Positions 1-64,000 of a DNA stretch of 64,000 nt are shown in pieces (position 1 is the stretch's first letter; each line of letters opens with the position of its first letter). The DNA is from Promethearchaeota archaeon. Lineage in GTDB: Archaea > Asgardarchaeota > Lokiarchaeia > Sigyniarchaeales > SOKP01. A model generated the notes under the pieces. That model saw nothing but the letters and a program-made list of their open reading frames with translations, did no database searches and had not been told where the DNA came from. The translations under genes were made by a program, and so were the position numbers. The DNA is taken from contig JAUVXW010000010.1 of NCBI GenBank assembly GCA_030603385.1, positions 1-64,000 of the forward strand. The letters run 5' to 3'.

Positions 1-1217
1 TCGATTATAGCTCTTATATTTCCTGCTAAATCATTTTCTTCCAATCCAAACCTATACACTTTAGGCTCTAGAACCAATGGCACTATTTCGGGATAAAAAT
101 AAGGTAAAATTATTTTACCGTAATTACCCGGAGGTATTGTGTTTAAAATCTCTGAAAACTGAGCCCAACTTAGACTGAATTTTTCCCTAATTTTTTCTCT
201 CGCCAATGAGCCATTTTTATAACATATCAAACTCATGTAATCTCCTGTTGGAGCACCAAAAACATGCCCTTCTCCATTTAAATCTAGTAAAAGTCTTTTC
301 AAATAGCCAAAATATGTATCGCTTGTTCCTAAACTAATAGCAACTTTACCTTTTCCAATGATTCCAGTGCCTATTAAACTATTTGGATTATCTCCAGACC
401 ATGCGACTAGAAGTGTTTCCGGATTAAACCCATATTTCTCAATAAAGTAAGTTGAAATTTTACCAATAACATCATATGAGTTAGAAAGGCTAGGAAGTTT
501 TTCTTTTAACGAGGGTGCTGTAGCTTTTAATGCCCTATTATCCCATTGTTTAGTTTCAATATTCATTAAATTCATCCCTGATCCATCACCGTGATCTATA
601 GGAGCATTTTTTCCCAGTAAAATTGAAGCCAAATAAGAACTTACTAAATGTATTATTGAGGTTTTTTTATATTCTTCAGTATGTTCTTGATAAAATTTAC
701 GTATTTGTGGACCTGAAAAACGCTCAAATGTATTTGATCCAGTTAGTTTTATAGTCTCTCTCATACCGCCCAATGTATTGCGAATTTCTTCACATTGTTT
801 TGAAGCGCTTGAATCCATCCATATTGGAGATGATTTACGTGTAAAACAATCATTAATTTGATCAACGATAAATTCATTAGGGCTTAGGTTTTGAAGTTTT
901 TTCTCGAATTTATCGTTTAAATACACAGTACCATGTTGTTGTCCGGAACCAGAAATTGCTTTTATCTCTTGTAATTGGATTTCTTTTTTCTTCATTATTC
1001 CAAAGAGAATATCTAATGCTTCAACCCACATTAAAGGATATGAATGTATTACTTTATTATCGTTAGATATTATAATGCCATTTTTCGTATGATAATGAGG
1101 TAAATCTCTATCGTAATTAATACTGTGTCTATAGATGATCTTCTTAGAATTAAAATTTATTATAAAAGCAGTTAAACTCTGCGTTGAGCAATCCAATCCG
1201 AGAAAATAATCGAACAT
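1..1217 (-). CDS. xylB: Xylulokinase (FGGY family, XYLB/Xks1-like), truncated by the window edge
   Basis: Not in the ORF track. Manual translation from ATG at 1217 gives MFDYFLGLDCSTQSL, then SGSGQQHGTVYLN, SPIWMDSS, ERFSGPQIRK and DHGDGSGMNL, which are xylulokinase motifs. Confidence 0.85.
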   Translation of the reverse strand, partial: MFDYFLGLDCSTQSLTAFIINFNSKKIIYRHSINYDRDLPHYHTKNGIIISNDNKVIHSYPLMWVEALDILFGIMKKKEIQLQEIKAISGSGQQHGTVYLNDKFEKKLQNLSPNEFIVDQINDCFTRKSSPIWMDSSASKQCEEIRNTLGGMRETIKLTGSNTFERFSGPQIRKFYQEHTEEYKKTSIIHLVSSYLASILLGKNAPIDHGDGSGMNLMNIETKQWDNRALKATAPSLKEKLPSLSNSYDVIGKISTYFIEKYGFNPETLLVAWSGDNPNSLIGTGIIGKGKVAISLGTSDTYFGYLKRLLLDLNGEGHVFGAPTGDYMSLICYKNGSLAREKIREKFSLSWAQFSEILNTIPPGNYGKIILPYFYPEIVPLVLEPKVYRFGLEENDLAGNIRAII

Positions 1218-1341
1218 GATTTTTCTATGTTTTTAATATTAATGAATCTTTTTATAATATTTTTTACCAAGATTTCTGAAAAATTTAAAACAAGCTAAAT
1301 TATAAATCTACATAAAAAACGAATTATCTCGAAAAACTTTT

Positions 1342-1680
1342 TTAATCCGGAATTAATAATTCCGATAAATCTTTACCTATCAATTCTCTTCCTTTTTTGC
1401 TTGTAACTGAAGCTGCTATCTCAAACCTATACCCCTCAATAGCTTCAGCATACATAGTTAAGCGTCTAACGAAATAATTTATTGCTTCTTCAAAATCTTC
1501 TGGTTTTGCTTCAAATATACCTGAACCCTTTAATCCACTTTTAGTTGCCCATGTTTCCCATGCTATTGCTGGTTTTATTACAGGAGGAAATGGAAATACC
1601 TGCTCAACTTCAAGATATTTTTTCCCCACAGCATCACTTTTTTCGACAGGATACCATACATTGATTAAAATTCTTATCAT
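1342..1680 (-). CDS. Hypothetical protein
   Basis: 112-aa ORF with protein-like composition, co-oriented with its neighbours; no family recognised. Confidence 0.7.
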   Translation of the reverse strand: MIRILINVWYPVEKSDAVGKKYLEVEQVFPFPPVIKPAIAWETWATKSGLKGSGIFEAKPEDFEEAINYFVRRLTMYAEAIEGYRFEIAASVTSKKGRELIGKDLSELLIPD

Positions 1681-1784
1681 TGTTTTACTAATCTTTTTAC
1701 TTTGTAATTGAAAAATAGAAAATGGGGAACCTTATAAATTTTGTTTGAAGCTTTAGATTATTTAAAAATCTAATTTTGTTTAGG

Positions 1785-2936
1785 CTATAAAGATTTAACG
1801 AATTTTTCAATTCTGTCCATGGCCTCTTTAAGTTTCTCCATTTCTGTTGCATATGAAATTCTAATCATATGATCTGAAAATGTCCCAAAAATCGAACCGG
1901 GTACTATTGCAACAGCATGTTCTTTCATAATATCTCTTGAAAATCTTACTCCAGTTATATTAAACTTCTTAGTTGAGGGCATAATATAAAAAGCTCCAAG
2001 AGGTTTGACAATATCAAACCCGATTTCTTGTAATCTATTATAAACAAATAATCGTCTTTTTTCAAAACTTTCCCAAATCTTATCAAAAAACTTAATATCC
2101 ATCTTTAAAGCTTCAATAAAGCCATATTGAGCTGCATGATTAGTACCAGCAACCGTATATTGATGATATTTTTCCATAAGATCAATTAATTCTTTAGAAG
2201 CAACAACATAACCTAGTCTAAATCCTGTAGCTGAAAACAATTTTGACATAGCATTTACAGTTATTGTACGTTCGAACATTTCATTTAAAGATGCCGGACT
2301 TGTATGTTTTAAATCTTCATATATGTAATTTTCGTATACTTCATCCGAAATCAGATATAAATCGTTTTTTATTGCTATATCAACAATTTCTTTTAATTCT
2401 TTTAATCTTAAGGCATAACCGGTAGGGTTGTTTGGAGAACTGATAAGAATTGCTTTAGTTTTATCTGTAATTGAATTTTTAATCCCCTCAATATTGGTGC
2501 TGAAATCATCTTTTCTTTCAACTTCTATCACTTTTACTCCAAAAAATAGGGCACAATAGAAATAAGATACAAAATTTGGAGAAGAAATGATTAATTCGTC
2601 GCCAGGATTAAAAATTGAAGCATATGCTAGAGTAATCGCTTGACTTCCCCCATTTGAAACTATGATATTTTCGTTCCAATTAGATTTAATATTATTTACT
2701 TTGATCAATTTATGTTCTAATTGCTGCAATAGCTCGGGCACTCCTCTTGTAGGAGCATACATTGTAATATTCTTCTTTAAAGCATTAATATTTCCTTGTA
2801 TAACAGGTTTTGGTGTTTGAAAATCTGGTTGACCAATCCCTAAACTTATTACATCGGTACGCCCCAAAGCAAGATCAAACAATTCTCGAATAGCTGATTT
2901 AGGAGCCTTTGATACTCTATGAGACACTTCTTTCAT
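1785..2936 (-). CDS. PLP-dependent aminotransferase class I/II (aspartate aminotransferase-like)
   Basis: Motifs LGIGQPDF, SPNNPTG, ISDEVY and SKLFSATGFRLGY (PLP lysine). Confidence 0.92.
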   Translation of the reverse strand: MKEVSHRVSKAPKSAIRELFDLALGRTDVISLGIGQPDFQTPKPVIQGNINALKKNITMYAPTRGVPELLQQLEHKLIKVNNIKSNWNENIIVSNGGSQAITLAYASIFNPGDELIISSPNFVSYFYCALFFGVKVIEVERKDDFSTNIEGIKNSITDKTKAILISSPNNPTGYALRLKELKEIVDIAIKNDLYLISDEVYENYIYEDLKHTSPASLNEMFERTITVNAMSKLFSATGFRLGYVVASKELIDLMEKYHQYTVAGTNHAAQYGFIEALKMDIKFFDKIWESFEKRRLFVYNRLQEIGFDIVKPLGAFYIMPSTKKFNITGVRFSRDIMKEHAVAIVPGSIFGTFSDHMIRISYATEMEKLKEAMDRIEKFVKSL

Positions 2937-3024
2937 AACAAATACTCTTTATAAATAATTCTGAAATAATTTAGATCTAAATATAATAATACAAAAAAGA
3001 GTCTTTTCAAATTATTAAAATTTT

Positions 3025-3582
3025 TTAAACATTTACCCCGTGATTACTTAAAATCTGTTTCACTAAGAGCAAAAAGGCTTCCTCTATATTTTCTCCTAAT
3101 TTTGCACTAGTTTCGATAAAATGACTAGCTTTAATTTTTTCTGCTAAATCCTTTCCTTTTTCAGTAGGAACAACTCTATCATTTGTTAAATCAATTTTAT
3201 TTCCTATTAAAACATAAACTCCTTCTTTTCGAATATATTTCTTAAAATCCCGCAACCATCTAGATTTTATATTATCAAATGTATTATAGCGAGTAACGTC
3301 ATAGACAAGTAGAGCGCCTTCACATCCTTGAAAGTACATTGAGCGAATCACGTTATATTTCTCTTGTCCGGCTAAATCCCACATTATTAGTCGTACTTTA
3401 GTACTTTCCTCTATGTTAACATCTTTTCTTATAATATTTGCGCCTAGTGTTGGCTTATAATCATCTTGAAAGCTGTCCTCACAAAACCGGTTAAGAAGTG
3501 AGGTTTTGCCAACGGCAGCTTCACCCAAAACCGTGATTTTAAATACAAATTCTCGAATTTCCTTAGTTTCTTCCATATTCAT
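3025..3582 (-). CDS. Rab-like small GTPase
   Basis: G1 GEAAVGKT, G2 PTLG, G3 WDLAGQE, G4 NKID, G5 ETSAK; no C-terminal prenylation cysteines. Confidence 0.95.
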   Translation of the reverse strand: MNMEETKEIREFVFKITVLGEAAVGKTSLLNRFCEDSFQDDYKPTLGANIIRKDVNIEESTKVRLIMWDLAGQEKYNVIRSMYFQGCEGALLVYDVTRYNTFDNIKSRWLRDFKKYIRKEGVYVLIGNKIDLTNDRVVPTEKGKDLAEKIKASHFIETSAKLGENIEEAFLLLVKQILSNHGVNV

Positions 3583-3781
3583 TTTGCATTTAATATATTA
3601 TCTTTAGTATATTTAAGACTATCAACAAATCTTGATCTTAAATGTTCGCTTAAGTGGATTTATTTATATTAATTTGTATTTTAACTTCCAACTATTTAAT
3701 ATTTTCCTCATTTAATTATAACAAAAAATTTAACTAGGTCTTTATAATATTTCAGATCTTACATTGGTACTTTTATTACTT

Positions 3782-4345
3782 TTAATACTTTTTTTCCATT
3801 TTTAATTTTAGAATAAAAGTATTGTGATTTGGATCATCTAAGTCTTCTTTATCTCCAAAATGAGTTATTCTGTATTCTGAGGGGAGTGACTTTTCTAAAG
3901 AATTTACTAAAAATCCTTTGAACATATCACATGGTACTCCAATTTCAGAGCAAAAAATACATTTTTGAACCAATACAACAATAAGGTCTTTGTCACTTTT
4001 TATAATTTCAACTTTCCAATCAGTAATTATAATTGAATTTATTTCTGAGATAATTTCCTCGAAGTTTTTTCCATAGGGAAACAAATAAAAGGAGAATTTC
4101 TTCCCAATTTCAAAAAGAAGCATAGAAGAATCATATAATAAACAATTTTGAGCAGCAATAATTTTTTTAAAAGAGAAAAAATCTAAATAGCGATTTTGAT
4201 CTTTATCTCTTATGTTTTTTAAATGGAGCATTTCGGCTTCTTTCAAAATGGATTTCATTCCATCATAATCAAGTATATCGTGATAAGCCTGAAGAAGCGC
4301 GGTTACAACTTTATACTTTACTTCTCCTTTATAATCTCCAATCAT
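3782..4345 (-). CDS. V4R-domain protein (V4R/HNOB/Bet3-related fold)
   Basis: Helical N-terminal half ending LFEIGKKF, then the V4R-type signature CIFC...PCDMFKGFL. Confidence 0.65.
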   Translation of the reverse strand: MIGDYKGEVKYKVVTALLQAYHDILDYDGMKSILKEAEMLHLKNIRDKDQNRYLDFFSFKKIIAAQNCLLYDSSMLLFEIGKKFSFYLFPYGKNFEEIISEINSIIITDWKVEIIKSDKDLIVVLVQKCIFCSEIGVPCDMFKGFLVNSLEKSLPSEYRITHFGDKEDLDDPNHNTFILKLKMEKKY

Positions 4346-4406
4346 CTTTTCTTAAATTTTATAAATTTTATTTTAAAAATTGATAATATCTATAGATCAT
4401 ATATTT

Positions 4407-4952
4407 TTAGTTGAATTTAATATTAATACCAAAATTGCTTAATGCTTGAGCTACCAATCTTCTAAATGCTATTTCAACATTATTGCCAAATTTTGCACTT
4501 GTCTCAATAAAATCGCTTGTTTGAATTTCTTCAGCTAAACTTTGACCCTTTTCTGTAGATACTGTATGTGATTCTTTTAAATCAACTTTATTTCCAATTA
4601 AAATATAAACTCCATCTGAGCGTGCAAATTTTCTGAAATCTTCGAGCCATTTTGATTGAATTCGATCAAAGGTAGCAGGTCTAGTAATATCATATACAAG
4701 AAGGCTTCCAACACATCCTTCAAAAAACATCTTTCGGGTTAAATCGTATTTATCTTGACCAGCAATATCCCAAATAGCAAGTTGAATTTCATATTCTTCG
4801 ATTTTCAACTTCTTCATTACTATATTAACTCCTAAAGTCGGTTGATAGTTCTCTTTAAAACCTTCTTCAGTATAACGGTTTATCAAGGAAGTTTTACCTA
4901 CGGCTGGATCTCCGAGTAAAGCCAATTTCATTATGATTTTCTTATCAGTCAT
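4407..4952 (-). CDS. Rab-like small GTPase
   Basis: Motifs GDPAVGKT, PTLG, WDIAGQD, NKVD and ETSAK. Confidence 0.95.
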   Translation of the reverse strand: MTDKKIIMKLALLGDPAVGKTSLINRYTEEGFKENYQPTLGVNIVMKKLKIEEYEIQLAIWDIAGQDKYDLTRKMFFEGCVGSLLVYDITRPATFDRIQSKWLEDFRKFARSDGVYILIGNKVDLKESHTVSTEKGQSLAEEIQTSDFIETSAKFGNNVEIAFRRLVAQALSNFGINIKFN

Positions 4953-4969
4953 TTTATACCATCTAATTT

Positions 4970-5398
4970 CTAGATATCTAGCAAGGATAAATCAAATCGA
5001 GGATCAATTACCCGATTTAGCTTTTTATCAATTTCAAAGATGTACACCTCACCTGTTATTGAGACTATACTTGGTTGAAATAAATGACCTCCAAATATAT
5101 TATAGTCTTTAGTTCCTATAGAAATATGAAGGTGAACTATTGGTTCTCCATCTTTAAATGATATATTACCCATACATGAAACTAATTCAACATACTCATC
5201 AAATGTCTTTTTCAAATATTCTTTTGAATCAATGTCTAAATATCCTAAAGTGTATTTCTTCAAAGCTCCTATACAATTAATTAAACCCGATTTGAGATTA
5301 TGGATTTTTATCATTTGGATTATTGAATCAATTAAATCTTCATCTGGCTCAACTTTACCAACTATTACCCGTTTAATATTAGTTTGGATACTTTTCAA
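4970..5398 (-). CDS. PPC-domain (DUF296) protein
   Basis: Motifs ELVSCMGNIS, VHLHISIG and FGGHL. Confidence 0.88.
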   Translation of the reverse strand: MKSIQTNIKRVIVGKVEPDEDLIDSIIQMIKIHNLKSGLINCIGALKKYTLGYLDIDSKEYLKKTFDEYVELVSCMGNISFKDGEPIVHLHISIGTKDYNIFGGHLFQPSIVSITGEVYIFEIDKKLNRVIDPRFDLSLLDI

Positions 5399-5569
5399 GT
5401 TTATTCATCTATATGAGTTATTTATACATATCTGATAGATTCAGATTTTTTATATTTGAGCTAAAAAGGTAATTGTTATTCTTTGGTATAAAACAACCAT
5501 AATTAAAATACCATCACATTTTTAAAATTAATTAACCTTATTTATAATATAAACGTGGATGTGGATGTT

Positions 5570-5644
5570 ATGAATAAAAACACTAATTTCTTGAAATCAA
5601 TACAAAATATGATTATTATCACATCCCAAATTATTATTAGTTAA
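5570..5644 (+). promoter_or_regulatory. Putative Ile-rich leader peptide (uORF) of ileS, MNKNTNFLKSIQNMIIITSQIIIS*
   Basis: 24 codons, 7 of them Ile (two III runs), ending 155 nt before ileS; preceded by GTGGATGTGGA; complementary segments at 5620-5626 and 5683-5691; T9 tract at 5745-5753. Confidence 0.55.
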
Positions 5645-5799
5645 ATTCTTTTCTTTATAAAGCGAATTTTAATAACTCTTACTCCACATCCTGCTTCATA
5701 AACAAAGAGAATGGTAATTTAAATCCTAAAATTTCGAATAAATATTTTTTTTTATTAATTAGTTTAATGAACGAAAAAGTTACAAATATGGTGTAAAAT

Positions 5800-8655
5800 A
5801 TGTCGTATAATGAAAAAGAAATAGAACTCATCCAATTTTGGAAGGATAATAAAATTTTTGAAAAAAGTGTTGAGCAAAGACCTGAGAAAAATCCATATAT
5901 ATTCTATGATGGTCCCCCGTTTGCAACAGGATTACCGCATTACGGTCATATATTAAGTTTTGTTTCCAAAGATGTATTTCCAAGATACTGGACGATGAGA
6001 GGGTACCGTTGTGAGAGAAAGTGGGGTTGGGATTGTCATGGTCTTCCAATAGAAAGCATTTGTGAAAAAGCTCTAAATTTAAAGCGAAAGAATGAAATAT
6101 ATGAGATGGGTATATCAAATTTCAATGAATTTTGTCGATCAAAAGTACTATGGTACACTAATGAATGGAAAAATACTGTTGAACGAATGGGTAAATGGAT
6201 AGAGTTTGATAATTCCTATAAAACCATGGATAATACATATATGGAAACTGTGTGGTATATTTTTAAGAAAATCTATAATGAAGGATTTGTATATAAGGGT
6301 AAAAAAGTATTGTTTTATTGTCCTCGGTGTGAAACTCCACTTTCTAATTTCGAAATTTCTATGGATAACAGCTATAAGGATATTACTGAAGAATCTATAA
6401 CAGCAAAATTTAAGTTGAAAGAAGAACCAAGAACATTTCTTCTAGCTTGGACTACAACACCCTGGACTTTAATAGGAAATGTGGCTTTAGCCATAAATAG
6501 TGAACTGAAATATGTTAAAATAAAAGTTGATGATGAATTTTTAATTTTGATTAAAAACAAATTGGATATTATCAAAGATGAATATGAAATCATTGAAGAA
6601 TTTAAGGGAAAAGAGCTAATAAATAAAAATTATGACCCCTTATATCAGATCTCCTCCAATAGCAACGGAAATGGTCATATTGTTATTGATGGTGGTGAGG
6701 ATGTACTATCTGATGAAGGAACAGGAATTATACATCTAGCAATATACGGAGAATTTGATTATGAGATGATAAAAAAGTATGATTTGCCCATAATTCAACA
6801 TATTGATGAACATGGTGAGTTGACAAGTGGTCCGAAAGATTGGATTGGGATGTGGTTTAAAGATGTAGACGAAGAAGTCTTGGAGGACTTGAAACAGAGG
6901 AATCTTTTATTCAATTCGGAAGATTACACACATTCTTATCCATTTTGTTATAGATGTGATACCCCATTAATTTACAACGCTCTTGATGCGTGGTTTATAA
7001 ATATTCAACGAATAAAACCGCGACTCCTGGAAACCATTGAAAAAATCAAGTGGTATCCTAAAGCGATTTCTAACAGATATCAAAACATAGTTGAAACGGC
7101 TCCTGACTGGTGTATTTCTAGAAATCGGTTTTGGGCTACGGCTATACCAATTTGGTTGTGTGAGGAATGTAACGAAATTAAAGTGATTGGTTCTATTAAA
7201 GAATTACAAGAGAACGCGGTCGAAGAAGTTCCTGACAATTTAGATCTACACAGACATATAGTTGATGAGATACATATTAGATGCCCAAGTTGTAAAAAAG
7301 TCATGAATCGTATCTCCGAAGTATTTGATTGCTGGTTGGAATCAGGATCAATGCCATATGCCGCAAAACATTATCCATTTGAAAATGTGGAATGGTTTAA
7401 AACCAATTTTCCTAGCGATTTTGTTTCAGAATATATTGGACAGGTTAGAGCATGGTTCTACTATATGCATGTAATTTCAATCCTTTTATTTAACGAAATT
7501 CCTTTTAAAAATGTCGTTGTAAATGGCAATATCCTCGCTGAGGACGGAACTAAAATGTCAAAGTCAAAGAGAAATTTCCCAGATCCGAATCTAATTGTTG
7601 AAAAATATGGGGCTGATGCTTTAAGGATCTATCTTTTATCTTCGCAGTTAATGAGGGCTCAGGACTTAAACTTTAAAGAAGAGATAGTTAAGCAAGTTTA
7701 TCGAAGATTTAATTTATTGTTAATAAATGTACTAAAATTCTATTCAATGATTGAAAACAACGATCTGGCTATTAATCTAACCAGTTCAGATAATATCTTA
7801 GATAAATGGATTATTAGTATGCTTAATGTCCTAATTCGTGATGTTACTCAACGAATGGATGACTACGATACTTCAGAAGCAAGTAGGTTATTCTTTAATT
7901 TTATCGAAGATCTCTCTACCTGGTATATTAAAAACAGCAGAGATCGGTTTAAAAGTGAGAATGAAAATATAAAACTATCCGCGATGAATACATTATCGTA
8001 TATACTTTCTAATCTATCAAAACTCCTAGCTCCTCTTACTCCATTTATTTCTGAGATGATCTACCAAAAAATGAAAAAAGAAGGAATAGTTCATTTAAAT
8101 TCTGTCCATTTGGAACCTTGGCCCGTATTTAATGAAAAATTGATTAATCTTAAAATACATGAGAAAATGGTACTAACAAGAGAAATTGTAAAGAAATCAT
8201 TAGAATTAAGAGAAAATTCTAAAATTCCTGTTAGGCAGATTCTACAGAAAATAATATTAAAGGGAGGAAGTCTTAAAAATGAGTATTTAGATGTGATTGC
8301 AAGAGCTATTAATGTGAGAAATGTTATAATTGAAACGGGAGAAGAAAAGGAGCTCTTAGTTGATTTAGATACAGAAATTACATCAGAATTAAAGCTTGAA
8401 GGTATTGCGAGAAATCTAATTAGGCATTTGAATAATTATAGAAAAAAATTGAATCTATCAACAAAAAATAGAATTGATCTCTACATAACAACAAATAATA
8501 AAGAAGTCATAGAAGCACTTGAAACGCACGAGGAAAGAATTAAAAAATTGATACAGGCAGATAACATTATTAGAAATGTTGAAGATAAGATGAAAGGGAA
8601 AAAATTCAAAATAGACAACAACATAATTGAAGCATATATAGAGGTAAAAAATTAG
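5800..8655 (+). CDS. ileS: Isoleucyl-tRNA synthetase (type 2, archaeal/eukaryotic-like)
   Basis: Motifs DGPPFATGLPHYGH, GWDCHGLP, WTTTPWTL, DWCISRNRFW and KMSKS. Confidence 0.97.
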   Translation: MSYNEKEIELIQFWKDNKIFEKSVEQRPEKNPYIFYDGPPFATGLPHYGHILSFVSKDVFPRYWTMRGYRCERKWGWDCHGLPIESICEKALNLKRKNEIYEMGISNFNEFCRSKVLWYTNEWKNTVERMGKWIEFDNSYKTMDNTYMETVWYIFKKIYNEGFVYKGKKVLFYCPRCETPLSNFEISMDNSYKDITEESITAKFKLKEEPRTFLLAWTTTPWTLIGNVALAINSELKYVKIKVDDEFLILIKNKLDIIKDEYEIIEEFKGKELINKNYDPLYQISSNSNGNGHIVIDGGEDVLSDEGTGIIHLAIYGEFDYEMIKKYDLPIIQHIDEHGELTSGPKDWIGMWFKDVDEEVLEDLKQRNLLFNSEDYTHSYPFCYRCDTPLIYNALDAWFINIQRIKPRLLETIEKIKWYPKAISNRYQNIVETAPDWCISRNRFWATAIPIWLCEECNEIKVIGSIKELQENAVEEVPDNLDLHRHIVDEIHIRCPSCKKVMNRISEVFDCWLESGSMPYAAKHYPFENVEWFKTNFPSDFVSEYIGQVRAWFYYMHVISILLFNEIPFKNVVVNGNILAEDGTKMSKSKRNFPDPNLIVEKYGADALRIYLLSSQLMRAQDLNFKEEIVKQVYRRFNLLLINVLKFYSMIENNDLAINLTSSDNILDKWIISMLNVLIRDVTQRMDDYDTSEASRLFFNFIEDLSTWYIKNSRDRFKSENENIKLSAMNTLSYILSNLSKLLAPLTPFISEMIYQKMKKEGIVHLNSVHLEPWPVFNEKLINLKIHEKMVLTREIVKKSLELRENSKIPVRQILQKIILKGGSLKNEYLDVIARAINVRNVIIETGEEKELLVDLDTEITSELKLEGIARNLIRHLNNYRKKLNLSTKNRIDLYITTNNKEVIEALETHEERIKKLIQADNIIRNVEDKMKGKKFKIDNNIIEAYIEVKN

Positions 8656-8715
8656 TTTCTTTATTTTTCAATATCAAAATAAAATTACAACTCCGTAAAA
8701 TTATTATATTTTTTT

Positions 8716-10155
8716 ATGCTTTTCTTAGTTATGCTCAAAATCTATAATACAATGACAAGAGAGAAAGAAGTTTTTACACCTCTCGAAGAAGGTCATGTGA
8801 AGATCTACACTTGTGGGCAAACGGTTTACGAAAAGTGCCACATTGGCAATGCAAGAACTTACAGTGCATGGGATGTAGTAATTCGTTATTTGAGGTATAA
8901 GGGATATAAAGTACTTCATGTACAAAATTTTACAGATGTAGGTCACTTAACTGATGATGCAGATCAAGGAGAAGATAAGATTGAAAAAAGAGCTCGTGAG
9001 GAAAAAATTAATCCTTGGGAGTTAGTGGAAAGAGAGATTGAAGAATACTGGCACGTTATTGATGATTTGAATATTAATAGACCAAATATTTCTCCAAGAG
9101 CAACCTCGCTTATACCTGAGATGATTATCCTAATTAAAATTCTTTTAGATAAAGGATATGCTTATGAAGTGCAAGGAAATGTTTACTATGATATTACCAA
9201 ATTCAAGGAGTATGGGAAGCTTGCTAGATTAAAACTTGATGAAGAACAAGCAAAAGCCCGAGTTGCCCAAGACCCTCTAAAGAAAAACTATTTTGATTTT
9301 GCTCTGTGGTTGAATGCGAGAAAAGGCGATCAGGTTCATATAATGCGATGGAACTCTCCATGGGGTGAAGGTTACCCTGGTTGGCATCTTGAATGTTCTA
9401 TTATGGCTATGAAATATTTAGGAGAAACTATAGATATCCATGGCGGTGGAATTGATCATATTCCTACCCATCACCCAAATGAGATCGCTCAAGCTGAAGC
9501 TGCAACAGGTAAACAGTTTGTTCGCAATTGGATGCACGCTGAATTTATAACTTTAAATGGTAAAAAAATGAGTAAAAGCCTTGGAAATTATTTAACTGCC
9601 CGTGAACTAATTGATGAACACGGAGGGTTAGTCGTACGCATGGGGTTGGTATCTGGTCATTATAGATCAACTGTTGACTGGAATCCAGATGTTTTAGCAA
9701 ATGCAAAGAAGAATATTGAAAGAATTCAAAATAGTCTAAGTTTAATAAAAGACTCACCTGGGGGCACTAAGACTAATCTAAATCAAGCTACAGAAGAGGT
9801 AAAACAATCATTTGAAGAAGCTATGGATGATGATTTCAACATTCCAAAAGCGCTTGCTGCAATTCACGAATTTATTCGACAAATTAACTCATCACTAGAT
9901 AATAAAAAAGAAATTCTCAATAGAGCAGGTGAAACACTTACTGAATTGCTGGGAGTTTTAGGACTTGATTTCACTAAAAGGAAAGGAATGGACGATGCAA
10001 AAATAAATGAACTAATGGAACTCATAATTACTATTAGAGAAAATGCAAGAAAGGGAAAGAACTATGAATTGAGTGATCAAATTAGAGAAAAATTGCGAGC
10101 TGTAGGCATTCAAATAGAGGATGCTGAAAATGGACCACGTTGGAAAATGATTTAG
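8716..10155 (+). CDS. cysS: Cysteinyl-tRNA synthetase (true start probably ATG 8731, MLKIYNT)
   Basis: Motifs CGQTVY..CHIGN, GYPGWHLECS, DIHGGGIDH..HH.NE and KMSKSLGN. Confidence 0.97.
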   Translation: MLFLVMLKIYNTMTREKEVFTPLEEGHVKIYTCGQTVYEKCHIGNARTYSAWDVVIRYLRYKGYKVLHVQNFTDVGHLTDDADQGEDKIEKRAREEKINPWELVEREIEEYWHVIDDLNINRPNISPRATSLIPEMIILIKILLDKGYAYEVQGNVYYDITKFKEYGKLARLKLDEEQAKARVAQDPLKKNYFDFALWLNARKGDQVHIMRWNSPWGEGYPGWHLECSIMAMKYLGETIDIHGGGIDHIPTHHPNEIAQAEAATGKQFVRNWMHAEFITLNGKKMSKSLGNYLTARELIDEHGGLVVRMGLVSGHYRSTVDWNPDVLANAKKNIERIQNSLSLIKDSPGGTKTNLNQATEEVKQSFEEAMDDDFNIPKALAAIHEFIRQINSSLDNKKEILNRAGETLTELLGVLGLDFTKRKGMDDAKINELMELIITIRENARKGKNYELSDQIREKLRAVGIQIEDAENGPRWKMI

Positions 10156-10323
10156 ATATAACAAGTTTATACATTTGTATAGAACAGATTTATATCACTA
10201 CTCTTTAGAAAGTATTTAAATTTAATTTTAAAACATTAATAAGAAAAAGAAAGTTATATTTTTATTAATTTAAATATCGAAAATTGAATTAAAATAATTG
10301 AATTTAACTTAGGTTGAAAATAA

Positions 10324-11079
10324 ATGGAATTAAGTTCTATGACCGTTTGTATAACGGGTGCTGCAAGTGGCATTGGGCATGCATTGAGCTTAGGATTTCT
10401 TGAAGATGGTGCTAAAGTTGTAGCTGTGGACATTAATAGTGAGGGGCTAGAACCTCTTGAAAATAAAGGTGCGATAACTAAAATTGTCGATGTTACCGAG
10501 TTTAAACAAGTAAATTCAATGGTTCAAACAGCTATTGATGAAACAGGACGTCTAGATGTGTTATTTAATAATGCAGGCATTAGTTTAGTAAGAAACGTTC
10601 ACAATTTCAAGGATGATAATTTTGAAAAAGTAATTCGAGTAAATCTCTTTGGTTCTGTATATGGTATACGCGCTGCTATTCCTGTCATGAGGTCTCAGAA
10701 CTTTGGACGTATAATAAACCTTCTGTCCCGAAGTGCTGAAACAGGAACCAATAGTATGACACCCTATGCTTCCTCTAAAGCAGCTCTTTGGGTAATTACG
10801 AGAATGACGGCAGTCGAAAATATAGATTATGATATTTTAGTTAATGGTATGATTCCTGGACCCTCAAAAACAGGGATGAATCCACGAGGACAAGATCCTA
10901 ACCTTGTTTATCCTTCTGCACGATGGATGGCAACACTACCTTCAGGGGGACCCTCTGGAAAAGTCTTCTGGAACAAAAAAGAATATGTAATGTTTAAAGA
11001 AGGAAATAATACTTTTGCTTTCTATAAAACTGACTGGAAAAATGCGAAATATACGCCATTAGATTTGAAGGAGAGATGA
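10324..11079 (+). CDS. Short-chain dehydrogenase/reductase
   Basis: Motifs TGAASGIG, NNAG and YxxxK (YASSK). Confidence 0.92.
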   Translation: MELSSMTVCITGAASGIGHALSLGFLEDGAKVVAVDINSEGLEPLENKGAITKIVDVTEFKQVNSMVQTAIDETGRLDVLFNNAGISLVRNVHNFKDDNFEKVIRVNLFGSVYGIRAAIPVMRSQNFGRIINLLSRSAETGTNSMTPYASSKAALWVITRMTAVENIDYDILVNGMIPGPSKTGMNPRGQDPNLVYPSARWMATLPSGGPSGKVFWNKKEYVMFKEGNNTFAFYKTDWKNAKYTPLDLKER

Positions 11080-11085
11080 TATTGT

Positions 11086-11874
11086 ATGGGTATCGAAAAG
11101 TTTTCTTTAGGAAATATTCAGATCGAAGCTATCGTTAATGGATCAGGTGAAACTATAGTTTTACTGCCTGGTTTAGGAGGAGAAGCTTCATCGTTTGATG
11201 ATTTTACTCCTCTTCTTAACAATGCAGGATATAGGACAGCAACTATTAACCTACGGGGAATTGCTGGAAGTAAAGGACCGTTAGAAAATCTTACTTTACA
11301 TAATCTTGCGAATGACGTAGCTGGTGTAATAGAACTACTCGAAGAAATCCCTATTCATATATTGGGTTGGGCATTTGGAAATCGTGTCGCTCGATGTCTG
11401 GCTGAAAATCACCCAAATCTCGTTAAAAGTGTTATCTTGCTAGCTGCAGGAGGTAAAGTTCCACCGGATCCAGAAGTCCTAAAGAATCTTTCAAAACTAT
11501 ACAACCCTAATTTTTCTGGTGAGGAAAGATTAGAAGCTGCGAAACTATCGCTTTTCTCGCCCTTTACAGATTCAGAAACCGTATCTAAATCAATGAGACG
11601 CGGTAGAAGTTGGCCAAAAGCAACTGCTGCTCATTCAAAAGCAAATCAAATCACACCAATCATGGAATGGTGGAATGGTGGACAAGCTCCTATGCTAGTC
11701 ATTCAGGGTCTAGATGACCGCATCGCTCTTCCCAAAAATGGTGAGATCTTGAAAAAAGATTTTGGAGAAAGAGTACAATTAGTAAATATCGAAAAAGCAG
11801 GTCATCATATGCACACCGAACAACCAAAATTGATAACTGAAAAAATAATATCTTTTCTTTCAAGTATTAAATAA
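11086..11874 (+). CDS. Alpha/beta hydrolase-fold protein with Ala at the nucleophile elbow
   Basis: LLPGLGG, GWAFG in place of GxSxG, QGLDD and AGHHMH. Confidence 0.85.
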   Translation: MGIEKFSLGNIQIEAIVNGSGETIVLLPGLGGEASSFDDFTPLLNNAGYRTATINLRGIAGSKGPLENLTLHNLANDVAGVIELLEEIPIHILGWAFGNRVARCLAENHPNLVKSVILLAAGGKVPPDPEVLKNLSKLYNPNFSGEERLEAAKLSLFSPFTDSETVSKSMRRGRSWPKATAAHSKANQITPIMEWWNGGQAPMLVIQGLDDRIALPKNGEILKKDFGERVQLVNIEKAGHHMHTEQPKLITEKIISFLSSIK

Positions 11875-11987
11875 AAACCATTAAGATCAAGTTATTCAAT
11901 TTCCATGTAGTTGAAAGAGAAAAGAAATGAATCTACCGAAACAAATACATATCTTATTTTTTCTTTAACTAAAGAAGATTAAGCACT

Positions 11988-12023
11988 AGGTCGGTGGAAC
12001 GCATTCATGGCACAGAATGGTAT
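11988..12023 (-). pseudogene. 36-bp remnant of a diverged copy of the tes 3' end (encodes IPFCAMNAFHRP)
   Basis: 27/36 nt identical to 12160-12195 (IPFCAMNTLHRP), with differences mostly synonymous. Confidence 0.7.
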
Positions 12024-12060
12024 CAAAATATAAATTAAAAGAAAATTAAAAGAAAAGAAA

Positions 12061-13809
12061 TTACTCTTGGAATTTTACTAAAAGCTCCTCGATTTCCGCT
12101 TGAATTTCTTCTGGTTTTCTTGCCGTTTTGCCAGCTATCGCGAGTTTCCGCTCTATGATTGGTCTGTGAAGTGTGTTCATAGCACAGAATGGAATTTCAG
12201 CGACTTTACTAGGATCGTCAGGATCTATTACGCCATAATGGACGAGACACCTGCATACTCTTTCGAGGTCGAAGTTGTAAGCATCTTGAAAATGCATACT
12301 ACTTATCATTAAATTACGGTCGTTGAAGAATTTCCCCGCAGATTTTAAGTTTGGAGCCATAACTAAACGAGCAAAAGCTTGATATGTTTTACTTGTAAGA
12401 ATTTTGCCAGGATCCTTGATATAACGTGCTGCTCCGGCAAAATAATATGCTTTAATAGCTTGCCGGTATCCTAGGCTGGTTATATCATCAACAAAGTTTC
12501 CAATTTTGGAAGCAAGCTGCCCAAAATCACCTAGGTTGATACCTTTCAATAATCCAGTAGGTTTTGGGACTTCTTGTTTTTCAACCATATCCCAAACTCG
12601 ATTAGACCATCGCATCAATCCTTCAGCGTCAAAAAAGTTTTCGATGGGCTCCCACTCATCCTTATCATTAATCACGCATATGGTAGCGAAGCCACAATCA
12701 GCGTGGCTGGTCATACTGAAGGGTGGCATATCGTCAAACCAAGCTAGCAATTTTGTAAACTTCGCTGTGTATGCAATAGGGTAAAACTTGGTAACTGAAC
12801 CATTTGTATATTTATTAATTGCGTCTTTTAAATCAGAAGTAGTATATCTAATATCCATTAATTCTTCGAAGCTAATACGTCCAGTTAATGAAACTGGTTG
12901 GAAGATAATACCTGATACGACATCACAATTATTTTTTGCAAAATCCAAAATGTTTCCAATTTCATGATCATTTACCCCTTTAGCGATAACTGGGACTAAC
13001 ATAATGCCATAAAATCCAACCTTTCGAGAATTTTCAATAACTCTCTTTTTAAGAGGCCATAAGTTAACTCCTCTGATCTTTTTCCATGCTTCTGGGTCAT
13101 CAGTAGCATCGAATTGCAGGTACATCGCATCCATTCCAGCATCCACGCATTTTTTCATAAATTCTGGTGATTTCGCAAATCGAACACCGTTGGTGGTTAC
13201 TAAGATTTCTGTAAAACCCAATTCATGTCCTTTACGAATAATTTCTGGTAGATCATCTCTAACTGTAGGTTCTCCTCCAGATAGCTGGAGTAAAACCGCA
13301 GGAATAGGTTCCATAGATCTGAAATGTTCCATAATTCGGACGAGTTCTTCGAATGTAGGTTCTACTACATAACCTTTTGCGCTTGCATTGGCAAAACAAA
13401 TAGGACAAGCCAGATTACAGCGATTTGTGATATCAATTAAACAAATATTTGGAGCGCTTTTATGATTGGAGCATAAACCACAGTCATATGGACACCCCTT
13501 ATTTATTTCTTTAATTCCAGAGGAAGTATATTCGGGTTGAGTAGAATTATTTACAGTAGAACCAATATCGTCTGTAATAGTCTGTTGCCATTTGTAATCG
13601 TCAGGGTTAATTGACAGTTTGTCTTTAAATTCCCCATGATCTTTGCAGTTCTTAACCATCATTACCCAGTTGGTTTCAGGATCAACAATTATTTCAGCTG
13701 GAACATGTTTCATACATTCTGGGCAAAGAGATATCGTAGTTCGTATTATTTCGTACTTACTTTTTTCCTTTTTAGTACTTTGAGTCTCAAGTTCTGTCAT
13801 ATGAATCAA
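12061..13809 (-). CDS. tes: Tetraether (GDGT) lipid synthase Tes / MJ0619-like radical SAM enzyme
   Basis: N-terminal CPEC...CKDHG, GCPYDCGLC, radical SAM CNLACPIC and C-terminal MHFQDAYNFDLERVCRC...IPFC. Confidence 0.82.
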   Translation of the reverse strand: MIHMTELETQSTKKEKSKYEIIRTTISLCPECMKHVPAEIIVDPETNWVMMVKNCKDHGEFKDKLSINPDDYKWQQTITDDIGSTVNNSTQPEYTSSGIKEINKGCPYDCGLCSNHKSAPNICLIDITNRCNLACPICFANASAKGYVVEPTFEELVRIMEHFRSMEPIPAVLLQLSGGEPTVRDDLPEIIRKGHELGFTEILVTTNGVRFAKSPEFMKKCVDAGMDAMYLQFDATDDPEAWKKIRGVNLWPLKKRVIENSRKVGFYGIMLVPVIAKGVNDHEIGNILDFAKNNCDVVSGIIFQPVSLTGRISFEELMDIRYTTSDLKDAINKYTNGSVTKFYPIAYTAKFTKLLAWFDDMPPFSMTSHADCGFATICVINDKDEWEPIENFFDAEGLMRWSNRVWDMVEKQEVPKPTGLLKGINLGDFGQLASKIGNFVDDITSLGYRQAIKAYYFAGAARYIKDPGKILTSKTYQAFARLVMAPNLKSAGKFFNDRNLMISSMHFQDAYNFDLERVCRCLVHYGVIDPDDPSKVAEIPFCAMNTLHRPIIERKLAIAGKTARKPEEIQAEIEELLVKFQE

Positions 13810-14092
13810 TAATATATTATATTATTTAATTAAACTAGTATTTTAATAAATATTGAAATCTTTTAAACTTAATAATATCTATAGTATTATCATTAATATT
13901 ATTAAAAAAGCTTCAAATTCTTAATAAAATTTAAGGTCTGTACATGAATTTTTGTTTATGATTAGATGCTTATAAATTAAATCGATGATCTTAATAAGTA
14001 TTCATTTAAATTGAAGAAGAATGATAGTTAATAGTATTAATTGTATAATGAATTATTTCAGTTTAAAGATTGAAAAGTGGTGACTTGAATTC

Positions 14093-14479
14093 ATGTCGAG
14101 TAAAAGAAAAGAACAAACCGTAGGACGACCAGAACCAGAATTTAAATTTACTATTGTTACAGTAATCTGGATTGTTATTGGATTTATTTCTTCTTGGATA
14201 AACATGATAGTTATTTTAGATTCTATGGAGATTTGGTCATACTTATCAATAATTTTCGCAACAATTATCCCGGGAGTAATTATTGGTTTAAAAGATAGAT
14301 ACTGGGGTTATGGTTATATGCTTGGGTTTTCGATTGCTGGTATTCCTTTTTTAATCATAGTTGATCTCTTTATCGGAGGCTATGTATTTGCCACCACATT
14401 ATTTATTTTTATCATAATAATGCTAATTTTTTGGTTAGGTTGGAGATCTATTGGTGCAATTAAACAGGTAGAAGGATAA
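14093..14479 (+). CDS. Hypothetical membrane protein (about 4 TM)
   Basis: Four hydrophobic segments; GGTGA Shine-Dalgarno motif upstream. Confidence 0.75.
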   Translation: MSSKRKEQTVGRPEPEFKFTIVTVIWIVIGFISSWINMIVILDSMEIWSYLSIIFATIIPGVIIGLKDRYWGYGYMLGFSIAGIPFLIIVDLFIGGYVFATTLFIFIIIMLIFWLGWRSIGAIKQVEG

Positions 14480-14501
14480 GAAAGAATTCCTTTCTTTAAT
14501 T

Positions 14502-14714
14502 TTATATTAAAATTAAGTGTTTGCATTTTACACAAAGTTTTGCTTCATCCTTTGCTTTTTCAGCACATTTCATGCAATATTTTGTTTTACAGCCAGGACA
14601 AGTATAAATTTCACCTTGAATATCACCCTTATGCAGAATACAGAAGTTTTCATTAATTTTGATTGAGGGTGGGAGAACTGGAGGTGGAGGAAGGGGTGTT
14701 TTTTTATTATTCAT
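14502..14714 (-). CDS. Small RING-like zinc-finger protein with a poly-proline N-terminus
   Basis: PLPPPPVLPP followed by CxxH, CxxC, CxxC, CxxC. Confidence 0.7.
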   Translation of the reverse strand: MNNKKTPLPPPPVLPPSIKINENFCILHKGDIQGEIYTCPGCKTKYCMKCAEKAKDEAKLCVKCKHLILI

Positions 14715-14799
14715 TAAATCACGAGTTGAGTATTTTTCAAGTTATGATTATTGATAGATAATAACAAAAAATAAGGTGTTTATTAAAGAAACAATAAAA

Positions 14800-15270
14800 C
14801 TATGATAGGGAAGGGACATCTTCAATATGTACGCTTATTACGTTCGAAACCGCCATGAATTTATTTTGAATATCATCGACGGATAAATCCCCTGAATCAA
14901 TTCTATCTCCGATTAAATAAGTCTCATAAAAACATTTCTCCATTTCGTAGCAGAGACCAGTGGTATGCAATATTTCATTACTTAAATTAAGCTCATTTAA
15001 TACATTTGATATCCCTTTCACGAGATCGGGGGAGAATTCTTTTAATTTTATAAGAATTTTTTTAATGTTTTTTTTCTGTGTTGGAAAGCAACTAATTTTA
15101 ACCACATCTTCCCTTGAGATAAAAATTAGCAAATAATAAGGAGAATCTAAAATTTCTGCTTTAATTTCAGAGGGAAAAATCGGGTTGTTATTTAATTCAT
15201 TATTATTCAAAATTATACCTACTGAAATCTTATTTTTTTGTACTGCCTTGTTGGTTTCCATAATAATCAA
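14800..15270 (-). CDS. Hypothetical protein, possible C-terminal ACT-like domain
   Basis: Pattern PDLVKGISNVL...ILHTTGLC...VISVHIE fits an ACT-like beta-alpha-beta arrangement. Confidence 0.6.
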   Translation of the reverse strand: MIIMETNKAVQKNKISVGIILNNNELNNNPIFPSEIKAEILDSPYYLLIFISREDVVKISCFPTQKKNIKKILIKLKEFSPDLVKGISNVLNELNLSNEILHTTGLCYEMEKCFYETYLIGDRIDSGDLSVDDIQNKFMAVSNVISVHIEDVPSLS

Positions 15271-15464
15271 AAACTTTAGGGTAATTAAGGGTTATATTTC
15301 AGAAAACTATATAAATTTTTATGATTTTTTTGGTTTTTTTTTTTAGGTATTTTTCAAGTAATATGAAGATATTATTTGTATTTTATATCTAAGTTAATTT
15401 TTGGTTATTTGATATTTCCTTCTAATAAAATGCATTCATAAGGTTTTTAATTCGAGTTTTTAAC

Positions 15465-15953
15465 ATGTCTTTCCATAACAAAATAAATAGAAATTATGGT
15501 TTTAGTTCAGAAAAAATTAATTCTCAAGAAAATCTCTTTCATGCTATCTACTTCTTGGATTATGAAACAGGTGCTCTGCTGGTTAGTAATAGGTTTTCTA
15601 ATAACTTGAGTTTTTTAAAAGATGATTTAATTTGTAGCTTTTTAAACGCAATAAATTTGTTCATTAATGAATTGAAAGAAGGAGGGAATGAAGAACTACA
15701 AGAAATTAATTTTAGGGATACCAGAATATTATATGAAAGGGAAGGCCGTTTATTAGTAATAGCAATTACTAAAAAGAATGATCTTCAAATGGAAAGAGGC
15801 CTTATTAGAGAAATACTTGAAGATTTCTATTATCGGTTCAAGAATTATATTAATAATTTCAACGGTTCAATATCTCCTGCCATAATAGAATATAAAAAAA
15901 GACTAGAATGCATGAATTTAAACTCAGTATTCAAATTCAATACAAGATTTTAA
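15465..15953 (+). CDS. Longin-like domain protein
   Basis: AIYFLDYETGALLV...LICSFLNAINLFINEL...LQEINF...LLVIAIT...ILEDFYYRF matches the Asgard longin pattern. Confidence 0.7.
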   Translation: MSFHNKINRNYGFSSEKINSQENLFHAIYFLDYETGALLVSNRFSNNLSFLKDDLICSFLNAINLFINELKEGGNEELQEINFRDTRILYEREGRLLVIAITKKNDLQMERGLIREILEDFYYRFKNYINNFNGSISPAIIEYKKRLECMNLNSVFKFNTRF

Positions 15954-15969
15954 ACTCTAAATTTTGAGA

Positions 15970-17319
15970 TTAGTTTTCTTCGTCATCTTTTTTAAACTTT
16001 TCAACTTCGGTTTCGAATTTTTCAACAATATCTTTCGCATCATGTTTTATCTCTATTTGTTTCTCTACGACCTCTTTTTGTTCTTCAATTTCTTTTGCTC
16101 TTTTTTCAATTGTGCTATAGATTTTTTCAGCAGTGCTAGATATGTCAGGATGTAGCTCCTTTAATTGGGCAGCGGTATCTTTCTGACGATCTATCATGAA
16201 TGCTTTTTCTTCAATAGATTTTTCTATTTTTTCTGCTGTTCCCTGTATGTCAGTATGTATTCCTACTCGTTTAGCAAGACTTTCTTTTTGTCTATCCACC
16301 ATAAATGCCTTTTCTTCGATTGTTTTACTTATCGCTCCAGCAGATTTTTCTGTGTCTGATTGAACATCGATATGTTTATCCCTTTCACGGGCTATCATGA
16401 AGGCTTTTTGTCCAACCGATTTCTCTATTTTTTCTGCCGTTTCTTCTATATTTGGATGAATGTCCAGACGTTTTTCTTCTAATTCTTTTTTCCTTTCCAC
16501 CATAAATGCCTTTTCTTCGATTGTTTTACTTATCGCTCCAGCAGATTTTTCTATGTCTGATTGAACATCGATACGTTTATCCCTTTCACGGGCTATCATG
16601 AAGGCTTTTTGTCCAACCGATTTCTCTATTTTTTCTGCCGTTTCTTCTATATTTGGATGAATGTCCAGACGTTTTTCATCTAATTCTTTTTTCCTTTCCA
16701 TCATAAACGCTTTTTCACCGACAGACTTCTCAATCTTTTCTGCTGTATCATCTATATTAGGATGGATTCCTGCTCGTAGAGCGAGATCTTCTTTTTTCCG
16801 ATCTATCATGAATGCTTTTTCAGAAACAGACCCCTCGATAGCTTCACTAACTTTATCAATATCGGGATGCAATTCTTTTAGTTGAGCTACACTTTCTTTT
16901 TGTCTATCTATCATGAAAGCCTTTTCAGAAACTGACTTCTCAATCTTTTCTGCTGTTTCCTCTATGTTAGGATGAAAACTCATACGTTGTTCATCTATTT
17001 CTCTTTGTTTCTCAATTCTAAAAGCTTTCTCAGATATAGTATCTTTGATAGATTCTGCCACTTTGTCCTTATCTGGATTTAATTCTTTCAATTGAGCTGT
17101 AGTTTCTTTATGACGATCAATCATAAATGCTTTTTCATCTATTAAATCCGAAATTAGTTTGGTGCTTTCCTCAAAAGCTTGTTTCCTTTCATCTTCAGTA
17201 ATTTTTAGGTAAGACTCTCTTTCTTCTTTTTCTTTTTCATAGAGGTCATCTACCATTTTTTTATCTGCTTCAATTTCTTCCTTAGTTGGAGGTTTTTCAT
17301 TCTCACTCAATATACTCAC
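15970..17319 (-). CDS. Charged helical tandem-repeat protein
   Basis: Ten 31-36-aa units of HPxIEETAEKIEKSVxEKAFMxxR; no Cys or Trp. Confidence 0.8.
   Translation of the reverse strand: MSILSENEKPPTKEEIEADKKMVDDLYEKEKEERESYLKITEDERKQAFEESTKLISDLIDEKAFMIDRHKETTAQLKELNPDKDKVAESIKDTISEKAFRIEKQREIDEQRMSFHPNIEETAEKIEKSVSEKAFMIDRQKESVAQLKELHPDIDKVSEAIEGSVSEKAFMIDRKKEDLALRAGIHPNIDDTAEKIEKSVGEKAFMMERKKELDEKRLDIHPNIEETAEKIEKSVGQKAFMIARERDKRIDVQSDIEKSAGAISKTIEEKAFMVERKKELEEKRLDIHPNIEETAEKIEKSVGQKAFMIARERDKHIDVQSDTEKSAGAISKTIEEKAFMVDRQKESLAKRVGIHTDIQGTAEKIEKSIEEKAFMIDRQKDTAAQLKELHPDISSTAEKIYSTIEKRAKEIEEQKEVVEKQIEIKHDAKDIVEKFETEVEKFKKDDEEN
16295..16700. repeat. Near-identical 201-bp (67-codon) tandem duplication inside the repeat protein
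   Basis: ATAAATGCCTTTTCTTCGATTG occurs at 16301 and 16502, and the units differ at only a few positions. Confidence 0.9.
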
Positions 17320-17456
17320 TTTCTAAAGTTTAAGAAACATTTTCTAATATAATAGTAGAATTGGTATTTAATTTTTTTTAGATTTGAATATGGAAAAAAT
17401 TTTCAATTAACCAATAAATAACAATATTCAATCCTTATTATTCAATCTTATTAGGA

Positions 17457-18206
17457 TTATTTAATAGGTATTGGTTCGAATGAATCATCTGAAATATGTT
17501 CCATTAAGCTTAGCATTGTTAGCTTCATATTGAGCATTTCTACTGCTTCCATATGTAATTTCTTGGATTTTTCTGAAGTTTTCGATAAGTTATATTTAAC
17601 AAAGATTTTATCTAACTCCTCTGATAAATCCTTTTGAAGTTGTTCTTGTCTCTCTAACTTGATCTCTTGGCCTTTAAGCCAATTGTCTATTTCACTTTTA
17701 ATTTGAATTTCAGTACCATTAATCAGATTGTAACTAACTTCAACTTCTTTAATATTATTTAAATTAGAGATGTAGCTTTGGTCTTGATACATTGGCTTAA
17801 TTAATAATCCTAAATTCATGATTAAGGGTTGAATTTCGAGTTTTTCCAATGAATCTGTTAGATATTCTAATACTTGATTTTCCTGAGTAATTTTTGAATA
17901 GTGAATATGTTCTTGAACAAAGTGCATTATTGCGTTTTTTACTAATAATTCCTCGAAATCATAAACCGAATCTGGTTTAATTTCAAGAGTCTTAGTAATA
18001 CATGTATAAAGAGAATTCATGAATGGCTTAATATCTTTAAACATTGTAAATTTAGTAATAAAGTGTAGAATATCGCCGATAATTTCTAGTTTATTCTCAT
18101 CGGGTTCAGTATTAAAATGGCGATTAATATATTGTTCTAAATCGAAACTTTCATCTGAGATTGATAAAAGTTGCTTTATCTCAGAATAAACAGAACTTAA
18201 GTTCAC
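17457..18206 (-). CDS. Hypothetical protein
   Basis: 249-aa helical ORF with GTG start; no family recognised. Confidence 0.75.
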   Translation of the reverse strand: MNLSSVYSEIKQLLSISDESFDLEQYINRHFNTEPDENKLEIIGDILHFITKFTMFKDIKPFMNSLYTCITKTLEIKPDSVYDFEELLVKNAIMHFVQEHIHYSKITQENQVLEYLTDSLEKLEIQPLIMNLGLLIKPMYQDQSYISNLNNIKEVEVSYNLINGTEIQIKSEIDNWLKGQEIKLERQEQLQKDLSEELDKIFVKYNLSKTSEKSKKLHMEAVEMLNMKLTMLSLMEHISDDSFEPIPIK

Positions 18207-18274
18207 AATAATTTTATTTGTTAATATTCTTTATAAAAATTTCTAATTTTATGAAAAAAGTAAAGGATTAGATT

Positions 18275-19612
18275 TTAAAAAGCGGTTGTGATTAAAGCTT
18301 TAGTACCATGCTTTTGTGCTTCTTGGATTATTTCCATTAATTCATCAAATGAAAAGGGTATTAAATCTAAGGCACTCATACCTGACAGCTTCAGAATCGC
18401 GGTAACTGTGTCTGCTAAGTTATTACAATCCCCTGAGAAAAACACATTCCTTCTACCAAATTCCTTTCTTATTTGTTTGCCAACTTCATCGATGGCGCAA
18501 TATCCTGCTATGAGTCCTCTGGTATAATCCTCGTCTTTTAATTGCTCAACGAGATTTTCATCATGACCTTTTCCCATTATTAAAAACCAACCACCCTTAA
18601 ACTTATCTTTATAATCATTAGCGAAAACTTGCAATGCTGCTAGTGGATTATTCTGGCAACCCTCTCTGCATAAAAGTTTTTTACCTTTAACGATTTTAAT
18701 ATCATCAGGGAATTCTTGCAATAGATCCCATTCATATCTCTCCTTATATTCTTCTAAGTCTTTACCGATTACAGTAATCTTCTTTAAATCTCCCTCTCCT
18801 AAACCTCTTTCATATGCAATTTTTAAATGAGGAATCTCATCTAAGGATAAACCAAAAATTCTTGCACCTACAGTGTCTACCGCTAATGTATCTTTTCCGC
18901 CAATCAAAATATTAAATTGCTTTACAAGTCGATCTTCCCATGCTGTCGGGGGATAATGACCATGAATTGTTCCTTCAAGTCCGTCTATGATTGTAATATC
19001 GGGTTTAATTATTTCATATAAATCGACTAATTTCGAATGTAAATTAAAATTATGATCTTTTCCTCGATCTGCATGTTGAGGGTATCCCCATTGGTTTTTC
19101 ATACCTAGTGTCACTCCTGTCATTGAATGAGTTTTTAGTTTTGGTATATTGATATAGGTTACTGCGTCTCGATTTTCGATAATTTTAACTATTGTTGATG
19201 GCAACCGGAAAGTCTTTAAATTGTATCCATTGGGATCTTCTTCTACTGAAGGTTTCCCAGTGAATTCAAAAGTGGTTGTATCTTCCTCATCTAAATATAA
19301 AATTTCTGCTCCTAATTTCTCACATATTTCCTTATAACCAGTAATAGTAAAAACAATCCTCGTTAAATTTGCTTGAGTGGAATTCTCCATAACATATACT
19401 TTTGCATTGATCGATTGTAGATACTTGATTACAGCTTCTAGTACTTCGGGAGAAGTAAAAGTGTGTTTCTTAAAGTCAATTCCATTAACTTTAATATATA
19501 CCTCATTTGAACTTTTAAGAATTGGAATCTTTGATTTCTCTAAGTATGAAAACATCTTTATAACTGCTTGATCTATTGATTCTGAAGTATCAGTAATATA
19601 AACCTCTGTCAT
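18275..19612 (-). CDS. DUF362-domain Fe-S protein
   Basis: Motifs YIKVNG, INIPKLKTHSMTGVTLGMKN, IIDGLEG and DTLAVD, plus C-terminal Cys residues (CREGC). Confidence 0.85.
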   Translation of the reverse strand: MTEVYITDTSESIDQAVIKMFSYLEKSKIPILKSSNEVYIKVNGIDFKKHTFTSPEVLEAVIKYLQSINAKVYVMENSTQANLTRIVFTITGYKEICEKLGAEILYLDEEDTTTFEFTGKPSVEEDPNGYNLKTFRLPSTIVKIIENRDAVTYINIPKLKTHSMTGVTLGMKNQWGYPQHADRGKDHNFNLHSKLVDLYEIIKPDITIIDGLEGTIHGHYPPTAWEDRLVKQFNILIGGKDTLAVDTVGARIFGLSLDEIPHLKIAYERGLGEGDLKKITVIGKDLEEYKERYEWDLLQEFPDDIKIVKGKKLLCREGCQNNPLAALQVFANDYKDKFKGGWFLIMGKGHDENLVEQLKDEDYTRGLIAGYCAIDEVGKQIRKEFGRRNVFFSGDCNNLADTVTAILKLSGMSALDLIPFSFDELMEIIQEAQKHGTKALITTAF

Positions 19613-19706
19613 ATAATAACACCATTTTTAATTAATTATTATAAGCAAGGACAGATTATAACACTTTTTTATGAAAAAGTTTTTTAAATATATATTATTA
19701 ACAAAT

Positions 19707-19727
19707 ATATATCAATATATGAGATAT
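19707..19727. promoter_or_regulatory. Candidate PadR operator (imperfect inverted repeat)
   Basis: ATATATCA-ATATA-TGAGATAT, 7/8 arm match, 22 nt upstream of padR; weak because the context is AT-rich. Confidence 0.25.
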
Positions 19728-19749
19728 TCTAGAAATTAAGGGAAAGGTC

Positions 19750-20310
19750 ATGGCAGAGAAAATAGCTGAAAAATTCGAAACTGCCATGAAAACCGGATTT
19801 ATCAGCGCTCTAATATTAATTGTCCTCGAAAAAAATCCTTCTTACGGTTATAAGATCGGTAAAGAAATAGAGAAACGAACCCTAGGGATATGGGATCCTC
19901 CATCATCAACCATGTATACTGTACTGAAAGGTATGACGGATAAAGGTTTGATTACATATACAGAGGAACAAGTAGAGGGGAGAAACAGGAAAATTTATCA
20001 GGTTACACCTAAAGGTAACGTAACATTAAAATTAATGCTCGAAAAACAAAATATTATTGAGGAATCAATTGAAACTTTAAAAATTGCGATGCTCGGTAAC
20101 GAAAAAGGTGAAATCCCAAAAGGATTTCATAAACATGGTCCTTTTAATATTATTCTTGACAGATTAGATGAAAAATCTGATGAAGAGAAATTGGAATTTT
20201 TGAAACTTCAAAAAATGAGAATTTCTCAAGATATAATAAGATTAAATACCAGATTAAAAAAAATTGAAGATTCTATTATACAATTAAGAGAAAAGTTAAA
20301 GATTAAATAA
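19750..20310 (+). CDS. PadR-family transcriptional regulator
   Basis: SYGYKI...STMYTVLKGMTDKGLI...RKIYQVTPKG. Confidence 0.92.
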   Translation: MAEKIAEKFETAMKTGFISALILIVLEKNPSYGYKIGKEIEKRTLGIWDPPSSTMYTVLKGMTDKGLITYTEEQVEGRNRKIYQVTPKGNVTLKLMLEKQNIIEESIETLKIAMLGNEKGEIPKGFHKHGPFNIILDRLDEKSDEEKLEFLKLQKMRISQDIIRLNTRLKKIEDSIIQLREKLKIK

Positions 20311-20331
20311 ATAAAAAGAGAGGTTATATTT

Positions 20332-22098
20332 TTGAATTCTTTTCGGATGATTTTTAAATATTGGTTGAAATCGAGGAAGTTTTTCATTCTCGAATTTACA
20401 TATTTAGTGGTTTCAACAGTTTTTTACATGCTCATACCCATTTTTATTGGGAGGATGGTTGGGGGATTTCAATCAAGCGCACCTGTCAGAGCGTTTATAA
20501 TTAATTTTAGTATGATTTTATTATTTGCTTCCTTGCGGTACATCTCAAACAGAGCGGCAAGACTTAGAGGAGCGGAAGTTTCTTCTAGAGCTGTTTATCA
20601 TCTTCGTACAGATATAAGTAATGCTATTTACCGACAGTCTTTTTCTTATTTTGATAAAACTGAGACAGGACAACTAATATCTAGAGCCACAAGCGACATA
20701 GAAGAAACTCAAATGATTTTTGGGATGGGATTAACTTTAGGAATTCAATCCACACTTCAAATAGGAGGTGTTATTATTGGATTTTTATTTTTTAGTGTCC
20801 CATTATCCTTAATATTAATACCCTCAATAGGTTCTTCACTTCTTCTCTCATACTATATTGCAAAGAAGTTGAAGCCCATTTTTTTAGACACAAGGGAAAG
20901 TTTTGGTGATTTAACAAATACAATACGAGAGAATATTGTTGGTGCTCAGGTGGTACGCATGTTTAGTACTCAAAATAAGGAACGACAAAAATTTTTGACA
21001 AACAATAAAAGGTTTTATGATGCTAGTGTTTCCTCAGTGAAATACAATTCCCTATACTTACCCGCAATTTACATAATTATGGGTGTTATGACCATAAGTA
21101 ATCTAGTAATCGGTGGTATTCGGTTTATTGAAGATCCAACGGTGTTTGGAACTATTATTACGCTTCAAGCCTATATAACTGCTCTTGGTTTTCCATTAAT
21201 GATGTTTGGTCATATAATGTTATCTTATATTCAAGCAGATGCGGCACTCACTCGTGTCAGAGAGGTCTTGGAATCAACTCCAGATATAAATGACCTTCCT
21301 GACGCTATTCCAATTGGAGATGATGTATCCTTGAACGGGGATATTATATTCGACAATGTATCTTTTGGATATACACCAGATCATAGAACCTTAAAAAATG
21401 TGTCGTTTAATGTACCTGGTGGGAAAACTATAGCAATATTGGGAACAACAGGATCAGGAAAATCTACAATTATCAACTTAATACCACGTTTTTACGAAGT
21501 TAATGAAGGTAGTATAAAAATTGATAACAGAGACATTCGTGAATACATAGTAAAGGATCTGCGTAAAAATATAGGTATTGTATCTCAAGAAACCTATCTT
21601 TTCAATAAAAGTATAGCAAAAAATATTGCCTATGGGAAAGATGATGCATCTGACGAAGAAATAATAGAAGCATCAAAAATTGCTAATCTACATGATTTTA
21701 TTGTAACTTTACCTAAAGGTTACGATTCTATTGTAGGGGAAAGGGGAACAAGACTATCAGGAGGTCAAAAGCAACGCTTATCAATAGCGCGTGCTTTGTT
21801 AATAAAACCAAAAATCTTAATTCTTGATGATTCTACAAGCTCTGTTGATGTTGAGACTGAATATCAGATTCAAAAGGAATTATTAAGAATTATGAAAGAT
21901 ACTACCACGATTATAATCACTCAGCGAATTTCTACAATTCGTGGAGCTGATTATATATTAATTTTAGACAAGGGAAGAGTTGTCGGATTTGGAGATCATG
22001 ATGAATTAATTGAATCAAACGTTTTATATAAACAAATTTACCAAACACTTTACATAAAACAAAAATCAAAAATTCAAGCAGATGAGGAAACCAATTAA
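20332..22098 (+). CDS. ABC exporter (TMD+NBD), subunit A of an MdlAB-like heterodimer
   Basis: TM domain, Walker A GTTGSGKS, LSGGQKQR, degenerate Walker B LILDD and TQR switch. Confidence 0.93.
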   Translation: MNSFRMIFKYWLKSRKFFILEFTYLVVSTVFYMLIPIFIGRMVGGFQSSAPVRAFIINFSMILLFASLRYISNRAARLRGAEVSSRAVYHLRTDISNAIYRQSFSYFDKTETGQLISRATSDIEETQMIFGMGLTLGIQSTLQIGGVIIGFLFFSVPLSLILIPSIGSSLLLSYYIAKKLKPIFLDTRESFGDLTNTIRENIVGAQVVRMFSTQNKERQKFLTNNKRFYDASVSSVKYNSLYLPAIYIIMGVMTISNLVIGGIRFIEDPTVFGTIITLQAYITALGFPLMMFGHIMLSYIQADAALTRVREVLESTPDINDLPDAIPIGDDVSLNGDIIFDNVSFGYTPDHRTLKNVSFNVPGGKTIAILGTTGSGKSTIINLIPRFYEVNEGSIKIDNRDIREYIVKDLRKNIGIVSQETYLFNKSIAKNIAYGKDDASDEEIIEASKIANLHDFIVTLPKGYDSIVGERGTRLSGGQKQRLSIARALLIKPKILILDDSTSSVDVETEYQIQKELLRIMKDTTTIIITQRISTIRGADYILILDKGRVVGFGDHDELIESNVLYKQIYQTLYIKQKSKIQADEETN

Positions 22099-22110
22099 GG
22101 AGGGAAAAAA

Positions 22111-24639
22111 TTGGAAAATAATAACAAACAAGAAAAAGAAGAGGAAGAACAACAAGAAATTATCCAACCAAGTGCAGGTGGTGGCCATAAATTTATGATG
22201 GATTTTGAATCATCAGAATTAGAACATTCACGAAGAGAATTATGGAGATGGCTATTTTCCTATTTAAAACCATTTCGAGGGAAATTTTCTCTTTATCTTA
22301 TCTTTTTACTAATGGGTACGATAATAACTGCAGCTACACCATTGATTACAGCTAGCATTATTGATAAAGGGATCATTACTGGAAATATTCAATTCATCTT
22401 AATGATGAGTGTCACATACTTTTCCTTATTATTATTTATGGCAATTACAACTTTCTTCTCACAATATGGCATGGGAAAGATGTCTCAAAGAATAACTTAT
22501 GATATACGAAATGATCTTTTCTATAAACTACAAGACATGTCTCTAGCTTATTTTGACCAAAGATCCTCAGGGGATATTATGTCTATAACAACTAATGATG
22601 TTACTTTACTTAACCAATTAGTGGGAGGTCAATTTGTTGGAATAATAACAAGTATTGTTTCAATTGCTATTACTGTGCTTTTTATGTTTTTCCTCAACCC
22701 ATTCTTAGCTTTAATTAGTTTGCCTGTTTTCCCCATATTCCTCCTTTTAATATTTTTTTTTAGAAAAATGGCAATTGGATTTTTTAAGGAATCCAGGAAG
22801 ACAATTGGAAAAGTTACATCCTCTATACAGGAAAATATTGCCGGAGCAAAAGTAGTCCAAGCTTATGGCCAAGAAAAAAAAGCATCTTCGGAATTTGATA
22901 AAGCAAATAAAGCAAACTATAATGCAATGATGAAAATACGGAGATACATGGCAACAATATTTCCATTAATAAACTTAATAACTACAGCCCTTACCGCGTG
23001 TATTTTATTAGCTGGTGGCTTTGTAATGCTAGGTAATGTTTCAATTTTCGGTAAAACGGTTACAGTAGGTATATTAAGTGCATATATTGGGATTTTAGGC
23101 CAATTCTTCAAACCTTTTATGATGTTAATGCAAATTCAACAAGTAATAAACTCCGCAATGGCATCAAGCGATCGTATCTATTCTTTATTAGAAGAAAAAG
23201 TTGAAATTCCAGATGATGAAAATCCATTACAATTTAATGAAGTAAAAGGCACGATAGAATTCGAAAATGCGAGTTTCGGATATGTTTTAAATAATGAAAC
23301 TGTTAACAAAAGTGAGGAATCAAAAAAACCAATGATGTCTGGCCATGCAAGCATGGAACAACATCCGATGATGAAACGAGCCTTGGAATTTATAAATACT
23401 TTTCCTGAACCTTATTCATCATTTATTATGAAGAACATGATGCAAATGCCACCAGATTTAACACGAAAACTGATGTTTAGCTTAATGAGTTCAAAGCCAG
23501 AAGAAATTCCAGATAAAATTGACATTTTCCTTGGGGAGTTTAAATATGCTGTACCTAATACTGAATATGCTAAGATGCATCCTGAATATAAAACTTCCTT
23601 TCAACATGAAGAGAGTCTACCAATGAGAGAAGAAATGAAAAAACCTTCATTTTCTTTTGAGAGTATGATCCCCCCAGAAGCCATATCCATGATGGTTAAG
23701 TTTTTGGAAAGATCACTTGGTTCTAAAACGGGTATACAACAAAGCAGTGGGATGGGTGGAGAAGCAGGAGGAATGATGGGCGGTAGGATGAGTCAAATGA
23801 CACCTCAGTCTATACTCCAAATGCTTGCAACCATAACAATTCCTCCAGAAGTGTATGAGGGAATTCCAAAAATTGTTAAAGATGCTATTATTGAACAGAA
23901 AACACTCATCCAACATAAGCAATCTACGGGATATGTTTTAAAAGATCTTTCAATTAATATACCCGCAGGAATTACGGTGGCTATTGTTGGGAAGACTGGG
24001 GCTGGTAAGACAACATTAATTAAATTAATTGCTCGATTTTACGATACTAATAATGGAAATGTACTGATTGATAATATTAATATTAAAAATGTTCGTAAGA
24101 AGGATTTAAGAGATTTAATTGGGATTGTTCCCCAAGACGCCTTTCTTTTTACAGGTTCTATTAAGGATAGTCTTCTCTATGCCTTTGATAACCCAACTGA
24201 GGCAGAAGAAGAAAAAATGATCGAAGTGTCAAAATTCTTAGGATTGCATAATTTTATAGAAACTCTACATAAGAAATATGATACAAAGTTAAAAGAAAAT
24301 GCATCTAATATCTCAATTGGTCAAAGACAATTAATTGCTTTTGCTCGAGCATTGATTACCGATCCTAAAATCCTAATATTGGATGAAGCTACATCCTCTG
24401 TTGACCCCTATACTGAAACCTTGATTCAAGATGCTTTAAACAAAGCGCGTGAAGGAAGAACAACAATTATTATAGCTCATCGACTTTCAACTATAAAGAA
24501 TGCTAATCTCATACTAGTTCTGGATTCTAATAAGAAAGGTATAGTAGAACAAGGAAAGCATGAGAGTTTGTTAGCATTGAATGGAAAATATAAGCGGCTA
24601 TTAGAAATGCAACACCGTGATATTGACGTAGAGAATTGA
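22111..24639 (+). CDS. ABC exporter (TMD+NBD), subunit B, with a Met-rich insertion in the NBD
   Basis: GKTGAGKT, ISIGQRQ, LILDEATS and AHRLST; about 217 extra aa between FENASFGY and VLKDLSI. Confidence 0.92.
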   Translation: MENNNKQEKEEEEQQEIIQPSAGGGHKFMMDFESSELEHSRRELWRWLFSYLKPFRGKFSLYLIFLLMGTIITAATPLITASIIDKGIITGNIQFILMMSVTYFSLLLFMAITTFFSQYGMGKMSQRITYDIRNDLFYKLQDMSLAYFDQRSSGDIMSITTNDVTLLNQLVGGQFVGIITSIVSIAITVLFMFFLNPFLALISLPVFPIFLLLIFFFRKMAIGFFKESRKTIGKVTSSIQENIAGAKVVQAYGQEKKASSEFDKANKANYNAMMKIRRYMATIFPLINLITTALTACILLAGGFVMLGNVSIFGKTVTVGILSAYIGILGQFFKPFMMLMQIQQVINSAMASSDRIYSLLEEKVEIPDDENPLQFNEVKGTIEFENASFGYVLNNETVNKSEESKKPMMSGHASMEQHPMMKRALEFINTFPEPYSSFIMKNMMQMPPDLTRKLMFSLMSSKPEEIPDKIDIFLGEFKYAVPNTEYAKMHPEYKTSFQHEESLPMREEMKKPSFSFESMIPPEAISMMVKFLERSLGSKTGIQQSSGMGGEAGGMMGGRMSQMTPQSILQMLATITIPPEVYEGIPKIVKDAIIEQKTLIQHKQSTGYVLKDLSINIPAGITVAIVGKTGAGKTTLIKLIARFYDTNNGNVLIDNINIKNVRKKDLRDLIGIVPQDAFLFTGSIKDSLLYAFDNPTEAEEEKMIEVSKFLGLHNFIETLHKKYDTKLKENASNISIGQRQLIAFARALITDPKILILDEATSSVDPYTETLIQDALNKAREGRTTIIIAHRLSTIKNANLILVLDSNKKGIVEQGKHESLLALNGKYKRLLEMQHRDIDVEN
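23278..23942 (+). repeat. 14-bp exact direct repeat GGATATGTTTTAAA bounding a 651-bp in-frame insertion
   Basis: Copies at 23278-23291 and 23929-23942, in the same reading frame (GYVL). Confidence 0.8.
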
Positions 24640-24729
24640 TATAATTTTACTACTTATTTTCAAATCTTTACACTAAATTTTTTCAAAAACCTAAATTATA
24701 ATCTAATTTTAATTATAGTATTAAATGAT

Positions 24730-25470
24730 TTGTTAGGTGAAAGATTAATTCCGTATTTCGATTATTCTGGAAAAAAGATTTTTTATCAAGTCAAAGATAA
24801 TAATTCTCAAAATGCACTCATTTTTTTTCATGGATCTGGGGGGAATTCAAATATTTGGAAGGAACAATTTAATCTAAATATTGATTATAACATCTATGCT
24901 CTTGATTTACCCTCTCACAATAATTCTGATGAGTTTTTAGAACACTCTCTTGAATTATATGTAGATGTAGTTAGAATGTTTATAGAAACTTTAGATCTAA
25001 AAAAGGTTATTTTAGGTGGTCATTCCTTAGGGGGAGCAGTAATACAATCATACTATTTTAAGTATCAAAGCGATATCATCGCATTAATTTTAATTGGAAC
25101 TGGAGGGAGATTGCGAGTTATGCCCTCAATCTTAGAAACTGTGAAAAATAACTTTCAAATGTTTATAGATGGTATGGATGATGATCTTAAAAAGGTATAT
25201 TTGAAAACAGCCCCGAACGTTATATATGATGATTTTAAAATTTGTGATGGATTTGATACACTTGATAAGACTGCCTTAATCAATATCCCTTGTTTAATAT
25301 TAGTTGGTAAAGAAGATATTATGACTCCTGTAAAATATTCCGAATTTTTTCACAAAAAGATTAACATCTCTGAACTTGTAATAATTGAGAAGGCAGGGCA
25401 TTTGGTAATGTTAGAACAGCCAAAAAAAATGAATCATGCAATAGAAAATTTTATTAATAATTATTTTTAA
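24730..25470 (+). CDS. Alpha/beta hydrolase (possible real start ATT 24748)
   Basis: Motifs FFHGSGG, GHSLGG, GKED and AGH. Confidence 0.9.
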   Translation: MLGERLIPYFDYSGKKIFYQVKDNNSQNALIFFHGSGGNSNIWKEQFNLNIDYNIYALDLPSHNNSDEFLEHSLELYVDVVRMFIETLDLKKVILGGHSLGGAVIQSYYFKYQSDIIALILIGTGGRLRVMPSILETVKNNFQMFIDGMDDDLKKVYLKTAPNVIYDDFKICDGFDTLDKTALINIPCLILVGKEDIMTPVKYSEFFHKKINISELVIIEKAGHLVMLEQPKKMNHAIENFINNYF

Positions 25471-25481
25471 ACCTTGAATAG

Positions 25482-26282
25482 ATGCCAAGAGAATATACTT
25501 ATGGTCCTTTTCAATCAAGACGATTAGGTCTATCCTTAGGAATAAATGTATTACCTAATTATAAATTATGCACTTTTAATTGTGTATATTGCGAAATCGG
25601 TATTACTGACAAGGATGGTTTGGTATCTCCTGAGTTTAGAGTCAAATTACCTCCTTCTGCTAGTTTTAGAAAAGAACTAATTTCAATCTTAACTCATGTC
25701 CCTCATTTGGATTCAATTACCTTTGGTTACAATGGTGAGCCGACTCTAAATGAAAACCTATTGGATTTCCTAAAAATAGCTATAGATGTAAGGAAAAAAC
25801 TTAATTGGACCAAACAAAAACCTAAACTCACTCTTTTTACTAATTCTAGTACGCTCCATTTCGATGAAATTAGAGAGAGAGTTAAACAATTTGAGTTTGT
25901 ATTGGCTAAATTGGATGTGGCTACTAATGAAGATTTCAAAAGATCAAATCGTCCTCATATTAATTCACCAGATATCGAAGCTGTTATAGATTCACTCGTG
26001 AAATTACGACATGAAATGCCTGAAAACCATGAACTAGCAATTCAAACCTTAGTTTTTAATTCATACAAAGATGATTTTATACCAAATAATAATCTAAAGA
26101 ACTTAAATAAGTTGGGACATGCTATAAAACGAATCAAACCAAATTTTGTACAAATTTATTCAATAGCGAGAATTCCAGCAGAATATTTTGTATATGCAAT
26201 AGATGATAAAAGAAAAAGTGAAATAGTTAATTATATTGAAGAAGTTGTCCAAGATAATGATGTTCAAATCAATTTCTATTAA
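25482..26282 (+). CDS. Radical SAM protein
   Basis: Motifs YGPFQSRRLGLSLGIN, CTFNCVYC and NGEPTL. Confidence 0.9.
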   Translation: MPREYTYGPFQSRRLGLSLGINVLPNYKLCTFNCVYCEIGITDKDGLVSPEFRVKLPPSASFRKELISILTHVPHLDSITFGYNGEPTLNENLLDFLKIAIDVRKKLNWTKQKPKLTLFTNSSTLHFDEIRERVKQFEFVLAKLDVATNEDFKRSNRPHINSPDIEAVIDSLVKLRHEMPENHELAIQTLVFNSYKDDFIPNNNLKNLNKLGHAIKRIKPNFVQIYSIARIPAEYFVYAIDDKRKSEIVNYIEEVVQDNDVQINFY

Positions 26283-26359
26283 ATAATTTACAAATATTTT
26301 AATATTGCTTTAATGAGAATTTATTATTATTCAAGATTAATTCATCAATTATTTTTAAT

Positions 26360-27382
26360 TTGTATTTGGTGAGGAAAATAAAAGAGGAATATATTGCTGG
26401 AGTTGATATCGGGGGTACTTGGATTCGAGTTGCTATATGTACTATAGATCTAAAAGAAGAGAATATTAAGATAGAAAAATCTCGAACGTTAAAAGAAACT
26501 AAGTTTTCAATTGGTAATTCTATTTGCGAAATTTTATCAGAATTATTAAAGGAAAATCAAGTAAGGAAGGAGCACCTTATTGGAATAGGTATAGCTTCAG
26601 CTGGTCCTTTAAATATAGATACAGGAATAGTTTTTAATAACGCAAATCTTGGATTTAGAGTAATTCCTTTAAAAGAACCAATAGTAGAAAGGTTTCCTGG
26701 AATACCATTATATTTTATAAATGACTGTATTGGTGCTGTGTTAGGTGTGCATTATTTCGAAGCAGATGATGAGGAAAAAGATAATTTAGTATATATTACA
26801 ATTTCAACAGGAATAGGTGGCGGCGCTATTTGCAATGGGCATTTATTATTAGGAAAAGAAGGTAACGCGGCGGAAATAGGTCACGGATTAGTTGAGCCAA
26901 GGAGTACCGTTAAATGTAATTGTGGAGCATATGGGTGTTGGGAAGCATATAGTTCTGGAACAGGCGTACAATCAAGAACCATAGATGCATTAAATGAAGG
27001 GAAATGTAATGCAGAAATATTATTGGAAATAGTAGAGAAAGATATATCTAAAATTACTGCTAAAGAAATCTTCCGAGCTGCAAGAGAAGGTGATGTTTTG
27101 TCCAGTAAAATAGTTGATGATTGTGTTTTTTATACAAAAGTAGGAGTAGGATTAGTAAATAATTATTATGATTGTTCATCAATTTACTTTGGGGGAGCAA
27201 TGATGAAAGATAAGGATCAGATAATTCCTCAATTAATTGAACAATTTGAAAAAGATTCTCTTAAATTTACAATTAATCACCCTCCAAAAATTAAATTAAC
27301 AAAATACGAGGATGAAATTGGTTTAAGGGGAGCATTAACACTTGTAAAATACAAAATAGAGAAAAATCAGGTAGTCACTTAA
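26360..27382 (+). CDS. ROK-family sugar kinase (glucokinase-like)
   Basis: Motifs GVDIGGT, IND, STGIGGG, AEIGH and CNCGAYGCWE. Confidence 0.92.
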   Translation: MYLVRKIKEEYIAGVDIGGTWIRVAICTIDLKEENIKIEKSRTLKETKFSIGNSICEILSELLKENQVRKEHLIGIGIASAGPLNIDTGIVFNNANLGFRVIPLKEPIVERFPGIPLYFINDCIGAVLGVHYFEADDEEKDNLVYITISTGIGGGAICNGHLLLGKEGNAAEIGHGLVEPRSTVKCNCGAYGCWEAYSSGTGVQSRTIDALNEGKCNAEILLEIVEKDISKITAKEIFRAAREGDVLSSKIVDDCVFYTKVGVGLVNNYYDCSSIYFGGAMMKDKDQIIPQLIEQFEKDSLKFTINHPPKIKLTKYEDEIGLRGALTLVKYKIEKNQVVT

Positions 27383-27409
27383 GAATAAATTAATAATTAA
27401 GAGAAACAA

Positions 27410-28849
27410 ATGGGAAGGGAAAATTTAATCTTTACTTTGAGTGGAATACGAGGCATTACTGGCAAAGATTTTAATTTTAATATTATAAAGAAAATCGCAA
27501 TCGCTTATGGTTTATGGCTTAATGGTAAAGATAAAAAAGTTATAATAGGTAAAGATACTCGGCCAAGTGGAAATAAGATTGAAAAAGCTGTTATCGAGGG
27601 GTTAATTGGAACAGGTATTAAGGTAATTAATCTTGGAATATGTCCCTCACCTATAATTATTTATGCTAAAAAAAAGTACGACGTACCAGGAGGCATTATA
27701 ATTACTGGTTCTCATAATCCTCAGGAGTGGAATGGTTTAAAACTGCTTTCAACAAAAAATTTCCTTGATAAATCTGATTTAGAGCAAATATCAAATAAAT
27801 TAAACAAAATTGATCTAGATTCTTATCCGATAGAAAAGTCAATGATACACAAACATATTGAAATTTTGAATCCAATTCCAGATTATATTCAAGGTCTATA
27901 TAAATATATTGACTATAAAAGAGTTAAAAAAAGAAATAATCTTCGAGTAGTAGTTGATACTGGAGCAGGAGCAGGAAAATTCGCTACACCTCAAATTCTT
28001 AAAGGAATGGGATGTGAGGTAAAATTACTTAACAACAATTTGCTAGTTAATGATATATTTCCTAGAGAAATTGAACCTATAGAGAAGAATCTTAGAGATT
28101 TGAGAATGGAAGTATGGCAGGGTAAATATGATATAGGGTTTGCCCATGATTCTGATGCAGATAGATTAGCTATAATTGGTGAAAATGGAATTTGTTATCC
28201 TGAAGACATTGGGTTAGCTCTGATTACTGAATATTATTTAAAGAATAATTATAATCCAGAAATAGAAATAATTATTGTTACAAATTTAGCTTCTTCTTTA
28301 AGATTTGAAGCGATCGCTGAAAAATATAATGCTAAAGTAATTAGAACTCCTGTAGGAGAGAGATTTTTAACAGATAAAATAGATTCTTTGATTGTAAAAG
28401 AGGCTACAAAATCTAGAAAGCGCTTAGTTTTTGGGGGAGAGGGTTCATGTGGAGGTTTTATTTCCCCTTATTTCAACAATACTCGAGATGGAATTTTTGC
28501 AGCTGCTAAGATTATAGAAATTTTGGTAAGTACTGAAAGAAAAATCTCAGATTTGGTTTCTAATCTCCCTAGATTTTATTCAAATAGAGAAAAGATTAAT
28601 ATTAAAAGTAAGGATATTAAACTGATTATTGAACTAGTAAAAAAAGAGTTAAGTGAAGAGGGAGAAGAAGTAAATCAAATTGATCTTGATCTCCGATTTG
28701 GTAAAGGCAAAGAATGGTTTGTTTTAATTCACCCTTCAAACACAGAACCAATAATTAGAGTTATCAGTGAGGCAAAAAGAGAATCTTTAGCAAGAGTCTA
28801 TTGTGAAGCCACAGCTGAACTCATAAGGTTAATCATTTCAAGGATGTAA
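27410..28849 (+). CDS. Phosphohexomutase (phosphomannomutase/phosphoglucosamine mutase family)
   Basis: Motifs SGIRG, TGSHNP, DSDADR, GGEGS and PSNTEP. Confidence 0.92.
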   Translation: MGRENLIFTLSGIRGITGKDFNFNIIKKIAIAYGLWLNGKDKKVIIGKDTRPSGNKIEKAVIEGLIGTGIKVINLGICPSPIIIYAKKKYDVPGGIIITGSHNPQEWNGLKLLSTKNFLDKSDLEQISNKLNKIDLDSYPIEKSMIHKHIEILNPIPDYIQGLYKYIDYKRVKKRNNLRVVVDTGAGAGKFATPQILKGMGCEVKLLNNNLLVNDIFPREIEPIEKNLRDLRMEVWQGKYDIGFAHDSDADRLAIIGENGICYPEDIGLALITEYYLKNNYNPEIEIIIVTNLASSLRFEAIAEKYNAKVIRTPVGERFLTDKIDSLIVKEATKSRKRLVFGGEGSCGGFISPYFNNTRDGIFAAAKIIEILVSTERKISDLVSNLPRFYSNREKINIKSKDIKLIIELVKKELSEEGEEVNQIDLDLRFGKGKEWFVLIHPSNTEPIIRVISEAKRESLARVYCEATAELIRLIISRM

Positions 28850-28874
28850 TATTTTAATAGTTCTTTAAATCTAA

Positions 28875-29564
28875 GTTGTTTTTTCAATACCCATTATTTT
28901 CCCATTCTTCATAGCAACATTGATATCTTTAACACTAAGAGAACCAAATCATGATTTAGTGAAAAAGAAAACTGATAATTATTTAACTGTAATAAAATCC
29001 GGATTTAAAGAGCTCAGGAGAAACAATATACTAAGAATATTAGCTTTTGAGATGATAATAACCGAATCTATGGTATTCTTCTTAATATGGACATATCAGA
29101 TATATCTAGATGCATTGAATTTTCAGTTGGTTTTCTTTGGATTAGTGAGTGCATCAATGACTATTATACAAATAATCTTTAACAATCTAGTTCCAAAGAT
29201 TGCCACCAGGTTAAAAAATAAGAGAGGGTTTCTGCAGGTGTATACAGTAATACCAGGAATAGGGTTTATTCTTATGGCGTTGATATTCTATATTCCAATT
29301 AGTATTCCTTTAATTCTAGCGATAATTGGCTTCGGTTTCTCACGGAGCATAATATTCGTTAAGGGAATTAACAAACAAATTAAAAAACAGAATAGAGCTA
29401 CTGTTTTAAGCACAATCAACATGGCAGCAAGTCTCATCAGAACAATTCTTTACCCTTTCATTGGATACCTTGTAATGTGGAATTTAAGCACAACATTTAT
29501 TCTGTTAGGTGCGGTAATAATCATCTTTGCAATACTTTCGAAAATTAAAAGTGAATATTTATAA
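28875..29564 (+). pseudogene. C-terminal half of an MFS transporter (N-terminal half missing)
   Basis: The frame opens after TAA at 28872-28874 in the middle of a TM helix, only ~25 nt after the upstream gene; about 6 TMs and an RATVLS motif typical of MFS C-halves. Confidence 0.65.
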
Positions 29565-29601
29565 CCAAATCAATTTTTTTTATACTCTAAAATATTCAAA
29601 T

Positions 29602-31428
29602 CTATTTGTTTAATTCTTCTAATATTAATTTAGCTAATTTTTTTCCTACAATTTGAGATATTTCTTCTTGAGTAGCTTTTTTAATATTAGCAACACTTCC
29701 AAAGTGATTAAGTAATTTATTGCGTGTAATTGGACCTACCCCTTCAATATCATCTAATATAGAGCGAGTTATACGTTTTTTCCTTTGCTTTTTATGAAGT
29801 CTGACAGCGAAGCGATGAGCCTCGTCTCTAACTCGTTGGAATAATTTTAAAAGAGGTGAATTTTTAGGAAGTATAATTGGATCTTTCTTATTGGGAATAT
29901 AGATTTCCTCATATTTTTTAGCTAATCCAATTATTGGTATTTCAAGACCTAGCTCTTGTAACACAGAAACCCCTGCATTCAATTGACCTTTTCCCCCATC
30001 AACTACTATTAAATCGGGAAGCTCTAAATTTCTCTTTAAAACCATCGTATATCTTCTTTTTAACACTTCTCTAATCATTGCTACATCATCAGGTGTCGAT
30101 TTGGTTCTAATTTTAAAATGTCTATAATTTTTATTATAAGGTCTTGCTTCTAAAAAATAAACCATTGAACCAGTTGCATCCTTACCTTCAATATTAGAGA
30201 TATCAAAACCTTCAATAATCCGAGGTTCTTTTGGGAGGTTCAGTATTTCTTTTGCTTCTTTTAAGACTACTTCTCTGAAATCCGTCTCATCCATTCTAAT
30301 ATGCTCCATTTGTAATTGCTGTTGAACTATAACCCTGGCGTTTTTATTTGCAATTCTAATTAAGCTTGTTTCATAATCATCGATTGGAGCTCTAATCTGT
30401 ATCTCCTTTTTTGTATCCTTTAAATAATTGATTAGAACATTAAGCTTTTCCTTTATTTCAGGAACTATTATTGCTTCAGGCAATTGTGTTTTAAAATCTT
30501 GATAATATTGTTCTAAAATTGAAGTAAAAATCTCGCCTTTTTGCCCTACTTTTTCTCTTAAATCAAAATCAAAAGATTTTTTGTTTATTATTCTACCTTC
30601 CCTAATGTGAATTATAACCATTGCCAAAAAGTTTTCCTCACTACTATATCCAATAATATCCTTATTAGATTCATAGTCTAGAAAAACATGTTGTTCATCG
30701 GTTGCATGATCAATATCATCTAGTTTATCTCTCCAAAAAGCTGCTACTTCATATTCTTGTTCTCTTACGGCTTTACTCATTTTTTCTTCAATTTCGTTTT
30801 TTAATTGACCTGTTTCTCCTTTTAAAAACAATTCGATTTTTTTAATATTATCTCGATATTCCTCTTTAGTAATTTCAGTGAAACATGGGCCCGGACAGAG
30901 TTTTAATTGGTAATATAAGCATGGTCTTCTTCTTTTTTTAATCGGTTTTTTACATGAACAATAGGGAAAAATCTTTCTTAAATCTCTTAGTATTCTAATA
31001 ATCTCCTTTTTATCTGTGTATGGTCCTAAAAATAAATTTTCCTTAGAAAATTTTTCAGGATTTCTTATTACTCTTATTCGAGGAAAGTCTTCACTGTAAA
31101 AGATTCCCACCCAGGGATAAGATTTAGAATCCCTCATAATTACATTATATCGGGGAAGGTGTTTTTTAATCTGAATATGTTCTAAGAGCAGCGCTTCTTT
31201 TTCATTTTCGGTGACTATATATTCAATAGAGTTAATCTTACTTACTAATTCTTTAATTTTTTCTTCATAGTAGGGATCATTAAAACTCGTTTTTAAAAAA
31301 TATTGATTGACCCTTTTTCTCAAATTGATAGCTTTGCCAATGTATATTATAGAACCCTCTTTATCTGCGAATAGATAAACTCCGGGTTCATTTGGTAAAC
31401 TCTTTCTCTGCAGTTCTAAATCCTTCAT
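29602..31428 (-). CDS. uvrC: Excinuclease ABC subunit C
   Basis: GIY-YIG (PGVYLF...YIGKA), EGFDISN, VDGGKGQ, RDEAHRFA and C-terminal HhH. Confidence 0.97.
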   Translation of the reverse strand: MKDLELQRKSLPNEPGVYLFADKEGSIIYIGKAINLRKRVNQYFLKTSFNDPYYEEKIKELVSKINSIEYIVTENEKEALLLEHIQIKKHLPRYNVIMRDSKSYPWVGIFYSEDFPRIRVIRNPEKFSKENLFLGPYTDKKEIIRILRDLRKIFPYCSCKKPIKKRRRPCLYYQLKLCPGPCFTEITKEEYRDNIKKIELFLKGETGQLKNEIEEKMSKAVREQEYEVAAFWRDKLDDIDHATDEQHVFLDYESNKDIIGYSSEENFLAMVIIHIREGRIINKKSFDFDLREKVGQKGEIFTSILEQYYQDFKTQLPEAIIVPEIKEKLNVLINYLKDTKKEIQIRAPIDDYETSLIRIANKNARVIVQQQLQMEHIRMDETDFREVVLKEAKEILNLPKEPRIIEGFDISNIEGKDATGSMVYFLEARPYNKNYRHFKIRTKSTPDDVAMIREVLKRRYTMVLKRNLELPDLIVVDGGKGQLNAGVSVLQELGLEIPIIGLAKKYEEIYIPNKKDPIILPKNSPLLKLFQRVRDEAHRFAVRLHKKQRKKRITRSILDDIEGVGPITRNKLLNHFGSVANIKKATQEEISQIVGKKLAKLILEELNK

Positions 31429-31687
31429 ATAAGGGAAAAAATTCTAGAATATCATTCTATTAAATTATCTATATTCAACAACAAGTAGAATGTACTGTTA
31501 TTAAATAGTAAGAGAGGATAAATTTAATTTGTTGTTATAAAATTGAAATAATTTCCTTATAGAGCCGATATTATGCTATAATTAGATCTTAATTATAATT
31601 TTAGTATTTCCTAATTAAAAATTTATAAAAAGATAATTATACTTAATATGTAATTGTTCTTAAGGAGAAAAATTTTAATTAAAAATT

Positions 31688-31873
31688 ATGGTAAACATTA
31701 GAATTTGTCCAAAATGTAAAGAACCATCATTAAAAAGTGCTGTTAATGTCTCGGGGTGGTTAGCACCTAACATGTTGGAATGCACTAAATGCGGTTATAT
31801 CGGATATTTTTATATTGAGATTGATCCTGAGGATTTTCAATTGGATCAGGAAGATCCTACTGACGATAAATAA
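31688..31873 (+). CDS. Small zinc-ribbon protein
   Basis: CPKC...CTKCGY with an acidic tail. Confidence 0.7.
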   Translation: MVNIRICPKCKEPSLKSAVNVSGWLAPNMLECTKCGYIGYFYIEIDPEDFQLDQEDPTDDK

Positions 31874-31948
31874 GAAACTGAAGAATATTAAATTTTTTAA
31901 ATTATTATTTCTATAATCCTTAAAGAATAAAATAAAAAGTGCTTAAAA

Positions 31949-32881
31949 ATGGAGCAATTATTAAAAGATGCCGAAAGAATTAAGTCTTTAGAAATTCAAG
32001 GGGCGACAAATATAGCAATTAACGCGATTCAATTTTTAAGTGATTTTGCGAAAAGATTAAAATCTGACAATCTTGAGATGTGCTTTGAAAATCTGTACAA
32101 AGCAGTAGACATCTTAATTGATACAAGACCTACAGAACCTGCTATGAAAAACGGTTTGAAATATATTATGAGTAAACTAGAAAAAGAAAAAGAAAGTTGT
32201 TATGCAGAATTTATTTCAGATGTAATAGAAAAATACAAAAACCAATATTATGATATGCTTCAAACTGCAAAAAAAAGAATTGCTATAATAGGTGCTCGAC
32301 GAATTCCTGATGTTGATAAAAAATTCAATGTGATGACTCATTGTCACTCAAGTTTAGTTACAGCTATTTTCTTAAAAGCTAAAAGTCAAAATAAGAACTT
32401 CAAGGTAATTAATACAGAAACACAACCAAGATTACAAGGTAGGAAAACAGCAAACAAGTTAGTAGATGCGGGTATAGAGGTCACTCATGTTATTGATAGT
32501 GCTATGAGGTGGGCGGTAAGACATTTTGAAGTTAATTTAATTATAATTGGAGCGGATAGTATAACAAGTGAGGGAACTATAATCAATAAAATAGGCTCAA
32601 GGTTACTAGCATTAGTAGCCCATGAGGAACATGTTCCTTTTTATGTCGCTTCTCCACTATTAAAATACAATCCAGAAACAAATCTTGGAATTTTAGAAAC
32701 CATCGAAATGAGAGATCCAAAGGAGGTATGGGAAAAACCTCCTAAAGGAATTGAAGTTTTAAATCCAGCTTTCGAAACTGTATCTCGACGATATATAGAT
32801 GGATTAATCACTGAAGCTGGAATTTTTGCTTCGAGCCATATACCAAATTATTTTGAAAAATGGTATCCAGAAATGATATAA
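31949..32881 (+). CDS. Ribose-1,5-bisphosphate isomerase (eIF2B family)
   Basis: Motifs EIQGA, TRPTEP, MTHCHS, GADSI..NKIGS and NPAFE; adjacent to RuBisCO. Confidence 0.9.
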   Translation: MEQLLKDAERIKSLEIQGATNIAINAIQFLSDFAKRLKSDNLEMCFENLYKAVDILIDTRPTEPAMKNGLKYIMSKLEKEKESCYAEFISDVIEKYKNQYYDMLQTAKKRIAIIGARRIPDVDKKFNVMTHCHSSLVTAIFLKAKSQNKNFKVINTETQPRLQGRKTANKLVDAGIEVTHVIDSAMRWAVRHFEVNLIIIGADSITSEGTIINKIGSRLLALVAHEEHVPFYVASPLLKYNPETNLGILETIEMRDPKEVWEKPPKGIEVLNPAFETVSRRYIDGLITEAGIFASSHIPNYFEKWYPEMI

Positions 32882-32898
32882 TAATTTCTTATATACAT

Positions 32899-34173
32899 TC
32901 AACCCCATTTTTTAAGAGCTCTAGCTAATTCAATATGATCTTTTGCATACTCTGTTAAGTTATAACCTTTCAGAACAGAGGATAATGATTGTCTTATAGC
33001 ACGAGCTCCAGCTTCAGTTCCATCAGGATGACCATGACATCCTCCACCAAATTGATAAACCATATCTTTTCCTAATATTTCCATTAGTTCTGGAATATGC
33101 AGCGGACTTAAGCCCCCGGAAGCAACTGGTAATGTTGGTTTAATACTATACCAATCCTGATCAAGCATCGTTAAATTATTGCCCACAATTTTTTGTTCTG
33201 TAATAGTTTTATTGATTTCTACAACTTCTTGCCGTCCTCCTTCCATTTTTCCAACAACCGTTCCAGTATGTAATTGATCCATTCCTATTAATCTCATTAA
33301 TTTAGCTAAAGCTAACATTGTCATTCCATGTTTTTTATTTCTAGTAATAGCCGCATGCATTGCCCTATGTGCATGTATCACTACGTTCTTATCATCTAGA
33401 TATTCTCTAATTTCTTGGAGAGCTGAAAAACCGACAGTTAAAATATCTAACATAATATATTCTCCTCCATGTTCAATAACAAAATCAGCTCTTTTTTTCA
33501 TTGTAGTTAATGGTGCTGTTATATTGGGCATATATATCTTCTTTTCTCCGGTCTCGTTTTCTATATTATCTCGAATTTTTAGAGTCTCTTTAATTCTTTT
33601 CTCGAACTTATTAAAAGACATACTTGTTAAGTTTTCATCATCTTTAACAACATCTAAACCTCCGCTCCAAGCTTGGCCACATACATTTGCATGTTCAATT
33701 TCATTCAACCCAACCTTTGGTTTAACAATTGTTCCAAGGAGAGGCCGTTTTTCTATTTTTGTTAATTTTCTAATTCCCTCAATACCAAATTTTGGTCCTT
33801 TATAGGCAGAAACTATACTTTTAGGAAAAGATATATCTAACAATCTTAGATGCTTTAGTGCTTTCATTCCAAATATATTTCCTGCTATGGCACTTAAAAT
33901 TTGTGGTAAGTTATCCGCTTCAAATAGCTCCTTTGTGTAAGCAATTTTTACTACATTGTTTTCTGCATCAATGTAGAATGCTGATGGCTTAAGTCGTTTA
34001 GCAATATCTGCAGATAAAGTGGCAATTTCAGTCCATGTTCCAATTGAGCTTTCTTTAGCAATTTCTTCGCATGCCTGCTCTAAGTCTTTGCATTCAGATG
34101 ATTTTTCTACATAATACATAGCGATAAGGTCATCATTATTTGGTTTATAGTCTAAATTTACATAGTTCACCAA
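32899..34173 (-). CDS. rbcL: RuBisCO large subunit, form III
   Basis: Motifs ESSIGTWT, GTIVKPKVG, KDDE, HAHRAMH, GKMEG, SGG and GGGCHGHPDG. Confidence 0.96.
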   Translation of the reverse strand: MVNYVNLDYKPNNDDLIAMYYVEKSSECKDLEQACEEIAKESSIGTWTEIATLSADIAKRLKPSAFYIDAENNVVKIAYTKELFEADNLPQILSAIAGNIFGMKALKHLRLLDISFPKSIVSAYKGPKFGIEGIRKLTKIEKRPLLGTIVKPKVGLNEIEHANVCGQAWSGGLDVVKDDENLTSMSFNKFEKRIKETLKIRDNIENETGEKKIYMPNITAPLTTMKKRADFVIEHGGEYIMLDILTVGFSALQEIREYLDDKNVVIHAHRAMHAAITRNKKHGMTMLALAKLMRLIGMDQLHTGTVVGKMEGGRQEVVEINKTITEQKIVGNNLTMLDQDWYSIKPTLPVASGGLSPLHIPELMEILGKDMVYQFGGGCHGHPDGTEAGARAIRQSLSSVLKGYNLTEYAKDHIELARALKKWG

Positions 34174-34281
34174 TTTATTTCACCACTACACATTTGAAAT
34201 TTAATTTATTACGACAAAATCGAAATTTCTCAAAAAAAAATTAGTATAATCATTTATGGTATATATTCAGAGGAATTTTAC

Positions 34282-34555
34282 TTATTTTTTTACCCATAAA
34301 AATTTTTTCTAAATTTAACTATAAAAATGATACAAAATCTTTAAATCTATGTGAGATTTGACTTTTTCCATAAAACCAAAAAAATCGTGAAATTCCAAAT
34401 TAAGAACGGGAAATTTAAGAGTTTTGTGTTTTGGATAAAATAATTGTAGTAATAGCATTTTACTTAATTTTTAGAAAAATCTTTATTTTTTATTAAAATC
34501 ATAGGTTTAGTTTTTTTAAAGTTAACTTTATTTTTTTACCCATAAAAATTTTTTC
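34282..34555. repeat. Exact 28-bp direct repeat TTATTTTTTTACCCATAAAAATTTTTTC in an 800-bp AT-rich intergenic region
   Basis: Copies at 34282-34309 and 34528-34555. Confidence 0.85.
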
Positions 34556-34973
34556 AAGACTAAAAAACATACGTTTTAAAGCTAAATTAGAACCCTTTTT
34601 TCTTTTCTTAATTTCCATATTAAAACTAAATTAAAATCATCTTAAAACCCTATTAAATTAACCTATAGTATGTGCATTATATTGGTATATCATACAATAT
34701 TCCAGCTATATTATTAGTAAATCAATAGCTAATATATCTTTTATTATTTTTATCGGGATTTTATATCAATTAATTAGATTAGATTATACTAAGGTTGTAG
34801 TTAATTAAACTAAAATTGTAATTAATTAAACAAATTTGTTTATTTTCTTAAAAAAAACGTGTAGTTGATATAGTTCTTTTTAAAATAGGTTTTAGGTTAA
34901 ATATAAAAAAAAAATTAAAAAAAAAATTTTAAAAAAAAAAATTAAAAATTAAGAGAAAAGGAAGTAATATAAA

Positions 34974-35324
34974 ATGAGTAATCAGAAAAATGTATTAGAG
35001 ATATTGAAAGAGAATAAGGATGGTTTAACTATTCCCGATTTAGATACTTTATATGAATCAAAATACGGAAGAAGGCTTGGACACAGCCTTTATAGTTATC
35101 TTCACCGATTAATGCATATAGAAGTAGTAGAGCAATTTATACCAAAAATAAGAACGGGGAAGCTTATTGGATATAAAGCCACCGAAAAAGCGTGGGAAGA
35201 GGAACGTAGAGAGGAAGCATTGGAGTTATTAGAAATATTTAAAAATATGACAAACAGAGGAGCTATTAAGTATTATAAAGGTAAAATAACTCAAGATGAA
35301 ATAGATAAATTAGAGGGATTTTAA
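34974..35324 (+). CDS. Winged-helix DNA-binding protein
   Basis: VLEILK...GLTIPDL...LYSYLHRL...VVE...GYKATEKA matches a wHTH pattern. Confidence 0.65.
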   Translation: MSNQKNVLEILKENKDGLTIPDLDTLYESKYGRRLGHSLYSYLHRLMHIEVVEQFIPKIRTGKLIGYKATEKAWEEERREEALELLEIFKNMTNRGAIKYYKGKITQDEIDKLEGF

Positions 35325-35705
35325 TTGAAACTGCAATTTGTAGAAGATGAACAAAATGAAGCCTCAGAGCCTCTAATACCAAAAGAAAAAAGCACCGATT
35401 TTAAGACTATTTCAGAGCCTAAAGAAATCTTATCAGCTCACGATATTAAAGAATCACCAATCATTTCAAAACCGAATTTTGTCGGGCAAAATAATACAAA
35501 AACAAATCCAACTATTCCTAAAACTAATAATATATGTCCTAAGTGTAATAAAAGAATTAAAATAACTCAAGATAAAAGTATGAACAAGGATGAAATAATT
35601 CAATGGTTTACTACATTCATCAATAGAAATAAAGATAATTTCACATTAGATTGGCTTAGAGGGCAAAAGCTAACATTTGAGAGCATTTATGAAATGAGAA
35701 AATAA
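35325..35705 (+). CDS. Hypothetical protein (single CPKC), coupled to the upstream wHTH gene
   Basis: Begins immediately after the upstream stop; low-complexity N-terminal half. Confidence 0.55.
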   Translation: MKLQFVEDEQNEASEPLIPKEKSTDFKTISEPKEILSAHDIKESPIISKPNFVGQNNTKTNPTIPKTNNICPKCNKRIKITQDKSMNKDEIIQWFTTFINRNKDNFTLDWLRGQKLTFESIYEMRK

Positions 35706-35912
35706 TAGTATAATTTTTTTTTACCAATCTAAGCCTAATCAGCAATAATGTGGATTCATAATAACTTTAAATGTGAGAGTTGTGAATTGTAATTTTTCTT
35801 TTAGCTCAATTGATAAATTTAAACTTTTAATGACAAATAAGTATAAATATTAGTCTTAAATAATAGATTATCGACAAATAATAAAATTTAATAAATTTTT
35901 GATGAAACTAAA

Positions 35913-37811
35913 ATGAAATCAAGTGCAAATTCAAAAATCATTATTTTAATCACTTTAGGAATCCTTTTCGCTTTCTCACCTATAATTACCACTAATCTTA
36001 GTTTAATAATGGGCAGTAGTACCAAAAGTTCGGACTATAATAAAAATCTACAAATCTCAGCAGTATCGGGAAAAATTCATATCATGAATAATTCAGGATG
36101 GGCTGCTTTTAGAAGTGATGGAAATTGTACGGGCAATGGTACTTATTCCGAACCTTATGTCATAGAAGATTTGGTAATAGATGGCGAAGGCTCGGGAAAT
36201 TGTATCGAGATTGAAAATTCCGATGTGTTCTTTAAGATTGAAAATTGCACCGTCTACAATTCAGGAGATTCACCTAATGCGGGAATTCGATTATCATATG
36301 TTAACAATTCCCAATTAATTAATAACAATTGTTCATCTAATTATTATGGGATACGGTTATCTTCTAGTAAGTATAACAACATTTCGGGAAACACTGCAAG
36401 GAACAACACTTTTTGTGGAATACTGTTATCTTCTAGTAATTATAACAACATATCGGGAAATAACGCAAGTTTCAACACTTATCATGGGATATGGTTACAT
36501 TATAGTCAATATAACGACATTTCGGGAAACACCGCAAATAACAACTATAGGAATGGGATATGGTTATTTGATAGTGATAATAACATCATTTCGGGAAATA
36601 ACGCAAGCTACAACACCAATAATGGGATATGGTTATCTTCTAGTAATTATAACAACATTTCGGGAAATAATGCAAGCTACAACACTTATCTTGGGATAGA
36701 GTTAACTTTTAGTAATTATAACGACATTTCGGGAAATAACGCAAGTTACAACACTTATTTTGGGATATATTTAAGATCTAGTGATAATAATATCATCGTA
36801 ATAAACACAATTAATAATAATTCGGTTGGTATTAAGCTATATCATTCTATGCACAATGAAGTCTTAAATAACAGTTTTAGCGGTAATGGAGAGGATATTC
36901 AAGAAGTTTCCAGTAATAGTAATGGAGATCAATTTCCTCTTGAAATTGCAATAATAATAGTAGTGATTCTCATTGTCATTACAATGTCCATAGCGGGGAT
37001 GCTTATTACAAGAAGAAGATTGTCTAGGGATAAAGTTATTTCAGATGAAGAATCAGGAGCAATTGAGATCACCGATGAGGGAATAATAAGCCTTTTCTAT
37101 AATTCTGTTACTTTGCTAATTATTGGATGTATATTATCTCTGGTCTCATTTCTTCATCTTCGTGATCTAGTATATCCTATCTCCTATGTAGGAGTTATAA
37201 TTGGTATCATTGGATTAGTAGGGATTATTGCATATAAACTCGACCCAGAAAAAATGAAAAAATATTATTATCTATCTCGTGCAATGCTTTGGATTGGATG
37301 GACATTATTCATTGTTTTCTATTTTGGTATTTATATTTTTTTTTGGATTTTATATTTTATTCCAATCGTGATTGGCGTCATTGGATTATGTGGTCTATTA
37401 CTGCTCATATTTAAACCAAAAAAGTATATCGAACTAAGGAAGAAACGGAAAAGGAAAGAAAAAATGGGAAGAAGAAATCTAAGCATTGGTTTTAGTTTGA
37501 TTGGTGGATTATTGGGTATAATTATAGGAATCTTTTTAGGATTGTGGGGGTGGGGGCATCCTATGTTCTATTATATGGCAGTAATCAGTATGGTCGCCAT
37601 AATTGGAGCGATTATTGAATCGATAAATCGAATTGTTGGAAGTATTATTTGCTTAATTTCAGGAATTACAATTTTAATTACTTTAAATATTTATATATTC
37701 CTTATTATAATAGCCCCTTTACCTCCCCTTTTAATCATAGTTGGTGGCGTACTCGGTATTTTGGAAGGCATACTCGGTATTTTGGAAGCAAGAAAAGCAA
37801 AAAAAAGTTGA
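35913..37811 (+). CDS. Secreted/membrane NosD/CASH parallel beta-helix protein with a multi-TM C-terminus
   Basis: Signal peptide, GNGTYSEPYVIEDL, 22-aa repeats GIxLxxSxYNNISGNNASYN and about 9 TM segments. Confidence 0.88.
   Translation: MKSSANSKIIILITLGILFAFSPIITTNLSLIMGSSTKSSDYNKNLQISAVSGKIHIMNNSGWAAFRSDGNCTGNGTYSEPYVIEDLVIDGEGSGNCIEIENSDVFFKIENCTVYNSGDSPNAGIRLSYVNNSQLINNNCSSNYYGIRLSSSKYNNISGNTARNNTFCGILLSSSNYNNISGNNASFNTYHGIWLHYSQYNDISGNTANNNYRNGIWLFDSDNNIISGNNASYNTNNGIWLSSSNYNNISGNNASYNTYLGIELTFSNYNDISGNNASYNTYFGIYLRSSDNNIIVINTINNNSVGIKLYHSMHNEVLNNSFSGNGEDIQEVSSNSNGDQFPLEIAIIIVVILIVITMSIAGMLITRRRLSRDKVISDEESGAIEITDEGIISLFYNSVTLLIIGCILSLVSFLHLRDLVYPISYVGVIIGIIGLVGIIAYKLDPEKMKKYYYLSRAMLWIGWTLFIVFYFGIYIFFWILYFIPIVIGVIGLCGLLLLIFKPKKYIELRKKRKRKEKMGRRNLSIGFSLIGGLLGIIIGIFLGLWGWGHPMFYYMAVISMVAIIGAIIESINRIVGSIICLISGITILITLNIYIFLIIIAPLPPLLIIVGGVLGILEGILGILEARKAKKS
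36340..36800 (+). repeat. 66-bp coding tandem repeats (beta-helix coils)
   Basis: TCGGGAAA recurs every 66 bp from 36383 to about 36729. Confidence 0.85.
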
Positions 37812-38048
37812 AAATAATTAAGAATTAAATCTATTTTTTCACCCGTCTCAACCTAATCAATAAAAATGTTAAATATTTATCATAACCATTATTTACATAT
37901 TAGATTTTACCATTTTAGGGAAAATAATTATATCCATTATTGCAATCATTATAAGTAAAAAGCTGAGGAAATCTTAATTACTGCTTAATTTACTTTTTTA
38001 TTTCATTTTTTTAGAATATTTAGTTCTTAACCCTCTTTATTACTATTT

Positions 38049-38252
38049 TTAAGTATCCAAATCTAAAAGAAGTTCCTCTGCGAACTCTTCTAACCATTCT
38101 AATTGTCCTTTTCCTTTTTTACTTAGATTATATTCAAAGGGGTGTTTATAGGGACTATATTTCCGTCTTATTAATCCATTTTTGCGATAGTGTCGAATAG
38201 AACTATTTACAATTTTAATGTCTATATTGCTTCTACAAAGGATTGTTACTAA
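38049..38252 (-). pseudogene. Startless winged-helix gene fragment
   Basis: Manual translation LVTILCRSNIDIKIVNSSIRHYRKNGLIRRKYSPYKHPFEYNLSKKGKGQLEWLEE...DT*; an in-frame TGA lies immediately upstream and there is no ATG/GTG. Confidence 0.6.
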
Positions 38253-38384
38253 TCAATAAGGTATATGGTTTTATAAAATTAACTAAGAAAACTCTAAATA
38301 TATACTACAATTGAGTATAATGAATTATAATATTAAAAGCATAAAAAATTAATAATATTTTTAATTATATTACAGAGTGATTTA

Positions 38385-38699
38385 ATGATGAGTGAAGATG
38401 AAAGTAAAACAATTACTATAAATGTCAAGGATTTAAGTTTTAAAAGCGATCAACACGTAGAGGATTTGGTAAGATTTTTAGCAGAAGCACTTCCAAAAAT
38501 CAACCTCAACCGTGATGGGAATGAGATTACAATCTCAATGCCAGTAAAATTGTCTAAAAGAGCTTTAAAGCTTAGAATTAAAAAATTCTTATATAAAAAG
38601 GGATTAAATAATGATTTCAGACCAATTTCATTAAAATTAAGTGATAAAGAAGGATATACAGTAAAGGAAAAGAAAATTATTGAGTTAAGCTATTACTAA
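38385..38699 (+). CDS. rpl22e: Ribosomal protein eL22 (L22e)
   Basis: LSKRALKLRIKKFLYKKGLNNDFRPI...GYTV aligns with the eukaryotic eL22 pattern FSKRYLKYLTKKYLKK..LRD.LR; known Asgard signature protein. Confidence 0.8.
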   Translation: MMSEDESKTITINVKDLSFKSDQHVEDLVRFLAEALPKINLNRDGNEITISMPVKLSKRALKLRIKKFLYKKGLNNDFRPISLKLSDKEGYTVKEKKIIELSYY

Positions 38700-38749
38700 T
38701 TCTTCTTCTTACTAAATATTATTATATAAAATAATAATTATATTTAGTT

Positions 38750-39724
38750 GTGTCTGTGAAAAAGACCAACCTCATATTATCCCTCGAATCAATAGATGAC
38801 TTGATGAGATGTATTAATTTAGCAAGTTTGTTGGAGGTAGCGGGTTGGCCTAAACCAGGGAATGTACATCGAACCAAAGACTTTGATAATACGAGATTTG
38901 AACATTTCTTAGGGGGAATAGCTGCTATTCAACCAACTTTTAGAAAATTTTGCGAAAAAATATTTCAATTATCATTTAACGATGATAAAAACTATAGATT
39001 TATAGAATTAGGGTTTTTCTTTAATGACGCTGCAGAACAGATGATAAAATGGCAAAGTGGAGGAAATGTTTTGCTTGGACACATTTTAATATTAGCGCCT
39101 CTTACTGCTGCGGCTATAATATGTCTAAAAACTAATAAAAATAATTTTTCCGATTTTAAATATTATTTAAATAAAATTATTGATGAAACCACGGTAGATG
39201 ATACAATTCATCTCTACAAAGCTATAAGAATATCTAATCCTGGAAGTTTAGGAAAGATCAAGAAGTATGATATCAATGATGAAAATTCACTTAGAGATAT
39301 TAGTGTAGACAAAATAAACTTAAAAAAAATTTTTGACCTATCCAAAGAATATGATTTAATTAGCTCTGAATATTCAACAGGATTCAGTATTATATTAAAC
39401 GAGGGATTACCTTACTTACTTAAAACTTTTAATCGATTTGGTGATCCAAATATAGCAACTGTAAATACTTTCTTAAAAATTCTTTCAGAGCATCCAGATA
39501 CACTCATAATAAGAAAATCAGGAATAGAATATGCACTTTATGTATCAAACTCTGCATCTAAAATATTACAAAATGGAGGAATTTCATCTGAAGAGGGTTT
39601 AGAACTAACTATTAAATTAGATAGAGAGCTACAAGAGAAAAAAGGGAAATCAAATCCAGGTACTACTGCAGATCTTATTGCGGGAGTTATTTTTTGTGCA
39701 TTGATCTTTGGACTAAGGTTATAG
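38750..39724 (+). CDS. citG: Triphosphoribosyl-dephospho-CoA synthase (CitG) family protein
   Basis: Motifs LLEVAGWPKPGNVHR, DTLIIRK and NPGTTADL. Confidence 0.88.
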   Translation: MSVKKTNLILSLESIDDLMRCINLASLLEVAGWPKPGNVHRTKDFDNTRFEHFLGGIAAIQPTFRKFCEKIFQLSFNDDKNYRFIELGFFFNDAAEQMIKWQSGGNVLLGHILILAPLTAAAIICLKTNKNNFSDFKYYLNKIIDETTVDDTIHLYKAIRISNPGSLGKIKKYDINDENSLRDISVDKINLKKIFDLSKEYDLISSEYSTGFSIILNEGLPYLLKTFNRFGDPNIATVNTFLKILSEHPDTLIIRKSGIEYALYVSNSASKILQNGGISSEEGLELTIKLDRELQEKKGKSNPGTTADLIAGVIFCALIFGLRL

Positions 39725-39798
39725 ATTCAAAAAAATTATTTGGTAGAATTAATTTATTTTATCTAGTTCTAAATCATATCTAGAAGGATCAAGACTTA

Positions 39799-40146
39799 AT
39801 GGAATTCTGTGAATGTGGAGGCATGATGCTCCCATCTACTGTAAACGGAAAAAAAGTATTTAAGTGTAAATGCGGAGCAATAAAAGATTTTTCTGAAGAA
39901 AAGTCGGGAGCATATAAATTAACTAAGAAAATTGAACACCCTGTCAGAAATGAGGTTATTAGCTTAACTGAAATTATGAATTGGAAAGAAGAATATTTAA
40001 GAAGTACTATTAAGGATTTTAAATGTCCTAGTTGCGGATATACAAAAGCACATCTGGAAACAAGGCAGACACGGAGTGCTGATGAAGGAATGACTCATTT
40101 TATAGTCTGTCTAAAATGTGGTCGCCATATAAAAATAGGGAGTTAG
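39799..40146 (+). CDS. tfs: Transcription factor S
   Basis: N-terminal Zn ribbon and C-terminal CPSCG...QTRSADEGMTHF..CLKCG. Confidence 0.92.
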   Translation: MEFCECGGMMLPSTVNGKKVFKCKCGAIKDFSEEKSGAYKLTKKIEHPVRNEVISLTEIMNWKEEYLRSTIKDFKCPSCGYTKAHLETRQTRSADEGMTHFIVCLKCGRHIKIGS

Positions 40147-40158
40147 TATTAAAGACTC

Positions 40159-40455
40159 TCAATCAAATAACTTGTTAATTAGTAATTGCTTTTTCTGTTT
40201 TTCTAGAAAATTTAATTTTACAGTCTTATTTGTACTTTTCAATCCTGATACTATCTTAATTTGATTTAACGTGATTTCTAGCTTAGTCTTTAGTAAATTT
40301 ATTAGTTCTTTATTTGCTTTATTTTTAATTGCCTTAGATCTAATATAAACCGTAAGATATTTATCATTTTCAATTAAATCTTGCCTTTTCGAATTTGGTT
40401 TAACATTGATGCGGAGAATGAAAGTATGATCATCCATTTTTTCGAGGAATCTCAT
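40159..40455 (-). CDS. DUF167/YggU family protein
   Basis: VKPNSK, KANKELINLL and IVSGLKSTNK. Confidence 0.88.
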   Translation of the reverse strand: MRFLEKMDDHTFILRINVKPNSKRQDLIENDKYLTVYIRSKAIKNKANKELINLLKTKLEITLNQIKIVSGLKSTNKTVKLNFLEKQKKQLLINKLFD

Positions 40456-40489
40456 TATTTATTAAACAGAATAAATTTTTATATAAATA

Positions 40490-41869
40490 TTAAATAAACT
40501 CATCAATTCTAGTTTTTAGTCGATTATAAGAAGGTTTTGATAACCTAATACCCCCAGCAAGCTTATGTCCCCCGCCTACACCTCCTAATTCATTTTTTAT
40601 TCTAGAAATGATTTTGTTTACCCCATTTTCATTATTATTTTCAAGATATTTTCTTGAACATCGAATACTTAATTTAATTGTCCCAGATTTCATTTCTAAA
40701 CCACCTAGAAATAAAATTTTATTAGGATTAACAAGTTCATTAACTGCACTGAAACTAGCTGTATCTGACCAGTTGCTAGGAGGTATTTTTCCTTTTACTT
40801 CTATAAAAATTGCTTTTTCTGTTTCAGAAGTAGGTAATTCGTTAGAAACAGTTTTCAAATTATTTACCAGATTATTTATATAATTCATATATAAATTCTT
40901 GGCGTAACGAGTAATTGTTTTTAATTGTGTAATTGATATAGCTGCGCTAATATTTTTAAAACATAAGATATTCAATAACAGTGCGTGTTCAAATGCAAAT
41001 TTTAGCAATCCTGCTTTGTGTGGTAACAATGCATAATGACCATAGCTACCTATATTCACTTTTTGTTGAATTGCGTAAATTTCATCCTTATTTAGATCAA
41101 CAACTTTAGTCGTTGGATCTATTTGTATTGAGTTTAGAACAGATTTAATTTTGTTGTCAGATTCACCCCCAATTCCATTAATATAAGGTAAAATACTGTA
41201 TTTTAAACTGTTTTTGATGGATTCATGCATATTTCCAAATAATGTAAGCCCTTCTTTATCCTCAACAAGTTCTTCGCTTATTAGTTCTTCGTATACTTCT
41301 CGATTAAATGATTGAAGTTTATCCATTGACTTTAAAGAATCTCCAGCAATTCCTATTATTGTGAGCCATCCCTGCTTTATTATCGAGGGTTTTATTTGTT
41401 TAGCGAACATATAAGCAAGAGTTGCTCCAGAGATATGTTCAAGACCATCATAACCATGAATTGTAGGATTTACAAAAAACAAGTTTTCAGGTATATCACT
41501 AATTCTGATGTCATCTTCCACTTCATGATGATCAAGAATATAAAAATGTTCTTTTCTATTTCTTATAATAGGAATTAATTCTGCTAAATTAGAACCTAGA
41601 TCAGTAAAAATAAATGCAGTTTTTTCACTTTGCCTTTTAGATAAAATTCCTTTTAAATAATTTTCCCAAGAAACAGATCTATTATATATAAAGTAATCAT
41701 AATCTATTTTTAGTTGATGTAATAAATTCTGGATAATATGTAAGCTACTAATACCATCAGCATCATTATGAGAAATGGCTATAATTTTTGGATATGAATG
41801 ATCAACAAAATGATCTACGGCATTATTAAAATCTTCCAAAAATTTTGCTTTATCTGGTTTCTTGGTCAT
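40490..41869 (-). CDS. DHH-family phosphoesterase (RecJ/Cdc45-like)
   Basis: Motifs HNDADG, TDLGS, LDHH and the DHHA1 motif GGGHKLAGG. Confidence 0.88.
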   Translation of the reverse strand: MTKKPDKAKFLEDFNNAVDHFVDHSYPKIIAISHNDADGISSLHIIQNLLHQLKIDYDYFIYNRSVSWENYLKGILSKRQSEKTAFIFTDLGSNLAELIPIIRNRKEHFYILDHHEVEDDIRISDIPENLFFVNPTIHGYDGLEHISGATLAYMFAKQIKPSIIKQGWLTIIGIAGDSLKSMDKLQSFNREVYEELISEELVEDKEGLTLFGNMHESIKNSLKYSILPYINGIGGESDNKIKSVLNSIQIDPTTKVVDLNKDEIYAIQQKVNIGSYGHYALLPHKAGLLKFAFEHALLLNILCFKNISAAISITQLKTITRYAKNLYMNYINNLVNNLKTVSNELPTSETEKAIFIEVKGKIPPSNWSDTASFSAVNELVNPNKILFLGGLEMKSGTIKLSIRCSRKYLENNNENGVNKIISRIKNELGGVGGGHKLAGGIRLSKPSYNRLKTRIDEFI

Positions 41870-42167
41870 TTATATCAATTAATTATTAAAATACAAGAAG
41901 TTTTAAAATATTTACTTATCATTAAGTAAATTATTAGATAATCATAAATCAAAAAATCCTAAATTATGAATGTTCTATTAGATAAATCTTCTATATTTTT
42001 ATTTTGAGCAAATTCTGATAAATTTCAAATAAATTCTACAATTATAAATATTCCGATTTGATTTTTGCTTTTTACTAGAAATCAAGGTAAAAATTAAAAT
42101 CTAAGGAAAAATTTTTTAATTCATTTTAAATTTCTGTCTTTAAGGTTTCACAAATAAAAGCACAATC

Positions 42168-43865
42168 ATGTCTAATAAAACTCGGAATAATACCATATTC
42201 TCTAAAAAGACTTTTCTTCTTATTTTGATGATTATGGCAATCTTTATTCCTGTAGTATTTACAAATTTTAAAATTTTTCCCAACTTCAGTTTAAATAAGA
42301 ATTATCTTCAAGAAAATGACCTTAATATGAATGAATTTACGAAAGACAATTACACTGAAATACTAACAACAGCTAAACATGGATTAGGTAATATAACAAT
42401 AGATGACATTAGTTTTAACTTTATTTTTCCAGGTTTTGTTAATGAAAATATTTATCATCCACTCGTTACCGAAGATCATATCAAGGGAGCTATAAGTATA
42501 GATGTAACACACATGGAGTTTATTGAAACTACAAGTCCAGCCTTAATAGACAATTTAAATAGTGAAACTGGTGATAGCGTTCTTGCCACTTACAAATTAA
42601 ATGAAACTATACAAGTAAATTATAATAAATCAGAAGCAAGATATTTAATCTATCATTCTCGTTTTACAGACACAAAGTTATTAGAATTTTATGTCAATAA
42701 TGGCACTATAATAACTGAGTTAACAGAAGGAGTTGACTATACCTTAGATGATCAAAATTTTCTGGTATTTTATTATGAGGATTACTTCCAAGAAGGTCGC
42801 ACTTTTAATTTTACTATGTACCTCATATGGGAACATCTATTAGTTTTTGGAGATTGGGAGATTGAACAAATGGAAGATCAGGTTTTAGAGATTAGTGAAG
42901 TAGAGCAAGAACTTACACCAGAATTCAATTATAATTTCTTTCTAATCGCGAGGGCATATGATCAGGATTTAGATGAGGTATTACCGATTTCTTTTTGGGA
43001 TGTTGCTTTAACGGTTAACCCATTAGATAAGGAGGAATTCAATAACCATAAATTAATGTTAAATGGAATTGAGGTGAATATTGGTGAACATTTAAATCCT
43101 GATAAGTCATTAAAAATAAAACTTTCTGATCATTTTACTCCAGATACAAACACTTTTTCACTAAATTTTACTAGTTCCTATTTGATAAGATTTGAAGAAC
43201 CCGTTGGAAATTTATGGGCTATCGACAGGCTTGTATCTCAGCGAGAAATAAGAGAAAGAATTTATTTTTGTAATTTAATATCAGGACCAAGGCATATCTA
43301 CTTAGAAAATGTATTATTTTATGAACCGGGTATTTATTTTGAAGAAGTGATAAATACATACTCATTGTTCAATAGAGATGTGTTATTTGTTGATGCTAAT
43401 AATTCCATTTCTAATCAACTGGGCCTGAACGTAACTATACCTTATTTATTTGTAGGAGAAACTTGTCCTTTTTCAATTGAATATTTCACATTTCAGAAGT
43501 TGAAAATTGTTATTACTGATAATATTAAAATGCCTTTAGTAGGAGTAAAAATCGAAGTCTTTTATTTTGGAGCGATCTATGGGACATATATTTCGAATAA
43601 AACTATTCAACCAATTATTCCACTTAAATCGGATGAAAATGGGCAAATTGTATTATATAATGTTCCTCGAGGAAATTATACAATAAGAGTATATTGGGAA
43701 GGAAGATTTGTAAAAAAGGCTTCCATTTCGACATTCAACGAGATTAACTATGTGAATACTAGTATTGTTCACTCTCCCCTCTGGATAATAATCTTTGGAG
43801 GAATAAACGGGATTATTCTAATTTTAGGTGCTATAATTTATCTAAAATATAAAAAATTACGATAA
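42168..43865 (+). CDS. Secreted, C-terminally anchored surface protein with a carboxypeptidase-regulatory-like domain
   Basis: N-terminal TM, SDENGQIVLYNVPRGNYTIRV, and a C-terminal TM with a basic tail. Confidence 0.75.
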   Translation: MSNKTRNNTIFSKKTFLLILMIMAIFIPVVFTNFKIFPNFSLNKNYLQENDLNMNEFTKDNYTEILTTAKHGLGNITIDDISFNFIFPGFVNENIYHPLVTEDHIKGAISIDVTHMEFIETTSPALIDNLNSETGDSVLATYKLNETIQVNYNKSEARYLIYHSRFTDTKLLEFYVNNGTIITELTEGVDYTLDDQNFLVFYYEDYFQEGRTFNFTMYLIWEHLLVFGDWEIEQMEDQVLEISEVEQELTPEFNYNFFLIARAYDQDLDEVLPISFWDVALTVNPLDKEEFNNHKLMLNGIEVNIGEHLNPDKSLKIKLSDHFTPDTNTFSLNFTSSYLIRFEEPVGNLWAIDRLVSQREIRERIYFCNLISGPRHIYLENVLFYEPGIYFEEVINTYSLFNRDVLFVDANNSISNQLGLNVTIPYLFVGETCPFSIEYFTFQKLKIVITDNIKMPLVGVKIEVFYFGAIYGTYISNKTIQPIIPLKSDENGQIVLYNVPRGNYTIRVYWEGRFVKKASISTFNEINYVNTSIVHSPLWIIIFGGINGIILILGAIIYLKYKKLR

Positions 43866-43871
43866 TTAATT

Positions 43872-44198
43872 TTGATCGTTATTTTCTGTGATAATATTGA
43901 CGATTTTATTGGTTTTTTGGAAAAACGTGTAATGGGTGAAATATTTTACGAATTTAAAGAAATTACTAGTAATAGCTTATCCAGTAAAGTAGATATAGAA
44001 ATTGTACTCCACTTTTTAGCTAAAATCGAAGGTACTATGGCCCTGTATGAAACAAAGCAAAATATTACAAAATCAAGCAATTCTGATATCGATAAAGAGG
44101 TTGTAAAAACTTTAGAGAAAATATTTAGTAGTGTTGATCAATCATTAAGTCTAATCAAGGGAAAAATACGCGAAATTTTTCTTTCCTATTCATCATAG
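43872..44198 (+). CDS. Hypothetical protein
   Basis: 108-aa ORF directly downstream of the surface protein gene. Confidence 0.7.
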   Translation: MIVIFCDNIDDFIGFLEKRVMGEIFYEFKEITSNSLSSKVDIEIVLHFLAKIEGTMALYETKQNITKSSNSDIDKEVVKTLEKIFSSVDQSLSLIKGKIREIFLSYSS

Positions 44199-44234
44199 AC
44201 TAGTTCTATATGGATTTTGTATGGTTAAACTCAT

Positions 44235-45815
44235 TTAATTATGGTTTATTTCTTCTCCATATCCTATTAAGCGATAACGTCTATTAATTATACGAGAAAT
44301 GGCATAAATGAAATTTTTGGGGGGGCATATTGGTGGGGAAAGTTTTATTATAGTAGAGTTTTTTAATATTTTTGTTACAGTTCCTCCAGTCTTTTCTGTA
44401 CCAACAACTAATAACAATTTCTCACCATGTTTGAGTGGTTGAACCTTCATTTGAACTTCAGAACCAATCACTCGGTCTAAAAGATGGACGTCTAACTCGA
44501 CTTCTGTTAATATTTCTGGAAGAGTTCCAGGTCCTCCAACTAGATGTCCAATTAGATGATCACCTTTGGTTAAAGCAGGATCTAATTTTGTCCCTAAACC
44601 AATTAATCCACCAGGTTTAGCAGTTTTTAAAAGATTACTTCCTTGACTAATACTTACTACCATCGATTTTATTGGCATGTATTTATCCTTAATACGAATA
44701 CCAGGTTTAATTTCGATTTGATCTCCAACCTCAATTTTTCCTTTTAATACGGAACCCCCTATTACACCGCCTTTTAAATCGATAATCTCTTTCCCAGGTC
44801 GATTGATATCAAATGATCTTGCTACTAAAAATTGAAATGATTTTTCTTCTTTAAACTCTGGAGTCGGGATTATTTCTTCAAAAGCTTTCACAACAAGATC
44901 CAAATTCGCCTCAAAAACTGCCGATACAGGTATAATTGGGGCATTCTCAGCAACAGTACCTTTAACAAATTCTTTAATCTGTTGGTAATTCTCTAAAACT
45001 TGTTCTCGAGAAACAGCATCAATTTTATTTTGTAATATTATAATATTTTTAATCCCTGCTATGTTTAAAGCAGCTAAATGTTCCCGAGTTTGAGGTTGAG
45101 GACATTTCTCGTCAGCAGCAATTAAAAAACATGCCCCATCCATTAATGAGGCACCACTTAACATGGTTGCCATCAAAATCTCGTGGCCTGGGGCATCTAC
45201 AAAAGAAATATTGCGCTTAAATTCTAAATTTCCATTGCATTTTGAACATGCAAATCGAGGTTGTCCTTTCGCTCTGTTTTTTTCTGCAAGGTGGGCTGTT
45301 GTATATTCATCGCATTTAGGACAATAAAGAATTGTAGCATTGGAATATCCTAATTTTATCGAAATGCCTCTTTCTTGCTCTTCAGAATGTCGATCAGTCC
45401 AATCTCCTGTTAAAGATTTAACCAGCGTGGTTTTACCGTGGTCTACATGACCAACAAGGCCAATATTGCATTCTGCTTGTTGTTTAATTAATTCCTTTTT
45501 TATGGATCCTTTTACCTTAGAAACTTGTTTTGGTTTTGGTTTTGGTTTAGATTTAGATTTTGATGCTGTCTTTTCACCAGTTTTTTCTTTTATTGTTGCT
45601 GAAGATTTTATTTTTCCACCTATTTCTTCAAAAACCTTTTTAGCATTTGTAATAATTTTTTCTGCAGTTACTTTTCCCACGCCTTTTATTTTTAATTTTA
45701 CTAAATCATCAGGTTCTACAGCAACCAGTTTTTCAATTGAATCTATTCCTGCCGCTTTCATTTTTTCTGCGGTTGATTTGCCAATTCCCGAGATATCTTC
45801 TAATTCATAGGACAT
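44235..45815 (-). CDS. eif2g: Translation initiation factor aIF2 gamma with an N-terminal HhH domain
   Basis: GHVDHGKT, RGISIKLGY, DAPGHE, QPQTREH and NKID; about 110-aa N-terminal extension with ISGIGKSTAEKM and KGVGKVTAEKI. Confidence 0.95.
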   Translation of the reverse strand: MSYELEDISGIGKSTAEKMKAAGIDSIEKLVAVEPDDLVKLKIKGVGKVTAEKIITNAKKVFEEIGGKIKSSATIKEKTGEKTASKSKSKPKPKPKQVSKVKGSIKKELIKQQAECNIGLVGHVDHGKTTLVKSLTGDWTDRHSEEQERGISIKLGYSNATILYCPKCDEYTTAHLAEKNRAKGQPRFACSKCNGNLEFKRNISFVDAPGHEILMATMLSGASLMDGACFLIAADEKCPQPQTREHLAALNIAGIKNIIILQNKIDAVSREQVLENYQQIKEFVKGTVAENAPIIPVSAVFEANLDLVVKAFEEIIPTPEFKEEKSFQFLVARSFDINRPGKEIIDLKGGVIGGSVLKGKIEVGDQIEIKPGIRIKDKYMPIKSMVVSISQGSNLLKTAKPGGLIGLGTKLDPALTKGDHLIGHLVGGPGTLPEILTEVELDVHLLDRVIGSEVQMKVQPLKHGEKLLLVVGTEKTGGTVTKILKNSTIIKLSPPICPPKNFIYAISRIINRRYRLIGYGEEINHN

Positions 45816-45941
45816 GTTAGTATAAAATTTAGGTATTATAACTGCTGTATAAATATTTCCCTATGAAACATTAAGCAAAGATTTTTTATTAAATTAATCA
45901 ATAAACCTATTTCTTTTAAAAAAAATTGCTTAAAAAATCTT

Positions 45942-46160
45942 TTATTTGGTCTGAATTGTTGTTATACCACCAGGTTTTTTTTCGAGCTCTTTGTAAGATA
46001 TTCTCAATAGGCTATCTACATAGAAAGTAGATAATTTGGTACAAGATTTACAGATGATATAAACTGGAGAAGGATAATGGCTAGAATCAATATCATCTAT
46101 TTCAATTTTAAATATAATTTTCGAATTACAATGTGGACATGTGTTAAACCGAAGAGGCAT
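45942..46160 (-). CDS. Small zinc-ribbon protein
   Basis: CPHC...CKSC. Confidence 0.65.
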   Translation of the reverse strand: MPLRFNTCPHCNSKIIFKIEIDDIDSSHYPSPVYIICKSCTKLSTFYVDSLLRISYKELEKKPGGITTIQTK

Positions 46161-46263
46161 AATAGTAATAATCCAACAATTTATTTTTATAATAAATAGA
46201 TTCTTATTTCTATTTTATTATTTCTAAAATTAAATAAATAATAACAATTTTTATTGATACTAT

Positions 46264-48393
46264 ATGGTAGAGTTTTCGTCAAAGAGGTTAGGGTCATTTT
46301 CATTTATTTTAATAATAATTACCCTAGTATTGGGTGTTTTCTTTATCAATCCTTACGCACATTTAAAAAAATTGAATTACTCAGAAATTACTCTGTCTAC
46401 TAATGGGTATTCTGAAGTTGATTTATCATTTATACCCGAAATTGATTATGACTCATTAAATGACTCTTGGTATAACCCAAAAGTTAACATGTTAATTATC
46501 ACTAAAAATGATTCTAATTTTGTCAATGCCCTAAAACCTTTGATGGATTGGAAAAATGAGAAGGGTGTTAAAACGATTATATTAAGCAATTTTTCTGCTT
46601 ATGGAGGGATAGACGATGCAGAGCGTATCCGAAACATGATAAAAGCTTATTATGAAAATGAAAATATACAGTGGGTACTGTTGGCGGGAGATGCTCAAGA
46701 TGATTTAATCCCCATTAGAAATGTATATAATCCTGATGTATATCGTGTGACCGAGGGAATTAGATCTGAAACTGTCGGTGGAGAATTTTATAAGCCAACA
46801 GACTTTTATTATGCAGATCTTACTGGTATTTGGGATAGTGATGGGGATGGAAATTGGGGAGAAGCTCCTCAAGACAATTCTTTTGGATTTGACGAAATCT
46901 CATGGATACCAGAAGTATATGTCGGAAGACTTCCCGCAAATGATGCATATGAGTTGGGAATTATGGTAAATAAAACATTAAAATATGAAAAAGACCCAGA
47001 AATTGGCGATTGGATGAACAGAATGTTATTAGCAGGGGGAATATCCGATTTCCCCGTTGGTAGTGACACTGATGGGGAATATGAAAGTGTTTTAACAGAC
47101 TATATAATTCAAAATTATGCAAAATCAATTGTAAATTATACCCATTTAATCAGAGAAGAGGGAAATCTTACTCAACCAATTCTCAATTATTATTTTAATA
47201 GTGGATATTCAACAGTTATTATGGCGGGTCATGGAGATCCCACAACATATTATATAAGCGGGTCTACTCCGGGATATACTTCTAATGATGCTAAATCATG
47301 TTCAAATACTCACATGCCTTCTTTAGTTTATCTTGACACTTGTTCGACGTCTAGTTATGATTATAATGATAACAGCATAGGAGAAATCCTAATAAACAGG
47401 AAGGATGCAGGTGCTATAGGAGTAATTGGGGGATTAAGAGTTACCTGGTATTATACAAATGATGAAAATCTTGAGAAATTAAATCGTGGAAATGCAAAAT
47501 TATTTTGGGAAGAGTTTTTCGAACAAAAGAAATTTCAACAAGGACGGGCATTATACGATTCTAAAGTTGCGTATATAAACAGTGATTATTATACTAAAGG
47601 TTCTGGTTCAACAATTTATGATTTTGAACGCAAAAATATTCTAACATATAACCTTTTAGGGGATCCAGAAGTTGATATTTACACAAATAACCCGAAAAAC
47701 GCTATAAATCCATTTAACGAAATTTATTATGAGGGAGAATTCATATCTGTCATAATCAAAGATCTTAATAACTCAATAGTTCCATATGCGAGAGTTCATT
47801 TTAAAACTTCTGATGGTAAATATTATACTACATATGCGGATATTAATGGGATTGCTAAATTCCGATTACCTAAACAGGTCAGCGAAGTGTATAATGTAAC
47901 AATAACAGGTCATAACTTAATCCCTTCATACTTCAATTTTACCACTTCTATAGATAGTGTTAAACCAGGGTTTCATGAAATTTCTTATCTACCAAAAAAT
48001 CCGTCAACTGCAAATGTAATATCTTTTAATGTAGAGGTTTTTGATAATCGCTCGGGAATAGAAAGTGTATATTTATTCATTTCTAATAACAATTTCAAAG
48101 ATTATACCTATTTTACATCATCAAATGGTTTTTTAGATAATGAAAGTGTTTTCACATTTAATGTAGATAGATTACATCCAGGTGAATATTCTTATTTTAT
48201 TTTCGTCAGAGATTATGCAAACAATACAGACGTTTTTAATTACGAAATATTCAGATTTACTATTCCGAAACCTATCATTGATTATATACTTCCTGTTTCT
48301 TTAATTGTGATTATTGGAATTGCTGGAGTTTCTGCTTTTACAATTTACAAAGGAATAAAAAAGTATTCACGAGTAATTGAGAAATTAGAATAA
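46264..48393 (+). CDS. Membrane-anchored peptidase C25 (gingipain-like)
   Basis: WVLLAGD, TDFYYADL, VGRLP, catalytic AGHG and DTC, YNLLGDP; TM segments at both ends. Confidence 0.9.
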   Translation: MVEFSSKRLGSFSFILIIITLVLGVFFINPYAHLKKLNYSEITLSTNGYSEVDLSFIPEIDYDSLNDSWYNPKVNMLIITKNDSNFVNALKPLMDWKNEKGVKTIILSNFSAYGGIDDAERIRNMIKAYYENENIQWVLLAGDAQDDLIPIRNVYNPDVYRVTEGIRSETVGGEFYKPTDFYYADLTGIWDSDGDGNWGEAPQDNSFGFDEISWIPEVYVGRLPANDAYELGIMVNKTLKYEKDPEIGDWMNRMLLAGGISDFPVGSDTDGEYESVLTDYIIQNYAKSIVNYTHLIREEGNLTQPILNYYFNSGYSTVIMAGHGDPTTYYISGSTPGYTSNDAKSCSNTHMPSLVYLDTCSTSSYDYNDNSIGEILINRKDAGAIGVIGGLRVTWYYTNDENLEKLNRGNAKLFWEEFFEQKKFQQGRALYDSKVAYINSDYYTKGSGSTIYDFERKNILTYNLLGDPEVDIYTNNPKNAINPFNEIYYEGEFISVIIKDLNNSIVPYARVHFKTSDGKYYTTYADINGIAKFRLPKQVSEVYNVTITGHNLIPSYFNFTTSIDSVKPGFHEISYLPKNPSTANVISFNVEVFDNRSGIESVYLFISNNNFKDYTYFTSSNGFLDNESVFTFNVDRLHPGEYSYFIFVRDYANNTDVFNYEIFRFTIPKPIIDYILPVSLIVIIGIAGVSAFTIYKGIKKYSRVIEKLE

Positions 48394-48404
48394 AATATTT
48401 TGTA

Positions 48405-48968
48405 TTAATCTAAATCATTATCTTCCAGAGGTTCACTTTTTTTCAAATTAAGAAGATAAGAAATTGAGCTAATTGCCCCAAAGATTCCTTGTATGATTAA
48501 GGCTAAACAAATCAAAAATACAGCCAATAAATCATTGTATATAAACAAGAAAATAATTATAAAAATCCCTGCTAATGAAAATTTTATGATATATGAAATT
48601 TCGCTGAATAGGATTTTCCATACAGTAGATTTCTTTACTCGAGACTCTAATTCTTTATGATATTTTGCTTCTCCAGCTTCTTTTATATACCAACTACCTT
48701 CTATATTATTGGCAAAAAGGAATACACTCCACCATAAAATAAAGAAGCTGAGATAGAAGTCTAATGCCCCTAAAACTACTAGGGGTATCTGCATTAAAAC
48801 CATTCCTTTCCATCCAATACGTTTAGCCAATTTATTTGTCTCTAATTTTAATTCTTTCGACACATACCGCGTACTAAGTAAATCAAGTAATCGCCCTATA
48901 ATTGTAATTAAAATATTTATTAAATACTGGTACCACTGAACTTCTTGGAGGATTAATTGAAATATCAT
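48405..48968 (-). CDS. Hypothetical membrane protein
   Basis: Multiple TM segments; DLLST...LETN motif. Confidence 0.75.
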   Translation of the reverse strand: MIFQLILQEVQWYQYLINILITIIGRLLDLLSTRYVSKELKLETNKLAKRIGWKGMVLMQIPLVVLGALDFYLSFFILWWSVFLFANNIEGSWYIKEAGEAKYHKELESRVKKSTVWKILFSEISYIIKFSLAGIFIIIFLFIYNDLLAVFLICLALIIQGIFGAISSISYLLNLKKSEPLEDNDLD

Positions 48969-49060
48969 ATTCTAGAGCTTATCTTAGTTTACTCCTTTTA
49001 AATTTTGCCTTTTTCTATGAAAAAGTTTAATTACTAGTCTTTATTATTTCTCCTTACTCA

Positions 49061-49336
49061 TTACCTAATAAGAAGGTATTTACGTTGTAAATAACCGTAC
49101 TTATTAAATGGTAAACCCGTGGTTTTAAAACCACATAAATGTACAACATTCAGTAAAGCGCCGGAAGTTAAACTATTAAGCGTTGCAGGATAGTACTGCA
49201 GTAAATAGTCTGTGGGAAACCTCAAACTGTAAGTTCGCTTACGGTCATGGTTTATAAGGATAATACCCGGTCCCATCTGAAAATCCAGCTTGAATCAAGG
49301 TGGATCGGGAACCCGGAAACGCTTATTTATGTGGTT
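49061..49336 (+). ncRNA. Unidentified structured ncRNA
   Basis: GC-enriched intergenic island with at least 8 helices, GAAA and UUCG tetraloops, a 12-bp terminal helix (49129-49140/49325-49336) and a pseudoknot. Confidence 0.7.
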
Positions 49337-49440
49337 AAACCTAATTTACTTCCCTTAAAGATATTAGATTTTGTTTAAAAATAATTTTTTTATGTGATCA
49401 ATTATAAGTATATCATAATTAACAGTGGTAAATTGGAAAA

Positions 49441-49983
49441 ATGCCAAAAAAATATATAGTTGTTTTTAAAAGTATTGGACGAAGATGGTTCTTAATCCTT
49501 GTAATAATAATTATTATTATAGCAATTTTTAATCCAATTGCAGCAATTTGGATGGCTGGAATAACATTAGTGATGTTTTTACTATCATATATTCCAAGAC
49601 TCTTTTTCAAAAATAAACTCCACAGATTTATGAAAAAATTTTACAAGATCGAAGATGAATTGATTGCTAGAAAGCTTAAAAAACCTATTAAGAAAATCAG
49701 AGATGAGATGTTTGAATTATCTCAAAATCAAGAGAAAAAAAAAATGTTGATAGTATTTTTAAACAAACAGTACGTCTGTTACCATCAAGATACCATTAAA
49801 GCATTCAAGGAAGTTTACAATGAAGGTTATAGTGAAAAGGAAATGCTTGATAATTTGAAAAATTATAAAATTAATACTAGGCTAGAAATTAAAGCAATTC
49901 AAGACACTTTAATCAAACTTGATAGACTTAGTGAACGGGAAATTTCCGTAAAAGAGCATAAAGAAAAACAAAGATTTGCATAA
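49441..49983 (+). CDS. Hypothetical membrane protein
   Basis: Two N-terminal TMs followed by a basic soluble domain. Confidence 0.75.
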   Translation: MPKKYIVVFKSIGRRWFLILVIIIIIIAIFNPIAAIWMAGITLVMFLLSYIPRLFFKNKLHRFMKKFYKIEDELIARKLKKPIKKIRDEMFELSQNQEKKKMLIVFLNKQYVCYHQDTIKAFKEVYNEGYSEKEMLDNLKNYKINTRLEIKAIQDTLIKLDRLSEREISVKEHKEKQRFA

Positions 49984-50000
49984 AGTATTGAGATAGAAAC

Positions 50001-50474
50001 TTACCTTCTCCTTCTTCCTCTTTTTATTGCTGAAAATTCAAGAATAATTCCTAATAGGGCTTCAGTGTCCATATATACATATTTTAATCCCACTATTTTA
50101 CCACTTTGTGAAACATCAATGCCCTCTTCCTTAAATTTGTCAATAATTGCTTGGAGATCACTAACGTCATAGCGAACATGATGTAAACCTTCCTTTCCCT
50201 GATCTAAAAACTCTTTGTGAATACATTCTCCACTTTCATATTGTATTAATTCAACCTCAACGTTTTCAAAAAGCCGGCTAAATGCTCCATACGCAGTCCA
50301 TTTTGTCTCCTTCCCGTGATAATTTATTTCCATTTCAAGAGGACCAAGTATATTGAATTTGGAGATTCCAAAGAAAGTTTCCATTATTTTTGCTTGTTTT
50401 TTAATATCCTTATACACATAACCCAATTGGTCTACTTTAAAATTACTCAAATCAATAGGTATATTATTTTCCAT
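50001..50474 (-). CDS. VOC/glyoxalase family protein (methylmalonyl-CoA epimerase-like)
   Basis: Motifs DQLGYVYKDI, EVELIQ, GLHHV and YMDT..ILEF. Confidence 0.85.
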   Translation of the reverse strand: MENNIPIDLSNFKVDQLGYVYKDIKKQAKIMETFFGISKFNILGPLEMEINYHGKETKWTAYGAFSRLFENVEVELIQYESGECIHKEFLDQGKEGLHHVRYDVSDLQAIIDKFKEEGIDVSQSGKIVGLKYVYMDTEALLGIILEFSAIKRGRRRR

Positions 50475-50585
50475 ATTAAATCAAAATAAAATTTAGTTTG
50501 TTATACATATTGATATTAATGCTATTTATAGATTTACTATCTCCTATTCATGAAAGAAGATAATCTAAAAAAAAAAGATTTGAAT

Positions 50586-50879
50586 TTAGTCTATATCTCC
50601 AAATTTCAAATCAAAATTAAAATATTTCCTAACTGGTTTTTTCACATTCCAAACGCATTTTAATCCTTTTTCAAATTGAACTAGATCGCCCTTAGAAAAT
50701 TGAATCTTCTCATTTGTTTCTGGATCAGTTACTTCTACTTCACCTTCAAGTATATAACACGTTTCTGTATCCCCATAAGACCAATCAAATTCACTCACTT
50801 CCTTGCTCCAAGTACCCCATGATTCTACTTCTAATCTTTTCAAATCAGCTTCTGTAGGTATTTTCTTTTTCATTTTCAT
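50586..50879 (-). CDS. Cupin (DUF861) protein
   Basis: W..W.KEVSEFDWSY...ETCYILEGEV...GDLV.F.KG..C.W.V...VRKY. Confidence 0.9.
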   Translation of the reverse strand: MKMKKKIPTEADLKRLEVESWGTWSKEVSEFDWSYGDTETCYILEGEVEVTDPETNEKIQFSKGDLVQFEKGLKCVWNVKKPVRKYFNFDLKFGDID

Positions 50880-51160
50880 TTTTAAATCACATTTTTAAAA
50901 GAGACTGGTAGAAAATATTATTCCTATATTAATAAAATTTATTTTGAAATTGTTTATTATTGAATTATATTTAGAAAAAAGGATAAAAATCAAAAATAAA
51001 AGAATATTTTTAAAATTAATTTTTAAATTTTCGATTAACTAAAGAATATTAATTCGTAAAGAGATTATAATTATAATAAAAAAAGTTTAATCTATTCAAG
51101 AACCTCTAAAAGATTAACTTTTTAAAAATTTCGTCCAACAAATAAAGAGAGATTGTAAGA

Positions 51161-51682
51161 ATGCCACAGAAGTTCATACTAAAAATCTTAACAGCCGGGG
51201 AAGGGGGAGTTGGAAAAACAACGCTCCTACATAGGTATGTGGAGGGGAAATTCTCAGCAGATACTCGAATGACGATAGGTGTCGAATTTTTTTTGAAAGA
51301 GACGGAGATCAATGGGAATCAATGCACCCTGCAGCTCTGGGATTTTGGAAGTCAAGAAAGGTTTAGATTTTTGCTTGAAAGCTATGTTCTAGGTGCAAAA
51401 GGTGCAATGCTTATGTTCGACCTCACACGTATGTCATCACTTGGAAACCTTGAACAGTGGCTTAACATCGTTCGCAAGGGAGATCCAAATCTTCCAATTC
51501 TTTTCCTTGGTACTAAATTAGATTTGGAGGATGAAATTCAAGTAGATGATGATTATGCCCAGTCATTTCTTAATGAATACAATTTAATTGACTTTCTTAA
51601 AATCTCATCAAAAACGGGTGAAAATGTAAGTCAAGCATTTGAATTATTAACACAAAAAATCTTAGAGCGACAGACTTATTGA
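51161..51682 (+). CDS. Rab-like small GTPase with a variant G3 motif (WDFGSQ)
   Basis: Motifs GEGGVGKT, MTIGVEF, WDFGSQERF, TKLD and ISSK. Confidence 0.93.
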   Translation: MPQKFILKILTAGEGGVGKTTLLHRYVEGKFSADTRMTIGVEFFLKETEINGNQCTLQLWDFGSQERFRFLLESYVLGAKGAMLMFDLTRMSSLGNLEQWLNIVRKGDPNLPILFLGTKLDLEDEIQVDDDYAQSFLNEYNLIDFLKISSKTGENVSQAFELLTQKILERQTY

Positions 51683-52122
51683 AGTCTAATATTAACCTAA
51701 TAGTAATTGATTCAAATTTCATTTTACTTCCTTTTCAGTTTAAAATTGATTATTTAAATGAGATAAGGAATAATTTAGAAGGAAACCTTAAGTTTGTAAT
51801 TTTTCAACAAATTCTTAATGAACTTGAAGCAAAAAAGAAAAGGGAACCGAAATCAACAAAATTCATAAGGTTACTTAATTCTGGGTTATTGTATTTAGAA
51901 AAAAATAAAGGAAAGTATGAGATTGATATTGTTGACGATATCAAACAAGAAAACGAAACAACAGATGATTATTTACTTAGAAAAATAACTGAACTAAGGG
52001 AAGAATTTCAAACAGTTTTTCTTGCCACAAACGATTCTGAATTACGTAGGAAAGCAAGACTTTCAAGTATAAATACTATTTTTCTTCGACAAAAAAAATA
52101 CTTATCAATAGAAAGAGTTTAA
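51679..52122 (+). CDS. PIN-domain nuclease (Fcf1/Utp24-like)
   Basis: Motifs IDSNF, NELE, TDD, LATNDSELR and FLRQKK. Confidence 0.85.
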   Translation: MKSNINLIVIDSNFILLPFQFKIDYLNEIRNNLEGNLKFVIFQQILNELEAKKKREPKSTKFIRLLNSGLLYLEKNKGKYEIDIVDDIKQENETTDDYLLRKITELREEFQTVFLATNDSELRRKARLSSINTIFLRQKKYLSIERV

Positions 52123-52276
52123 TAAAGTATTTAAGAAAAAATACTACACAAAAATTTTAATCTAAATTCTTTATATATTAATAAAACAATTTATAATATT
52201 TTAATCCCAGAATAATCCATTTATTAAATTTTAAATATTAAATAATTGCATTAAATCGTTAATATGGTGGTATAGG

Positions 52277-52786
52277 ATGTCCAAACTTCTTAAAATAATA
52301 ACAGCCGGAGATGGAGGTGTAGGAAAAACAACACTCCTTTATCGATATGTGGAGAATAGATTCCTAGCAAACACCGCTATGACTCTAGGTGTAGAATTTT
52401 TCATCAAGGAAACTTATATTAAAGGAGAAACAATTAATTTACAAGTTTGGGATTTTGGTGGACAAGATCATTTCAGACCTTTATTAAAAGATTATTCTGT
52501 CGGTGCTAAAGGTGCTCTTTTACTTTTTGACCTTACGAGACCATCAAGCTTAGAAAATATTGAACAATGGGTTAATATTTGTAGAGGTGAAAATCCAGGA
52601 ATCCCGATAATTTTCTTAGGTACTAAATGGGATTTGACTGAATCAATTACTGTCGATGATAAATATGCGCGGAGTTTTCCAAAGGAGTATGGCTTTTTTA
52701 AATATTTAAAAATTTCTTCGAAAACTGGCGCAAACGTGAATTTGGCGTTTAGATTATTAGCAAAAGAAATTATTAAAAATCTTTAG
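52277..52786 (+). CDS. Rab-like small GTPase
   Basis: Motifs GDGGVGKT, MTLGVEF, WDFGGQ, TKWD and ISSK. Confidence 0.93.
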   Translation: MSKLLKIITAGDGGVGKTTLLYRYVENRFLANTAMTLGVEFFIKETYIKGETINLQVWDFGGQDHFRPLLKDYSVGAKGALLLFDLTRPSSLENIEQWVNICRGENPGIPIIFLGTKWDLTESITVDDKYARSFPKEYGFFKYLKISSKTGANVNLAFRLLAKEIIKNL

Positions 52787-52802
52787 GAATTTATTTTTAT
52801 AT

Positions 52803-53999
52803 TTAAAGCCGATTTATCAAAATTGTTTTTATATCCTTTTTGTTTAAATTAACAGGGTTATTTTTTAATCCCGCTTTTTCTACGATTTTTTCTATATCTT
52901 TAATATTTATACCATATTTACCTAGTCGTTCCAGTTTTAAGTCTTGAGTCCATCCATCAAGAGTATAGCCTAAAATTGAACAATATTCATCAATTTTTCC
53001 TTGTTCTACAAATTTATTACCTAATAATAATACTCCAATATCTGCATATTTTCTTAGCCCTTCTTTTCCACTAGAGCCCAGCTCTTGTAGTTTTTCTATA
53101 TTTATTTTTGTAGCTTCTGCTAAAAGGGTACCACATATAACACCATGAGGAATATCGAATAATCCCCCAATAGGTCCAGCCAATCCATGGACAATTCCTA
53201 ATCCCGCATTTGCTAGAGTAATTCCAGACATAAGTGATGCATACGCCATTGCAGTTCGAACTTCGATATTAGATGCTCCACTTGAACATGCCGATAATAA
53301 ATTTTTATTTATATATTTCATACCACTAAAAGCTAAAGTATCTGTCATTGGGCTCCCTTTAGGTGATACATAGGCTTCGAGTAATTGAGTAAAAGCGTCC
53401 ATTCCACATGCTGCTGAAATTGATGAAGGACACGGAATCATAAGCTCCGGATCTATTAGTGCAACATTGGGAATTAAATTATCATGTCGTAAGGATTTTT
53501 TGAAGCCTTTAGGTCCAATCTCGCTAATGACTGCATTCTTGGTAGCCTCGCTTCCAGTACCAGAAGTTGTTGGAATTGCAATATAAGGAATTTTTTTCCC
53601 ATCATGAGTTTTACTACCAACGCCTTCTAAATAGTTTTTAATCGAATCTTCTTTTGGAATCATTGCTGAGATTGCTTTACCTGCATCAGTGACACTGCCA
53701 CCACCTATACCAACCACCAATTCAATATTTTTCTTCCGAAACTTCGTTGCAACTTCATCAATAATCGTTGGGGCTGGTTCATTAGAAATGGATATTAGTG
53801 AATAATTGAAAGATTTACTCTCTAAATTGGATGTAATTTCTTCCCATTTGCCAGATTTTTTTAGTGAATTCTCACCAATTACAAAAAGGATATTTTTTCC
53901 GAATTTTGGAATAATACCATATAGTTCATTTAACTTTCCAGCGCCAAAAATTATATTGGGAATTCTTGCAAAACTAAAAGAGGGGATCATTTCTTTCAC
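52803..53999 (-). CDS. Iron-containing alcohol dehydrogenase (probable start ATG 53990)
   Basis: Motifs GGGSVTDAGK, PTTSGTGSE, DAFTQ, GIVHG and PHG. Confidence 0.93.
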   Translation of the reverse strand: MKEMIPSFSFARIPNIIFGAGKLNELYGIIPKFGKNILFVIGENSLKKSGKWEEITSNLESKSFNYSLISISNEPAPTIIDEVATKFRKKNIELVVGIGGGSVTDAGKAISAMIPKEDSIKNYLEGVGSKTHDGKKIPYIAIPTTSGTGSEATKNAVISEIGPKGFKKSLRHDNLIPNVALIDPELMIPCPSSISAACGMDAFTQLLEAYVSPKGSPMTDTLAFSGMKYINKNLLSACSSGASNIEVRTAMAYASLMSGITLANAGLGIVHGLAGPIGGLFDIPHGVICGTLLAEATKINIEKLQELGSSGKEGLRKYADIGVLLLGNKFVEQGKIDEYCSILGYTLDGWTQDLKLERLGKYGINIKDIEKIVEKAGLKNNPVNLNKKDIKTILINRL

Positions 54000-54127
54000 C
54001 TTTTCTATTTTTCCAAAGTCGCGAAATTTATTATAATAAACTATGAATCTCTTTATAATAGGTAAGATTTATAATTTACTCTAGATAATTTTTTTTATGA
54101 CACTATTTACTCCATTGGTGATTTACA

Positions 54128-54463
54128 ATTAAAAAAGTTCATGAAACAGATTTTGAATATAGAGGTGGAGAATCTGGAGTAAAATATCTTATGCGGGGGC
54201 CCTCGATAGACTGGGGGATTATATTACTCAAACCCGGGGAATTGATGGGTGATAAAGCACATGGACATAAGATAATAGATGAAACATTTTACTTCGTTGA
54301 AGGGGATGGAATAATGATTATTGATGATAAGGAGTATCCCGCACCACAAGGGAGTGTGTTTTTATGCGAAGTTGAGGAAATGCATAATATTAGAAATGAT
54401 TCGGATAAACCTATAAAAATAATTTTTATTAAGGGAGAATATAAACCTGAAGATAAAATTTGA
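54128..54463 (+). CDS. Cupin protein, probably starting at ATT 54128 rather than ATG 54191
   Basis: HGH...ETFYFVEG...HNIRN; the frame extends upstream as IKKVHETDFEYRGGESGVKYL, with GGTGA 6 nt before the ATT. Confidence 0.8.
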   Translation: MKKVHETDFEYRGGESGVKYLMRGPSIDWGIILLKPGELMGDKAHGHKIIDETFYFVEGDGIMIIDDKEYPAPQGSVFLCEVEEMHNIRNDSDKPIKIIFIKGEYKPEDKI

Positions 54464-54505
54464 ATTTAAATTTCCAAATTAAAAATAATATATTAAAGAA
54501 TAATT

Positions 54506-54901
54506 ATGGCAAAAAAAAAAGGGAAACCAGCAAAAAGAGGAAAAGGAGGAAGAGGAGGAAAAGGATATGGAGCACCCGTTATAACAAGAGTTAAATTCCC
54601 GAGTAAAAGACTAGGTGAAATGTTCGCAATCGTTGTAGAAATCCTCGGTGGGGAGAGAATGCGAGTGTTTTGTGAAGACGGAAAGCATAGGATAGGTAGA
54701 ATTCGTGGTAAAATAAAAAAGCGAGTATGGGTTAGGCGTGGAGACTTAGTAATTGCAAATCCGTGGGAATGGGAGACTGAAGTTCAAGGTAAATTAGGTA
54801 AGTGCGAAATTTCATGGAGATATACAAGAGCAGAAATCTCTTGGCTTGAGCGTAATAGAAAGATTCCTCAGATATTAGATATTGATAATATTTCATTTTA
54901 G
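54506..54901 (+). CDS. eif1a: Translation initiation factor aIF1A
   Basis: GEMFAIVVEILGG...CEDGK.R.GRIRGKIKKRVWVRRGDLV...WRYT. Confidence 0.95.
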   Translation: MAKKKGKPAKRGKGGRGGKGYGAPVITRVKFPSKRLGEMFAIVVEILGGERMRVFCEDGKHRIGRIRGKIKKRVWVRRGDLVIANPWEWETEVQGKLGKCEISWRYTRAEISWLERNRKIPQILDIDNISF

Positions 54902-55084
54902 TTGACACTAATGTCTTTATAGAACAATTAGTTTAAAATTCTGCTTGCACAAGGTTCAAATGTCTAATAATGAGAAACTCGTTGAAAGCAAAATTTTATA
55001 ATTTAGTAATCCCATATTAGCATATACTAATTTTTCTTTATAATTTATTAAAAACCTAAATTCAAATGAGATTCGTGAAAAGAA

Positions 55085-55843
55085 TTGCCAGACCAAAGTG
55101 AAGAATTAAAAGAAAATGGTAATAAGGAACTTAAGATAGATGAAAGTTACTCAATGGAATCATTTGAAGATAAAGAAGAACTCACTACGTTATTCGCAGT
55201 CCGAACCACGATCAATCAAGAAAGCAATATTTTAAAGCAGATTTTTTATCGATTTAAGATCTTAGATGTAATACCTGATATCAGAGCTATGCTTGTTTCT
55301 CCTTTATTACCAGGGTATATATTCTTTGAGGCACCTCAGAAGCGTGATGTACAGATAGGTATTCAAGGTATTCCTCATATAAAAGGAAGAATCGTACAGA
55401 ATATTAAATTAATCGAACTTAAACATGTATTATTACCAAGGAGTGTAACAGAATATTTAGAAGGGGGAGATACTGTTGAAATAATAAGTGGAGTATTTGA
55501 AGGTGCAAGAGCACTTGTAATGCGTATGCCTCACGACTCGAGTGCAAGTGAAGAAGTCGTTGTCCGACTATTACAAGAAGAAACCCCTATAACTATCAAA
55601 ATTCATGGAGATTACCTAAAATTAGTGGAAAAGAAGAAACGTGTAGAAGCACCAGTACCTGAAATAAAAGTTTCAGCGGAAATTATAACCGATATAGGAA
55701 CATCGATTACTTTCGAGGAAGAATTTGATGAATTTGAGGAAGAATTTTCTGAAAGCTACAAAAGCGACGAAGTTGAAGAATATACCGATGATGAAGATGA
55801 GGCTGAAGAGGAAGATGAATGGGCTAAATTTGATGGATTTTAA
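55085..55843 (+). CDS. spt5: Transcription elongation factor Spt5 with acidic N- and C-terminal extensions
   Basis: NGN domain (FAVRTTINQE, LPGYIFFEA), KOW domain (GDTVEIISGVFEG) and a D/E-rich tail. Confidence 0.9.
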   Translation: MPDQSEELKENGNKELKIDESYSMESFEDKEELTTLFAVRTTINQESNILKQIFYRFKILDVIPDIRAMLVSPLLPGYIFFEAPQKRDVQIGIQGIPHIKGRIVQNIKLIELKHVLLPRSVTEYLEGGDTVEIISGVFEGARALVMRMPHDSSASEEVVVRLLQEETPITIKIHGDYLKLVEKKKRVEAPVPEIKVSAEIITDIGTSITFEEEFDEFEEEFSESYKSDEVEEYTDDEDEAEEEDEWAKFDGF

Positions 55844-56076
55844 TAAAGAAATATTTTAAGCTTGGCAATATCCGATGAAGAAAATCACAAATATAGTTTA
55901 AAATTCAATTAAAAAATCTTTCTCGATTATTTTTATAGGACTTAATTAACCTTTTTACAAATGTGTGTTGCGTTTACCTTAAGAAACTGATTAATAAGAG
56001 GATTTTTATATCTAAACTTTTATTACAAAAATATTAAGGCTATTTAAATTATTTATCGTCGAATCTATTGAGTTAA

Positions 56077-56829
56077 ATGATCAAAAATATCTTCATAATG
56101 AAAGGGAACACAGGCGAATTAATCTTTTATAAGGCTTACGAAGATGTTTTCAACGTAAAATTAACGAGCAGTTTTCTAAGTGCGATTTTTTCATTTGTAA
56201 AACAAACTCTAAAAACTGAAGAATTATCTGAAATAGAAGTAGGTCTTTTTCGATTTATTTTCGAAATTGAAAAAATAAAGCAGGATGAACTACTTTTTGC
56301 TTTATTTAGCGATAGAACAGATAATTTAGTTGAACTTAGAAATCAATTAAGAGAAATTAAAAATCAATTCCTTAATAAATTTGATTTAAATTTATTGACT
56401 GATAACTACGATGGCGAAATTTCTAAATTCTTAGATTTCGAAAAGAATATTGATAGCATAATGGAAAAGGGAAATCAACTGGTTTCAGATGATATTAAAA
56501 ATGATTTATTAAATATCTTTAATGAGTTGCATACATTTTCTTCTTTTGTTGTATCTTCTGCATTATTAACTCAAACTGGAAGAGTAATTGTATCTAATTT
56601 AGAGCAAGATATACTTCAAGAAATAGTTAGACTCTTAGAGGGAAGATTTCTTTCTGGAAACTATAGAGTAAATGAACTTATCTCTCTAGAGAAATTTGGG
56701 GTGCTCTCATTAATGGGAATTGATAAACATTTTATCTCGGTTATTTTATTTAAAAGTAATTGCCCATTTGAAACTGGCCTTGTAATCTCAAAACGGTTTT
56801 CAAATAGATTACAGAAGTTAATTTGTTGA
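56077..56829 (+). CDS. Longin + roadblock two-domain protein
   Basis: N-half IFIM..TGELIF...SSFLSAIFSF...LSEIEV (longin); C-half SSALLTQTGRVIVSNL (roadblock). Confidence 0.7.
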   Translation: MIKNIFIMKGNTGELIFYKAYEDVFNVKLTSSFLSAIFSFVKQTLKTEELSEIEVGLFRFIFEIEKIKQDELLFALFSDRTDNLVELRNQLREIKNQFLNKFDLNLLTDNYDGEISKFLDFEKNIDSIMEKGNQLVSDDIKNDLLNIFNELHTFSSFVVSSALLTQTGRVIVSNLEQDILQEIVRLLEGRFLSGNYRVNELISLEKFGVLSLMGIDKHFISVILFKSNCPFETGLVISKRFSNRLQKLIC

Positions 56830-57025
56830 ATATTTTGAGTTTTTATGTTCGAAAAACGTATATTATTAACGATTTCATAAATACTTTTTTAACGAATCTC
56901 ATATCTTTTTGCAAAAATTAAAAAGTAATTTTACTTTTTTCACTATTGAAGTAATTATTTCATTAATAAAATTATTATTTATAAAAATTGATATTTCTTA
57001 ATTTAATTAATTAGTGGTTTAATTT

Positions 57026-58309
57026 ATGTCTAGATATATGAACCAAGTTATAAATGACGAAATTCTTGAAAAACTTAACCTGAAGAATCGATATAATTTC
57101 TTAAATAACAATTTAATGGCTATTCTAACACCAGGACAGTTCTCATATCTTAAAAAAGTTCAAAAATTTTGTATGAGGTTCGAAAAGAAGAATAATATTA
57201 CTCACGGGCCAGAAGAAGATGTATATGATTGGATTCCGGCATTCGGGGCTGAAGGATATGTAACGAGAGCCCATAACTTCGAGATAGTTGATGTAAACTA
57301 TGATTACTATGGTGCGGTGGCTGATTTTCTCAGATATTTAGCAATTGATATGTTTGATACTCAATTCGCAATGGGAAGCGGTGCAACAGCTTTAGCTATA
57401 AATCCAATAGTTGATCACCATGAAAATATTCCAGAGAGACTTGAAGCTTTAAAAGATTTGGTGACAGGAGAGGCCTGTGGATGCATATGTATAACAGAAC
57501 CAGAAAGAGGCTCAGATGCTGTCCATCAATTGACATTATGTGATGAACAGGAAGATGGAAGTTTTATTCTCAATGGTGAGAAGGTTTTTAACACCAATGC
57601 ACCCAAATCTAAATGGGCTGTAGCATATGCCACTGCTGAAAAAAATAATGGAAATCTCATGGCACAATTTTTAATTAATACAAATTGGGAAGGCTGGAAC
57701 TGTGAAAGAGTAAACATCCCATGGACACCTAAACTATATTTAGGACACGAGCATTTTGTGAACTTAAGAGTACCAAAAGAATATGTACTAGGTGGAATAG
57801 GTAAAGGTAGAGAACATTTATTCGAAGGTTTAGTCCTTGAAAGAATAGGGATTGCGTGTGGAGCTATATCCCAATGTTGGGGTGCTGTGACCCATGCTGC
57901 TATTTATGCTAATATGAGAAAGCAGTTTGATCAAGAGATTCTCAAATTCCAAGGTGTAGGATTCCTACTAACTGATCTTTGGGCACGAACAACTAACGTG
58001 ACTCTAGGTATATTAAAATTCTGCGAAGAATATGATAACAAGATGGAGAAATTTGGTGGTGAGATCCCCTCAAATATTAGCAGAGCAATGGTTGCAAGCG
58101 CTTCTCAATTTAAATATCATTGTACAAAACTTTCAAAAGAAGTATGTTATGAAGCCGCCAATCTAATGGGTGGCGCTGGGCTAAGTGACAATACAATGAT
58201 GCATGATTATATAAACATCTCAAGAATACAAGAGATTCTTGGAGGCAGTAGGCAAATACAGCAATATATTATGAGTCTAGCCTTAAGACAATTGTTTAAG
58301 ATGCTTTAA
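57026..58309 (+). CDS. Acyl-CoA dehydrogenase
   Basis: ITEPERGSDA, LNGEKVFNTN, LERIGIA, RKQFDQ, MGGAG and EILGGS. Confidence 0.92.
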   Translation: MSRYMNQVINDEILEKLNLKNRYNFLNNNLMAILTPGQFSYLKKVQKFCMRFEKKNNITHGPEEDVYDWIPAFGAEGYVTRAHNFEIVDVNYDYYGAVADFLRYLAIDMFDTQFAMGSGATALAINPIVDHHENIPERLEALKDLVTGEACGCICITEPERGSDAVHQLTLCDEQEDGSFILNGEKVFNTNAPKSKWAVAYATAEKNNGNLMAQFLINTNWEGWNCERVNIPWTPKLYLGHEHFVNLRVPKEYVLGGIGKGREHLFEGLVLERIGIACGAISQCWGAVTHAAIYANMRKQFDQEILKFQGVGFLLTDLWARTTNVTLGILKFCEEYDNKMEKFGGEIPSNISRAMVASASQFKYHCTKLSKEVCYEAANLMGGAGLSDNTMMHDYINISRIQEILGGSRQIQQYIMSLALRQLFKML

Positions 58310-58434
58310 AATCCATTTTTTCATATTTTTTTCTTTTTTAAGTTGTTACTTTGAAATGAAATTATAACTCCTTTTAATTCATTTAATATTAATATAGAAT
58401 AATTTAGTTTTATCATTATACAATAATAGATGAA

Positions 58435-60684
58435 TTGAGAATGGAAGAATTACTTAACATTGCAAAAAAAGCGTTTCCACCCGTATCTGGTTCAGAAAAA
58501 GTAGAGGGAATTCAAGACGAGGTTGAAATTTTATGGGATAAATGGGGTATCCCACATATCTATGCAAATTCAGTTGATGATGCGTACTTTGCTCAAGGAT
58601 ATATTCATGCAAGTCATAGATTATGGCAATTAGAGTTTTTTAAGAGAGTTACATCAGGAAGTATATCTGAAATCGTTGGAGAAACTACAATTGATATGGA
58701 TAAGCATTATAGAATAATTGGTTTGCATCGAATCGCAAAAAAAAGTGTGGAAAATCTGAGGAAAGACCCAAATAATGAAACGTTGCAAGGTTTAAATTCA
58801 TATGTGGAAGGAATAAATGCTGGTATTGAAAAAGCAACTCAAAATCCACCTATCGAATTCACCATTCTAAATATTAAACTTCAAGAATGGAGCTTAGAAG
58901 ATTCTCTTCGAATTATGAGTTTTATAGAGTGGGGATTAGGTGGTTGGAGTTATACTCTAGAACTATTACGTGAACAATTGATTATGGATTTAGGTCTTGA
59001 GATGGCAGATAAGCTTATTCCACTTTATTCTGGAGCAAAAGTAGAAAAACCATTGGGTAGTAACGGTTGGGCTGTTAGCCCCCATAAATCAGAATCAGGA
59101 GCTGTTTTATTAGCGAATGACCCTCACTTACCACTTACACTTCCTGCGATTTGGATCCTTATGCATTTAAGTTGTCCGGGTTTGAATACTATTGGCTCAT
59201 CTTTCCCGGGAGTACCTAGTGTCGTGTTGGGACACAATGAAAACATTGCATGGGGAGCAACAACTGTAACATCGGATAATGTTGATCTCTTTAAATTAAA
59301 AATAAATCCTGAGAATGAAAACCAATACAAATACAATGGGAAATGGATTGATTTTGAGGTTATTGATGAACCGATAAGAATTCAAGATAATGTTGAACCG
59401 ATTGATTTTAAAGTGAAACTTTCTAAATTCGGACCAGTTGTAGAATATATTGAACTTCAGACAAACGTGCATAAAATTAATCTTCCTGAGAAATACGCTT
59501 TACACTGGACTAGTTATGATGTGAATTTAGAAGATACGATTGAAGGGTTTAGAACGATAAATTCTGCCTCTAATTGGCGTGAATTTCGTGAAGCTTTGAG
59601 TAAAATGACGATCACACCCCAAAATTTTATATATGGAGATATAGAGGGCAATATTGGTCATCAACATGGAGGAAAGCTTCCTTTACGAAAATATGGGGAT
59701 GGAGCAACAGTGACTCCTGGTACAGATGAGAAATTTAATTGGAGTGGATTAGTACCTTTTGAAAAAATGTTTTCAATATATAATCCCGAGCATGGATTCG
59801 TTTATACAGCTAACTATAATGAAGATAAAGCCCCCAATGACGTTTTAATAGCTCAAGATCGAGCTAAACCTTATCGCCAAAAAAGAATTAAAAACTTACT
59901 CCAATCAAAAGAAATTTTCTCAATTCAAGATTTTAAAAATTACCAACTCGATTATTTTACAGAAGAAGCACCAGAATTTCTACCTACGATGCTGAAATAT
60001 ATAAAGGCCAAAGCACATACAGAGGTTCATAAGGAACTTATTTCACTATTAGAAAATTGGGATTATTTTTTAACGAAAAATAGTGTTGCTGGTACGATTT
60101 ACAAAATTTGGTGTCAAGAAACCCTAAAAGCTATCTTAGTTCCTCTAATAGGAAAAGAACTTTTTGAAATTCATTTAACGTCCAACCCATTTGAGCTTGA
60201 TAGACTCTTTAAATTATATGATGAAAAAGTTGATGAGCTTGAACAAACTTTGTTTACAGCATTCGAAAAAACAATAGATTTCTTAACAGAAAAATTTTCT
60301 TCAGATTTTACTAAATGGAAATGGGGAAATTTACACAAAGTGGTTCTTACTCATCCGTTCTCTCAAGCTAATGAGGAAGCTAAAATGTTAAATATAGGCC
60401 CTTTTAAAATTGGTGGGGATGGAAACACGTTGAATAGTGGTTATTATGATCCAATCAATAACTATGAAGTTATTGCAGGGCCATCATATCGCCAAATACA
60501 TGATCTCTCGGATTGGGATAAGTCAATAGGAGTTATCCCTGGGGGTCAATTGGGATTACCTTTCCATAAGCATTACAACGATTTAATGAAATTATGGGTA
60601 AAAGGAAAATATGTCCCTTTATTATTTACTAGAGAAGAAATTTCTAAAAACCTCGAGGGAACATTTAAATTAATACCGAATTGA
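58435..60684 (+). CDS. Penicillin acylase / AHL-acylase family Ntn hydrolase
   Basis: DKWGIPHIYA, GYIHASHRLWQ, beta-chain start GSNGWAV, ANDPHL and TANYN; no signal peptide. Confidence 0.92.
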   Translation: MRMEELLNIAKKAFPPVSGSEKVEGIQDEVEILWDKWGIPHIYANSVDDAYFAQGYIHASHRLWQLEFFKRVTSGSISEIVGETTIDMDKHYRIIGLHRIAKKSVENLRKDPNNETLQGLNSYVEGINAGIEKATQNPPIEFTILNIKLQEWSLEDSLRIMSFIEWGLGGWSYTLELLREQLIMDLGLEMADKLIPLYSGAKVEKPLGSNGWAVSPHKSESGAVLLANDPHLPLTLPAIWILMHLSCPGLNTIGSSFPGVPSVVLGHNENIAWGATTVTSDNVDLFKLKINPENENQYKYNGKWIDFEVIDEPIRIQDNVEPIDFKVKLSKFGPVVEYIELQTNVHKINLPEKYALHWTSYDVNLEDTIEGFRTINSASNWREFREALSKMTITPQNFIYGDIEGNIGHQHGGKLPLRKYGDGATVTPGTDEKFNWSGLVPFEKMFSIYNPEHGFVYTANYNEDKAPNDVLIAQDRAKPYRQKRIKNLLQSKEIFSIQDFKNYQLDYFTEEAPEFLPTMLKYIKAKAHTEVHKELISLLENWDYFLTKNSVAGTIYKIWCQETLKAILVPLIGKELFEIHLTSNPFELDRLFKLYDEKVDELEQTLFTAFEKTIDFLTEKFSSDFTKWKWGNLHKVVLTHPFSQANEEAKMLNIGPFKIGGDGNTLNSGYYDPINNYEVIAGPSYRQIHDLSDWDKSIGVIPGGQLGLPFHKHYNDLMKLWVKGKYVPLLFTREEISKNLEGTFKLIPN

Positions 60685-60733
60685 AAAAAATAATATTTCT
60701 ATCTAACATTTTAATAATTAAAAAATTGAAAAT

Positions 60734-62035
60734 ATGATTGAAATGAGTGAAAAAAAGCGATATAAAACTCAAGTAATAAATGATGAAATTTTAGAGAAAC
60801 TTAGTCTTGAAAATAGATATAAATTCGTAAGAGATAATCTAAGAGTAATTTTATCTGACCAACAATATAATTTTCTTGAGCAAGCTCAAAAATTCTGTTT
60901 AAATTATGAAACTAAAAATAAGATCACACATGGACCCGATGAGGATATTTACGATTGGGTTCCTGATTTTGGGAAAGAAGGATATATAACCCGTCAAACT
61001 CCATATGAATGTATCGATTTAAATTATGAAGATTTTGGAATTGCTATAGAATTTATGAGGATACTTGCTCTGGATAATTTCGATCCTCAATTTGCGATGA
61101 GTACTGGAGCAACAGTTATTTGTATCAATCCCATTTATGCGCATCATGAAAATGTTCCTGATAGACTAGAAGCATTAAAGGAACTCGTCACTGGTCAAGA
61201 AGTAGGATGTTTATTAATCACAGAACCGGAAAGAGGTTCGGATGCAGTACATCAATTAACCACTTGTGAAAAACAAGATGATGGGGGTTTTCTATTAAAT
61301 GGGGAAAAAATTTTTAATACAAATGCTCCCAAGTCGAAATGGGCTGTTGCTTACGCCACTGCTGAAGCAAATAATGGAAATCTCATGGCACAGTTTTTAA
61401 TTAATACAAATTGGGAAAACTGGGAATGTGAACGGGTGAATATTCCATGGACGCCTAAGCTATTTATAGGAAAGGAATATCTTAAGAATCTAAGAGTTCC
61501 AAAAGAATATGTGTTGGGAGAAATTGGAAAAGGAAGAGAGCATCTATTTGAGGGTTTGATTCCTGAAAGAATAGCAATCGCAGTGAGATGTATAAGTGCT
61601 TGCTGGGGGGCATTAGCGCATGCAGTTATTTACGCTAACATGAGAAGACAATTTGAAAAGGAAATATTACTTTTTCAAGGAGTTGGTTTTTCATTGGCAG
61701 ATTTATGGGCTAAGACAGCTGGTTTAACTCATGGTGTTCTAAAGTTCGCAGAAACTTATGATGAAAAACGTGAAAAATATGGAGGAAATCTGCCAGATCC
61801 AATAGCTCAATCAATGGTTTCTTCAGCAAGTCAGTATAAATATAATTGTGCTAACTTAGCCAAGATAGTATGCTTTGAAACGGCTAATTTGATGGGTGGA
61901 GCGGGTGTATGCGATAACACTTTAATGCATGATTATATTGGTGTATCAAGGATATTGGAGGTTGTCGGGGGCACGAAACAAATACAGCAGTTTATTATGT
62001 CGAGAAGTTTAAGGAGAATGTTCAAAAACTTATAG
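60734..62035 (+). CDS. Acyl-CoA dehydrogenase (paralog of 57026-58309)
   Basis: ITEPERGSDA, LNGEKIFNTN, PERIAIA, RRQFEK and MGGAG. Confidence 0.92.
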   Translation: MIEMSEKKRYKTQVINDEILEKLSLENRYKFVRDNLRVILSDQQYNFLEQAQKFCLNYETKNKITHGPDEDIYDWVPDFGKEGYITRQTPYECIDLNYEDFGIAIEFMRILALDNFDPQFAMSTGATVICINPIYAHHENVPDRLEALKELVTGQEVGCLLITEPERGSDAVHQLTTCEKQDDGGFLLNGEKIFNTNAPKSKWAVAYATAEANNGNLMAQFLINTNWENWECERVNIPWTPKLFIGKEYLKNLRVPKEYVLGEIGKGREHLFEGLIPERIAIAVRCISACWGALAHAVIYANMRRQFEKEILLFQGVGFSLADLWAKTAGLTHGVLKFAETYDEKREKYGGNLPDPIAQSMVSSASQYKYNCANLAKIVCFETANLMGGAGVCDNTLMHDYIGVSRILEVVGGTKQIQQFIMSRSLRRMFKNL

Positions 62036-62114
62036 TCTATCTAATTTTTTCATACTAAAGATATTAAATAAGAAAAGAAAATATAATTTTTATTAATTTT
62101 TTAATTTTAACTAC

Positions 62115-62348
62115 TTAATCTTCATCTTCATCTTCATCATCTTCTCCCAATAGCGCCTCGATTTTACCTTCTACTTCTTCCACCTTTGCAGAAAGTGATT
62201 CAATTTCTGTATAGTTTTCACATTTTTTACATCCATCATCCTGAAGGCATATATCTAATGTATCACATTTTTCTTCAAGAGCTTCTATTTTGTCTAATAA
62301 TTCTTCTTTTTGCACCTCAAGTTGTTCAATACTCATTTTTAACACCAA
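62115..62348 (-). CDS. Small coiled-coil protein with a central Cys cluster and acidic tail
   Basis: Heptad helices flank CDTLDIC...GCKKC; ends DDEDEDED. Confidence 0.7.
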   Translation of the reverse strand: MVLKMSIEQLEVQKEELLDKIEALEEKCDTLDICLQDDGCKKCENYTEIESLSAKVEEVEGKIEALLGEDDEDEDED

Positions 62349-62499
62349 ATAATATTAAATAAAATAGGATATGTTAATAAATTTTTATTCTTTAAAAGTT
62401 AGAATTTACAGAATACATAAATATACAATAATAAATAGAACTTTCGCATAAACTAATATCAATGGGTAAATAAAAAAAACCATTGTGAAATTGTGAAAT

Positions 62500-63165
62500 T
62501 TAGGGTGTGTCCATAGATGTCTCTTCTTTTTTTCGAATCTTCTTAATTATTTTCTTATAATTTTTAACTGAATTTTTAACTAAATAGTGTGTTTCTTTAG
62601 GGATATCCTCATCTTCAATTTCAAGGTCTTGAATTATAAAATCTAACCCTAAGGTTAATTTATAGGATTCTTCAAGTTCATTCTTGACAAATGAATCTAT
62701 TAATGAGGATTTTCCAACGGCAGCAGCACCTACAAGTAATATTTTGAACCTAAAGTGATTTGAATCAATAACTTCCCCTAACCTTGGTTTGAAATCTAAT
62801 AATGCAGTTAGAGCTAATCGATAAAACAATTTATTAACATTTTTGCTTTTTAATGCCGATGTTTCAATATATTCAAAAAGACTATATTGATTTACCATTT
62901 GTATTATTTTTTCACGAGGAAACGTTTCTCCAATGTCTTTTTTCAAATCATTTTTATTACCCACTAAAATAATTGGGATATTTCCAGACCGTTCGCGTAT
63001 GTCATCAAAATATTCTTCGATTGAATCAAAAGTATCAGGGCGAGATAAATCGAAAACTAAACCTACCGCTGCAACTCCACTAAAAAAACCTGTTTTAAAG
63101 AACTCAAATCGTTCTTGACCGGCTATATCCCACAGACTGAGAGTTAATTTCAAAAGAGATCTCAA
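62500..63165 (-). CDS. Circularly permuted Rab-like small GTPase (G3-G4-G5-G1-G2)
   Basis: WDIAGQERF at aa 12-20, NKND 70-73, ETSA 101-104, GAAAVGKSS 146-154 and YKLTLGLDF 168-176. Confidence 0.85.
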   Translation of the reverse strand: MRSLLKLTLSLWDIAGQERFEFFKTGFFSGVAAVGLVFDLSRPDTFDSIEEYFDDIRERSGNIPIILVGNKNDLKKDIGETFPREKIIQMVNQYSLFEYIETSALKSKNVNKLFYRLALTALLDFKPRLGEVIDSNHFRFKILLVGAAAVGKSSLIDSFVKNELEESYKLTLGLDFIIQDLEIEDEDIPKETHYLVKNSVKNYKKIIKKIRKKEETSMDTP

Positions 63166-63206
63166 ATACTTTTGTTAATAATATAAATTAATTTATGTAT
63201 TTTATA

Positions 63207-63953
63207 TTATTTATTTGAAGTTTTTTCTAAATAAAGGGGAACTGATGATTCCCAAACTCCGATATATTCGTCTAATAAACAAAAACTTAGATTAAACCCC
63301 ATAGTTTTGTAAAATTCTTTAAGAGTCTTAAAATTAAAACTCCACTTATCTCTTTTATGATAGGGATTAATCCCATCATTATCCAGAAAGAGAAAATCAA
63401 TGATTTTTATGATAGATATTGGTAAAAATTTTCCAAAATAAATGATAATTTTAAATACTCTATCTCGAGCATTGATTTCTTTTGGCTTTACAGCGTACGG
63501 TTCGCATATAATTATTTTACGTGCGGACTCCTTAGCCATGTTAATTAATTCAACGTGTTTTGGGTAAACATGGTGCAAAACATCAGATATTACAATCACA
63601 TCGAATTTTTCCCTTAAATAATCTTGAAAATCGAAAATGTCTTTTTGTTTTAATACTATTTTTTTTAGTTTTATGTTCCGTTTTTTTAACTCTTTATTCT
63701 TAATTCGTTTTAAAAATCGATGATTTAGATCAACACCTTCATATTCAATCAAAGGATGCAAGAAACGCATCAAATATCCTGTACCACACGGCAAATCTAA
63801 AACTCTTTTTGGGCCTTTACCGATTAGTTTAGCAATTGTTAAAAACTTTTTATCTTGGTCATAAAGTCTTCTTGTTATAGCATTATAAAGCCAGCCACTA
63901 CGATATATTAGGCTTTTAAAACCATTCAAAACTGTTTTATCTCCTTTAATCAT
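63207..63953 (-). CDS. Class I SAM-dependent methyltransferase
   Basis: Motifs VLDLPCGTG, GVDLN and FDVIVISDVLHH. Confidence 0.88.
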   Translation of the reverse strand: MIKGDKTVLNGFKSLIYRSGWLYNAITRRLYDQDKKFLTIAKLIGKGPKRVLDLPCGTGYLMRFLHPLIEYEGVDLNHRFLKRIKNKELKKRNIKLKKIVLKQKDIFDFQDYLREKFDVIVISDVLHHVYPKHVELINMAKESARKIIICEPYAVKPKEINARDRVFKIIIYFGKFLPISIIKIIDFLFLDNDGINPYHKRDKWSFNFKTLKEFYKTMGFNLSFCLLDEYIGVWESSVPLYLEKTSNK

Positions 63954-64000
63954 TGAAATATGTGAAAATTCGTCTTGTTAAATCTGAAAAATTAAGAGAT

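Follow-up and report, generated by a model that had tools for sequence, protein, structure and literature searches.

A putative isoleucine-sensing leader upstream of a second isoleucyl-tRNA synthetase gene in Asgard archaea

We report a conserved leader element, comprising a tiny reading frame that always ends in three ATT isoleucine codons and is set inside an RNA predicted to fold in two mutually exclusive ways, which precedes a second isoleucyl-tRNA synthetase (IleRS) gene in about 40 Asgard archaeal genomes. It resembles the ribosome-based amino-acid gauges of bacteria, and our literature searches found no published report of such a leader in archaea. The weight of the evidence favors, with moderate confidence, a sensor of Ile-tRNA charging of the leader-peptide attenuator type, though its translation, the stalling of ribosomes on it and its output step are inferred.

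The leader and the gene it precedes

The element lies in a 64,000-nucleotide window (positions 1 to 64,000, forward strand) of contig JAUVXW010000010.1 of a Promethearchaeota archaeon (GCA_030603385.1). An earlier note, based on this sequence alone, had described an Ile-rich upstream ORF (uORF) before ileS, a purine-rich segment complementary to two downstream segments, and two T-rich tracts, and had read them as a possible attenuator in an Asgard archaeon. We find that this observation holds, with every one of these features present in the sequence, and that it is considerably strengthened by comparative analysis. The Asgard affiliation also holds, close homologues being named Lokiarchaeota, Promethearchaeota and Hodarchaeota. 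The features of the locus are as follows:

5512..5529 (+), conserved BRE/TATA-like block 1 (..ATTTTTAAAA..), the candidate promoter of the leader, which would put the start near 5550-5553
5536..5553 (+), conserved AT-rich block 2 (TTTATAAT at 5541-5548), either the melted region and initiator of promoter 1 or an alternative TATA box giving a leaderless uORF
5555..5565 (+), segment A (GTGGATGTGGA; GGATGTGGA at 5557-5565), SD-like, 5 nt before the uORF ATG, the shared 5' strand of helices A:B and A:C
5567..5573 (+), 5' strand of helix S (GTTATGA, containing the uORF start codon), pairing with 5670-5676
5570..5644 (+), leader ORF of 24 codons plus stop (MNKNTNFLKSIQNMIIITSQIIIS*, 7 Ile)
5620..5626 (+), segment B (CACATCC), inside the uORF just 5' of the Ile run, pairing with A
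5630..5638 (+), ATT ATT ATT, the proposed stall site
5643..5669 (+), local hairpin H (5643-5652 with 5660-5669), whose 5' arm overlaps the uORF stop codon
5650..5664 (+), 5' strand of the long helix P2, extending from 5645 in this sequence
5670..5676 (+), 3' strand of helix S (TAATAAC)
5683..5691 (+), segment C (TCCACATCC), in the 27-29-nt loop of P2, pairing with A
5692..5706 (+), 3' strand of P2, abutting C directly and extending to 5712 in this sequence
5745..5753 (+), T9 tract, the candidate oligo-U termination or pause site of the leader
5790..5793 (+), GGTG, the Shine-Dalgarno (SD) sequence of the IleRS paralog
5800..8655 (+), ileS2, a 951-aa type-2 (eukaryote/archaeal-like) IleRS paralog
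8716..10155 (+), cysS, possibly co-transcribed with ileS2

The product of the downstream gene scores 830 bits against TIGR00392 (cut-off 621), contains the class I catalytic, anticodon-binding and DUF5915 domains in Pfam searches, and has type-2/cytoplasmic IleRS as its best solved relatives. However, contrary to the earlier note, it is not the organism's only ileS, nor the housekeeping one, but an accessory, patchily distributed second paralog, present in 38 of 135 genomes of the family. The second IleRS (at G000:C54, in our numbering of genomes and contigs) also passes TIGR00392, and the canonical IleRS, on another contig, has no such leader. A gene for CysRS, identified by a Pfam match, follows the paralog in 13/13 orthologous loci.

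A covariance-model search recovered the element as a single copy upstream of the orthologous gene in 38 of 151 genomes of the order, with none in the other 113 and no copy away from ileS2. In the search of the 135-genome family these are the genomes that carry the paralog at 68% identity or more, and one further genome (G096) has the leader beside a paralog cut off by the contig end. In all, the element recurs as one copy per genome in all 41 related loci examined, each copy upstream of the same gene and with the uORF and the pairings kept. The in-frame Ile-run uORF is conserved across two genera and in a metagenomic ortholog of 66% identity. More distant orthologs at 56-60% identity (loci L079, L080 and L082) have no such leader. 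Exact-protein look-ups returned metagenomic contigs only, which say nothing about transcript ends.

Conservation of the leader ORF

Within this genome alone the uORF is only mildly unusual: of 4064 intergenic ATG sORFs of 10-40 codons, 127 contain III, 93 have 7 or more Ile, 9 have two III runs and 21 have III in the last four codons. Hence, the caution in the earlier note that ATT runs arise easily in AT-rich DNA is correct, and the decisive evidence is comparative. Conservation among relatives, which the note had set as a test, is borne out: the uORF, which lies 155 nt before ileS2 on the same strand, stays open in 37/37 loci, with 0 stops in its frame against 134 and 82 in frames +1 and +2, each of which carries stops in all 37. 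Its indels are multiples of three, its length ranges from 20 to 25 codons, its stop may be TAA, TAG or TGA, and one locus starts with GTG. The N-terminal codons drift without strong codon periodicity (entropy by codon position 0.78, 0.83 and 0.90), as expected for a leader peptide. Conversely, ATT ATT ATT, one or two codons before the stop, is identical at the nucleotide level in 41/41 loci, even though Ile codons elsewhere in the uORF use ATA, ATT and ATC freely and the genome uses ATT at 51%, ATA at 34% and ATC at 15%. Each peptide has 5-10 Ile. In this assembly aragorn found only 13 tRNAs and no tRNA-Ile.

One alternative is that the element is an independent small gene or a dual-function small RNA, encoding a 24-residue hydrophobic peptide (..NMIKIISTIIII) with its own promoter and T-tract terminator, which sits beside ileS2 only because the two travel together as a cassette, with ileS2 having its own promoter in the AT-rich spacer. 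The T-tract could simply end a short transcript of about 200 nt, TATA-like sequence lies between the leader and ileS2, the spacer varies from 70 to 230 nt, and the C-terminal half of the peptide is fairly conserved. However, the first two thirds of the peptide drift with little codon periodicity, and what is invariant is the codon triplet and the RNA segments rather than a protein motif. Moreover, the absence of the element away from ileS2 in 151 genomes speaks against it, and the match between Ile codons and an Ile enzyme, repeated as Leu codons before leuA (see below), would be unexplained. We consider this alternative unlikely.

We also searched this genome for other cognate leaders. None was found before metG or before five class II synthetase genes, and seven sORFs with runs of T, M, H, P or V precede unrelated genes. 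Only leuA was positive: a reading frame ending in LLLL* precedes it in this genome and 12 relatives.

Alternative and covarying helices

The GC-containing blocks, which the earlier note had rated the stronger signal, are not chance. GGATGTGG is four times over-represented genome-wide, but almost all copies are in coding sequence; only 6 intergenic copies occur in 3.9 Mb, and 2 of them are here. It is identical in 40 of 41 loci, and the exception (locus L083) has AGATGTGG, a G-to-A change matched by C-to-U in both partners. Both alternative pairings of GGAUGUGGA proposed in the note are conserved with compensatory changes. A:B is 95-99% paired, with wobble-compatible changes (alignment pair 8:80 is UA 23, UG 7, CG 6), while A:C is 99% paired, with two compensatory pairs (G-C to A-U in L083; A-U to U-A in locus L060).

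The best-supported helix is one that the note did not describe: P2, a 15-bp stem (5650-5664 with 5692-5706) whose loop displays TCCACATCC and which excludes the long-range A:C pairing, giving a predicted two-state switch. It is 91-92% paired, against 50% or less when slid, and 6-8 of its pairs have compensatory changes, which 0/500 shuffles reach. Taken together, A:B and P2 are 92% paired, with 11 pairs showing double changes and 43 such cells against 10.8 +/- 2.9 in shuffles (0/500 reaching this), although, the relatives being kin, many compensatory cells trace to few events, chiefly the split between the two genera. Hairpin H, with 87% of cells paired and one compensatory pair, competes with P2 for 5650-5664. 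Helix S is more weakly supported, with 77% of cells paired (pair 20:132 is CG 18, UA 9, UG 6). B ends 3 nt before the AUU run, and H and P2 begin at the stop codon.

Partition-function folding of full leaders gives either A:B with the P2 core or A:C, never both, and the forced folds differ by about 2 kcal/mol on average. For the sequence of this window the MFE is fold 1 and the centroid is fold 2, but the leader folds no better than shuffles (z = -0.21). The predicted unpaired probability of the ileS2 SD is 0.32 against 0.37 in the two forced folds, and RNAalifold finds no conserved helix between P2 and ileS2.

These helices also bear on the possibility that the leader is a structured operator read by a factor rather than by a ribosome, either the IleRS protein itself, as ThrRS reads the thrS operator, or uncharged tRNA-Ile, as in a T-box. 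In this view the AUU triplet and the UGGA/UCCA blocks would be contact sites and the open frame would be secondary. The invariance of AUUAUUAUU at the nucleotide level, stricter than coding alone requires, the bistability and large displayed loop of the RNA, and the common T-box control of bacterial ileS genes (PMC1262725; 10.1101/2022.02.09.479832) are compatible with it. However, an Rfam scan of 5000-6200 at E up to 10 gave no T-box hit, no tRNA-like anticodon loop was seen, and the frame is kept open through in-frame indels and changes of start and stop codon in 37/37 loci, which an untranslated operator would not require. The positions of B and of H relative to the Ile run and the stop codon fit ribosome footprints. 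We hence regard this possibility as improbable. The same scan gave only three weak, sub-threshold hits to C/D snoRNA families on the + strand, the best with 23.8 bits against a gathering score of 39 (E = 0.11). Although 5559-5629 has a terminal stem (A:B), there is no CTGA D box or TGATGA C box in 5557-5626 and the stretch is conserved as an open reading frame. These missing boxes contradict a C/D-box guide RNA, which is extremely unlikely.

Candidate promoter, ribosome-binding and termination signals

Block 1 is conserved in the alignment of 37 sequences; its role as a promoter is inferred. As 16S is absent from this assembly, the 16S 3' end was read from a same-genus genome (GGAUCACCUCCU). 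GGTG at 5790-5793 is complementary to it, and SD 4-mers peak at this distance genome-wide. A caveat concerns block 2: TATA-like hexamers peak at -32..-28 before ATGs genome-wide, and TTTATA lies at -29 from the uORF ATG, as in about 200 leaderless-type genes of this genome. A leaderless start is therefore possible and would leave A untranscribed; covariation just 5' of GGATGTGGA (2 nt upstream of the block) argues against this but does not exclude it.

In a related alternative, GGATGTGG and its inverted copies would be DNA sites for a transcription factor at a leaderless uORF promoter, the first copy lying between the TATA box and the start, where archaeal repressors often bind, with the RNA pairings as a by-product. 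However, the motif has no other intergenic copies that would define a regulon, the wobble-compatible (G-U) variation in B and C preserves RNA pairing but not a DNA motif, P2, which does not involve the motif, covaries strongly, and a G-rich octamer at -13..-6 occurs in only 4 of 206 leaderless-type promoters. This alternative is very unlikely.

Of the two T-rich tracts pointed out in the earlier note, that at 5646-5656 is a helix strand rather than a terminator-like tract, and only the T9 tract at 5745-5753 is conserved in position. A T-run of 5 or more starts 32-55 nt after P2 in 34/41 loci (background 50%), and a run of 7 or more occurs in 18/41 (background 12%); six sequences of the second genus have no T-run of 5 or more. 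The distance from P2 is kept even where ileS lies about 230 nt away. P2 itself is followed by an A-rich stretch, with the T-tract about 40 nt further on, so that there is no bacterial-type terminator with a hairpin immediately followed by a U-tract. Archaeal termination does not require a hairpin, and the bacterial criterion may not apply.

Functional interpretation

We propose that the stretch from about 5550 to 5755 is a cis-acting leader of the ileS2(-cysS) transcript that gauges charged tRNA-Ile(GAU) through a translating ribosome. The RNA would start a few bases before GUGGAUGUGGA (A), which would also serve as the SD of the leader ORF. When Ile-tRNA is scarce, the first ribosome would stall on AUU AUU AUU with its footprint covering B, leaving A free to pair with C, helped by helix S, which would hide the uORF start, while H forms at the stop codon; as C abuts the 3' strand of P2, A:C would prevent P2. 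When Ile-tRNA is plentiful, the ribosome would run to the stop codon, uncovering B so that A:B forms and masking the 5' arm of H so that P2 forms. The chosen fold would then set how many polymerases pass the oligo-T tract and reach ileS2, with stalling expected to increase read-through. The analysis establishes the conservation of the element, the maintenance of the ORF, the invariant AUU triplet, the covariation of A:B, A:C and P2, and the exclusive linkage to ileS2. In contrast, translation of the uORF, stalling on it, the transcription start, the joining of leader and gene in one transcript, the direction of control, and termination as the controlled step, whether intrinsic at oligo-U (read-through of the T9 tract being our best guess) or by FttA/aCPSF1, are inferred from sequence alone. 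The interpretation in the earlier note of a ribosome-stalling sensor is partly supported.

A more far-reaching possibility, which we hold as somewhat less likely than not, is that this is a genuine archaeal ribosome-mediated attenuator working without a bacterial-type terminator, in which a pioneer ribosome on the AUU triplet chooses the fold and thereby sets read-through of an oligo-U or FttA/aCPSF1 site. It would switch on a spare IleRS (with CysRS) when the main enzyme cannot keep tRNA-Ile charged, for instance under a natural IleRS inhibitor, as IleRS2 is induced in Bacillaceae. Together with the Leu leader before leuA, it would mark a lineage-wide leader-peptide control system in Asgard archaea. 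Leader-peptide attenuation is the textbook use of coupled transcription and translation in bacteria, and the comparative evidence here is unusually complete for an uncultured lineage. If the element works as proposed, ribosome-RNA polymerase coupling is used for regulation in the archaeal relatives of eukaryotes, a defined 170-nt element is at hand on which archaeal termination (oligo-U or FttA) can be studied, and a second aminoacyl-tRNA synthetase is held in reserve under a charging sensor.

Comparison with known systems

In the translational attenuation of ermC/cat, a stalled ribosome frees the SD of the downstream gene. Similarly, stalling here would release a segment (A) that captures an SD-complementary segment (C, which resembles the 16S 3' end). 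However, the predicted accessibility of the ileS2 SD hardly changes between the folds, and the spacer is unconserved and varies in length, which argues, though not decisively, against direct SD sequestration. In tnaC-type leaders controlling Rho-dependent termination, tnaC senses free tryptophan through the nascent peptide at the stop codon, whereas here the signal would be codon-specific starvation. If the output is FttA/aCPSF1-dependent termination, which is pure inference, a ribosome in a leader ORF would likewise control a factor's access to naked RNA before a distant release site.

T-box leaders of bacterial ileS (PMC1262725; 10.1101/2022.02.09.479832) have the same logical task of raising IleRS when tRNA-Ile charging falls, and the Bacillaceae case also has a constitutive IleRS1 and an inducible IleRS2; however, sensing here would be by a ribosome on Ile codons and not by tRNA binding to the RNA. 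The topology is that of trpL among the enterobacterial ilvL/ivbL, leuL, trpL and hisL attenuators: stall codons lie just upstream of segment 2, the stop codon abuts segment 2, and 2:3 (here H) competes with 3:4 (here P2). Those leaders control biosynthetic operons and end in a proven intrinsic terminator, while here the gene proposed to be regulated is a spare IleRS and the output step is inferred. Finally, in the leader-peptide transcription attenuators before synthetase genes, such as E. coli pheM-pheST and the predicted leuS and trpS attenuators of Streptomyces (PMC1262725), a short leader ORF with tandem cognate codons likewise lies directly upstream of the matching synthetase gene, with mutually exclusive helices placed so that the ribosome's position chooses the fold. 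The present element differs in belonging to an archaeon, with no sigma-70 polymerase and no known hairpin-dependent terminator, in that the helix analogous to the 3:4 terminator (P2) has a 27-29-nt loop and is not followed by U's, and in that the 5' end of the RNA, which is the uORF's own SD, would take part in the switch.

Features of the locus and its two isoleucyl-tRNA synthetase genes

The observation made in the earlier note from the sequence alone was confirmed, with every element that it listed found at the position it gave. The elements of this region of the window are as follows.

5557-5565: GGATGTGGA, hereafter segment A
5570-5644: 24-codon ORF encoding MNKNTNFLKSIQNMIIITSQIIIS*, the uORF
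5620-5626: CACATCC, complementary to A and lying between the two Ile runs, hereafter segment B
5646-5656: T-rich stretch
5683-5691: TCCACATCC, also complementary to A, hereafter segment C
5745-5753: T-rich stretch
5800-8655: class I synthetase ORF (ileS2)
8716 onwards: cysS

Genes for a PCC-domain protein and Ras-family GTPases lie divergently upstream. The synthetase passes the NCBIfam isoleucine--tRNA ligase model TIGR00392 (830 bits, cut-off 621), and its best solved relatives are type-2/cytoplasmic IleRS. As its close homologues are labelled Lokiarchaeota, Promethearchaeota, Hodarchaeota and similar, the Asgard assignment holds. The genome (G000) is a 3.9-Mb, 58-contig assembly with 30.8% G+C.

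We found that this gene is one of two bona fide IleRS genes in the genome. The other (contig C54:4357-7341) codes for a protein of 1049 aa, shares 33% identity with the 951-aa form encoded at 5800-8655, and also passes TIGR00392 (789 bits). The long form was recovered in 24 of the 25 same-genus genomes sampled, the exception having no IleRS match of either kind, whereas the 951-aa form is patchy, being found at 68% identity or more in 38 of 135 genomes of the family, namely 29 of this genus and 9 of a second genus. The next relatives of the latter, at 56-60% identity, are labelled Micrarchaeota, which suggests an accessory, possibly transferred, enzyme. The region upstream of the canonical gene has no Ile-run leader. 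The gene for the paralog is followed by cysS in 13 of 13 orthologous loci; nevertheless, the 60-nt spacer between them (8656-8715) holds T-runs (T5, T7) and TATA-like sequence, and cysS may therefore have its own promoter. A Pfam tRNA-synt_1 search of the genome recovered only the two ileS genes, metG and cysS, with no valS or leuS, which may be missing from the 94%-complete assembly; likewise, no 16S rRNA was found and aragorn called only 13 tRNAs.

The translation start of ileS2 also varies. In about 19 of 37 orthologs (window 5790-5802 and the same place in loci L035-L066), ATT or ATA stands at the position corresponding to the ileS2 ATG of this window, with GGTG 6 nt upstream. In most of these the GTG inside GGTG is in frame and is probably the start, since the annotated products have 954 aa, but in two of the loci (L038 and L047) a TAA follows that GTG, leaving ATT as the only candidate start.

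Conservation of the element and its reading frame

To assess chance occurrence within a single genome, we masked ORFs of 90 aa or more and listed all intergenic ATG ORFs of 10-40 codons. Of 4064 such ORFs, 127 contain III, 93 have at least 7 Ile, 21 have III within the last four codons and 9 have two III runs. Hence, an Ile-rich mini-ORF alone is weak evidence, as the earlier note had itself cautioned. The GC-containing blocks are different: GGATGTGG has 111 copies genome-wide, against about 28 expected from base composition, but nearly all are inside ORFs and only 6 fall outside long ORFs, of which 2 are the pair seen here. Two of the few copies outside long ORFs sit in Cys-rich contexts that read like Gly-Cys-Gly motifs.

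A DNA search of the family, followed by a covariance-model search, recovered exactly one copy of the element per genome in 38 of 151 genomes of the order, and no copy in the other 113. These are the genomes that hold the paralog, plus one (G096) in which a contig end cuts the paralog short. Two genomes missed by BLASTN were found to carry the leader on inspection. A metagenomic ortholog with 66% protein identity also has it, about 370 nt before its gene, whereas orthologs at 56-60% identity do not. Segment A, the ATT triplet near the end of the uORF and segment C are almost invariant, while the flanks and the first two thirds of the uORF vary freely.

In 37 loci the frame from the start codon is open, with 0 stops, while the other two frames carry 134 and 82 stops and are interrupted in all 37. 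The lengths are 20, 22, 23, 24 and 25 codons, so that every indel is a multiple of three; the stop codon is TAA, TAG or TGA, and one locus has GTG for ATG. All 37 peptides, and those of four loci added later, end in III followed by at most one more residue. These three codons are ATT in all 41 sequences, even though Ile codons elsewhere in the frame are ATA 58, ATT 43 and ATC 31, and the genome as a whole uses ATT 51%, ATA 34% and ATC 15%. Codon-position entropy in codons 2-15 is nearly flat (0.78, 0.83, 0.90). Thus, the frame and the Ile codons are selected, not the peptide, which is the signature of a leader peptide rather than of a small protein.

Covarying helices and alternative folds

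We next examined the potential RNA pairings on a 41-sequence alignment, unless another count is given. The helices are as follows.

A:B: segment A with segment B, extending to 9 bp
A:C: segment A with segment C
Helix S: the uORF start codon region with 5670-5676, a weaker extension of A:C
Hairpin H: 5643-5652 with 5660-5669
P2: 5650-5664 with 5692-5706, 15 bp, extending to 5645 and 5712 in this sequence

A:B is 95% paired and the variation in B is wobble-compatible; the pair two bases 5' of GGAUGUGG runs U-A 23, U-G 7 and C-G 6. A:C is 99% paired, with two compensatory pairs. In the most divergent genome (L083) A reads AGAUGUGGA, and both partners have the matching C-to-U change, such that this single event supports both alternative pairings at once. 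Helix S is 77% paired, with one covarying pair. The best-supported helix is P2, which the earlier note did not list. Its 27-29-nt loop displays C, and it is the MFE of the 3' half in most of the 37 loci. It is 91-92% paired against 50% or less when slid, with 6-8 pairs showing compensatory changes, and no shuffle in 500 reaches this. The local hairpin H uses part of the same strand and is 87% paired.

As C is followed at once by the 3' strand of P2, the connecting loop of a pseudoknot would have 0-1 nt to span a 9-bp helix, and on that ground we infer that A:C and P2 are mutually exclusive. Folding agrees with this: in partition functions of the full leaders, either A:B and the P2 core are both probable or A:C is probable, but never both. 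The two forced folds differ by about 2 kcal/mol on average, with either one favored depending on the species, and for this window the MFE is A:B plus P2 while the centroid is A:C plus H. The leader of this window is no more stable than shuffled sequence (z = -0.21); hence, the case rests on covariation, not on energy. 

Transcription start and candidate output site

Two conserved AT-rich blocks precede A. The first (5512-5529) has a BRE-like CGAAA in relatives and would start the RNA near 5550, placing A within it. The second has TTTATA at -29 from the uORF ATG, where TATA-like hexamers peak before leaderless genes in this genome, and a start directed by it would leave A untranscribed. Genome-wide, the contexts of ATG starts show two populations, with SD-like 4-mers peaking at -17..-11 and TATA-like hexamers at -32..-28; the lineage therefore seems to use both SD-led and leaderless mRNAs. 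The leaderless reading is argued against by the covariation 2 nt 5' of the G-rich block, by the wobble-type variation in B and C, and by the rarity of a G-rich octamer at -13..-6 in leaderless-type promoters (4 of 206). We consider it likely, though by no means certain, that A is transcribed.

Downstream, the SD of ileS2 (GGTG, 5790-5793) is predicted to be about equally accessible in both folds, and the spacer is unconserved and varies from 70 to 230 nt, which argues against direct translational masking and for a decision taken inside the leader. A T-run of 5 or more starts 32-55 nt after P2 in 34 of 41 loci (background 50%), and a run of 7 or more occurs in 18 of 41 (background 12%); six loci of the second genus lack a T-run of 5 or more. 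As the T-run keeps this distance in the ortholog whose gene lies about 230 nt away, it belongs to the leader rather than to the ileS2 promoter. We propose that it is the oligo-U termination or pause site, whether the termination there be intrinsic or dependent on FttA/aCPSF1.

A proposed mechanism

B ends three bases before the ATT run, and a ribosome waiting for Ile-tRNA at 5630-5638 would cover B, whereas one at the stop codon would not. H and P2 start at the stop codon; a terminating ribosome would mask the 5' arm of H and leave the P2 strand free to meet its 3' partner. In this view, stalling would favor A:C (with S) plus H, while free passage would favor P2 followed by A:B. This is the topology of the trp leader, with stall codons before segment 2 and 2:3 competing against 3:4, to which is added a 5' segment that is also the SD-like site of the uORF; the 16S 3' end in a same-genus genome is GGAUCACCUCCU. 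The interpretation of the earlier note, a ribosome-stalling sensor of Ile-tRNA charging, is supported in its core, a conserved Ile-codon leader ORF embedded in a covarying two-state RNA dedicated to an IleRS gene. In contrast, expression of the leader, stalling upon it, its co-transcription with ileS2, a response to starvation, the step that the fold would control and the direction of that control are inferred.

A sister element

In the same genome, a 36-codon ORF ending LDLDLLLL*, with four TTA codons before the stop, lies 95 nt upstream of a 2-isopropylmalate synthase gene (NF002085, 570 bits, cut-off 517). The ORF is at contig C24:18119-18229 (positions 220-330 of locus L092) and the gene at C24:18325-19947. 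Leu-run frames ending LLL to LLLLLLL before the stop are kept in 12 of 13 related same-genus genomes that hold the region, making this a sister leader of the same design. Control searches were negative: seven mini-ORFs with runs of T, M, H, P or V precede unrelated genes, and six other synthetase genes have no cognate leader. We also observed a 20-codon ORF, MGSIEKIIKFFDLILINEII* (7 Ile, ending II*), at contig C52:8289-8351 (positions 140-202 of locus L093), 31 nt before a gene at C52:8383-9621 coding for a 413-aa isopropylmalate/citramalate/homocitrate-synthase-like protein that scores below all NCBIfam cut-offs. On the basis of this single sequence, it may be an Ile leader before a cimA-like gene.

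Comparison with known systems

Full-text literature searches found no archaeal leader-peptide attenuator. The element displays the leader ORF, the cognate codon run, the maintenance of frame and the competing helices expected of an attenuator, but it lacks the hairpin abutting a U-tract that is the bacterial criterion. The nearest described systems are the pheM-pheST attenuator and the predicted leuS and trpS attenuators of Streptomyces (PMC1262725). In logic, the nearest are the T-box leaders of bacterial ileS, and the Bacillaceae pair of constitutive IleRS1 and inducible IleRS2 presents a further parallel (10.1101/2022.02.09.479832).

What the first reader, a model, noticed from the sequence alone, without database searches (positions are those of the whole stretch)
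62500..63165. Circularly permuted Rab-like GTPase with motif order G3-G4-G5-G1-G2
Seen: the 221-aa ORF starts at strand beta3 (KLTLSLWDIAGQERF) and runs through G4 (NKND), G5 (ETSA) and helix 5. After a ~15-aa linker it supplies beta1 and the P-loop (FKILLVGAAAVGKSS), helix 1, switch I (YKLTLGLDF) and beta2 (IIQDLEI), then a charged tail. Each G motif occurs exactly once, and the new termini fall in the beta2-beta3 hairpin, so the halves complement into one complete domain. Only 41 bp separate it from the upstream gene, and no G1/G2 is coded there. Established: the known permuted GTPases (YlqF/YawG/RsgA family) have the order G4-G5-G1-G2-G3, and Ras-superfamily proteins are G1-G5. Inference: this is a different permutation of a Ras/Rab fold, probably made by tandem duplication and trimming. 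It cuts the interswitch that links switch I and II, so it could have altered switching or polymerise by domain swapping.
Basis: partly seen in the sequence, partly recalled or inferred. Interest (0 to 1): 0.88.

Follow-up and report, generated by a model that had tools for sequence, protein, structure and literature searches.

The report
Circularly permuted Rab-like GTPase, Asgard archaea
This gene encodes a real, strongly conserved small GTPase of Lokiarchaeia-type Asgard archaea whose Rab-like domain starts at strand 3 and ends at strand 2; eukaryotic cpRAS proteins have the same rearrangement, so it is an apparently undescribed archaeal variant of a known oddity, not a new kind of protein.

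Summary
ORF 62503-63153(-) most likely starts at TTG 63153 and gives 217 aa. It carries one copy of each G motif in the order G3-G4-G5-G1-G2. Pfam Ras and every solved Rab match it as two swapped pieces, with the cut in the beta2-beta3 turn.

It is not a fragment or a mis-assembly:
- More than 100 full-length homologues start at the same place.
- 67 of 400 Asgard genomes have it, including 49 of 53 in the window's genus, almost always as one copy.
- dN/dS is about 0.1.
- Independent metagenome contigs bridge both ends of the gene.
- AlphaFold2 gives one compact domain (pTM 0.78).

After un-permuting, 25 permuted proteins form one clade (100/99) inside the genome's canonical small GTPases. Their nearest neighbours, with weak support, are a tandem pair of canonical GTPase genes.

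Most subfamilies end in a transmembrane anchor. The window's form has lost it and keeps a cationic amphipathic helix (+8).

cpRAS (Elias & Novotny 2008) has the same order, but it is RAS-like, eukaryotic and embedded in large proteins. I found no paper describing the archaeal family. This scan already reached the same reading on another genome (e1-4886903).

Verdict: new variant of a known kind, moderate interest. Biochemistry and partners are untested.

The parts
62503..63153 (-). Coding sequence of the permuted Rab-like GTPase, 217 aa from TTG 63153 (stop codon 62500-62502). An alternative TTG at 63165 would add 4 residues.
   Evidence: homologues and P0002 start here; Pfam Ras, two stretches; dN/dS about 0.1
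63181..63187 (-). TATA-like box TTTATAT, about 31 nt upstream of TTG 63153. It implies the gene's own promoter and a very short leader (inferred).
   Evidence: read from the sequence; no transcription-start data
63115..63150 (-). Strand beta3 and G3/switch II start (KLTLSLWDIAGQ, residues 2-13). This is the new N-terminus.
   Evidence: (W8, D9 invariant; G12, Q13 at least 90%)
62947..62958 (-). G4, NKND (residues 66-69)
   Evidence: N66, K67, D69 invariant
62854..62862 (-). G5, TSA (residues 98-100)
   Evidence: T98, S99 invariant
62758..62796 (-). Conserved linker joining helix 5 to strand 1 (DFKPRLGEVIDSN, residues 120-132; P-R-L-G-E nearly invariant)
   Evidence: coil followed by a short strand
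62707..62730 (-). G1 / P-loop, GAAAVGKS (residues 142-149)
   Evidence: (G142, G147, K148 invariant)
62620..62664 (-). G2/switch I and strand beta2 (YKLTLGLDFIIQDLE, residues 164-178). Rab-type T-x-G-x-D-F; T167 invariant.
   Evidence: aligned to Rab11 TIGVEF; switch I has low pLDDT, as usual for this loop
62515..62598 (-). C-terminal helix (residues 186-213). Its 18-residue core LVKNSVKNYKKIIKKIRK has hydrophobic moment 0.73 and net charge +8. In orthologues it is followed by a linker and a transmembrane anchor, which is absent here.

Best explanation
The gene encodes a functional small GTPase of the Ras superfamily, closest to Rabs, in which the polypeptide starts at strand beta3 and ends after strand beta2. 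A conserved 13-residue linker (..KPRLGE..) joins helix 5 to strand 1. The folded domain is the ordinary G domain with an intact nucleotide pocket, so it most likely binds GTP/GDP and cycles as a molecular switch (inferred from motifs, selection and the model; not assayed). The family arose once within one lineage of Lokiarchaeia-type Asgard archaea. It probably arose by fusion and trimming of a tandem pair of canonical GTPase genes, independently of eukaryotic cpRAS (inferred). The C-terminus that follows beta2 carries the localisation element. In most subfamilies and outgroup genera this is a C-terminal transmembrane anchor, so the family is basically membrane-bound. The window's subgroup has lost the anchor and keeps only a strongly cationic amphipathic helix. 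That helix would give peripheral, possibly regulated, membrane binding (inferred, about 55%). Effector contact is expected through the conserved Rab-like switch/interswitch surface (F172, W8, switch II aromatics).
For: Permuted order and exact cut point. Motifs are invariant across 34 diverse members. Conservation: 120 nearest homologues are full length and all permuted; about a dozen clusters at 50% identity all start at beta3. The gene is present in 67 of 400 genomes of the phylum and 49 of 53 in the genus, nearly always as a single copy. Purifying selection: median dN/dS 0.096 over 154 pairs. Fold: AlphaFold2 pLDDT 78 and pTM 0.78, with all strands and helices present in permuted order. Foldseek finds Rab6, Sec4, Rab11 and Rab43 at 1.6-2.0 A over the beta3-alpha5 half. 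The shape search superposes 149 of residues 1-156 on a canonical Ras-family model at 2.1 A. After un-permuting, the protein aligns collinearly with about 55 canonical paralogues of its own genome. Single origin: 25 permuted sequences form a clade at 100/99, and the neighbour is the clade of tandem gene pairs. Adjacent canonical genes mimic the permuted order across their boundary. Membrane element: transmembrane tails occur in the outgroup genera and in most subfamily representatives; the amphipathic +8 helix is. Independent assemblies bridge the gene ends.
Against: No biochemical or structural data exist. The P-loop has Ala-Ala where Ras has Gly12-Gly13 (GAAAVGKS), which could slow hydrolysis. 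Model coordinates could not be inspected, so pocket closure rests on pTM and superpositions. The sister relation to the tandem pair is weakly supported (76/26). Only paralogues of one genome were used as the canonical background. No eukaryotic cpRAS sequence could be put in the tree, so independence rests on motif type (Rab-like against RAS-like TIE), domain architecture and narrow distribution. Membrane binding by the helix is inferred from composition alone. Transcription is hinted at only by one contig from an RNA library.
Confidence: 0.72

Rival explanations
1. The archaeal family and eukaryotic cpRAS share one origin, either as an Asgard ancestor of cpRAS or by transfer between domains, so this would be the prokaryotic root of a LECA-era gene.
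For: The motif order and cut point are identical. Asgard archaea are the source of many eukaryotic small GTPase lineages (established knowledge). CPRas is considered possibly present in LECA (PMC13393502).
Against: cpRAS is classified inside the RAS family proper, with the TIE G2 motif, and sits inside 840-3900-aa proteins with VWA or macroglobulin-like domains. The archaeal protein has a Rab-type T-x-G-x-D-F and WDxxGQERF, and its 60 best solved matches are all Rabs. It is always N-terminal with membrane tails. It is confined to one order-level lineage, 67 of 400 genomes, and nests among local canonical paralogues.
Confidence: 0.07
2. The protein binds nucleotide but is a very slow or inactive GTPase. 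It would act as a constitutive scaffold or adaptor rather than a cycling switch.
For: Ala-Ala is conserved at the Ras Gly12/Gly13 positions of the P-loop in the short subfamily. No GAP- or GEF-like gene (roadblock or longin) lies next to it.
Against: The catalytic Gln of G3, Thr of G2, Lys/Ser of G1, NKxD and TSA are invariant or nearly so, and the gene is under strong purifying selection. Many Rabs also lack Gly at position 12 (established knowledge; Rab11 has GDSGVGKS).
Confidence: 0.15
3. Because the interswitch hairpin is cut, beta2 of one chain pairs with beta3 of another, giving domain-swapped dimers or filaments.
For: The termini lie in the two paired edge strands of a hairpin, a topology that permits swapping in principle (inference only).
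Against: The monomer model is confident as a closed single domain (pTM 0.78). Nothing in the sequence or its conservation demands oligomerisation.
Confidence: 0.08
4. The ORF is a strain-specific remnant of a tandem two-domain GTPase, or a product of mis-assembly.
For: Tandem canonical GTPase genes and eukaryotic multi-GTPase proteins align with the query in the same order.
Against: The same start and end occur in over 100 independent assemblies. Orthologues are single copy in 67 genomes. dN/dS is about 0.1. All longer relatives carry the permuted domain at their very N-terminus plus unrelated tails. Independent contigs bridge both gene ends.
Confidence: 0.01

Closest known systems
cpRAS domain of eukaryotic CPRas proteins (Elias & Novotny 2008, Biol Direct 3:21, PMC2430557)
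   Same: Same circular permutation, G3-G4-G5-G1-G2, cut between strands 2 and 3, with helix 5 linked directly to strand 1. All G motifs are retained.
   Different: cpRAS is a RAS-family domain (TIE G2 motif). It is eukaryote-only and embedded after a 40-66-residue leader in 840-3900-aa proteins with VWA/Sec23-24 trunk or macroglobulin-like domains. The archaeal family is Rab-like, is always the very N-terminus of the protein, is stand-alone or followed by a membrane anchor, and is restricted to one Asgard lineage.
Canonical Asgard Rab-like small GTPases (e.g. Thorarchaeota Rab, PDB 7ezb) and eukaryotic Rabs (Rab11, Rab7, Rab2, Rab4)
   Same: Best sequence and fold matches. Shared features are WDxxGQERF, T-x-G-x-D-F, NKxD, TSA, and the aromatic residues of the Rab effector surface. 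About 55 canonical paralogues lie in the same genome.
   Different: Order of the chain. There is no C-terminal Cys prenylation motif. The tail leaves from strand 2 rather than helix 5. The P-loop is GAAAVGKS.
YlqF/YawG/RsgA (YRG) circularly permuted GTPases
   Same: P-loop GTPases with a circularly permuted G domain that still binds and hydrolyses GTP.
   Different: A different cut (G4-G5-G1-G2-G3, between strand 3 and helix 2), a different superfamily branch (TRAFAC ribosome-assembly factors), and universal distribution. RsgA Pfam scores only 14.8 bits against a cut-off of 30.
Arf/Sar GTPases (comparison of mechanism only, from general knowledge)
   Same: A membrane-binding amphipathic helix lies next to the interswitch strands.
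   Different: In Arf the helix is N-terminal and the chain order is canonical. No evidence here for an interswitch toggle. Pfam Arf scores far below Ras (34 against 122 bits).

Membership tests
Ras superfamily small GTPase (Pfam PF00071 Ras), Rab-like | Significant match to the Ras family profile | tested here: met
   121.6 bits against a gathering cut-off of 21.6, in two stretches. The top 60 solved matches are all Rabs, E down to 6e-39.
Ras superfamily small GTPase (Pfam PF00071 Ras), Rab-like | All five G motifs present with their key residues (GxxxxGK[ST], switch I Thr, DxxGQ, NKxD, [ST]SA) | tested here: met
   each occurs once and is invariant or at least 90% conserved in 34 members.
Ras superfamily small GTPase (Pfam PF00071 Ras), Rab-like | Canonical chain order G1-G2-G3-G4-G5 | tested here: not met
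   The order is G3-G4-G5-G1-G2.
Ras superfamily small GTPase (Pfam PF00071 Ras), Rab-like | C-terminal Cys prenylation motif of eukaryotic Rabs | tested here: not met
   The tail ends ...KKEETSMDTP with no Cys. Orthologues use a transmembrane segment instead.
Ras superfamily small GTPase (Pfam PF00071 Ras), Rab-like | GTP binding and hydrolysis | not testable with these tools
   Needs purified protein.
cpRAS (Elias & Novotny 2008) | Permuted order G3-G4-G5-G1-G2 with the cut in the beta2-beta3 turn | tested here: met
   the definition is.
cpRAS (Elias & Novotny 2008) | Affiliation with the RAS family proper (TIE G2 motif) | tested here: not met
   G2 is KLTLGLDF and the best matches are Rabs.
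cpRAS (Elias & Novotny 2008) | Embedded in large proteins with a VWA or COG2373/macroglobulin-like region | tested here: not met
   217 aa, stand-alone. The longer relatives have no Pfam domain in their tails.
cpRAS (Elias & Novotny 2008) | Common descent with eukaryotic cpRAS sequences | not tested
YlqF/YawG/RsgA permuted GTPases | Order G4-G5-G1-G2-G3 | tested here: not met
   G3 precedes G4 at the N-terminus. RsgA_GTPase scores 14.8 bits against a cut-off of 30.
Tail-anchored membrane proteins | Single hydrophobic transmembrane segment at the extreme C-terminus | tested here: not met
   For the window's protein the highest 19-residue hydropathy is 1.61, and it lies in strand 1. Orthologues in five other genera and in some species of the same genus score 2.6-3.6 at the C-terminus.

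The most novel reading that the evidence does not exclude
The permutation is adaptive because it hangs the membrane element (transmembrane anchor or cationic helix) directly on interswitch strand beta2. Nucleotide-dependent movement of the interswitch would then be mechanically coupled to the membrane anchor. That would be an Arf-like switch-to-membrane coupling invented independently in a Rab-like GTPase of Asgard archaea, with possible charge-paired regulation by the conserved acidic coiled-coil neighbour.
Probability: 0.1. Interest if true: 0.8.

Novelty: new variant of a known kind. Interest (0 to 1): 0.55.

Why it matters
Anand and colleagues argued that cutting the beta2-beta3 turn of a GTPase should prevent folding (quoted in PMC2430557). 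cpRAS was the only counter-example, and it has never been characterised. Here the same permutation appears in a small, soluble or tail-anchored archaeal protein that is under strong purifying selection. Such a protein should be easy to express, assay and crystallise. It therefore offers a tractable model for how the Ras fold tolerates a broken interswitch. It also adds an unrecorded architecture, including membrane-anchored forms, to the small-GTPase repertoire of the archaea closest to eukaryotes. If the two permutations are independent, this is a case of convergent topology change.

Tried and rejected
- Homodimer prediction (two copies with GTP and Mg): score 0.00, no verdict. It is not evidence either way.
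- Search for eukaryotic cpRAS among longer homologues and library representatives: none retrieved, so there is no direct tree with cpRAS.
  - The eukaryotic hits with 77-85% query coverage (Rotaria, Stentor and others) are tandem multi-GTPase proteins.
  - P0175, which looked permuted, is a fragment of such a tandem protein.
- Apparent permuted hits with internal stop codons in G203 and G208 are two adjacent canonical genes.
- An apparent collinear hit in a Promethearchaeum sp. MAG (G403:C85) is a canonical N-terminal G domain with a long tail.
- Lokiarchaeum ossiferum, Harpocratesius repetitus and Heimdallarchaeum aukensis gave no collinear hit with this query. That means "not found with this query", not proven absence.
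- Five literature searches for an Asgard permuted small GTPase found nothing relevant. The library is incomplete.
- The ESM Atlas feature search returned only generic small-GTPase clusters.
- RNA evidence: one metatranscriptome library has contigs over 62515-62799. DNA carry-over cannot be excluded, so transcription is not shown.
- Pfam found nothing in the tails of the long forms.
- Comparing each half of the protein with each member of the tandem pair gave no asymmetry: 44/36% for the first half and 43/43% for the second.

Full report
**1. What is in the sequence**

The minus strand holds an ORF at 62500-63165, 221 codons counted from TTG 63165. The frame is open for only 224 codons from stop to stop.

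Homologues almost all begin M-(K/L)-x-T-L-S-L-W-D at the position of a second TTG at 63153. The 100%-identical database record P0002 is 217 aa. A TTTATAT box at 63187-63181 lies about 31 nt upstream of that codon. I therefore take 62503-63153 (217 aa) as the gene. The spacer to the upstream methyltransferase gene (63207-63953) is then 53 bp.

In 217-aa numbering the motifs occur once each, in this order:
- G3: WDIAGQ, residues 8-13
- G4: NKND, residues 66-69
- G5: TSA, residues 98-100
- G1: GAAAVGKS, residues 142-149
- G2: YKLTLGLDF, residues 164-172

Pfam Ras scores 121.6 bits (cut-off 21.6) in two stretches, with residues 7-119 matching profile positions 48-158. A profile of the family matches Rab11 as profile 135-186 to chain 6-57 and profile 6-117 to chain 59-167. 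Only residue 58 of Rab11, in the beta2-beta3 turn, separates the two pieces.

**2. It is a real, conserved gene**

- The 120 nearest database proteins are 71-100% identical, 208-276 aa long and cover 87-100% of the query. All have the same order and the same N-terminus.
- The exhaustive search of 50%-identity representatives finds about a dozen clusters that match collinearly from their residues 2-19. All other hits are either canonical GTPases (two swapped stretches) or tandem multi-GTPase proteins (three to six stretches).
- Longer relatives (316-755 aa) carry the permuted domain at their very N-terminus. It is followed by unrelated tails, never by a second G domain.
- In the window's own genome there is one permuted copy among about 55 canonical small GTPases.
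- Across 400 genomes of the phylum, 67 have it at E <= 1e-30. That is 49 of 53 in the window's genus, 63 of 134 in its family, 3 of 14 in a sister family and none elsewhere. It is almost always a single copy.
- Record titles name these genomes Promethearchaeota (Lokiarchaeota-type) MAGs from marine sediment and cold seeps.
- Nei-Gojobori dN/dS over the G domain has a median of 0.096 for 154 pairs with dS < 1.5. The window against its nearest relative gives 0.10.
- Contigs of independent metagenome runs bridge 62870-63494 and 62924-64000, which covers the N-terminus, the spacer and the methyltransferase gene. Another bridges 62263-62557, the 3' end.

Fragment, pseudogene and mis-assembly readings are excluded.

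**3. Fold**

AlphaFold2 with a 34-sequence alignment gives mean pLDDT 78 and pTM 0.78. The order of elements is beta3, alpha2, beta4, alpha3, beta5, alpha4, beta6, alpha5, linker, beta1, alpha1, switch I (low pLDDT at 159-170, as usual for this loop), beta2, and then a long helix at 186-213.

Foldseek aligns the beta3-to-alpha5 half to Rab6, Sec4, Rab11 and Rab43 at 1.6-2.0 A. This is the limit for a sequential aligner.

The shape search of the ESM Atlas superposes 149 of residues 1-156 on a canonical 185-aa Ras-family model at 2.1 A. That is more than a sequential alignment could give. It suggests that strand 1, the P-loop and helix 1 sit in their canonical places; this is my inference about how that tool aligns. 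I could not inspect coordinates, so closure of the pocket rests on pTM and these superpositions.

**4. Relationships**

I moved the beta1-to-beta2 segment to the front, in a script and for alignment only. The protein then aligns collinearly over about 165 positions with the canonical paralogues. The best match is E 1.7e-37, to a tandem pair at G000:C25:25277-26534.

In a careful maximum-likelihood tree of 78 rows, 25 permuted sequences form one clade with support 100/99. They include short, tail-anchored and long forms. Their neighbour is the clade of tandem gene pairs, but only at 76/26. Together with one more paralogue the support is 86/91. A divergent long form (P0163, degenerate G3) and a false positive (P0175) fall outside this clade.

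In two genomes of the genus, two canonical genes lying 21 bp apart, read across their boundary, give the permuted order. This shows how duplication, fusion and trimming could have made the family. That origin is plausible but not shown.

**5. The tail**

After beta2 comes an acidic turn with an invariant Pro, and then a helix. Its core, LVKNSVKNYKKIIKKIRK, has hydrophobic moment 0.73 and net charge +8.

Orthologues in five other genera, and some species of the same genus, are 254-287 aa and end in a strongly hydrophobic segment (19-residue hydropathy 2.6-3.6). Most 50%-cluster representatives also end this way. The long forms have a beta-rich region of unknown family plus one or two transmembrane helices.

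The family is therefore basically membrane-anchored through its C-terminus. The window's subgroup, which is the commonest in the databases (114 of the 120 nearest hits), has lost the anchor and kept the cationic helix. Peripheral membrane binding is my inference.

From general knowledge of Ras structures, the beta2-beta3 turn lies at the same pole of the domain as the ends of strand 1 and helix 5. That would explain two things: why a short linker suffices, and why the anchor leaves from roughly the usual membrane-facing side.

**6. Comparison with what is known**

That is out of date. Elias and Novotny (2008, PMC2430557) described cpRAS with exactly this G3-G4-G5-G1-G2 order and the same cut.

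cpRAS differs in three ways. It is a RAS-family domain with the TIE motif. It is found only in eukaryotes. It sits inside 840-3900-aa proteins with VWA or macroglobulin-like regions.

The archaeal protein has Rab-type motifs, and its 60 best solved matches are all Rabs, including an Asgard Rab, 7ezb. It is N-terminal and membrane-tailed. It is confined to one lineage and nests among local paralogues. I therefore judge it an independent second case, with about 7% for common origin. No cpRAS sequence could be brought into a tree here.

Five literature searches found no description of a permuted small GTPase in Asgard archaea.

This scan noted the same family earlier on other genomes. A follow-up (e1-4886903) reached the same cpRAS comparison. 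My tests were made independently on this window.

**7. Context**

The order methyltransferase, permuted GTPase, 77-aa acidic coiled-coil protein, acyl-CoA dehydrogenase homologue is kept through the genus and partly in three other genera. No roadblock, longin or other GAP/GEF-like gene is adjacent. Partners are unknown.

**8. Verdict**

This is a genuine, selected, circularly permuted Rab-like GTPase. It is most likely a nucleotide switch with a C-terminal membrane element. It is a new archaeal variant of a permutation already known from eukaryotic cpRAS. GTPase activity, oligomeric state, membrane binding and function are untested. The homodimer prediction gave no verdict.

Noticed in passing
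window 62115-62348 (-): A 77-aa acidic coiled-coil protein with four Cys (CX5C...CX2C) and a poly-Asp/Glu tail lies just downstream of the GTPase gene. It keeps that position through the genus and in genera g11, g3 and g7. There are only weak ZapB-like Pfam hits. Its negative tail and the GTPase's +8 helix could be a charge-matched pair (speculation).
   Followed up: partly
G000:C25:25277-26534 (own genome) and L049:5327-6394: Tandem pairs of canonical small GTPase genes, 21-148 bp apart, are the nearest canonical relatives of the permuted family. Read across their boundary they give the G3-G5/G1-G2 order.
   Followed up: partly
window 3025-3582(-), 4407-4952(-), 51161-51682(+), 52277-52786(+): Four canonical small GTPase genes lie in the same 64-kb window, two of them as near-identical neighbours. 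The genome has about 55 in all.
   Followed up: no
L045:5912-7231; P0124, P0126-P0128, P0130: These are long forms of the permuted GTPase (410-755 aa). They have a conserved beta-rich region (motif ...EFNITPxxxG...) with no Pfam match, followed by one or two transmembrane helices. They occur in a sister family of the same order.
   Followed up: partly
window 62707-62730 (-): The P-loop reads GAAAVGKS, with Ala-Ala conserved at the positions of Ras Gly12/Gly13 in the short subfamily. The long forms have GAAGVGKT or GDSGVGKT.
   Followed up: no
L061, L065-L067 (record titles): MAGs deposited as Hodarchaeota, Hermodarchaeota, Odinarchaeota or Thorarchaeota carry orthologues 69-73% identical to the window's protein (L067 is G256, same family, genus g12; the genus of the others was not checked). 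The deposited phylum labels therefore look unreliable.
   Followed up: no
window 63207-63953 (-): A class I SAM-dependent methyltransferase (Methyltransf_12/25/11) sits directly upstream on the same strand. It is syntenic with the GTPase gene in the genus and in genera g11 and g3. Its substrate is unknown.
   Followed up: partly
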